From an uncultured Candidatus Saccharibacteria bacterium (lineage in GTDB: Bacteria; Patescibacteriota; Minisyncoccia; Minisyncoccales; Minisyncoccaceae): a stretch of 24,738 bases of DNA. Below are positions 1 to 24,738 of this stretch, piece by piece. Both the position numbers and the translations under genes were made by a program. The notes beneath the pieces were generated by a model, which was not told where the DNA came from, made no database searches, and was given only the letters and a program-made list of their open reading frames with translations. The DNA is taken from contig CAZDVN010000003.1 of the NCBI GenBank assembly GCA_964508955.1, positions 1 through 24,738 of the forward strand, written 5' to 3'. Positions within the stretch are counted from its first letter, which is position 1. Each line of letters starts with the position of its first letter.

Positions 1-75
1 TGGCAGGGGCGGAAGGATTCGAACCCTCAAGACCTGTTTTGGAGACAGGCAGTTTACCGTTAAGCTTACGCCCCT
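1..75 (-). tRNA. tRNA-Trp (CCA), 3' CCA encoded
   Basis: Reverse complement folds as a cloverleaf: acceptor AGGGGCG/CGCCCCT, anticodon arm CCTGT-CTCCAAA-ACAGG, T-loop TTCGAAT, ending GCCA at window position 1. Confidence 0.96.
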
Positions 76-102
76 ATAAAAGAGAAAAGAGGAAATCCCC
101 TT

Positions 103-264
103 TTATCTTTTTACTTCTTTAAAAGTAGCATGTTTTCTACAGAGTTTACAAAACTTACTCATCTCTAGTTTCTCTTCAACTGCTTTTGTTTTTCTAGTAA
201 AGTAAGATATTTTCTTACAATCCTGACAAACTATCTTTGTTAATTTTTTCTTTTTTGTTGCCAT
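103..264 (-). CDS. rpmG: 50S ribosomal protein bL33, zinc-binding (C+) form, 53 aa; not in the supplied ORF track
   Basis: Hand translation: MATKKKKLTKIVCQDCKKISYFTRKTKAVEEKLEMSKFCKLCRKHATFKEVKR*. Has CxxC...CxxC and the KFCxxCRKH..FKE pattern of L33, and sits next to tRNA-Trp as in the conserved cluster. Confidence 0.95.
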   Translation of the reverse strand: MATKKKKLTKIVCQDCKKISYFTRKTKAVEEKLEMSKFCKLCRKHATFKEVKR

Positions 265-289
265 ATTATTTATAATTTTTAATCTTCTG

Positions 290-361
290 AGCCGATGGCG
301 AGAATCGAACCCGCGACCTTTTCCTTACCAAGGAAATGTTCTGCCACTGAACTACATCGGC
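290..361 (-). tRNA. tRNA-Thr (GGT)
   Basis: GCCGATG/CATCGGC acceptor, anticodon arm TTTCC-TTGGTAA-GGAAA, T-loop TTCGATT; CCA not encoded. Confidence 0.96.
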
Positions 362-383
362 ATTTCCCCCATCGGTCTTTATG

Positions 384-466
384 TGGGCGAGGAGGGACTT
401 GCACCCCCGAAGGCCGAAGCCATCTGATTTACAGTCAGACCCGTTTGACTACTTTGGTACTCGCCC
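384..466 (-). tRNA. tRNA-Tyr (GTA), long variable arm
   Basis: GGGCGAG/CTCGCCC acceptor, anticodon arm TCTGA-CTGTAAA-TCAGA, variable hairpin GGCTTCGGCC, variant T-loop TGCAAGT. Confidence 0.95.
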
Positions 467-481
467 TTTATACACTCTCCT

Positions 482-510
482 ATAGTAGCAAAAAGTTCAT
501 TATTTTTCAA
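482..510 (-). promoter_or_regulatory. Putative sigma70 promoter for tRNA-Tyr/Thr-rpmG-Trp
   Basis: TTGAAA (505-510), 17 nt, then TGc-TACTAT (482-487) on the minus strand, just upstream of tRNA-Tyr. Confidence 0.6.
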
Positions 511-1165
511 TAACCTTTCTCTTCTTATCTTTCCACTCCTGAATATTCTTTTGATGGCCTGAGAGAAGCACCTTTGGAACCTTCCATTTCTCTCCTTTTT
601 TAGGTTCAAATACCTCTGGTCTGGTGTATTCTGGGTATTCAATGAATCCTCCGGACTTAGTCATTCTTTCTTTCAGAAACTCGGGCTTTCCTAAAACGTT
701 AGGAATTGTCCTAGCTATTGTTTCCATCACTATCATGGCAGGTAACTCCCCTCCCATTAAATCATATTCTCCAATTGATATCATTTCGTCAGCGATGTTT
801 TTTGCAACCCTCTCGTCAATTCCTTCGTATCTTCCACAAATGAATATTAGATTGTCGTACTTGCTTAATTGATAAGCTTTCTTCTGGTTAAATTGTTTAC
901 CTCTAGGACTGAATAAAATAATCCTGTTTTTCTTCTTTTTTTTAATACCTTTGATGGCCTTAAAAATTGGCTCAACTTTTAGAACCATTCCAAGCCCTCC
1001 TCCGTAAGGTCTATCGTCAACCGTTTTTCTTTCATTAGTTGCCCAGTCTCTTAGATTATGAATATTGATTTTAATAATCTTCTTATCCTGAGCTTTTTTA
1101 ATAAAAGATTCTTTTAAGTAGGAATCAAATATATTCGGGAAAATTGTGATAATATCGAACTGCAT
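500..1165 (-). CDS. trmD: tRNA (guanine37-N1)-methyltransferase TrmD
   Basis: Motifs FDIITIFP, DDRPYGGGxGMV, SPRGK, CGRYEGIDER, GGELPA, YPEYTRP and VLLSGH. Confidence 0.97.
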   Translation of the reverse strand: MQFDIITIFPNIFDSYLKESFIKKAQDKKIIKINIHNLRDWATNERKTVDDRPYGGGLGMVLKVEPIFKAIKGIKKKKKNRIILFSPRGKQFNQKKAYQLSKYDNLIFICGRYEGIDERVAKNIADEMISIGEYDLMGGELPAMIVMETIARTIPNVLGKPEFLKERMTKSGGFIEYPEYTRPEVFEPKKGEKWKVPKVLLSGHQKNIQEWKDKKRKVIEK

Positions 1166-1174
1166 AATGTTTTA

Positions 1175-1203
1175 AGTATATATTATAATCTTCTAAAAAA
1201 CAA
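1175..1203 (-). promoter_or_regulatory. Putative promoter for trmD (near-leaderless)
   Basis: TTGTTT (1198-1203), 17 nt, TATACT (1175-1180); the -10 ends 9 nt before the ATG. An alternative TATAAT lies at 1182-1187. Confidence 0.45.
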
Positions 1204-1221
1204 AAAATCCCTTTCGGGATT
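1195..1221 (-). terminator. Intrinsic terminator after khpA
   Basis: Minus-strand hairpin AATCCC-GAAA-GGGATT followed by TTTTTGTTTTT. Confidence 0.75.
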
Positions 1222-1239
1222 AATTGTTTTAATAGTAAA

Positions 1240-1599
1240 CTATATCTTAAAATCTTCAAAGTCCTCTGTTGGGTTGCTTTCTTCTTCCTTAGGAGCAACT
1301 TCTTCCTTAGGAGCAACTTCTCCTTCTGGAGGCCTTCTTCTTGAGCCACCTTCTGGTTCTTCAATTTTAAGGTTAACTCTTGCATGATTTTTAAGACCGA
1401 TGATTCTAACTAAGTTTCTGATAGCTCTAGCTGTAGAACCTTCTTTTCCAATTAGTTGTCCCATGTCTTCTGGGTGAACTCTTACTGTTAGTAAGACTCC
1501 CATTTCGTCAACTTTTCTTTCTACTTTAACTTCTTCTGGATGATCAACTAATGTTTTTACAATGTATTCTAGAAATTCTAAATCTTTTACTTCTGCCAT
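1240..1599 (-). CDS. khpA: KH-domain RNA-binding protein KhpA (YlqC family) with acidic tail
   Basis: LEYIVKTLVDHPEEV, DMGQLIGKEG (GxxG loop), RAIRNLV; located downstream of rpsP. The start at 1599 (MAEVKD) is preferred, but the upstream in-frame ATG at 1650 is possible. Confidence 0.92.
   Translation of the reverse strand: MAEVKDLEFLEYIVKTLVDHPEEVKVERKVDEMGVLLTVRVHPEDMGQLIGKEGSTARAIRNLVRIIGLKNHARVNLKIEEPEGGSRRRPPEGEVAPKEEVAPKEEESNPTEDFEDFKI
1282..1317. repeat. Perfect 18-bp tandem duplication in the khpA tail (EVAPKE x2)
   Basis: ttcttccttaggagcaac at 1282-1299 and 1300-1317. Confidence 0.9.
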
Positions 1600-1672
1600 A
1601 TTCTTTCTTAATGTATTTATTATTGGGTAATTCGACCTTTCCTTGTTCATCTTTTATTTATACCCTATCGAA

Positions 1673-1701
1673 ATTATCTTAAATAAAGAAAAACTTGTCA
1701 A
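1673..1701 (-). promoter_or_regulatory. Putative sigma70 promoter for khpA
   Basis: TTGACA (1696-1701), 17 nt, GATAAT (1673-1678), immediately after the rpsP stop. Confidence 0.65.
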
Positions 1702-1703
1702 TA

Positions 1704-2186
1704 TTATTCACTTTTTTCTTCTGTTTTTGGCTCTTCAATTTTAGTTTCTTCTTCTACTGGTTTCTCTTCAATCACTTCTTCTACCTTAGCTTCTTCTTTA
1801 GCTTCTTCTGCTTTAGGCTCTTCTACCTTAGCTTCCTCCACTTTAGGTTCTTCTACTTTAGGTTCTTCCACTTTTGGCTTTTCTGCCTTAGGTGCTTCTT
1901 CAGCTTTAACTTCTACTTTTTTACCTAGTCTCATTTTTCTCTTTTCTCCTTCAATGATTTTTTCGGATATAAGCATATTGTGAATTGTGTCTGATGGTTG
2001 AGCTCCTACACTTATCCAATGTTGAATTCTTTCTGCATTGAGGATCCTTTCATTTGTAAGAGGATTATAGAATCCTACTTGCTCAACAAACACTCCTCCT
2101 TGGGGAGGATTATCTTTATCTGTAACGACAATCTTATATGCAGGTTGCTTTTTCTTTCCTACTCTGAATAATCTAATTTTTAACAT
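1704..2186 (-). CDS. rpsP: 30S ribosomal protein bS16 with a long acidic repeat tail
   Basis: MLKIRLFRVGKKKQPAYKIVV, GFYNP, WISVGAQPSDT; residues ~90-160 are low-complexity E/K/P/V/A. Confidence 0.96.
   Translation of the reverse strand: MLKIRLFRVGKKKQPAYKIVVTDKDNPPQGGVFVEQVGFYNPLTNERILNAERIQHWISVGAQPSDTIHNMLISEKIIEGEKRKMRLGKKVEVKAEEAPKAEKPKVEEPKVEEPKVEEAKVEEPKAEEAKEEAKVEEVIEEKPVEEETKIEEPKTEEKSE
1797..1886 (-). repeat. Six degenerate 15-bp (pentapeptide) repeats in the S16 tail
   Basis: AEKPK-VEEPK-VEEPK-VEEAK-VEEPK-AEEAK (aa 101-130), with 15-nt periodicity visible in the DNA. Confidence 0.85.
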
Positions 2187-2211
2187 ATTTTTATTTTTAA
2201 TTGACGATAGT

Positions 2212-2240
2212 ATAATACACCAAATCTAAAATGTTTTCAA
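2212..2240 (-). promoter_or_regulatory. Putative promoter for rpsP
   Basis: TTGAAA (2235-2240), 17 nt, TATTAT (2212-2217). Confidence 0.55.
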
Positions 2241-2242
2241 CC

Positions 2243-2956
2243 CTATTTCCAACTTTTAGTTTTAAGAGCTTCTTCTGCGGCCCTTAATTCAGCTTCATGC
2301 TTACTTGTTCCCTCTCCTTTAGCGATAAGCTCTTCGTCTAGGAAGGCTCCAACAACAAAGCTTTTTTGATGGTCAGGACCAACCTCTTCTATAACTTGAT
2401 AAATTGGCGTAATTGAAAGTATCTCTTGAGATTTCTCTTGAAAAAGAGATTTAGGATCCTTGAATAGCTTTTTTTCTATTATTTCAGGAAGCTTTGCTTT
2501 AATTAATTTTTCTTCAAGAAATTTTCTAACCACTTCATATCCTGAATCTAGATATAGTGAACCAATGAATGCTTCGAAGGTATCGCTTAATATATACTTT
2601 CTTGCTTTTCCTTTTTCTTTTTTTTCTCCTGAAGACAGTAAGAGAAACTTTTCAAAATTCATTTCTCTGGCTGTATCCGAGAGGATATTGGCATTTACTA
2701 GTGAGGCCCTCCATCCCGTCATTTCTCCTTCTGGCTTTAAAGGATAATTTCTATAGAGATAGTCAGTTGTTATTAATTCCAGAACTGCGTCTCCTAAAAA
2801 TTCAAGTCTTTCGTTATGTCCCAAGTAAAAACTAGGATTTTCATTTAGATATGAACGATGACAGAATGCTTGAGTTAAGAGATCCTTGTTTTTAAAACAA
2901 ACTCCTAAGGAATTCTCTAGCTCTGAAAAATCTTTACTTTTGTCCTTTTTCATCAT
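2243..2956 (-). CDS. rnc: Ribonuclease III
   Basis: Signature [28 protein letters not shown] and a C-terminal dsRBD ([10 protein letters not shown]). ATG at 2956/2953 overlaps the end of nusB; the ORF-track start at 2971 is a TTG. Confidence 0.97.
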
Positions 2957-3386
2957 TAGTTTTTTCTTCAATTAATTCTCGATATATTGTTCCCAAAACT
3001 CCATTAACAAATTTTCTTGAATTTTCTCCTCCAAAATTCTTAGCTAGCTCAATTGATTCATTTATTGCTACTTTTGGCGGAACCTCATCTTTGTCTTCAT
3101 ACAAAAGCTCAAATATGCCTATCCTTAAAATATTTCTATCTAGTGGATTTATTTGGTTTATGGGCCATTCCGGGGCCGTTTTTTCAATGATTTGATTTAT
3201 CAGTTCGAAGTTTTCTTCTACTCCGGAGACTAGTGCCCAGATAAAATCATAACCTTCAAGTCCTTTTCCAAATTCTTCAATGTTTCTTTCAGTTATTTTA
3301 ATGAGATTTTCTTTTATTTTTCCATGAAAATCCCACTCATATAAACTTTGCATTGCTACTGATCTTGAAAGGTGCCTTGAAGCCAT
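2934..3386 (-). CDS. nusB: Transcription antitermination factor NusB
   Basis: [44 protein letters not shown]. Confidence 0.97.
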
Positions 3387-3395
3387 GTTTTTTGA

Positions 3396-3638
3396 TTATT
3401 TAGTTTCAGCTTTTTCTTCGATTTCTTTCGTTCTTCTTTTTTGTTCTTTTTTCTCTAATTTAGCCATAACATTTATTGCTTCTTTTCCATTATAGAAACC
3501 ACAATAACCACACGCTGTGTGGGGCAAGAATGGTTTTTGACACTTTGGACATAAAACTAAATTAGGTTCTTTTATGAATATATTTCCCCTTCTTCTATCT
3601 CTTCTTGATTGATTTTGTCTTTGTTTTGGTACTGCCAT
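3396..3638 (-). CDS. rpmF: 50S ribosomal protein bL32 (C+ form) with charged C-terminal extension
   Basis: MAVPKQR..SRRDRRR, CPKC..PHTACGYCGFY. Confidence 0.96.
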   Translation of the reverse strand: MAVPKQRQNQSRRDRRRGNIFIKEPNLVLCPKCQKPFLPHTACGYCGFYNGKEAINVMAKLEKKEQKRRTKEIEEKAETK

Positions 3639-3663
3639 ATTTTTATCTTTAAACTATGATATT

Positions 3664-3691
3664 ATTATACATTTTTAATTATCTTTGTCAA
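3664..3691 (-). promoter_or_regulatory. Consensus sigma70 promoter for rpmF-nusB-rnc
   Basis: TTGACA (3686-3691, overlapping the rnhB TGA), 16 nt, TATAAT (3664-3669). Confidence 0.75.
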
Positions 3692-4302
3692 AAGGGTTTA
3701 AAGCTTTTTCTGTGTATCTCGCATTTTCCATATTTTTTAATATTTTCCATATGTTCTTTTGTCCCATATCCTTTATGTTTCTTGAAATTATATTGAGAAT
3801 ATTTTTTGTCATACAGAAGCATTATTTCATCTCTTTTTACTTTTGCAATTATACTGGCAGTACTAACTGAAAATACTTTTTTATCAGCACCAATAATTGA
3901 TTTTTGTTCAATTTCTATGTCAATTTTCATGTTTCCATCAAGAATTAAAAAATCGACCTTAATATTGTTTCTTTCTTCTAAATCTTTAATCGCCAAGTTC
4001 ATTGCTAATTTTGTTGCTTCCAGTATGTTAATCTCATCAATTATTTTCTCTGAAACAATGCCTACCCCCCATTTGAATCTTTTATCATTGATAATTTGCT
4101 CATAAACTTCTTTTCTTTTATTCTCCAGTAATAGCTTAGAATCTTTTATAAGCTTGTTTTTTCTAAGATCAAGAAAATCTTTCTCAGAAACAAAAACAGC
4201 TCCCGCAGATACTGGTCCAGCAAGAGGTCCCCTTCCTGCCTCATCAATTCCGGTAACATACTTAAAACCTTCTTTCCAAAGTTTTTCTTCTTCTTGTAAC
4301 AT
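3688..4302 (-). CDS. rnhB: Ribonuclease HII
   Basis: GIDEAGRGPLAGPV, DSK, LDG, ASIIAKVKRD, HKGYGT, HRKSF. Confidence 0.97.
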   Translation of the reverse strand: MLQEEEKLWKEGFKYVTGIDEAGRGPLAGPVSAGAVFVSEKDFLDLRKNKLIKDSKLLLENKRKEVYEQIINDKRFKWGVGIVSEKIIDEINILEATKLAMNLAIKDLEERNNIKVDFLILDGNMKIDIEIEQKSIIGADKKVFSVSTASIIAKVKRDEIMLLYDKKYSQYNFKKHKGYGTKEHMENIKKYGKCEIHRKSFKPF

Positions 4303-4348
4303 ACTTAAATTTGATATATTATATATAGTATAATCATAATATTAGCAT
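4303..4348. promoter_or_regulatory. Divergent promoter region with back-to-back -10 boxes
   Basis: 46-bp AT-rich gap; TATAAT on minus at 4318-4323 and TATAAT on plus at 4329-4334. No convincing -35 at correct spacing. Confidence 0.45.
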
Positions 4349-4999
4349 ATGAAGAGTCAAAAGGACAAAAAAACTTTAGGCCAAAGGGAAATTGTAACAG
4401 AAATTAATCTAGCAGAGAAAGAATGCAGGCCCGTTAATCTTTCAAATAGTATCATCCCAGACCTTTCTTCTATAGACAGAATTAAATATGGACTCAATTT
4501 GGAAAATTCTGAAGTACTAATCTCCGTATTTTTAGGAGAAATAATTATTTCGGGAGATTTAAACATGAAAGGAATTGAAATAAAGGGTTCTCTTTATTTG
4601 GGCAATTCTAGTATAAAAGAAGATTTAATTCTTGAAAATGCGATTATTAATGGAGCCGTTAATTTAGTTGGGTCAAAAATAAAAGGCAGCGTTAATGCAA
4701 AAGGGATTAAGACAAGTGGATTTTTAAGCTTAAGCAAGTCAGAAATAGGAGGAGATGTTATATTGGAAAATGCAGAAATTAAAAACGCTGAATACGATGA
4801 CTTGATAGTCAGAGGAGATTTATTTATAGATACGGCTGACATTAAAGGTTCTCTTAATTTGGGAAAGACAAAAACAGAGGGAGTAATTAATTTAGAGAAA
4901 ACTCAAATTGGAAACAATATTATTTTAACGGGAGCAGAAAGTAAAAAAGGAGAAATAGACACAAACATGATTAAGATTGAGGGAAAGAAAATTATCTAA
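4349..4999 (+). CDS. Hypothetical protein with 11-residue repeats (predicted beta-solenoid; resembles the 11-aa-period pentapeptide-repeat families)
   Basis: Consensus I-x-G-x-[LV]-x-L-x-x-[AST]-x recurring at aa 45, 56, 67, 78, 89, 100, 111, 122, 133, then 154, 165, 176, 187. No signal peptide or TM segment seen. Confidence 0.75.
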   Translation: MKSQKDKKTLGQREIVTEINLAEKECRPVNLSNSIIPDLSSIDRIKYGLNLENSEVLISVFLGEIIISGDLNMKGIEIKGSLYLGNSSIKEDLILENAIINGAVNLVGSKIKGSVNAKGIKTSGFLSLSKSEIGGDVILENAEIKNAEYDDLIVRGDLFIDTADIKGSLNLGKTKTEGVINLEKTQIGNNIILTGAESKKGEIDTNMIKIEGKKII

Positions 5000-5007
5000 A
5001 AGACAAA

Positions 5008-8000
5008 ATGAACAAAAAATTTACACATTTGCATTTACATTCCCACTATTCTCTTTTAGATGGATTATCAAAAATTGATGATATTTTGGATAGAGTAAAA
5101 GAATTAGGAATGGATTCGGTCGCACTAACAGACCATGGCGTTATGTATGGTTCCATTGAGTTTTATGAAAAAGCTAAAGCAAAAGGAATAAAGCCTATCA
5201 TTGGTTGTGAAATCTATGAAGCATCAACAAGCATGGATGGAAAGAGTCCTGACCCAGAAAACAAAAGACATCACCTTGTTCTTTTAGTAAAAAACGAAAA
5301 AGGCTATAACAACTTAGTTAAAATTGTAACCGAAGCTCATTTGAGAGGTTTTTATTATAAGCCAAGAGTTGATTTAGAATTTTTAGAAAAATACTCTGAA
5401 GGACTTATTGCAACTACAGCTTGTTTGCAAGGAAGAATTCCTCATCTTTTATTGTCAAACAGAAAAGAAGAAGCAGAAAAAATGGCTTTAAGATACCAGA
5501 AAATTTTTGGCAAGGATAATTTTTATCTTGAATTACAACATCATCCAGGAATCCCTGAACAAAAAAGAGTGAATGATATGATGATTGATTTAAGTAGAAA
5601 AACTGGAATACCTCTTATTGCTACTAATGATTGTCATTATATAAATAAAGATGATGCTGAAGCTCAAGATGTATTAATGTTAATTAATACAGGTGCCGAT
5701 ATTAACGACAAAGAAAGACTATCAATGAAAATAGATGATTTTAGTATAAAGTCAGCTGAAGAAATGATAGAAGACTTTAAAGATGTTCCTGAGGCGATAG
5801 AAAATACATTTAAGATTGCAGAGGCTTGTAATTTAGAATTAAAATTAGGAGAATTTAATCTTCCCACTTTTGATGTTCCGGAAGGTAAAACAGTGGAGGG
5901 CTATTTAAGAGAATTATGTTATTTAGGTATTGAAAAAAAATACAATATTAAGTCAGAGGAATTAGATAATATTAATAAGTCTGTCTCAGAGGGAAAAGAA
6001 ATAAAAGAAATAAAAGATGAGAAACTTAAAGAAGTAATTGAAAGAATGGAATATGAATTAAGCGTTATTAATAAAACCGGTTTCCCCGGATATTTTTTAA
6101 TTGTTCAAGATTTTGTTTCTTGGGCTAAAAGTAATCGAATTGTCGTTGGCCCTGGAAGAGGCTCTGCCGGAGGATCAATTGTTGCTTACCTAACAAATAT
6201 TACCAATGTAGACCCTTTAAAATACGATTTATATTTTCAAAGATTTTTAAATCCCGACAGAATCTCTCCTCCTGATATTGACTTAGACTTTGCTGATAAA
6301 AGAAGAGATGAGGTTATTAATTATGTTGCTGAGAAATATGGAAGAGATAAAGTTGCTCAAATTATTACATTTGGAACTATGGCTGGCAGAGCAAGTATCA
6401 GAGATGTTGGGAGAGCTCTTGGATATCAATATTCATACTGTGACAAATTAGCAAAATTAATACCAACAGGATTTGATTTAAAAGATACTTTAGAAAAGAT
6501 AGAAGAATTTAAAGATTTATATGAGAATGACAGTGATGCAAAAAAACTAATTGATTTAGCCTTAAAGATAGAAGGTTGTGCCAGGCATGCTTCAACTCAT
6601 GCTTGTGGCGTTGTTATCTCAAGTTCATCTCTTGAAAAAATAGTACCAACTCAACATCCTACTCAAAATGAAAATTCAATAGTTACCCAATATGAAATGC
6701 ATGCCGTTGAATCAATGGGACTTCTTAAGGTTGATTTTTTAGGACTTAAAAACTTAACAATTATTGAAGAAACATTAAAAAGAATATATGCCGTTAGGGG
6801 GATGAATGTTGATATTGATAATATTCCCCTTGACGATGAAAAAACTTTTAAATTACTTCAGTCTGGAGATTGTATCGGGGTTTTTCAATTAGAGTCTGGA
6901 GGGATGAGAAGATACTTAAAACAATTAAAACCAACTGAAATTGAAGATATTATTGCCATGGTTTCATTGTATCGCCCTGGACCGATGCAAAATATTCCTG
7001 GATATATTAGTGGAAAAAATAATATAGATAACGTTCACTATATTCATCCAAAACTAAAGCCAATATTAGAATCAACTTACGGGATTCCTGTTTACCAAGA
7101 ACAAGTCATGCGTATTGCTCAAGAGATGGCAGGATTCACCTTAGCCGAAGCAGATATACTGAGAAAGGCGATAGGTAAGAAAATAGAAAAACTATTGATG
7201 GAGCAAGAGGATAAGTTCGTTTCAGGAATGAAAAAAAATAATATTAGTAAGGAGATTGCCTTAGAAATTTGGCACTGGATAGAGCCCTTTGCTAGATATT
7301 CATTTAATAAAAGTCATGCTGCTTGCTATGCGATTATTGCTTACCAAACAGCTTACCTAAAAGCAAACTATCCAGTTGAATATATGGCAGCAATATTGAC
7401 CGCTGAACAATCTGACCTAGACAGAATAGCTATCCTTATTGAAGAGTGTAAAAAAATGAAGCTAGAAGTTTTGCCTCCAGAAATTAACGAAAGCTTTAGT
7501 AACTTTAGTGTTGTTCCAGAAAAATATAAAGTACGTTTTGGTTTATCCGCTATTAAAAATGTTGGATATAATGTTGTTGAATTAATTATCAACGAAAGAA
7601 AGGATAAGGGAGACTTTAAGTCAATCCAAGATTTTATTTCTCGCGTAGACAGTAAAGTTTTAAACAAGAAGTCTTTGGAAAGCTTAACAAGGGCTGGAGT
7701 TTTTGATAATTTAAAAGAAAGAAACCAAATTCTCTTTAATCTAGAAAATCTCTTAGAATGGTCAAAAAGCAATCAAAGAATAAAAGATAGTGGGCAAATA
7801 GGATTATTTGGAAGTTCTGTTGATACTGAAATTAAATTAAATGAGACTGAAGAAATGAAAGATGAAGATAAGCTAACTTGGGAAAAAGAATTATTAGGTC
7901 TTTACATTTCTGGGCATCCCTTAGAAAAACATCGAAGCTTTCTTGAAAATCAAGCTGCATCTATAAGAAAAATTAATGTTGACTTAGCCTTCTCCGGAGA

Positions 8001-8292
8001 CTTCAATAGAGATCCTTATGAAAAATACGTATGTAGTGGAGAGACGATTACGATTGGAGGAATTATATCTAACATTAAAAAAATACTGACGCGCAAGGGA
8101 GATCCGATGATGTTTATAAAACTCCAGGATTTAACGGATACAATTGAAGTGGTAATATTCCCTTCAACATTAAAGAAAAATACTTACGCCTTGGAAGAAA
8201 ATAAAATAGTCTCCATCACAGGAAAAACAGATGTCAAAGACGGTTCTCCCAAAATAATCGCTAGCTCAATTCAAGAAATATTAGAATCATAA
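5008..8292 (+). CDS. dnaE: DNA polymerase III alpha subunit
   Basis: PHP domain (HLHLHSHYSLLDG, TDHG, GCE), GPGRGSAGGS, catalytic PDIDLDF, KVDFLGL, YSFNKSHA, clamp-binding-like QIGLF and a C-terminal OB fold. No intein visible. Confidence 0.98.
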   Translation: MNKKFTHLHLHSHYSLLDGLSKIDDILDRVKELGMDSVALTDHGVMYGSIEFYEKAKAKGIKPIIGCEIYEASTSMDGKSPDPENKRHHLVLLVKNEKGYNNLVKIVTEAHLRGFYYKPRVDLEFLEKYSEGLIATTACLQGRIPHLLLSNRKEEAEKMALRYQKIFGKDNFYLELQHHPGIPEQKRVNDMMIDLSRKTGIPLIATNDCHYINKDDAEAQDVLMLINTGADINDKERLSMKIDDFSIKSAEEMIEDFKDVPEAIENTFKIAEACNLELKLGEFNLPTFDVPEGKTVEGYLRELCYLGIEKKYNIKSEELDNINKSVSEGKEIKEIKDEKLKEVIERMEYELSVINKTGFPGYFLIVQDFVSWAKSNRIVVGPGRGSAGGSIVAYLTNITNVDPLKYDLYFQRFLNPDRISPPDIDLDFADKRRDEVINYVAEKYGRDKVAQIITFGTMAGRASIRDVGRALGYQYSYCDKLAKLIPTGFDLKDTLEKIEEFKDLYENDSDAKKLIDLALKIEGCARHASTHACGVVISSSSLEKIVPTQHPTQNENSIVTQYEMHAVESMGLLKVDFLGLKNLTIIEETLKRIYAVRGMNVDIDNIPLDDEKTFKLLQSGDCIGVFQLESGGMRRYLKQLKPTEIEDIIAMVSLYRPGPMQNIPGYISGKNNIDNVHYIHPKLKPILESTYGIPVYQEQVMRIAQEMAGFTLAEADILRKAIGKKIEKLLMEQEDKFVSGMKKNNISKEIALEIWHWIEPFARYSFNKSHAACYAIIAYQTAYLKANYPVEYMAAILTAEQSDLDRIAILIEECKKMKLEVLPPEINESFSNFSVVPEKYKVRFGLSAIKNVGYNVVELIINERKDKGDFKSIQDFISRVDSKVLNKKSLESLTRAGVFDNLKERNQILFNLENLLEWSKSNQRIKDSGQIGLFGSSVDTEIKLNETEEMKDEDKLTWEKELLGLYISGHPLEKHRSFLENQAASIRKINVDLAFSGDFNRDPYEKYVCSGETITIGGIISNIKKILTRKGDPMMFIKLQDLTDTIEVVIFPSTLKKNTYALEENKIVSITGKTDVKDGSPKIIASSIQEILES

Positions 8293-8304
8293 AATAATAA
8301 AAAA

Positions 8305-10047
8305 ATGGATTTAGAAAAAATTAAACACTCATTATCTTATGTTCTTGCTCATGCAGTTCAAGATCTTTTTGATGATGTAAAATTTGGAATTGGCCCTGCT
8401 ATTGAAAATGGTTTCTATTACGATATGGAAATTGACCTGAAAGAAGAAGACTTAGAAAGGATTGAGAAAAGAATGAAAGAAATTATTAAGAGTGGAATAT
8501 CTTTTGAATATAGCGAAGTATCAAAAGAAGAAGCTAGAAAGATTTTTAATAGCCAACCATACAAACTGGAACTGATTGATGAGATAGAGGAAGATAAGGT
8601 TTCTATATATAAGCTTGGTAACTTTATAGATCTATGCAAGGGGCCTCATGTGGAGTCTTTGAAAGAAATAAATTCAGAATCTTTTAAATTAAACAAGTTA
8701 GCCGGAGCTTATTGGAAAGGAGATGAAAAAAATAAGATGTTAACTAGAGTTTATGGCTTATCTTTTGAGAATAAAGAAAAACTAAATGAATACTTAAAAT
8801 TATTAGAAGAAGCCGAAAAAAGAGACCACAGAAAATTAGGGAAAGAACTAGATTTATTTCACTCAGAAGAAGAAGTTGGGATAGGCCTTATTTTATGGCA
8901 CCCAAAAGGAGCAATGATATGGAGAATTATAGAAGACTTCTGGTACAAAAAACATCTTGAGAATGGTTATGATTTAGTTAGAACTCCTCACATAGGAAAT
9001 AAAAGATTATGGGAACGCTCAGGACACTGGGGATTTTATTCAGGAAGTATGTACCCACCATTAGAAGCTGGTCAATCATTAGAAGAGGCTCAACAAGATA
9101 AAAAAGTGAAAGACTCAGAACAATTTTTATTGAAGCCAATGAATTGTCCTTTTCATGTTTCTATATACAATAATTCTCCTCGATCATACAGGGACCTTCC
9201 CTTGCGTTGGGCTGAAGCAGCAACAGTTTATAGGTTTGAGAAAAAAGGAGAACTTTCTGGCTTAACTAGAGTCAGAGGTTTCACTCAAGATGACGCTCAT
9301 ATTATTTGCAGAAAAGACCAAGTTGAAGATGAGCTTAAAAAAGTTATTGATTTTATTCTTTTTATTTATAAAGCATTTGGATTTGAAGAAGACAAGGTTA
9401 ATGTTTATCTTTCTTTAAGAAATGATCAAGAAAAAGAAAAATATGCTGGACCAGATGAAGGATGGAATTTTTCAGAATCAGTTTTAAGAAAAGTTGCCAT
9501 TGAAAAAAATCTTAATTTTAAGGAAGAAAAAGGAGAGGCTGCTTTTTATGGTCCCAAGCTTGATTTTAAAATTAAAGATGTCTTAGGAAGAGAATGGCAA
9601 TGCTCTACCCTTCAATTTGATTTTAATCTTCCAGAAAGATTTAGCATGAGTTTTACTAATTCAGAAGGAGAAAAAGAGCAACCATATATGCTCCACCGAG
9701 CCCTATTTGGGTCCTTTGAAAGGTTTATAGGCTTACTAATTGAGCATTATGCAGGAGCTTTTCCTTTCTGGTTGTCCCCTGTTCAAATAAAAATTATTCC
9801 TGTTTCTGAAAATCATCTTGAATATGCAAAAATTGTTGCAGAAAAGTTAAAAGACTATAGAGTTAAGATAGATGAAAACAATGAAACAATTGGAAAAAAG
9901 ATAAGAGCTGGAGAGATGGAAAAAATTCCTTATCTAATTGTTGTTGGAGATAAAGAGATAGAAAATAAGACTGTGAATGTTAGGCAAAGAGGAAAAATTG
10001 AATTAGGAGAAATGTCTGTTCTTGATTTAATAAAATCTTTTGAGTAA
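8305..10047 (+). CDS. thrS: Threonyl-tRNA synthetase (no N-terminal TGS domain)
   Basis: DLCKGPHV, GAYWKGDE, RDHRKLG, KPMNCP, RVRGFTQDDAH, YGPKLD, HRALFGSFERF and an anticodon-binding domain. Confidence 0.98.
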   Translation: MDLEKIKHSLSYVLAHAVQDLFDDVKFGIGPAIENGFYYDMEIDLKEEDLERIEKRMKEIIKSGISFEYSEVSKEEARKIFNSQPYKLELIDEIEEDKVSIYKLGNFIDLCKGPHVESLKEINSESFKLNKLAGAYWKGDEKNKMLTRVYGLSFENKEKLNEYLKLLEEAEKRDHRKLGKELDLFHSEEEVGIGLILWHPKGAMIWRIIEDFWYKKHLENGYDLVRTPHIGNKRLWERSGHWGFYSGSMYPPLEAGQSLEEAQQDKKVKDSEQFLLKPMNCPFHVSIYNNSPRSYRDLPLRWAEAATVYRFEKKGELSGLTRVRGFTQDDAHIICRKDQVEDELKKVIDFILFIYKAFGFEEDKVNVYLSLRNDQEKEKYAGPDEGWNFSESVLRKVAIEKNLNFKEEKGEAAFYGPKLDFKIKDVLGREWQCSTLQFDFNLPERFSMSFTNSEGEKEQPYMLHRALFGSFERFIGLLIEHYAGAFPFWLSPVQIKIIPVSENHLEYAKIVAEKLKDYRVKIDENNETIGKKIRAGEMEKIPYLIVVGDKEIENKTVNVRQRGKIELGEMSVLDLIKSFE

Positions 10048-12117
10048 ATGTTAAAATATCATATTATTACTTTTGGCTGTCAGATGAATATGTCTGACTC
10101 AGAAAGAATTTCTAGTCTTTTAGAAAAAACTGGATATACCAAAGCTTCACAAGTGAAAGAGGCTGATTTAATTATCTTAAATATGTGCTCTGTGAGACAA
10201 TCAGCAGTAGATAGAGTTTATGGTCTTATTCCCCAACTAAGGAGGTCAAAAGCTAAGATTATCGCGACAGGATGCATTTTAGAAGAAGACAGGATAAAAC
10301 TAAGAGAACGTGTTGATCTTTTAATAGATAAAAAAGATATTCCAAGAATTTTTTCTAAAAACACTGCTTTTTTGAAGATAGTCCCAAATTACTCAAGTAC
10401 AATCCAAGCATTTGTTCCTATATCTGAAGGATGTAGTAATTTTTGTACTTATTGCGCAGTTCCCTACACTAGAGGAAAGTTAATTTCTAGAAATTACAAA
10501 GACATAATTAAAGAAATTAAAAGCCTGGTAAAAAATAACTTTAAAGAAATTTGGCTTTTGGGAGAAAACGTTAATGATTATATTTACAAAGGATTAGGTT
10601 TTAGTGATTTGATAAAAGAAATTGACAAAATAGAAGGAAACTTTTGGGTTAGATTTACAAGCCCAAATCCAAAAGATTTTTCTAAAAAGACGATAGAATC
10701 TTTTAGTAAAAGCTTAAAATTTGCTCCATATATAAATCTCCCTCTTCAATCAGGAGACGATTCCATCTTGAAAAAAATGAACAGGCCCTATACCGGTAAA
10801 AAATACTTGAAATTAGTAAAAGAAATTAGAGAATCTTTCAAGAAAAATAGAGAAGGACTAGAGGGAGAAATAAGTATTTCCACGGACATTATTGTTGGCT
10901 TTCCAGGAGAGACTAATTCTCAATTTATTAACACAAGAAATATTTTTTCTAAGGTTTTTTTTGAAATGGCGTATATTTCTCAATATTCCCCTCGCCCACA
11001 ATCACTTTCTTTTAAGGAAATGCCAGACGATGTTACCAAAAAAGAAAAAAAGGAAAGAGAATATATATTAAATGAGATACTTAAGAAAACAGCTTTAAAG
11101 CAAAACAAAAAATTCCTAAACAAAGAAGTTGATGTTTTAGTTTTAGAAAAAAACAATAACTATTATGATGGAAGAACTAGGCATAATAAAGCCGTAAGAT
11201 TTAAATCAGATAAAGATTTATTAGGAAAATTCGTTAAGGTAAAAGTTAATAAAGTAACTTCTTGGAACTTTGAAGGAAATCTTATCAAGCCCAAATTAGT
11301 TGTTATCTCAGGTCCAACAGCTTCAGGTAAGACTGACCTAGGAATTGCTTTGGCTACTAAATTTAATGGAGAGATTATTTCTGCTGACTCAAGGTTAATA
11401 TATAAAGGAATGGATATCGGAACTGCTAAACCAAAGAATATCAAAGGTATACCTCATCACATGATAGATATTATAGACCCTGATGAAGATTTTAATGCTG
11501 CCTTATTCAAAGAAAAAGCTATTGAAGCAATAGATTCTATAATAGAAAGAGGAAAACAGCCTTTTCTTGTAGGAGGAACTGGATTATATATAAAAGCAAT
11601 AGTTGATAATCTAAATTTTCCTAAGATTAAAACTGATCAAAAACTTAGAGAAGATTTAGAAAAAAAGAACCTTGAGGAAATATTTTTAATTTATAAAAAT
11701 ATTGACGAAGAAGGTTCAAAAATAATAGATACAAAAAATAAAAGAAGACTTATAAGAGCTATAGAAGTTTCTCTCGCCCTTAATGAAAGCTTCTTTAAGG
11801 AAAGAAAAGGAGAAGAACTATATGACGTTACTCATCTAGGTATTAAAACAAATAGCGAGGAACTTAAAAAAAGAATTGAAAAAAGGGTCAATAAGATGAT
11901 GAAAGATGGCCTAGAAAAAGAAGTAAAAAAACTATACAAGAAATATAGCCCTGAAATTCCTTCTTTAAAAACTATTGGGTATCAAGAGTGGAGAGATTAT
12001 TTTGATAAAAAAATAACTATAGAAGAGTTAAAAGAAAGAATCGTTTTAAATACTGTAAAATTTTCCAAAAGACAAATAACTTGGTTCAAGAAAGATAAAA
12101 AAATTAAGTGGATTTAG
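10048..12117 (+). CDS. miaB/miaA: MiaB-MiaA fusion: tRNA ms2i6A37 methylthiotransferase (aa 1-~411) fused to tRNA dimethylallyltransferase (aa ~412-689)
   Basis: MiaB part: TFGCQMN, NMCSVR, TGC, radical-SAM CSNFCTYC, TDIIVGFPGET, TRAM domain. MiaA part: ISGPTASGKT, SADSRLIYKGMDIGTAKP, PHH, VGGTGLY, RRLIRAIEV, IGYQE, KRQITWF. One reading frame with no stop. Confidence 0.95.
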   Translation: MLKYHIITFGCQMNMSDSERISSLLEKTGYTKASQVKEADLIILNMCSVRQSAVDRVYGLIPQLRRSKAKIIATGCILEEDRIKLRERVDLLIDKKDIPRIFSKNTAFLKIVPNYSSTIQAFVPISEGCSNFCTYCAVPYTRGKLISRNYKDIIKEIKSLVKNNFKEIWLLGENVNDYIYKGLGFSDLIKEIDKIEGNFWVRFTSPNPKDFSKKTIESFSKSLKFAPYINLPLQSGDDSILKKMNRPYTGKKYLKLVKEIRESFKKNREGLEGEISISTDIIVGFPGETNSQFINTRNIFSKVFFEMAYISQYSPRPQSLSFKEMPDDVTKKEKKEREYILNEILKKTALKQNKKFLNKEVDVLVLEKNNNYYDGRTRHNKAVRFKSDKDLLGKFVKVKVNKVTSWNFEGNLIKPKLVVISGPTASGKTDLGIALATKFNGEIISADSRLIYKGMDIGTAKPKNIKGIPHHMIDIIDPDEDFNAALFKEKAIEAIDSIIERGKQPFLVGGTGLYIKAIVDNLNFPKIKTDQKLREDLEKKNLEEIFLIYKNIDEEGSKIIDTKNKRRLIRAIEVSLALNESFFKERKGEELYDVTHLGIKTNSEELKKRIEKRVNKMMKDGLEKEVKKLYKKYSPEIPSLKTIGYQEWRDYFDKKITIEELKERIVLNTVKFSKRQITWFKKDKKIKWI

Positions 12118-14719
12118 CCCTGAAGAACATCTTTCTTATTTCTTCAACGAAAATAATTGACGAAGCGACTAATATTATCATTATCCATTCTGACAAACTT
12201 AGAGATGTTGTCTTAAGAATTTTTTGGAAAAATGGATTATATACCGCTAATAATTGTAAAACAACAACAGTCAAGGTTGCTCCTACTAAGAATTTATTTG
12301 AAAAAATATTATAGTTAAAAATTGAGTTTCTCTCACTTCTGCAATTCCAAGCATTGAACCATTGGAAAGCAGCTAACGTTGTTAAAGAAATTGTTAAAGC
12401 TTTAGTCATGTCAAACATGTAGTATCTTTCAAAAAGAAACAGCGTACCAATTCCCATAATAATCGAAAAAATTATCATCCTTTGGATCATGATTTTATCA
12501 ATTAAAAATTTATTTGGTTTGCTAAATTTTTGCTTAAGAATATCTTCCTCTTTTGAATCCATTGCTAACGCAACATCTAAAAAACCATCAGTTACGAAAT
12601 TAAGCCATATTATTTGAACAGCAAGGATTGGCAAAGGATAGTTCAACATAATAGCTCCGACAATTACTAAAACTTCTCCCATGCCTGTAGAAAAAAGATA
12701 TAAAATTACTTTCTTTATCGTTTTATAAATAATTCTTCCCTCTTCTATTGTTGAAACAATGGTTTTAAAATTATCATCTAAAAGTATAATATCAGATGCT
12801 TCTTTTGCAACCCCTGTTCCTATCATTCCCATTGATATCCCTAAGTCTGCAGCAACAAGAGAAGGAGCATCATTAACTCCGTCGCCCGTCATCGCAATGA
12901 TTTTTCCTTTAGATTTGAATAAATTAACTATTCTTAATTTATGATCTGGATTAACTCTTGCAAAAATAGAAACATTGTCAATGTCTTTAAGTATTTCTTT
13001 ATCATTAAAACTATCTAAATCTTTTCCAGTCAAAATTAAATCCCCTTTTTTATATATTCCTGCCTCTAAAGCAATAGATTTTGCGGTTATCTTATGGTCT
13101 CCAGTAATCATTATTATTTTTATACCAGCGTCTTCTGCCTGCTTAACTGAATCTGCCACCTCTGATCTTAAGGCATCTTTCATCCCTAGAAATCCAATAA
13201 AAGATAATTCTGCCACATCATCTGGAGAAGAAGGATTGTTTTTCTTAGCTAAAGCAATAACTCTTAACCCATCTTTTAGCATTTCACAAAGAATATTGTT
13301 AATTTCTTCTTCTTCTTCTTCTTGAGACATTAAATGCTCTTTATTATTTTTCCATATTTTTGTACACAATTTTAATATTTTTTCTGGTGCACCAGTCACC
13401 GTTAAAATATCTTTATTATCTGTTCTATTAATAGACAATCTATATTTTTTTTGGTAATCAAAAGGCCTATCTTCTATTTGAGGATTTTTTTTAATTAGTT
13501 CGTCCCTATGAAACCCTATTTTCTGAGCAAAAACTAAAATAGCTGCTTCCGTTGGATCTCCCGTTACTTTCCATAAGCCTTCTTCTTCAGAGAAAAGAAC
13601 TCTTGCGTTTGCACAGAAAGAAGCTGATTTAGCTGCAAAAATAAGATCCGGTTCGTCAATTGGATTAATAATTTCTCCTCCTAATCTAACATTTCCCTTG
13701 GGTTCATATCCCGTTCCGTCAACATCAAAAAACTTATTGTTAACAAATATTTTTTGGATAATCATTTCATTCCTTGTTAATGTTCCTGTTTTATCAACTG
13801 CAATAATATCAGCTTGCCCTAGCGCTTCCACTGCTTGAAGTTTTTTTACTAAAGCATTTTTTTTACTCATTCTCCAGACTCCACTAGCAAGAATTAAAGT
13901 TATCGCTATGGGTAGCCCCTCTGGAATTATAGAAACAGAAAGAGTAACGACTGTTAGAATCATTTCTTCGATAGAATGATTATGATATATTCCTATCAAG
14001 AAAATTATTACACACAAAATTAAAACAAACCTAACGATTAATTTAGTTAAAAAAGCAATGTTTTTCTTAAGAGGTATCTCTGTTTCAATATTGCTTATTT
14101 TTTCTGCTATTTTTCCTATAAAAGTATTATTTCCTGTCTTTGTGACAACGGCTATTCCATTTCCAGAAAGAATACTCATACCCTTCAAGACAACATTATT
14201 TTTTTCATCTTCAGGATTTTTATAAACTGGTTTTGATTCTCCGGTTAGGGCTGCTTCATCAACTTTTATTCCATTCGAAGCAATAACTATCGCATCAGCG
14301 GGAACTTTTTCCCCTTCTTGAAGTATTATTACATCTCCAGGAACAATTTCCTTATCGCTAACTATGGTTTCCAGACCATCCCTTCTTACCGTTGCTTTAG
14401 TTTCAATAAAATTCTTAAGAGCAAGAAGAGTATTCTGTGCCTTGCCTTCTTGGATTGCCCCGACTACTGCGTTAAAAAAAAGAACAGCACAAATAATAAT
14501 AGAATCTACCCACTCTCCCATTAAAAAAACAACAACGCAAACAAAAAGAAGGATGTAGATAAGAGGACTTTTAAATTGATTTAAAAAAATAGTTATTATT
14601 CCGTCAGATTTTTTTTCTTTTATCTCATTCTTTCCATACTTATCAAGACGAATTAATACTTCTTCAGATGTTAAGCCTCTTTCATTGGTTTCAAGGCTTT
14701 CTAAAATATCCGTGTTCAT
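12104..14719 (-). CDS. P-type cation-transporting ATPase (type IIA, SERCA/bacterial Ca2+-ATPase-like)
   Basis: TGES, IPEGL, DKTGT, GDPTE, KGAPE-like TGAPE, MITGDH, AMTGDGVNDAP, WLNFVTD; about 10 TM segments. Confidence 0.93.
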   Translation of the reverse strand: MNTDILESLETNERGLTSEEVLIRLDKYGKNEIKEKKSDGIITIFLNQFKSPLIYILLFVCVVVFLMGEWVDSIIICAVLFFNAVVGAIQEGKAQNTLLALKNFIETKATVRRDGLETIVSDKEIVPGDVIILQEGEKVPADAIVIASNGIKVDEAALTGESKPVYKNPEDEKNNVVLKGMSILSGNGIAVVTKTGNNTFIGKIAEKISNIETEIPLKKNIAFLTKLIVRFVLILCVIIFLIGIYHNHSIEEMILTVVTLSVSIIPEGLPIAITLILASGVWRMSKKNALVKKLQAVEALGQADIIAVDKTGTLTRNEMIIQKIFVNNKFFDVDGTGYEPKGNVRLGGEIINPIDEPDLIFAAKSASFCANARVLFSEEEGLWKVTGDPTEAAILVFAQKIGFHRDELIKKNPQIEDRPFDYQKKYRLSINRTDNKDILTVTGAPEKILKLCTKIWKNNKEHLMSQEEEEEEINNILCEMLKDGLRVIALAKKNNPSSPDDVAELSFIGFLGMKDALRSEVADSVKQAEDAGIKIIMITGDHKITAKSIALEAGIYKKGDLILTGKDLDSFNDKEILKDIDNVSIFARVNPDHKLRIVNLFKSKGKIIAMTGDGVNDAPSLVAADLGISMGMIGTGVAKEASDIILLDDNFKTIVSTIEEGRIIYKTIKKVILYLFSTGMGEVLVIVGAIMLNYPLPILAVQIIWLNFVTDGFLDVALAMDSKEEDILKQKFSKPNKFLIDKIMIQRMIIFSIIMGIGTLFLFERYYMFDMTKALTISLTTLAAFQWFNAWNCRSERNSIFNYNIFSNKFLVGATLTVVVLQLLAVYNPFFQKILKTTSLSLSEWIMIILVASSIIFVEEIRKMFFRAKST
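13304..13321. repeat. (TTC)6 / (GAA)6 in-frame microsatellite encoding poly-Glu
   Basis: Six perfect units giving QEEEEEEI in the ATPase N domain. Confidence 0.85.
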
Positions 14720-15729
14720 TATATGTTTTTTGTATAAATAGTTTGTGTTGGATAAGCAAAGCCTATTTTTTCTTTTTCAAAGCTTTCCATTAATTTAATG
14801 TTTATTTCTTGTTGTATGTCCATATATTCTTTATAGTCCGGGGTTTTTACATAGAAAGAAACTTCGAAGCCAAGAGAAGAGTCTCCAAAATTTTTAAAGT
14901 GAGCTCTATCTAATCTAGTCATTTCTATTTTATCAAATATTTCTTTTATAATTTCATTTATTCTTTTAATTTTTTTTGTACTTGTTTCGTAAGTTACTCC
15001 AAAGCTAAAAACGACTCTTCTTTCTTTCATTTTTTTAAAATTCTGAATAACAGCAGTTGTTAATTCTTTATTTGAAACAACTATTTCTTCTCCAAATATT
15101 GACTTTAGTCGTGTTGTTTTTATCCCTATTTTTTTAACAGTTCCCTTTTGATTATTAAACATTATAAAATCTCCAACCATAAAAGGCTTATCAAAATATA
15201 TAGCAAAAGAACTAAACAAATCAGATAAAATATTTTGCAAGGCAAAAGCAATAGCTATTCCACCAACACCAAGACCAGCAACAAAAGAAGTAATATTTAT
15301 ATTGAGGTTAGACATTATGAACAATGCCGCCACAACCCATAAAGAATATTTTACTATCTTCATTACTATGTTTATTGCATATTTTTTAGCATGGTCATTT
15401 TTGTCTACTGTTTTTAGAGCAAAAAAACTAATAATTATTTGTGTGGCAGATATAATTTGACTAGCTATTAAGATAAATAAAACTGTATCTAATATTTTTT
15501 GGGGAAAAGAAGGAATGCTTAAGAACATCAAAGAAACATAAAGTGATAAAAATAAATAGAACGGTTGCTTGATTGACTTTATAACTTCAAATAATATATT
15601 TTCAGAAGAAATGTATTTTTTAATTACTATATTAATAAAAATTCTAAAAGATATAAAAATCAAAACAAACGCAATAATTGCTTTTATATATAGAGATAAT
15701 TCGTTGTTGAAAAGAACGTATTCTAGCAT
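14719..15729 (-). CDS. mscS: MscS-family mechanosensitive ion channel
   Basis: Several TM helices, GLGVGGIAIAFALQNILSDL, KPFMVGDFI, IGIKTTRL, FAYPTQT. Its stop overlaps the ATPase start (TAATG). Confidence 0.92.
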   Translation of the reverse strand: MLEYVLFNNELSLYIKAIIAFVLIFISFRIFINIVIKKYISSENILFEVIKSIKQPFYLFLSLYVSLMFLSIPSFPQKILDTVLFILIASQIISATQIIISFFALKTVDKNDHAKKYAINIVMKIVKYSLWVVAALFIMSNLNINITSFVAGLGVGGIAIAFALQNILSDLFSSFAIYFDKPFMVGDFIMFNNQKGTVKKIGIKTTRLKSIFGEEIVVSNKELTTAVIQNFKKMKERRVVFSFGVTYETSTKKIKRINEIIKEIFDKIEMTRLDRAHFKNFGDSSLGFEVSFYVKTPDYKEYMDIQQEINIKLMESFEKEKIGFAYPTQTIYTKNI

Positions 15730-15731
15730 AA

Positions 15732-17201
15732 TTAAATTAATTTTTTAAGAATATTGCTTGCTAGCTGAGGATCAATCTTTCCTTTTGATTTTGCCATAAC
15801 TTGCCCTATCAAGAATGAAAAACTATTATCCTTGCCACTTTTATAATCTTCAACTGCTTTCAAATTTTCAGATAGAACTTCTTTGATTATTCTTTCTATT
15901 TCTGAATCATCATTTATTTGAGATAAACCTTTTTCTTTTAAGATTTGAGAAGGGTCTCCCTGAGTTTTATACATTTCAAGAAGAAGAACTTTAGCGATGT
16001 TACTCGAAATTTCTCCATGTTCAATCATGCATATAAGTTCTGCAAAATTTTCTGGTCTTATTGTTTTTTCTATTTTCGATAGATCAGACCCTGAATCATT
16101 TTTAATAATTGAGCGAAGATCTGTTACAATATAATTAGAGCAAACCTTAACTGAGTCAGAGTGATCTCTTTTACAATTTTGATGATTTTTCCAACATTCT
16201 AATTCCGAAACAATTTTTTCAAAATAATGAGCAAGCATAGGTTCTTTTATATAAAACTCTATACTTTTTTCATCCAGTTCATATTCTTTTTTAAATCTTT
16301 TTCTTTTTTGTTCTGGTAATTCCACTAATTTTGTTTTTATTTTTTCAATTTCTTCATTAGATATGTTTAAGGGAGGCAAATCTGGATCAGGAAAATATCT
16401 ATATTCAAAAGCATCTTCCTTGCTTCTTTGTTCCATCGTAACTTGTCTATCATCATGCCAACCTCTCGTTTCTTGCTTTATTGGAATTTTCTTTTCAATT
16501 AAATCTTTTTGTCTTTTTATTTCATACTCAATAGATTTTTCTACTGCCTTAAAAGAATTAAGATTTTTTATCTCAACTTTAGTCCCTAGTTCACTTGTTT
16601 CACTAAGAGAAATATTAACTTCACATCTCATTTGACCTTTTTCCATATCTGCGTCAGAAATATCAGCATATCTTAAAATTAACTGTAATTCTTGAGCAAA
16701 TTTCTTTGCTTCTTCAGCTGAATTAATATCAGGCTCAGTGACAAGCTCCATCAATGGAACCCCCGAACGATTAAAATCAACCAAACTAACGCCTTTTTTA
16801 TCATGATTTAATCTTCCAGTGTCTTCTTCCATGTGAATTCTATTTATTCTAATTCTCTTTCTTGTTCCATCCTTTAAAGCAATGTCCAAATGTCCATCTT
16901 TGCATATTGGAAAATCAAATTGGGTTATTTGATATCCCCTTGGCAAGTCAGGGTAAAAATAACTTTTCCTATCAAACCTTGAATAATTTTTTATCGTACA
17001 ATCCAATGCAAGACCAGCCAAAATTATCTTTTCAATAGCTCCCTTGTTGATAACAGGCAATGTTCCTGGATGAGATAAACAAATAGGACAAACATTAGTA
17101 TTTGGTTTTTTTTCTTCTGGATCATTAGCGCAAGAACAAAACATTTTAGAAAGAGTTTTCGATTCAAAATGTATCTCAAGTCCAATCGTTGGTTTCAACA
17201 T
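15732..17201 (-). CDS. gatB: Asp/Glu-tRNA amidotransferase subunit B
   Basis: IGLEIH, CPICLSHPGTLP, RKSYFYPDLP, HMEEDTG, DFNRSGVPLMELV, EVNIS, YRYFPDPDL, GQVM. Confidence 0.98.
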   Translation of the reverse strand: MLKPTIGLEIHFESKTLSKMFCSCANDPEEKKPNTNVCPICLSHPGTLPVINKGAIEKIILAGLALDCTIKNYSRFDRKSYFYPDLPRGYQITQFDFPICKDGHLDIALKDGTRKRIRINRIHMEEDTGRLNHDKKGVSLVDFNRSGVPLMELVTEPDINSAEEAKKFAQELQLILRYADISDADMEKGQMRCEVNISLSETSELGTKVEIKNLNSFKAVEKSIEYEIKRQKDLIEKKIPIKQETRGWHDDRQVTMEQRSKEDAFEYRYFPDPDLPPLNISNEEIEKIKTKLVELPEQKRKRFKKEYELDEKSIEFYIKEPMLAHYFEKIVSELECWKNHQNCKRDHSDSVKVCSNYIVTDLRSIIKNDSGSDLSKIEKTIRPENFAELICMIEHGEISSNIAKVLLLEMYKTQGDPSQILKEKGLSQINDDSEIERIIKEVLSENLKAVEDYKSGKDNSFSFLIGQVMAKSKGKIDPQLASNILKKLI

Positions 17202-17202
17202 A

Positions 17203-17856
17203 TTATTTATTTAATTCTTTCATAATTAGAACGCCATTTGAAGACCCAACTATATCTGCTCCATATTTTATCATCAACTTAATATCTTTTAGTGTTTTAA
17301 TATTTCCCGATGCTTTGATTAATAATCCTGGAGCATTTTCTCTCATAATTTTTAAATGGTTTCCTTTTTCTTTTAATTCTCTATTTTCTAAAGGATCTTG
17401 ACCTGTCGCTGTTTTAACGCAAAAAGCACCAGCTTTTTTAACTACTTGAGAGGCTTTAGCTATTCCACTGTCAGTTAAAAATCCACTTCCTATTATAACT
17501 TTTGTATTTTGTAATTTACAAATTTCTTTCAAGTCTTTTTCAACCTTAGACCATCTTTCGTGAATTACATCTGGAATATTAATTACAATATCTATATCAT
17601 CTGCTCCATCCTTAATTGCTTTTTTGGTAATTTCAAGCCTTTCTTCATGGGAACTATCTCCTAGTGGATCATCAACCAAAATAACTGTTTTTATTCCTGT
17701 CCCAGATAATTCCTTGCTTACTAATTTTGTCCATTTTGGTCTGACGCAAACCCCTCTAAAATTAAACTTTTTAGCCTCATTACATGTTTTAATAATATCT
17801 TCCTTTTTAGATTCTTTTCTAATGTTTGTATGATCTATGTATTGATTTATGTTCAT
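17203..17856 (-). CDS. deoC: Deoxyribose-phosphate aldolase-like protein (divergent DeoC)
   Basis: IDHT, VCV.P, GADDIDIVIN, Schiff-base KTATG, KASG. Several consensus positions are altered (see findings). Confidence 0.85.
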   Translation of the reverse strand: MNINQYIDHTNIRKESKKEDIIKTCNEAKKFNFRGVCVRPKWTKLVSKELSGTGIKTVILVDDPLGDSSHEERLEITKKAIKDGADDIDIVINIPDVIHERWSKVEKDLKEICKLQNTKVIIGSGFLTDSGIAKASQVVKKAGAFCVKTATGQDPLENRELKEKGNHLKIMRENAPGLLIKASGNIKTLKDIKLMIKYGADIVGSSNGVLIMKELNK

Positions 17857-18476
17857 AATAATTTATTTACTATTTTTATTAAATCTTTTGATGTTTCTTC
17901 TATTGGTCTCTCTCCATCAACAGTAGTCCATTTACAAAAAATATTATTCCTAGACATCTCCTCATAGTTTTCATAAAGAGAGTATAAAAACTTTTTGTCT
18001 TTTTCATGCCTATCCATGTCCTTAATCCCTTTTTGTTTCATTTTTCTCTCAAAAGATGTTTCTGGTGATATTTTGATATATATAGTTAAGTCAGGTTTCC
18101 TTAAATCAAAAATATTGGCCAATTGAAGCATTTTTTCAAGAGGAAAACCTTTTATTTTTTGGTAAATTATTGTTGTTGTAAAATATCTATCCGATACAAT
18201 TACTTTACCATTTTTTAAATAATTTTCCAACACTTCTTTGTCTTTTATGAAGTCTGCAAAATAAAGTAAAGTTTGTGCCTCTGGATTAAAATCATATTCT
18301 TTACTATACAACCAATTGTTTATTAATTCCCCTATTGGAAATCCATATTCTGGATATTTTTTAGTAATTACATTAATCCCCTTTTTATTTAAAAAATCAG
18401 ACAAAATCTTTGTCTGAGTACCTTTTCCACAGCCTTCAATTCCTTCAATTACAATAAATTTTCCTTCTTTTTTCAT
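17853..18476 (-). CDS. tmk: Thymidylate kinase
   Basis: FIVIEGIEGCGKGTQ P-loop, SDRY..T..YQ, PDLTIYI. Confidence 0.93.
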   Translation of the reverse strand: MKKEGKFIVIEGIEGCGKGTQTKILSDFLNKKGINVITKKYPEYGFPIGELINNWLYSKEYDFNPEAQTLLYFADFIKDKEVLENYLKNGKVIVSDRYFTTTIIYQKIKGFPLEKMLQLANIFDLRKPDLTIYIKISPETSFERKMKQKGIKDMDRHEKDKKFLYSLYENYEEMSRNNIFCKWTTVDGERPIEETSKDLIKIVNKLL

Positions 18477-19039
18477 TTATTTTCAAGTTTACTTTCTTGA
18501 GGATGTTTAGAATTAACATATTTAGCATTTTTCTTTTTATGATATGGATTTGTTGTTGGAGAAGATAGTGATTCAAAAACTAATTGACAAATTCTTGTTT
18601 TAAAATAAAGTAAAACAGGAATCATACCTATATTTTCCATTTCTAAAACAATCTTTCCTTTAAATCCTGGATCAATGTGTCCTGCCGTAGAATGTATAAC
18701 GATTCCTAATCTTCCCAAGGAAGATCTTCCATCAATTCTTGCCGCAATATCATCAGGTAAAAATATTTCTTCCATCGTTACCCCTAAGACAAATTCTCCT
18801 GGATGAAAAACAAATGGCTCATCATCTCCTATTTTAACAATTCTAGTCATTCCCTTGAAGCTCTCTGAATCCCTAGTATCAATAAATGGTTTTTTAGTAT
18901 GTTCAAAAACAGCAAATTCATCTCCTAGCCTTAAATCTAAAGAAGCAGAACCAAGCTGTTCTTCAAAATTAGGGCTCGGATTTACTTGTATCCTATTCTC
19001 TTCAATTTGTTTTTTAATATCTTTGTCTGATAAAATCAT
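18473..19039 (-). CDS. dcd: dCTP deaminase (possibly the dUMP-forming bifunctional type)
   Basis: MILSDKDI, ASLDLRLG, GRSSLGRLG, HSTAGHIDPGFKG, LEMEN, RICQL. Confidence 0.95.
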   Translation of the reverse strand: MILSDKDIKKQIEENRIQVNPSPNFEEQLGSASLDLRLGDEFAVFEHTKKPFIDTRDSESFKGMTRIVKIGDDEPFVFHPGEFVLGVTMEEIFLPDDIAARIDGRSSLGRLGIVIHSTAGHIDPGFKGKIVLEMENIGMIPVLLYFKTRICQLVFESLSSPTTNPYHKKKNAKYVNSKHPQESKLENK

Positions 19040-19041
19040 GT

Positions 19042-19467
19042 CTAGTCAACAACATCTATTCCCAATGACCTTGCTGTTCCTTCTAAAGTTTTTATTGCCT
19101 GTTCTTCATTTTTGGTATTCATGTCAGGCAATTTTTGTTTAAGAATTTCTTTAAGTTGTCCTTTTGTTATTTTGCCAACTTTTTTTGTGTTTGGAGTCCC
19201 TGATCCTTTCTCTAATCCAATAGCTGCTTTAATAAGTTGTGGAGCAGGAGGTTGCTTAGTAATCATACTGTAACTTCTATCTTCATAAACAGTAATTTCA
19301 ACCGGTATTTTAAAGTTTCCCTTATCCTTTGTCATGTCATTAAATTTTTGACAAAATTCAGCAATATTAACTCCATGAGGAGCAATTGCTGGGCCAACTG
19401 GAGGAGCGGGTGTTGCTTTTCCTGCTTTTATGTGTAGTCTTATAATAGTTTTAATTTTTTTTGCCAT
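19042..19467 (-). CDS. rplK: 50S ribosomal protein uL11
   Basis: AGKATPAPPVGPA, FCQKFN, PVEITVYEDRS, GTARSLGI. Confidence 0.98.
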   Translation of the reverse strand: MAKKIKTIIRLHIKAGKATPAPPVGPAIAPHGVNIAEFCQKFNDMTKDKGNFKIPVEITVYEDRSYSMITKQPPAPQLIKAAIGLEKGSGTPNTKKVGKITKGQLKEILKQKLPDMNTKNEEQAIKTLEGTARSLGIDVVD

Positions 19468-19471
19468 AATC

Positions 19472-20017
19472 TTATATCTTTTTTATTTGTAAAGAATCTA
19501 GCTCTAATGGAGTATCTCTACCAAACATATTAATTAATATTTTAACCTTACCTTTTTCTTTATCAATTCCAAAAACTTTTCCATCAGACTCCTTGAATGG
19601 ACCATCAATTATTTTAACTGCATCATCTACCTCAAAATCAATTTTATATTTAGGTTCTTCAACTTCTATTCTTTTTTTAAGTGAGGTTATTTCCTCTAAT
19701 GATACGGGTAATGGTATAGTTCCTGATCCTACAAAACCTGTTACATTGGGAGTATTCCTAACCACATACCAAGAATCATCTGTAACAACCATTTCAACTA
19801 AAACATAACCGGGATATATTTTCTCTTCTACTACTTTCTTTTTTCCATTCCTAATTTTTATTTTTTTTTCTTTGGGAACCATAACATTGAAAATTTTGTC
19901 TTCCATGCTCAAAGACTCAATTCTTTGAATTAAGCTTTTCGCTACAGCATCTTCATACCCAGAATAAGTATGTAAAACATACCATCTTCTTTCGTTTGTA
20001 ATTTGTTGTTTTGACAT
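19472..20017 (-). CDS. nusG: Transcription termination/antitermination factor NusG
   Basis: WYVLHTYSGYE, YPGYVLVEM, VRNTPNVTGFVG, KOW GPF, MFGRDTPLEL. Confidence 0.98.
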   Translation of the reverse strand: MSKQQITNERRWYVLHTYSGYEDAVAKSLIQRIESLSMEDKIFNVMVPKEKKIKIRNGKKKVVEEKIYPGYVLVEMVVTDDSWYVVRNTPNVTGFVGSGTIPLPVSLEEITSLKKRIEVEEPKYKIDFEVDDAVKIIDGPFKESDGKVFGIDKEKGKVKILINMFGRDTPLELDSLQIKKI

Positions 20018-20020
20018 ATT

Positions 20021-20212
20021 TTAAATTATAAATTGCTCCATTAAATACCTATAAAACAAATCAAAAGAACCAAGAATCATAGCTACAACAATACAAATTA
20101 CAATTATTGTGATTGTATATTTTACAGTTTCTTGACGAGTAGGCCAAGTAATTTTTTTCATTTCAGCCATTGAACCTTTTAAAATGGCTAACAATTTAGG
20201 TTGATATTTCAT
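20021..20212 (-). CDS. secE: Preprotein translocase subunit SecE
   Basis: EMKKITWPTRQE motif plus one TM helix; directly upstream of nusG. Confidence 0.94.
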   Translation of the reverse strand: MKYQPKLLAILKGSMAEMKKITWPTRQETVKYTITIIVICIVVAMILGSFDLFYRYLMEQFII

Positions 20213-20220
20213 ACAGTGTT

Positions 20221-20249
20221 AGATTATCAAAAAGGCACGCAAATGTCAA
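20221..20249 (-). promoter_or_regulatory. Putative sigma70 promoter for the secE operon (near-leaderless)
   Basis: TTGACA (20244-20249), 17 nt, TGa-TAATCT (20221-20226); 8 nt from the -10 to the ATG. Confidence 0.65.
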
Positions 20250-20254
20250 TTTAA

Positions 20255-22171
20255 TTATATGTCTAGATTCTTAACGTTTTTAGCTGAAGCTTGAATGAAT
20301 TTTTTTCTTGGAGCTACTTCTTTTCCCATTAAAGTATCAAAAGTTCTGTCGGCTTCAACTGCATCTTCAATATTAACCCTCAAAAGAAGTCTTTTTTCTG
20401 GATCCATTGTTGTTTCCCATAATTGTTCAGGATTCATTTCTCCTAAACCTTTGTATCTTTGAATACTAAATTTAGCGTTATCTTTTAAGCTTTCCAAAAA
20501 TTCTTGTTTTTGCTCTTCAGAATAAACATACTTTATTGTTTTTCCTGATTGAATCTTGTATAAAGGCGGTTGAGCTAAATATAGACAACCCTTATCTATA
20601 ATAGGTTTAAAGTGTCTAAAGAACAAAGTTATAAGAAGAGTTTTAATATGATTTCCATCTGAATCAGCATCACACATAATAATAATTCTATGATATCTTA
20701 GCTTTTCTAAATCAAAATCATCTGCAACAGCTGTTCCAAGAGCGATAATTAAATTTTTAACTTCTTCAGATGTTAACATTTTGTCTAGCCTCACTCTTTC
20801 AACGTTTAAGATTTTTCCTTTTAAGGGTAATATCGCTTGGTTTTTTCTGTTTCTTGCTTGCCTTGATGATCCTCCAGCTGACTCTCCTTCAACTATATAT
20901 AATTCTGATTCTTCTGGTTTTCTTGATGTGCAATCTGATAATTTTCCTGGCAAAGACAAACCATCTAAAACGCCCTTTCTTAAGATGGTTTCCTTTGCAG
21001 CCCTAGCAGCTTTTCTTGCTTTATATGATAAAACTGCCTTTTCAATAATAATTTTTGTATCTTGAGGATACCTTTCTAGGTAATCTTGAAGGGCTTCTGA
21101 GACTACTGCTTCTACTGCTGTTCTTGCTTCAGTGTTTCCTAATTTACCTTTAGTTTGTCCTTCAAATTGAGGGTCTTTTATCTTTACCGAAACAACGGCT
21201 GTTAATCCTTCTCTAATGTCATCTCCTGTTAAGTTAGGCTCTGCTTCTTTGATAAAGCCTCCTTTTCTTCCAAAATCATTAACTAACCTTGTTAGTGCTG
21301 TTCTAAATCCTGTTAAATGAGTTCCTCCCTCTATGGTAAAAATATTGTTTGTAAAACTGTCTTCTTTTATTTCGTAGTCATCAGAGTATTGAAAAGATGC
21401 CTCAACGCTAACTCCTTCTTTTTCTCCAGAACAATAAAAAGGATTATTATGAATAGTTTTTGTTTCTTTGTTCAAATATTTTAGATAAGAAACTATTCCC
21501 CCCTCAAAGAAAAAATGATACTCAAAGGGTTCTTCTGGATTTCTTTGGTCATAAAAATCTATCCTTATTCCCTTTGTTAAATATGCTTGTTGACGAAAAT
21601 GTGAAAGAAGTTTTTTTCTGTCAAAGAAAATTTCTTTAAATATTTCTGGATCAGGCTCAAAAATAATAGTTGTTCCTCCTTGTTTACATTCACCTATTTT
21701 CTTAACTGGACAAACTGGCTTTCCTTGTTTATATTCCTGAGCATATATTTTTTTATCTTTACAAACCTCAACTCTCATATTCTTGGAAAGAGCACAAACA
21801 ACTGAAACCCCTACACCATGAAGACCTCCTGATATTTTATAAGCATCTCCACCAAACTTACCACCTGCATGCAAAGTGGTCATAATTGTTTCTAGGGCAG
21901 ATTTCTTAGTTTTCTCATGGATGTCAACAGGGATACCTCTTCCATTATCAACGACTTTAACTTGATTGCCAGGCAGAAGATATACTTCTATTTTATCACA
22001 AAAACCACCCAAAGCTTCATCTAGGGAATTATCAACTACTTCGTAGACTAAATGATGTAAGCCTTGTGGACCAGTTGATCCAATGTACATACCAGGTCTT
22101 TTTCTAACTGGATCTAGACCCTCTAAAACGAAAATGTCTTTTGCACTATATGAACTATTTTCTTTTTTCAT
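20255..22171 (-). CDS. gyrB: DNA gyrase subunit B
   Basis: VRKRPGMYIG, EVVDNSLDE, DNGRGIP, GGLHGVG, PGKLSDC, LPLKGKILNV, DADSDG, QRYKGLGEMN, C-terminal NVKNLDI. ParE is not fully excluded without a tree. Confidence 0.93.
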   Translation of the reverse strand: MKKENSSYSAKDIFVLEGLDPVRKRPGMYIGSTGPQGLHHLVYEVVDNSLDEALGGFCDKIEVYLLPGNQVKVVDNGRGIPVDIHEKTKKSALETIMTTLHAGGKFGGDAYKISGGLHGVGVSVVCALSKNMRVEVCKDKKIYAQEYKQGKPVCPVKKIGECKQGGTTIIFEPDPEIFKEIFFDRKKLLSHFRQQAYLTKGIRIDFYDQRNPEEPFEYHFFFEGGIVSYLKYLNKETKTIHNNPFYCSGEKEGVSVEASFQYSDDYEIKEDSFTNNIFTIEGGTHLTGFRTALTRLVNDFGRKGGFIKEAEPNLTGDDIREGLTAVVSVKIKDPQFEGQTKGKLGNTEARTAVEAVVSEALQDYLERYPQDTKIIIEKAVLSYKARKAARAAKETILRKGVLDGLSLPGKLSDCTSRKPEESELYIVEGESAGGSSRQARNRKNQAILPLKGKILNVERVRLDKMLTSEEVKNLIIALGTAVADDFDLEKLRYHRIIIMCDADSDGNHIKTLLITLFFRHFKPIIDKGCLYLAQPPLYKIQSGKTIKYVYSEEQKQEFLESLKDNAKFSIQRYKGLGEMNPEQLWETTMDPEKRLLLRVNIEDAVEADRTFDTLMGKEVAPRKKFIQASAKNVKNLDI

Positions 22172-22199
22172 AACTGAAAATCTTTTATTTATATAAGTA

Positions 22200-22228
22200 A
22201 TTTTACTCTAAAAACAACAGAAAAGCAA
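22200..22228 (-). promoter_or_regulatory. Putative promoter for gyrB
   Basis: TTGCTT (22223-22228), 17 nt, TAAAAT (22200-22205). Confidence 0.5.
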
Positions 22229-22259
22229 ATAAAAAAAGGCGTACTTTTGAGCCAATATG

Positions 22260-22333
22260 CGGACCCGACCGGACTCGAACCGGCAGTCTCCTCCGTGACA
22301 GGGAGGCGCGATAACCAATTTCGCTACGGATCC
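22260..22333 (-). tRNA. tRNA-Asp (GTC)
   Basis: GGATCCG/CGGGTCC acceptor, G73, anticodon arm CCTCC-CTGTCAC-GGAGG, T-loop TTCGAGT. Confidence 0.96.
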
Positions 22334-22339
22334 ATAATG

Positions 22340-22411
22340 TGCCAAAGATGGGAATCGAACCCATGACAACTCGCTTATGAAACGAGCGCTCTACCACTGA
22401 GCTACTCTGGC
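22340..22411 (-). tRNA. tRNA with CAT anticodon, non-initiator (elongator Met or Ile2)
   Basis: GCCAGAG/CTTTGGC fully paired acceptor, anticodon arm CTCGT-TTCATAA-GCGAG, T-loop TTCGATT. Confidence 0.9.
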
Positions 22412-22430
22412 GCCACATTATGAAAAAATG

Positions 22431-22501
22431 TTGCGGTTCCTGGAATTGCACCAGGGTCTCCAGCTTATGAGACTGGCGAGGTACTACTCCTCCAAACCGC
22501 T
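22431..22501 (-). tRNA. tRNA-Met (CAT), initiator-like but atypical
   Basis: AGCGGTT/AACCGCA acceptor with A1xA72 mismatch, A11:U24 pair, anticodon arm CCAGT-CTCATAA-GCTGG, T-loop TGCAATT. Confidence 0.88.
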
Positions 22502-22511
22502 ATATAAAACT

Positions 22512-22539
22512 ATTCTATCAAAAAATGAAATAAAATCAA
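22512..22539 (-). promoter_or_regulatory. Putative promoter for the tRNA(CAT)-tRNA(CAT)-tRNA-Asp cluster
   Basis: TTGATT (22534-22539), 16 nt, TGa-TAGAAT (22512-22517), 10 nt upstream of the first tRNA. Confidence 0.6.
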
Positions 22540-23039
22540 GTTATAATTTTTAATCTTCTCAACGCTTCTTCACATGAATCAAAAAACTTTTGAAGTTCTT
22601 CTATGTTGGCAACATAATTATGATTTGTTCTGGCTTCTTCTGAAAGGAGAGAAATCTTTTTTATTCCTTCTATGTCTGAAATGGGAGAATTACTAATCAT
22701 CTCCAAAATATCATCTCCTTTAATTTCTAAATTATTTAAAATATCTAAAAATAATTCCTCCATCATTATTATAGCCCTTCTATAATCTTTTTTATCTAAA
22801 AAAGAAGAAATTGATTTAGATCTTTTAGTAAAAGATTTTTCTTCTTTAACCTTGTTGGGATCTAAGAAATTACCAAGTCTTTCTTTGGAGTCTTTAATTA
22901 AAAATCCTGCCTTAACAATATAATAAAAAATAGCAAACAAAAAGAAAAGAGTTACTATTATAAACAAAAGCTTGAAAGGAAAAAGAAAGCTATAGAGCTC
23001 ACTTGATTCTAAAAAAGTTAAAACATTATTTGGCATCAT
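22536..23039 (-). CDS. Hypothetical single-pass membrane protein with a helical C-terminal domain
   Basis: Hydrophobic stretch FLFPFKLLFIIVTLFFLFAIFYYIV followed by a charged helical region. ATG at 23039/23036 overlaps the gatA stop; the ORF-track start at 23051 is a TTG. Confidence 0.7.
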   Translation of the reverse strand: MMPNNVLTFLESSELYSFLFPFKLLFIIVTLFFLFAIFYYIVKAGFLIKDSKERLGNFLDPNKVKEEKSFTKRSKSISSFLDKKDYRRAIIMMEELFLDILNNLEIKGDDILEMISNSPISDIEGIKKISLLSEEARTNHNYVANIEELQKFFDSCEEALRRLKIIT

Positions 23040-24450
23040 GATTTTTTTCAAATAGAAGAGCTGCGCTAATCAATTCTTTTTCTTTGAAAGGTTTCCCTAT
23101 TATTTGTAATCCTATAGGAAGGTTGCTAGAAGATTTTCCACAAGGCAAGGAAATTGCTGGTAATCCTGCTAAGTTTACAGAAACAGTATATATATCAGAT
23201 AAATAAGTAAACATTGGATTTTCTAATTTCTCTCCTATTTTATAAGGCAAGCATGGCGATGTGGGACCTATAATTACATCGGCCTTTTTAAAAGCCTCTT
23301 CAAAATCTTTTGCAATCAATGTTCTTACCTTCAGTGCCCTTTTGTAAAAAGCATCATAGTAACCCGAAGAAAGAACATAGGTTCCAAGCATGATTCTTTT
23401 TTTAACTTCTTCTCCAAAAAAGGTTGTTCGATTCTTTGCATAAAATTCTATTCCATCACTATTATCTGAACTTTCTCCATACCTTAATCCATCAAATCTA
23501 GCTAAATTAGCGCTAGCCTCAGCAGAAGTAATAATATAGTAACAAGCTAAAGCATATTCAGTGTGAGGCAAACTAATTTCCACTATCTCTGAATCAATAT
23601 TCTTATATAGCTCAATTGATTTTTCAATAGCATCTTTAACCTCGCTATCTAATCCTTCTATAAAATATTCTTTAGGAACTCCTATCCTAATCTTTTGATT
23701 AACTTCTTGCTTTTCTTCATAGTCAATGGTAGTGGAGTCTTTTTCGTCTAAGCCTTTAATGGATTCAAAAACTATTTGAGAATCAGAAACATTTTTTGTT
23801 ATTGGACCAATTTGATCTAATGATGAAGCAAAAGCAATAGCTCCATTCCTTGAAACTGATCCATAAGTAGGCTTTAAGCCCACTACACCACAAAATGAAG
23901 AAGGCTGTCTAATAGAACCCCCTGTATCAGTTCCTAAGGCATAAACACACATATCTGCAGAAACAGCAGCAGCTGAACCACCAGAAGAGCCACCAGGGAC
24001 TCTTTCAATATCATGAGGATTTTTAGTTGGAAAGAATGCAGATTTTTCACAAGAAGATCCCATCGCAAATTCATCTAAATTTGTTTTTCCTAGAAATACC
24101 GCACCCAAATCCTCTAATTTTTTAATTACAGTTGCATTGTATGGTGCAACATAGTTTTCTAAAAATTTTGAAGCGGCAGTACACTTAATATTTTCAATTA
24201 AAATATTATCTTTGACAGCACAAGGAATACCAGTTAATAAATGGGCCTTGCCGCTTTTAATCATCTCATCTGCTTTTTTTGCTTGATCAAGGGCTAAATC
24301 TTTATTTACAGTAATGTAAGCATTAATTGTCTTATCTTTATCCTCAATCAAATCTAAAAATGCTTTTGTTAATTCAACAGAAGTATATTCACCATTTTTT
24401 AAACATTCGTGGGCTTTTTCTATTGTTAAGTTTTCTAAATTAATCTTCAT
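23026..24450 (-). CDS. gatA: Asp/Glu-tRNA amidotransferase subunit A
   Basis: VKDNI, GKTNLDEFAMGSS, GGSSGGSAAAV, GTDTGGSIRQP, KPTYG, ANLARFDG, RIMLGT. Confidence 0.98.
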   Translation of the reverse strand: MKINLENLTIEKAHECLKNGEYTSVELTKAFLDLIEDKDKTINAYITVNKDLALDQAKKADEMIKSGKAHLLTGIPCAVKDNILIENIKCTAASKFLENYVAPYNATVIKKLEDLGAVFLGKTNLDEFAMGSSCEKSAFFPTKNPHDIERVPGGSSGGSAAAVSADMCVYALGTDTGGSIRQPSSFCGVVGLKPTYGSVSRNGAIAFASSLDQIGPITKNVSDSQIVFESIKGLDEKDSTTIDYEEKQEVNQKIRIGVPKEYFIEGLDSEVKDAIEKSIELYKNIDSEIVEISLPHTEYALACYYIITSAEASANLARFDGLRYGESSDNSDGIEFYAKNRTTFFGEEVKKRIMLGTYVLSSGYYDAFYKRALKVRTLIAKDFEEAFKKADVIIGPTSPCLPYKIGEKLENPMFTYLSDIYTVSVNLAGLPAISLPCGKSSSNLPIGLQIIGKPFKEKELISAALLFEKNHDAK

Positions 24451-24730
24451 TGTAAAGTATTTTATTTACCTCAAGATAGCCATTTTCTTTTTTAGAAAAT
24501 GATTCCAAAAGTTTACTGTTGTCATTTTTTTCAGAAAAATCGCACCTCATAACATTTTCTGTTTTTAATATACTCGATGTTTCAGAAACATTTTCAGTGT
24601 CTAATTCTTTAATTTTTTCGAAATAATTTAAAATCAAAGAAAATTTTTCTTTTAATTCTTTTATTTCTTCATCTTTTATTTCAAGATAAGAAATTTTTGC
24701 AATATTTCTAATTTCTTCTTCTGATATCAT
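24440..24730 (-). CDS. gatC: Asp/Glu-tRNA amidotransferase subunit C
   Basis: MISEEEIRNIAKISYL, IL.Y..KI.ELDT, NVMR.D, GYLEV; overlaps the gatA start by 11 nt. Confidence 0.9.
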   Translation of the reverse strand: MISEEEIRNIAKISYLEIKDEEIKELKEKFSLILNYFEKIKELDTENVSETSSILKTENVMRCDFSEKNDNSKLLESFSKKENGYLEVNKILYNED

Positions 24731-24738
24731 ATTTTAAT

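Follow-up and report, generated by a model that had tools for sequence, protein, structure and literature searches.

A conserved miaB-miaA fusion gene in Patescibacteria that probably encodes one bifunctional tRNA-modifying enzyme

Does a reading frame that carries two tRNA-modifying enzymes end to end encode one working protein, or does it record a mishap between two neighbouring genes? The question is raised by an open frame of 689 codons and a TAA stop at 10048..12117 on the plus strand of the 24,738-nucleotide stretch of DNA analysed here (the window), in the single translation of which profile searches detect both the MiaB and the MiaA family. The evidence set out below makes it very probable that this fusion is a genuine, vertically inherited gene of the Patescibacteria for one bifunctional enzyme, born of a coupled pair in which miaB preceded miaA.

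The two halves and their junction

Methylthiotransferases of the MiaB/RimO type consist of a UPF0004 domain with three cysteines, a radical-SAM domain with a CxxxCxxC motif and a C-terminal TRAM domain (PMC2952846). All three are found in the N-terminal half of the fusion, each above its Pfam gathering score: UPF0004, the MiaB N-terminal domain, at residues 3-88 (10054..10311, plus strand; PF00919, 82 bits), with Cys11, Cys47 and Cys76 as ligands of the auxiliary [4Fe-4S] cluster; the radical-SAM core at residues 123-296 (10414..10935, plus strand; PF04055, 83 bits), with C129xxxC133xxC136 (CSNFCTYC); and TRAM at residues 356-410 (11113..11277, plus strand; PF01938, 25.7 bits against a cut-off of 21). 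The protein has exactly these six cysteines, and all of them are invariant in an alignment of 19 fusions whose amino-acid identity ranges from 54 to 83%. The public gene call begins at Met15, which deletes one of the cluster cysteines.

The whole protein scores 385-390 bits with TIGR00089, the model for MiaB/RimO methylthiotransferases, whose curated cut-off is 251, and the nearest solved relatives of this half, by sequence as well as by fold, are MiaB proteins. B. uniformis MiaB (PDB 7MJV-7MJZ) has the same three domains and the same six cluster cysteines, aligns over residues 20-453 of 457 at about 30% identity and resembles the predicted fold with a TM of 0.84-0.85. It differs in that the C-terminus of the fusion runs straight into MiaA. 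Two further departures from MiaB, flagged as a caveat in the preliminary description, are a Q-to-E exchange in LLGQNVN and an H-to-N exchange in HLPxQSG. Both are present, as GEN at 172 and NLP at 230, and both are lineage-wide substitutions rather than signs of decay, N230 being invariant and E alternating with Q at position 172 among the 19 aligned fusions.

Could this half be another methylthiotransferase, MtaB-like for ms2t6A or RimO-like, which came to be fused to MiaA by chance? Its score with the MiaB equivalog model TIGR01574 (NCBIfam), 349.2 bits, lies about 6 bits below the cut-off of 355.3, and the tRNA-Thr and tRNA-Met of the window would be t6A-type substrates. The MiaB model nevertheless scores clearly highest, with MtaB at 275 and RimO at 219 bits; the best solved relatives speak for MiaB, and both fusion to MiaA and conserved proximity of the two genes are classic signs of a functional tie to i6A. 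On these grounds we reject this alternative, which we consider very unlikely.

The C-terminal half, residues 414-689 (11287..12114, plus strand), is a MiaA, or tRNA dimethylallyltransferase. It scores 280.5 bits with the equivalog model TIGR00174 (NCBIfam; cut-off 148.65) over model positions 2-283 of 288, is covered by Pfam IPPT at residues 451-683 (E 2.6e-70) and matches PDB 2QGN at 2.2e-60. Like the solved MiaA proteins of B. halodurans (2QGN/3EXA) and E. coli (2ZM5/3FOZ), with which it aligns from residue 2 to the end, it possesses the P-loop, DS(x)xxY, GGTGLY and KRQxTWF motifs, here as GPTASGKT at 422 (G422-T429), DSRLIY at 447 with the catalytic-type D447-S448, GGTGLY at 509 and KRQITWF at 674. 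Unlike a stand-alone MiaA, it has no free N-terminus, its strand beta-1 following the last TRAM strand. G422, T424 and K428 of the P-loop, D447-S448, GGTGLY (509-514) and KRQ (674-676) are invariant in the 19 diverged fusions. One reading frame thus encodes a full MiaB and a full MiaA, neither of which has lost its catalytic motifs, as the preliminary description had it.

This conservation bears on the view that one half lacks catalytic activity and acts only in tRNA binding or as a scaffold, for instance as a MiaA pseudo-enzyme in a host lacking DMAPP. De novo isoprenoid pathways are reportedly rare in Parcubacteria, mevalonate-pathway genes occurring in few parcubacterial phyla only and the MEP pathway being sparse in the CPR (survey, PMC6107057), and there is no sign of a DMAPP supply within the 24.7-kb window. 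Against a dead half stand the invariance of the MiaA motifs and of the six cluster cysteines, and a MiaA score of 280 bits where the equivalog cut-off is 149; moreover, i6A is the substrate of MiaB, so that a dead MiaA would starve its partner. We therefore hold a dead half to be very unlikely. With both halves active, ultra-small CPR genomes would retain an anticodon-loop modification that depends on Fe-S clusters, SAM and DMAPP, which prompts one to ask where their DMAPP comes from.

At the junction (11278..11295, plus strand; residues 411-416, N-L-I-K-P-K), TRAM ends in a strand that leads into strand beta-1 of MiaA; the junction peptide is VTSWNFEGNLIKPK. No linker, stop or canonical start codon was found within these six residues. 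Since the MiaB half aligns as far as residue 453 of the 457 of B. uniformis MiaB, and residue 2 of B. halodurans MiaA is where the alignment of the MiaA half sets in, the absence of a linker is literally true. The K-P-K/R at the junction is kept across the crown clade in the 19 aligned fusions, and the spacing between the W-x-L-E-G motif of TRAM and the P-loop amounts to about 13-22 residues family-wide.

The codon scan and the alignments to solved MiaB and MiaA bear out the earlier statement that this junction is seamless, without linker, stop or in-frame ATG, GTG or TTG. They also speak to the alternative that an internal translation start yields a separate MiaA from the fused frame. Residues 350-434 contain not one in-frame ATG, GTG or TTG; the first canonical starts past the junction, TTG at residue 435 and ATG at 455, both lie downstream of the P-loop, and a MiaA made from them would consequently be inactive. 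The only candidates near the junction are codons 413 and 420, both of them the non-canonical ATC. A Shine-Dalgarno-like GAAGGAA does lie 6 nt upstream of ATC413, but its GAAGG is dictated by conserved E-G residues and ATC is very rare as a start codon. An internal start is extremely unlikely, and we reject it on the codon scan.

Occurrence and origin of the fusion

A rival view takes the fusion for an artefact of assembly or sequencing, or for a recent event confined to one genome, in which a stop was lost or the frame shifted between two genes; in its favour, some relatives do have two genes that are parted by no more than one stop or by a frame offset of 1 nt. However, the same DNA, identical over 7-8 kb, is present in other metagenome assemblies, in contigs of the JGI samples 3300039139 and 3300039165, and six contigs in all carry it. 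The sequence has thus been recovered from independent samples, hundreds of diverged fused homologues exist in public databases, and the junction residues are conserved. Given these samples and homologues, there is next to no chance of an artefact or a private mutation, and we reject both.

One unbroken fusion ORF occurs in 51 of 80 GTDB Patescibacteria species representatives, among them Ca. Microsyncoccus archaeolyticus PMX.50 and one complete Nealsonbacteria genome. Among the best 120 database clusters, which reach down to 50% identity, every one is a full-length fusion with both domain sets; apart from two shorter fragments, they measure 609-763 residues. The host, previously suspected to be a member of the CPR, has indeed a CPR/Patescibacteria genome, and the fusion is a genuine feature of this lineage: conserved, lineage-wide and vertically inherited in Patescibacteria (Paceibacteria/Minisyncoccales-type CPR bacteria). 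Long open frames that resemble fusions in high-GC Actinomycetota loci (L036, L037 and L060) are alternative-frame artefacts and not fusions.

How could the fusion have arisen? According to the preliminary description, miaA and miaB are normally separate and often unlinked, and the seamless junction argues against a simple lost stop codon. Neither the lack of linkage nor the argument from the junction is supported. Adjacent genes in the order miaB, miaA, which overlap at ATGA or are parted by one in-frame stop, are found in Patescibacteria relatives, Atribacterota, Coriobacteriia (e.g. Olsenella) and Faecalibacterium; when GTDB was scanned with this one protein, the hits were mostly distant non-fused loci, and the same adjacency was seen there. 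These coupled pairs share the order and orientation of the fusion, and their overlap or stop sits exactly at the position of the fusion junction. They differ in giving two polypeptides, the lineage of the window having lost both the stop and the start. As the two genes of the relatives abut in this way, the obvious origin of the fusion is a translationally coupled pair in which miaB lost its stop or the frame shifted by 1 nt. The event is old and fixed.

In a bootstrapped tree built by neighbour-joining only, a split clade (L141, L143, L149, L150 and L151) is monophyletic with a bootstrap of 100, and all of the 100 replicates place it within the fused taxa; further fused taxa are interleaved with split ones. 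In this tree the state switched several times between fused and split, with one well-supported re-splitting into a normal ATGA-coupled pair. From this repeated switching it can be argued that the mechanism does not depend on the covalent link. One sister clade has lost TRAM, yet it is still fused or adjacent to MiaA. These TRAM-less relatives hint that MiaB and MiaA could act as one tRNA-binding unit. The previously proposed role of TRAM in serving both halves may therein be reversed, with MiaA as the tRNA-binding module for MiaB.

Predicted structure and passage of the tRNA

AF2 models the fusion with a pLDDT of 84.5 and a pTM of 0.77. The TRAM region is modelled as beta-strands at residues 360-413 (pLDDT 92-96), and at the junction a strand at 407-413 is followed by a two-residue turn and then by a strand at 416-421. 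In fold comparisons, the MiaB half matches B. uniformis MiaB 7MJW/7MJX with a TM of 0.85 and an rmsd of 2.7 Å; the MiaA half superposes on the E. coli MiaA-tRNA complex 3FOZ/2ZM5 with a TM of 0.81 and an rmsd of 2.6 Å, this tRNA-bound form being its closest fold. Together with the motifs, this superposition gives the half the features of a MiaA, among them the helical insertion domain that grips the anticodon stem. Since the pTM exceeds what one rigid half alone (411 of 689 residues) could contribute, AF2 predicts a fixed geometry between the domains. A rigid junction as predicted here would fit a mechanism more integrated than simple co-expression.

What can be proposed about the function of such an enzyme? 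Judging from the families to which the halves belong and from their intact motifs, MiaA at the C-terminus would first move the dimethylallyl group of DMAPP onto N6 of A37 in UNN-reading tRNAs with A36-A37-A38; MiaB at the N-terminus, which would use SAM and two [4Fe-4S] clusters, would then methylthiolate C2 to yield ms2i6A37. The two candidate substrates that had been noted in the window were found there by ARAGORN, both on the minus strand and both with A36-A37-A38 in the anticodon loop: tRNA-Trp(CCA) at 1..75 (loop CUCCAAA) and tRNA-Tyr(GTA) at 383..466 (loop CUGUAAA). MiaB and MiaA probably already cooperate on the same anticodon stem-loop, and the chief effect of their fusion would be fixed 1:1 co-expression and proximity.

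In the solved complexes of MiaB and MiaA, each enzyme engages the same anticodon stem-loop with A37 flipped. Between the two steps, the tRNA would have to exit the MiaA pocket and then re-dock in the MiaB pocket; true channelling between the halves, as proposed earlier, is possible. A stricter proposal is an obligate hand-off, in which the fixed geometry lets the anticodon stem-loop move straight from the MiaA to the MiaB pocket while the tRNA is never released, its body being retained by one domain, and in which i6A never accumulates. Such a mechanism would accord with the zero-length, confidently modelled junction (pTM 0.77), with the family-wide restraint on the distance from W-x-L-E-G to the P-loop and with the TRAM-less relatives, whose continued fusion or adjacency to MiaA suggests that MiaA can supply the tRNA binding of MiaB. 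It is at odds with the repeated interconversion of fused and split states, including the one re-splitting, which makes the covalent link dispensable, and with the need of both enzymes for the same anticodon stem-loop (7MJV, 3FOZ), which makes a simultaneous hold impossible. On this evidence an obligate hand-off seems rather unlikely.

More tentatively than the bifunctional enzyme itself, MiaB and MiaA might be conceived as one tRNA-processing unit, in which the tRNA would dock at the MiaA domain, from there A37 would be presented to the radical-SAM site, and in the TRAM-less clade MiaA would take the place of TRAM. If this somewhat doubtful reading were true, the fusion would be a two-step 'assembly line' for ms2i6A37, and the full replacement of TRAM by MiaA as the RNA-binding module of MiaB would be a mode of recruitment undescribed for any methylthiotransferase. 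The fusion offers a compact natural system, in a single chain, for studying how a tRNA passes between two enzymes that both require its A37 in the flipped-out state, with the natural split and TRAM-less versions as built-in controls.

Known systems and genomic context

A comparable arrangement is found in MnmC, which is bifunctional, carries out the final two steps in making mnm5s2U34 and joins an FAD oxidoreductase to a SAM methyltransferase. Here, too, consecutive steps of one tRNA hypermodification reside in one chain, the second-step domain is N-terminal and the halves stand alone in other bacteria; the differences lie in unrelated folds and chemistry and in the position modified, 34 and not 37. 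The MiaB-MiaA fusion is a candidate for an MnmC-like fused enzyme, through its uninterrupted ORF, the lack of an internal canonical start and its conservation in the 51 species representatives.

No report of a MiaB-MiaA fusion was found in the full-text literature searched, which does not prove absence, and look-ups within an i6A review (PMC5699536), a methylthio-cytokinin review (PMC7680852) and a gene-fusion survey (PMC4921024) yielded none either. Literature matches to 'miaAB' are double mutants, not fusions. As the architecture is already abundant in public databases, its novelty is lowered; and as both enzymes and their pathway are textbook knowledge, no new chemistry comes with the fusion, which does no more than confirm a functional link already known. 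The finding does correct the annotation of the hundreds of public proteins that carry the name 'MiaB' or 'MiaA' alone.

Upstream of the fusion lies thrS, the gene for threonyl-tRNA synthetase (8305..10047, plus strand), whose TAA stop abuts the ATG of the fusion (TAAATG), making the latter the last gene of a co-directional run that comprises the 4349-ORF, dnaE, thrS and miaBA. A scan for promoters and terminators around the fusion gene gave no enrichment over shuffles; the top promoter-like site on the plus strand is located at 4311-4340. Besides the two candidate substrates, the window also contains a tRNA-Thr and a tRNA-Met, which would be substrates of the t6A type.

The fused frame and its gene neighbourhood

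What does the window (24,738 bp, 31% G+C) reveal about the completeness of the two enzymes? Upon translation, 10048-12117 (+) is an open frame of 689 codons, in which Pfam places UPF0004 at residues 3-88, Radical_SAM at 123-296, TRAM at 356-410 and IPPT at 451-683. The N-terminal 411 residues score 390 bits against the MiaB/RimO family model (cut-off 251) and favour the MiaB subfamily model (349 bits) over MtaB (275) and RimO (219), while remaining 6 bits under the MiaB equivalog cut-off; the C-terminal 278 residues reach 280 bits with the MiaA equivalog model (cut-off 149). In alignments to solved structures, residues 4-411 correspond to positions 20-453 of Bacteroides uniformis MiaB (457 residues), and residues 414-688 to Bacillus halodurans MiaA from its residue 2. 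Judged from sequence, both enzymes are complete within the fusion, and a linker is absent.

The sequence details listed in the preliminary description, from the cysteine set to the start-less junction and the tRNAs, are all present: the six cysteines of the protein (11/47/76 and 129/133/136), the MiaA motifs GPTASGKT, DSRLIY, GGTGLY and KRQITWF at residues 422, 447, 509 and 674, and the variants GEN and NLP at 172 and 230. No in-frame ATG, GTG or TTG occurs within residues 350-434, and the earliest canonical codons beyond (TTG 435, ATG 455) lie downstream of the MiaA P-loop. Without exception, 19 fusions of 54-83% identity conserve all six cluster cysteines, the P-loop, D447-S448, GGTGLY and KRQ-W-F. 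As N230 is likewise invariant and residue 173 is E or Q in turn, GEN and NLP, previously noted as a caveat for the MiaB half, are lineage-wide substitutions rather than decay. The public gene call (P0001, 675 aa) begins at Met15 and so cuts off the auxiliary-cluster Cys11 (window 10048-10092); since homologues align from residue 1-3 (KYHIITFGCQMN), ATG 10048 is the real start. On the opposite strand, a 93-aa ORF that would start at TTG (11163-11444, -) crosses the junction and is probably a chance frame.

The fusion is the final gene of a co-directional run, following a 216-aa ORF with only a sub-threshold pentapeptide-repeat match (4349-4999, +), dnaE (5008-8292, +) and thrS (8305-10047, +). 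The thrS stop abuts the fusion start (TAAATG, 10045-10050), suggesting translational coupling of the two genes, and the fusion's 3' end shares 14 nt (12104-12117) with that of a convergent P-type cation ATPase gene. The remaining genes are housekeeping: trmD, rpsP, rnc, nusB, rnhB, gatA, gatB, tmk, dcd, rplK, nusG and gyrB. The trmD product (500-1165, -), a tRNA m1G37 methyltransferase, is a second position-37 enzyme in the window, and the trmD/KH-protein/rpsP block adjoins a tRNA-Tyr/Thr/Trp cluster at 1-466. Two further tRNA genes carry a CAT anticodon (22339-22411 and 22430-22501, -) and would each encode an initiator, an elongator or a lysidine-dependent tRNA-Ile, and a 171-aa ORF with no Pfam match (22536-23051, -) is flanked by a tRNA cluster on one side and gatA on the other.

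Distribution and origin of the fusion

Six contigs encode the protein; two of them, from JGI samples 3300039139 and 3300039165, match the window at 100% identity across 7.3-8.0 kb. In a collection of 5.8 billion proteins, the best 120 clusters, from 100% down to 50% identity, all combine both domain sets in one protein (120/120). When an alignment of fusions was used as query against GTDB species representatives, 80 Patescibacteria loci were returned; 51 of them hold both halves in an unbroken single frame, including Ca. Microsyncoccus archaeolyticus PMX.50 (Minisyncoccales), the complete Nealsonbacteria genome CP179889 and the 655-kb chromosome OZ246399. The identical DNA, the clusters and the fused loci together rule out an assembly artefact or a mutation confined to this one genome. 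Among 50%-identity representatives, fusions constitute about 15-20 of the best 150 of 8,553 matches (E<=1e-30), and the architecture accounts for a minor, lineage-restricted share of MiaB and MiaA sequences as a whole. Many MAGs carry unreliable taxon labels: L100 (DAOSDM010000004.1), although its fusion is typical of the Paceibacteria type, is titled 'Candidatus Pacearchaeota archaeon', and many TPA MAGs among L082-L160 are labelled 'uncultured Candidatus Saccharibacteria' while their genes group with Paceibacterota/Minisyncoccales.

Fused proteins are named 'MiaB', 'MiaA' or 'tRNA-2-methylthio-N6-dimethylallyladenosine synthase' at source, never bifunctional, and full-text literature searches and targeted look-ups found no paper describing a MiaB-MiaA fusion. 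As the sequences are already public and numerous and both enzymes well known, the finding is a gap in annotation rather than a new system.

An adjacent, co-directional miaA follows miaB in other Patescibacteria as well as in Atribacterota, Omnitrophota, Coriobacteriia (Olsenella, Tractidigestivibacter, Collinsella) and one Faecalibacterium MAG, and the pair may represent an ancient or repeatedly formed operon. Stop of miaB and start of miaA overlap as ATGA in L141, L143, L151, L147, L158, L160, L010, L012, L066 and L068, while in L114, L118, L129 and L002 a single in-frame stop is followed by ATG a few codons on. Outside Patescibacteria, single stops or ATGA/GTGA overlaps are seen in L002 (the Faecalibacterium MAG, 7327-7335), L010/L012 (Atribacterota) and L020 with other Olsenella/Coriobacteriia loci. 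A point change or 1-nt indel turns either boundary into a fusion of exactly the observed junction length. The seamless junction was originally taken to argue against a lost stop; these relatives point the other way.

Both halves were concatenated for 76 taxa (680 columns), and a neighbour-joining (distance-based) tree was computed with 100 bootstraps. Its crown clade comprises 38 fused and 7 split taxa, 45 in total, at a bootstrap of 100. Within this clade, the split genomes L141/143/149/150/151 form a monophyletic group of five (bootstrap 100), which falls inside fused lineages in 100/100 replicates. In these Paceibacterota the junction lies near 4290-4305; three show an ATGA overlap, and in the other two the genes overlap briefly or leave a small gap. 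One re-splitting, apparently a clean natural gene fission, is far more parsimonious than at least four parallel fusions. Among the deeper branches, fused L111, L112, L119, L125, L130, L138 and L133/137/140 are intermixed with split taxa; together with the nested split clade, this indicates that the state changed several times, as would be expected if the covalent link were nearly neutral for already co-translated, probably cooperating proteins.

TRAM-less relatives

Methylthiotransferases are defined by three domains, with TRAM seen as an RNA clamp (PMC2952846). The window protein retains TRAM; it is missing from the Patescibacteria clade L131/132/133/137/140 (bootstrap 92) and likewise from L129, from L155 (Tagabacteria) and from the representative P0126. 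In these eight proteins Pfam gave no TRAM match at E<=1 and matched UPF0004, Radical_SAM and IPPT throughout, the MiaB part ending directly past the C-terminal helix of the radical-SAM domain. L133 (3001-4935), L137 (2992-5043), L140 (2989-4953), L155 (2-1864) and P0126 are fused; L129 (3004-4104), L131 (3004-4020) and L132 (3001-4095) are split, with miaA close behind. From that helix to the MiaA P-loop, TRAM-less fusions span 51-57 residues, as opposed to 101-123 in TRAM-containing ones. Loss of TRAM is confined to cases with a fused or adjacent MiaA, which suggests that MiaA replaces it as the tRNA-binding module, and that MiaB and MiaA work as one physical unit. To our knowledge, no methylthiotransferase lacking TRAM has been reported outside this group.

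Predicted geometry and the path of the tRNA

An AlphaFold2 model built from an alignment of 19 fused homologues has a mean pLDDT of 84.5 and a pTM of 0.77. The MiaB part superimposes on 7MJW/7MJX (TM 0.85, 2.7 A). For the MiaA part, the best match is 3FOZ/2ZM5, the E. coli enzyme with bound tRNA (TM 0.81, 2.6 A); a fold search with the model found no PDB chain spanning both halves. At the junction (pLDDT 92-96), the final TRAM strand (407-413) turns straight into MiaA strand beta-1 (416-421), followed by the P-loop. As one rigid half could account for at most ~0.6 of the TM score, the pTM implies that a fixed orientation of the halves is predicted.

By family, the MiaA half would transfer a prenyl group from DMAPP to N6 of A37, and the MiaB half would subsequently methylthiolate C2 using SAM and two clusters. 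As to the source of DMAPP, a survey reports MEP genes to be sparse in CPR bacteria and mevalonate genes to be limited to a few parcubacterial phyla (PMC6107057). Candidate substrates with A36-A37-A38 are tRNA-Trp(CCA) and tRNA-Tyr(GTA), whose genes lie at the window's left end.

Solved complexes show MiaB and MiaA engaging the same anticodon stem-loop, and therefore the loop must exit one pocket before entering the other. Covalent fusion would ensure 1:1 stoichiometry and proximity. A hand-off, in which the tRNA body remains bound while the loop moves between the pockets, would fit the predicted rigid junction and the TRAM-less relatives; recurrent fusion and fission count against its being indispensable, and we regard it as a less likely possibility. 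The closest conceptual parallel is MnmC, which likewise fuses two consecutive steps with the domain of the second step N-terminal.

Follow-up and report, generated by a model that had tools for sequence, protein, structure and literature searches.

The tRNA(CAU) gene at positions 22431–22501 on the minus strand of the window, by which we mean the whole 24 738 nt stretch of DNA analysed here, is by its sequence a bacterial initiator-type tRNA, and we put at about 80% the probability that it serves as the working initiator (tRNAfMet type) in an uncultured Parcubacteria/Paceibacteria (CPR) bacterium and is a member of a lineage-wide family. This reading stems from compensatory evolution within the family, in which the G30-C40 pair never changes, and from the position of the gene at the head of a conserved cluster with a promoter-like site of its own. 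Three consecutive G-C pairs in the anticodon stem count among the textbook features by which initiator tRNAs are recognised in every domain; the gene in the window carries only the middle one.

An initiator-type tRNA with a variant anticodon stem

ARAGORN predicted six tRNA genes across the window, among them a tRNA-Met(cat) at 22430–22501(−), and the Rfam model RF00005 matched 22501–22431(−) with 53.6 bits (E = 4e-9), the 1:72 position being the sole non-standard pair. The 71 nt gene has no encoded CCA. Its RNA reads AGCGGUU UG GAGG AGUAGUA CCUC G CCAGU CUCAUAA in the 5′ half and continues after the anticodon loop with GCUGG AGAC CCUGG UGCAAUU CCAGG AACCGCA A. Single-sequence minimum-energy folding of this RNA did not yield a cloverleaf.

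The gene had been proposed as initiator-like on the strength of an A1xA72 mismatch and an A11:U24 pair, and both hallmarks can be read directly from the sequence (22501/22432 and 22491/22479, respectively). An unpaired 1:72 position is a formylation determinant and an EF-Tu anti-determinant, and elongator tRNAs carry Y11:R24. Also present are G2-C71 and C3-G70, which are Fmt determinants in Escherichia coli, together with A73 and the CAU anticodon in a 7 nt loop with C32 and A38 (CUCAUAA); in the family members described below, this loop and A11:U24 were fixed by the search pattern. None of the features of an elongator Met or Ile2(CAU) tRNA (paired 1:72, Y11:R24, D-stem GCUC/GAGC) was present. 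The initiator-like identity is borne out by these marks and by an identity of 67.6% to metZ (initiator), as compared with 47.9% to metT (elongator Met) and 54.9% to ileX (Ile2), the references being annotated E. coli genes taken by coordinates. BLAST searches of both CAU tRNAs of the window against E. coli genomes returned either no match or an irrelevant tRNA-Thr.

With the E. coli tRNAfMet genes (metZ/W/V, metY) the window tRNA shares the CAU anticodon and its CUCAUAA loop (C32, A38), the unpaired 1:72 position, G30-C40, A72 and A73, the pairs G2-C71, C3-G70, G4-C69 and G5-C68, as well as U8 G9 G10 A11 G12 and C23 U24 C25 G26; with metZ the likeness covers the G2–G5 acceptor pairs, UGGAG (8–12), CUCG (23–26), the anticodon loop and the CCGCAA 3′ end. 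It differs from the E. coli tRNAfMet in having A1 instead of C1, A29-U41 and U31.G39 instead of G-C pairs, no encoded CCA, a 7 nt D-loop with A18, the T-loop UGCAAUU (G55) instead of UUCAAAU, and a 4 nt variable loop.

In the anticodon arm (22460–22476, minus strand), positions 27–31 correspond to 22476–22472, the CUCAUAA loop to 22471–22465 and positions 39–43 to 22464–22460. The outer pairs C27-G43 and C28-G42 are followed by A29-U41 (22474/22462), G30-C40 (22473/22463) and U31.G39 (22472/22464), exactly as the original prediction had described them in place of GGG/CCC, and a G-C pair is found at 30:40 only. As natural exceptions to the three G-C pairs are already known (PMC5389676), we treated this feature as typical of initiators rather than defining. 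The exceptions described, namely au/GC/GC, GC/GC/gu and au/GC/gu (pairs 29:41/30:40/31:39), all keep a purine at 29–31 and a pyrimidine at 39–41 (PMC5389676), a regularity that is broken in the window tRNA (au/GC/ug) by the pyrimidine:purine pair at 31:39. Its characterization as an extreme variant thus holds in so far as au/GC/ug lies outside the natural variants described (PMC5389676), but not in the sense of a lineage-private oddity, since au/GC/ug appears as the norm in a broad Parcubacteria family and recurs in a more distant CPR genome (L006), and since U31.G39 occurs in ∼9% of the listed viral initiator-like tRNAs. A 2026 survey found 4 bp anticodon stems in only 0.2% of bacterial tRNAfMet (PMC13092985), a rarity that underlines the constraint on the initiator anticodon stem. 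A literature search on U31/G39 initiators and on CPR/Parcubacteria initiator tRNAs found nothing on point.

In E. coli, G30 (with C40 or U40) is the crucial and necessary element of the stem, and mutants with 1st AU, 3rd AU, 3rd GU, au/GC/gu or cg/GC/cg stems sustain the cell at some growth costs, with poor growth of the au/GC/gu and cg/GC/cg mutants under some conditions (PMC5389676). The contacts of the 16S rRNA nucleotides A1339 and G1338 are with pairs 1 and 2 of the stem and not with pair 3 (PMC5389676). With these engineered mutants (Shetty et al. 2016/17) the CPR stem has in common a necessary G30 and tolerated changes of pairs 1 and 3; it differs in that au/GC/ug is not among the mutants described, au/GC/gu and cg/GC/cg coming nearest to it, and in that a variant fixed by evolution stands against laboratory mutants with fitness costs. 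With the natural variants of mycoplasmas and alpha-proteobacteria (PMC5389676) it shares the A-U first pair, the retained G30-C40 and a third pair weakened to a wobble, but its host clade is CPR and some members of its family also have U29-A41.

A promoter-like site, TTGATT-16 nt-(TG)TAGAAT (22512–22539, minus strand), which was detected by consensus scan and is putative in function, ends 10 nt upstream of the tRNA 5′ end. The open reading frame at 22203–22451 (82 aa, GTG start, minus strand) overlaps tRNA genes and was rejected as spurious.

Three independent assemblies (ENA ERZ27298487, JGI 3300039154 and JGI 3300039165) were identical over 389 bp around the tRNAs, and Logan contigs of four runs from four studies showed no other letter anywhere in 22431–22501, including positions 22462–22476, for which the original prediction had allowed for a correction by reads. 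A search for RNA runs with the locus found none. In landfill metagenomes the depth over the tRNA was ∼15 times that of its flanks, indicating that many genomes share the exact tRNA sequence. Among contigs at least 80% alike, U31/G39 accounted for ∼97% by depth and G31 with C39 for only ∼2.5%; in this minor variant, G31 and C39 occur jointly on the same contigs, but as the listed changes at 28 and 43 leave the stem not fully paired, we do not count the double change as a demonstrated case of compensation.

A family of CPR tRNAs in a conserved gene cluster

The window has a low GC content (∼31%) and carries a run of bacterial housekeeping genes. GyrB relatives at 77–91% identity were named Candidatus Paceibacterota, Pacebacteria or Parcubacteria by their sources, and the nearest GTDB species representatives by GyrB, among the matches listed, were Nealsonbacteria (70%) and Staskawiczbacteria (64%), which places the organism in the Parcubacteria (Paceibacteria) group of the CPR/Patescibacteria. 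Just upstream of gyrB (20255–22171) three tRNAs form a tight cluster on the minus strand, in which the initiator-type gene is followed by an elongator-type tRNA(CAU) at 22340–22411 (ARAGORN 22339–22411; Rfam 72.2 bits) and, directly upstream of gyrB, by tRNA-Asp(GUC) at 22260–22333 (ARAGORN 22259–22333; Rfam).

The second tRNA of the cluster has the D-stem GCUC/GAGC and is assigned to the elongators because of its G1-C72 and C11:G24 pairs and its canonical elbow. Its identity to the E. coli references (metT 66.7%, ileX 61.1%, metZ 54.2%) leans weakly towards elongator Met, which it probably is, rather than Ile2 (lysidine). The remark of the original prediction that this neighbouring CAT tRNA also has U31.G39 proved accurate (stem CUCGU/GCGAG). 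In every lineage among ∼30 related loci, the elongator-type CAU tRNA next to the initiator has a weak or mismatched 31:39 pair (U.G, AxC or AxA), and the G5.U68 wobble of its acceptor stem is conserved there and in the window.

Relatives were picked through neighbouring proteins and not through the tRNA, and are thus unbiased as to tRNA sequence. Most of the GyrB-anchored relatives have pheS-pheT upstream of gyrB, and only L006, L315 and L319 were informative for the tRNA cluster. The initiator tRNA of L315 (GyrB 87%) is identical to that of the window, and that of L319 (GyrB 80%) differs by one base, A9. In the more distant L006 (GyrB 58%) the same three-tRNA cluster was found, with an au/GC/ug initiator that has C1xA72 and a canonical elbow. 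Three of the four LepA-anchored relatives had no tRNA within 3 kb after lepA; the one present in the fourth, a Staskawiczbacteria-like contig (L446), differs in its acceptor stem (CGGGCCG) and T-stem and has the same au/GC/ug stem and A18/G55. Another Patescibacteria genome (L015) has an initiator-like tRNA with au/GC/GC, so that au/GC/ug is not CPR-wide. This L015 tRNA (MAG JBAXYM01) has C33 in the loop CCCAUAA, U33 being near-universal in tRNAs, and at the same locus ARAGORN predicts a tRNA with the four-base anticodon cttg; the positions concerned are 3285–3361(−) and 3803–3878(−).

A metagenome scan for initiator-like tRNAs, in which U31 and G39 were fixed and positions 27–30 and 40–43 were left free, gave at least 120 matches. 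Among those listed, at least 38 loci (30 distinct sequences) were of the window's type, defined by a 7 nt D-loop A[AG]UAG[UA]A and the T-loop UGCAA[AU]U. The uniformity of this family at 31:39 is partly imposed by the pattern and rests on L315, L319, L446 and L006 and on read depth. G30-C40, in contrast, was present in all 38 listed members though the pattern had left 30:40 free. Position 29:41 was A-U in 30, G-C in six and U-A in two of the 38 matches listed, and position 1:72 was CxA in 20, AxA in 11, U.G in four, U-A in two and UxU in one of them, but never G-C or C-G. No CCA was encoded in 37 of the 38, and the locus GC of the listed matches ranged from 0.31 to 0.46. Six other matches of the scan (L346, L362, L379, L395, L410 and L415), two of them labelled human-gut assemblies, consist of one shared non-tRNA sequence (GAGTATC TGGAG … TATGT CTCATAA GCTGC) in which ARAGORN finds no tRNA, and are thus regarded as chance matches, probably to a coding region.

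An alignment of 28 distinct 71 nt members was examined for covariation. All 560 stem cells were paired (560/560), compensatory double changes were found in 13 of the 20 pairs, and the covariation score was 0.529 as against 0.137 for shuffled alignments and at most 0.129 for slid registers. RNAalifold independently recovered the same cloverleaf from the family alignment and left 1:72 unpaired. G2-C71 and A73 occur in all 28 of these relatives and C3-G70 in 21 (G3-C70 in six).

The cluster of initiator, elongator-CAU and Asp tRNAs was found in at least 29 of the 38 family loci, the others ending at contig ends, and almost all family clusters have a promoter-like TTG-N16/17-TGnTAnAAT motif ahead of them. 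Two synteny groups could be distinguished. In the first, which includes the window, the order is gatC-gatA-ORF171-cluster and GatA is 51–72% identical to that of the window; one of these loci (L397) has a tRNA identical to the window's although its GatA is only 72% identical. In the second the order is murJ-lepA-cluster, and the LepA relatives are named Staskawiczbacteria. To judge from these sequences, the au/GC/ug stem is a conserved norm in a Parcubacteria clade that comprises at least two lineages (Pacebacteria-like and Staskawiczbacteria).

Further observations concern the neighbourhood. ORF171 (22536–23051, minus strand; 171 aa) overlaps the end of gatA and had no Pfam match; in nine loci of the same synteny group a conserved counterpart with 24–56% identity separates gatA from the tRNA cluster. 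In most relatives with a GyrB 77–87% identical (L315–L318 and L320, compared with window positions 20255–22600) pheS-pheT adjoins gyrB on its upstream side, where the window's species has the gatCA-ORF171-tRNA block, which points to a recent rearrangement at the gyrB junction. At 10048–12117 (plus strand) a single 689 aa open reading frame represents a fusion of MiaB (UPF0004, radical SAM, TRAM) to MiaA (IPP transferase), the two enzymes that make ms2i6A37 in tRNAs, and a 675 aa relative is found in JGI data.

The A18/G55 elbow and initiator-like tRNAs of phages

A second unusual feature of the window tRNA, absent from the original prediction, lies in its elbow (22449–22485, minus strand). The D-loop AGUAGUA has A at the G18 position (22485) and keeps G19, and the T-loop UGCAAUU has G at the U55 position (22449) and keeps C56. 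A18/G55 is present in all 38 listed family members by virtue of the selection criteria used. A complete scan of IMG/VR for the AGUAGUA D-loop gave 71 tRNAs, 70 of which had a G55 T-loop, and A18/G55 thus reads as a clean covariation. In these 71 tRNAs, 31:39 was G-C in 62% and U.G in 18%, position 13 was A, C or U but never G, and the variable loops were mostly of 5 nt; the CPR type was not found among them. The tRNA-Tyr of the window (384–466, minus strand) likewise combines A18 (D-loop AGUAGUCAA) with G55 (T-loop UGCAAGU), and the tRNA-Tyr of two other CPR genomes (L008:1805–1889 and L012:6526–6610) has AGCGGUCAA with UUCGAAU; the elbow covariation extends beyond the initiator tRNA. A literature search on the A18/G55 elbow found nothing on point.

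The U31/G39 pattern gave at least 120 matches in IMG/VR, most of them in multi-tRNA arrays, many of which comprised 5 to 38 tRNAs, and G30-C40 was kept in 116 of the 120 matches listed. When IMG/VR was rescanned by the same pattern with the anticodon stem left free, at least 120 stretches were obtained, and among the matches listed GC/GC/GC was found in 24 (∼20%), au/GC/GC in 38 (32%), ua/GC/GC in 22 (18%) and U31.G39 in ∼11 (9%), with G30-C40 in any context in ∼95%. The share of ∼20% with three G-C pairs among the listed viral matches (L084–L312) indicates that phage initiator-like tRNAs depart from this feature far more often than is reported for bacteria. An anticodon arm identical to that of the window (CCAGU-CUCAUAA-GCUGG) occurs in the tRNA-Met of T5-like Klebsiella phages (e.g. 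Sugarland) and of Aeromonas phage Aes012, although the Sugarland tRNA, with its U1-A72 pair and U73, may not be an initiator. Related tRNAs, those with the closest similarity to one xx/GC/ug type, were found in records of Lak and crAss-like phages. The phage initiator-like tRNAs share with the CPR family the frequent loss of G-C at 29:41 and 31:39, the retained G30-C40 and the A18/G55 covariation; they differ from the CPR type in that they mostly encode CCA, have 5 nt variable loops and lie in large tRNA arrays.

The U31.G39 variant is conserved across a clade, breaks the purine:pyrimidine regularity of the known exceptions and is linked to an elbow change, and the classical rule of three G-C pairs reduces in nature to the middle pair, G30-C40.

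Alternative explanations and proposed function

An explanation compatible with initiator identity is that the variant works only through a co-evolved P-site machinery (IF3, 16S rRNA positions 1338/1339 and their neighbourhood, the uS9 tail and uS13), as the original prediction had suggested for this lineage; we regard this as possible but tentative. Precedent comes from Sinorhizobium, whose ribosomes load its natural 1st-AU initiator into 70S as well as those of E. coli load the wild type, whereas E. coli ribosomes handle the 1st-AU variant less well (PMC5389676), and the growth defects of the au/GC/gu and cg/GC/cg mutants in E. coli point in the same direction (PMC5389676). The elbow is altered too, A18/G55 and the variant stem both being fixed across the family, and the N-terminal domain of IF3 contacts the initiator elbow (PMC9723500), which makes a co-evolution of IF3 or 16S rRNA more plausible. 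On the other hand, no IF3, 16S rRNA, uS9 or uS13 gene lies inside the window. Moreover, co-evolution is not required, because the variant retains G30-C40, which alone of the three pairs is essential in E. coli, and because G1338/A1339 touch the first two pairs and leave the altered third one uncontacted (PMC5389676). Initiator-like tRNAs of the xx/GC/ug type in many phage arrays also weigh against it, as does the identical arm in the T5-like Klebsiella phages, whose hosts have standard ribosomes, the initiator role of the tRNA being putative there.

It is improbable, in our estimate, that the gene is an accessory initiator-like copy and that a canonical tRNA with three G-C pairs elsewhere in the genome is the main initiator. 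Some bacteria do have several initiator genes, and the window together with L001 covers only ∼45 kb of genome. However, no second CAU initiator was found in any of ∼45 family loci or elsewhere in these ∼45 kb, the gene belongs to a conserved chromosomal cluster beside housekeeping genes in both synteny groups, and strong purifying selection with compensatory change is what one would expect of a sole essential tRNA. CPR genomes are, furthermore, small and usually carry single tRNA copies, which counts against an accessory role.

A still more remote explanation, and a very unlikely one, is that the tRNA was acquired horizontally from a phage and is not the host's own initiator. Initiator-like tRNAs with U31.G39 and A18/G55 are indeed common on viral contigs of IMG/VR, many of them in arrays, but the CPR type, with its D-stem GAGG/CCUC or GAGA/UCUC, 4 nt variable loop and lack of CCA, was not among the 71 IMG/VR tRNAs. 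In addition, the gene is flanked by gatCA or murJ-lepA on one side and by further core genes on the other, its vicinity is free of phage genes, and the divergence of the tRNA tracks that of the neighbouring proteins. An assembly error or a decaying pseudogene, for which nothing but the unusual stem would speak, is refuted by the three identical assemblies, the contigs of four studies and the fully paired stems of 28 distinct relatives, and the promoter-like motif conserved upstream argues against it as well.

As the working initiator of its host, the tRNA would be transcribed together with the two downstream tRNAs and then processed, and CCA would be added after transcription, since none is encoded. 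Charging by MetRS would proceed via CAU and A73, and acceptance by the formyltransferase via the unpaired 1:72 position together with G2-C71, C3-G70 and A11:U24. On entry into the 30S P site, 29:41 and 30:40 would be recognised through their minor groove by G1338 and A1339 of the 16S rRNA. Of the three classical G-C pairs only the middle one would be needed and kept, pair 1 being A-U as in alpha-proteobacteria and some mycoplasmas and pair 3 being a flipped U.G that presumably lies beyond the 16S contact. P-site acceptance would thus rest on G30-C40, aided by purine 29 in most members, and a reliance on this pair agrees with E. coli genetics, where G30 is essential (PMC5389676). A18/G55 in the elbow is a further covarying change, likewise fixed in this family.

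A broader proposal, which we consider rather doubtful at present, is that a large class of CPR bacteria, including at least the Pacebacteria-like and Staskawiczbacteria lineages, initiates on a tRNA with only one of the three classical G-C pairs, an inverted pair 3 and an elbow remodelled from G18/Psi55 to A18/G55. In that case the IF3/16S checkpoint of the P site would be re-tuned in these bacteria, or the discrimination between initiator and elongator tRNAs relaxed, and many phages would have arrived at the same solution on their own or by exchange.

Where annotation pipelines depend on GGG/CCC, such genes may be mislabelled as elongator tRNA-Met. The retention of G30-C40 alone in a CPR clade and in many phage tRNA sets lends natural support to G30 as the essential element of the initiator anticodon stem. 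Since the elbow and the region of the anticodon stem are both in contact with IF3, the A18/G55 change linked to the stem gives rise to a specific and testable hypothesis of co-evolution, and the CPR tRNA with its cognate IF3 and 16S rRNA offers ready material for studying how the P-site checkpoint adapts.
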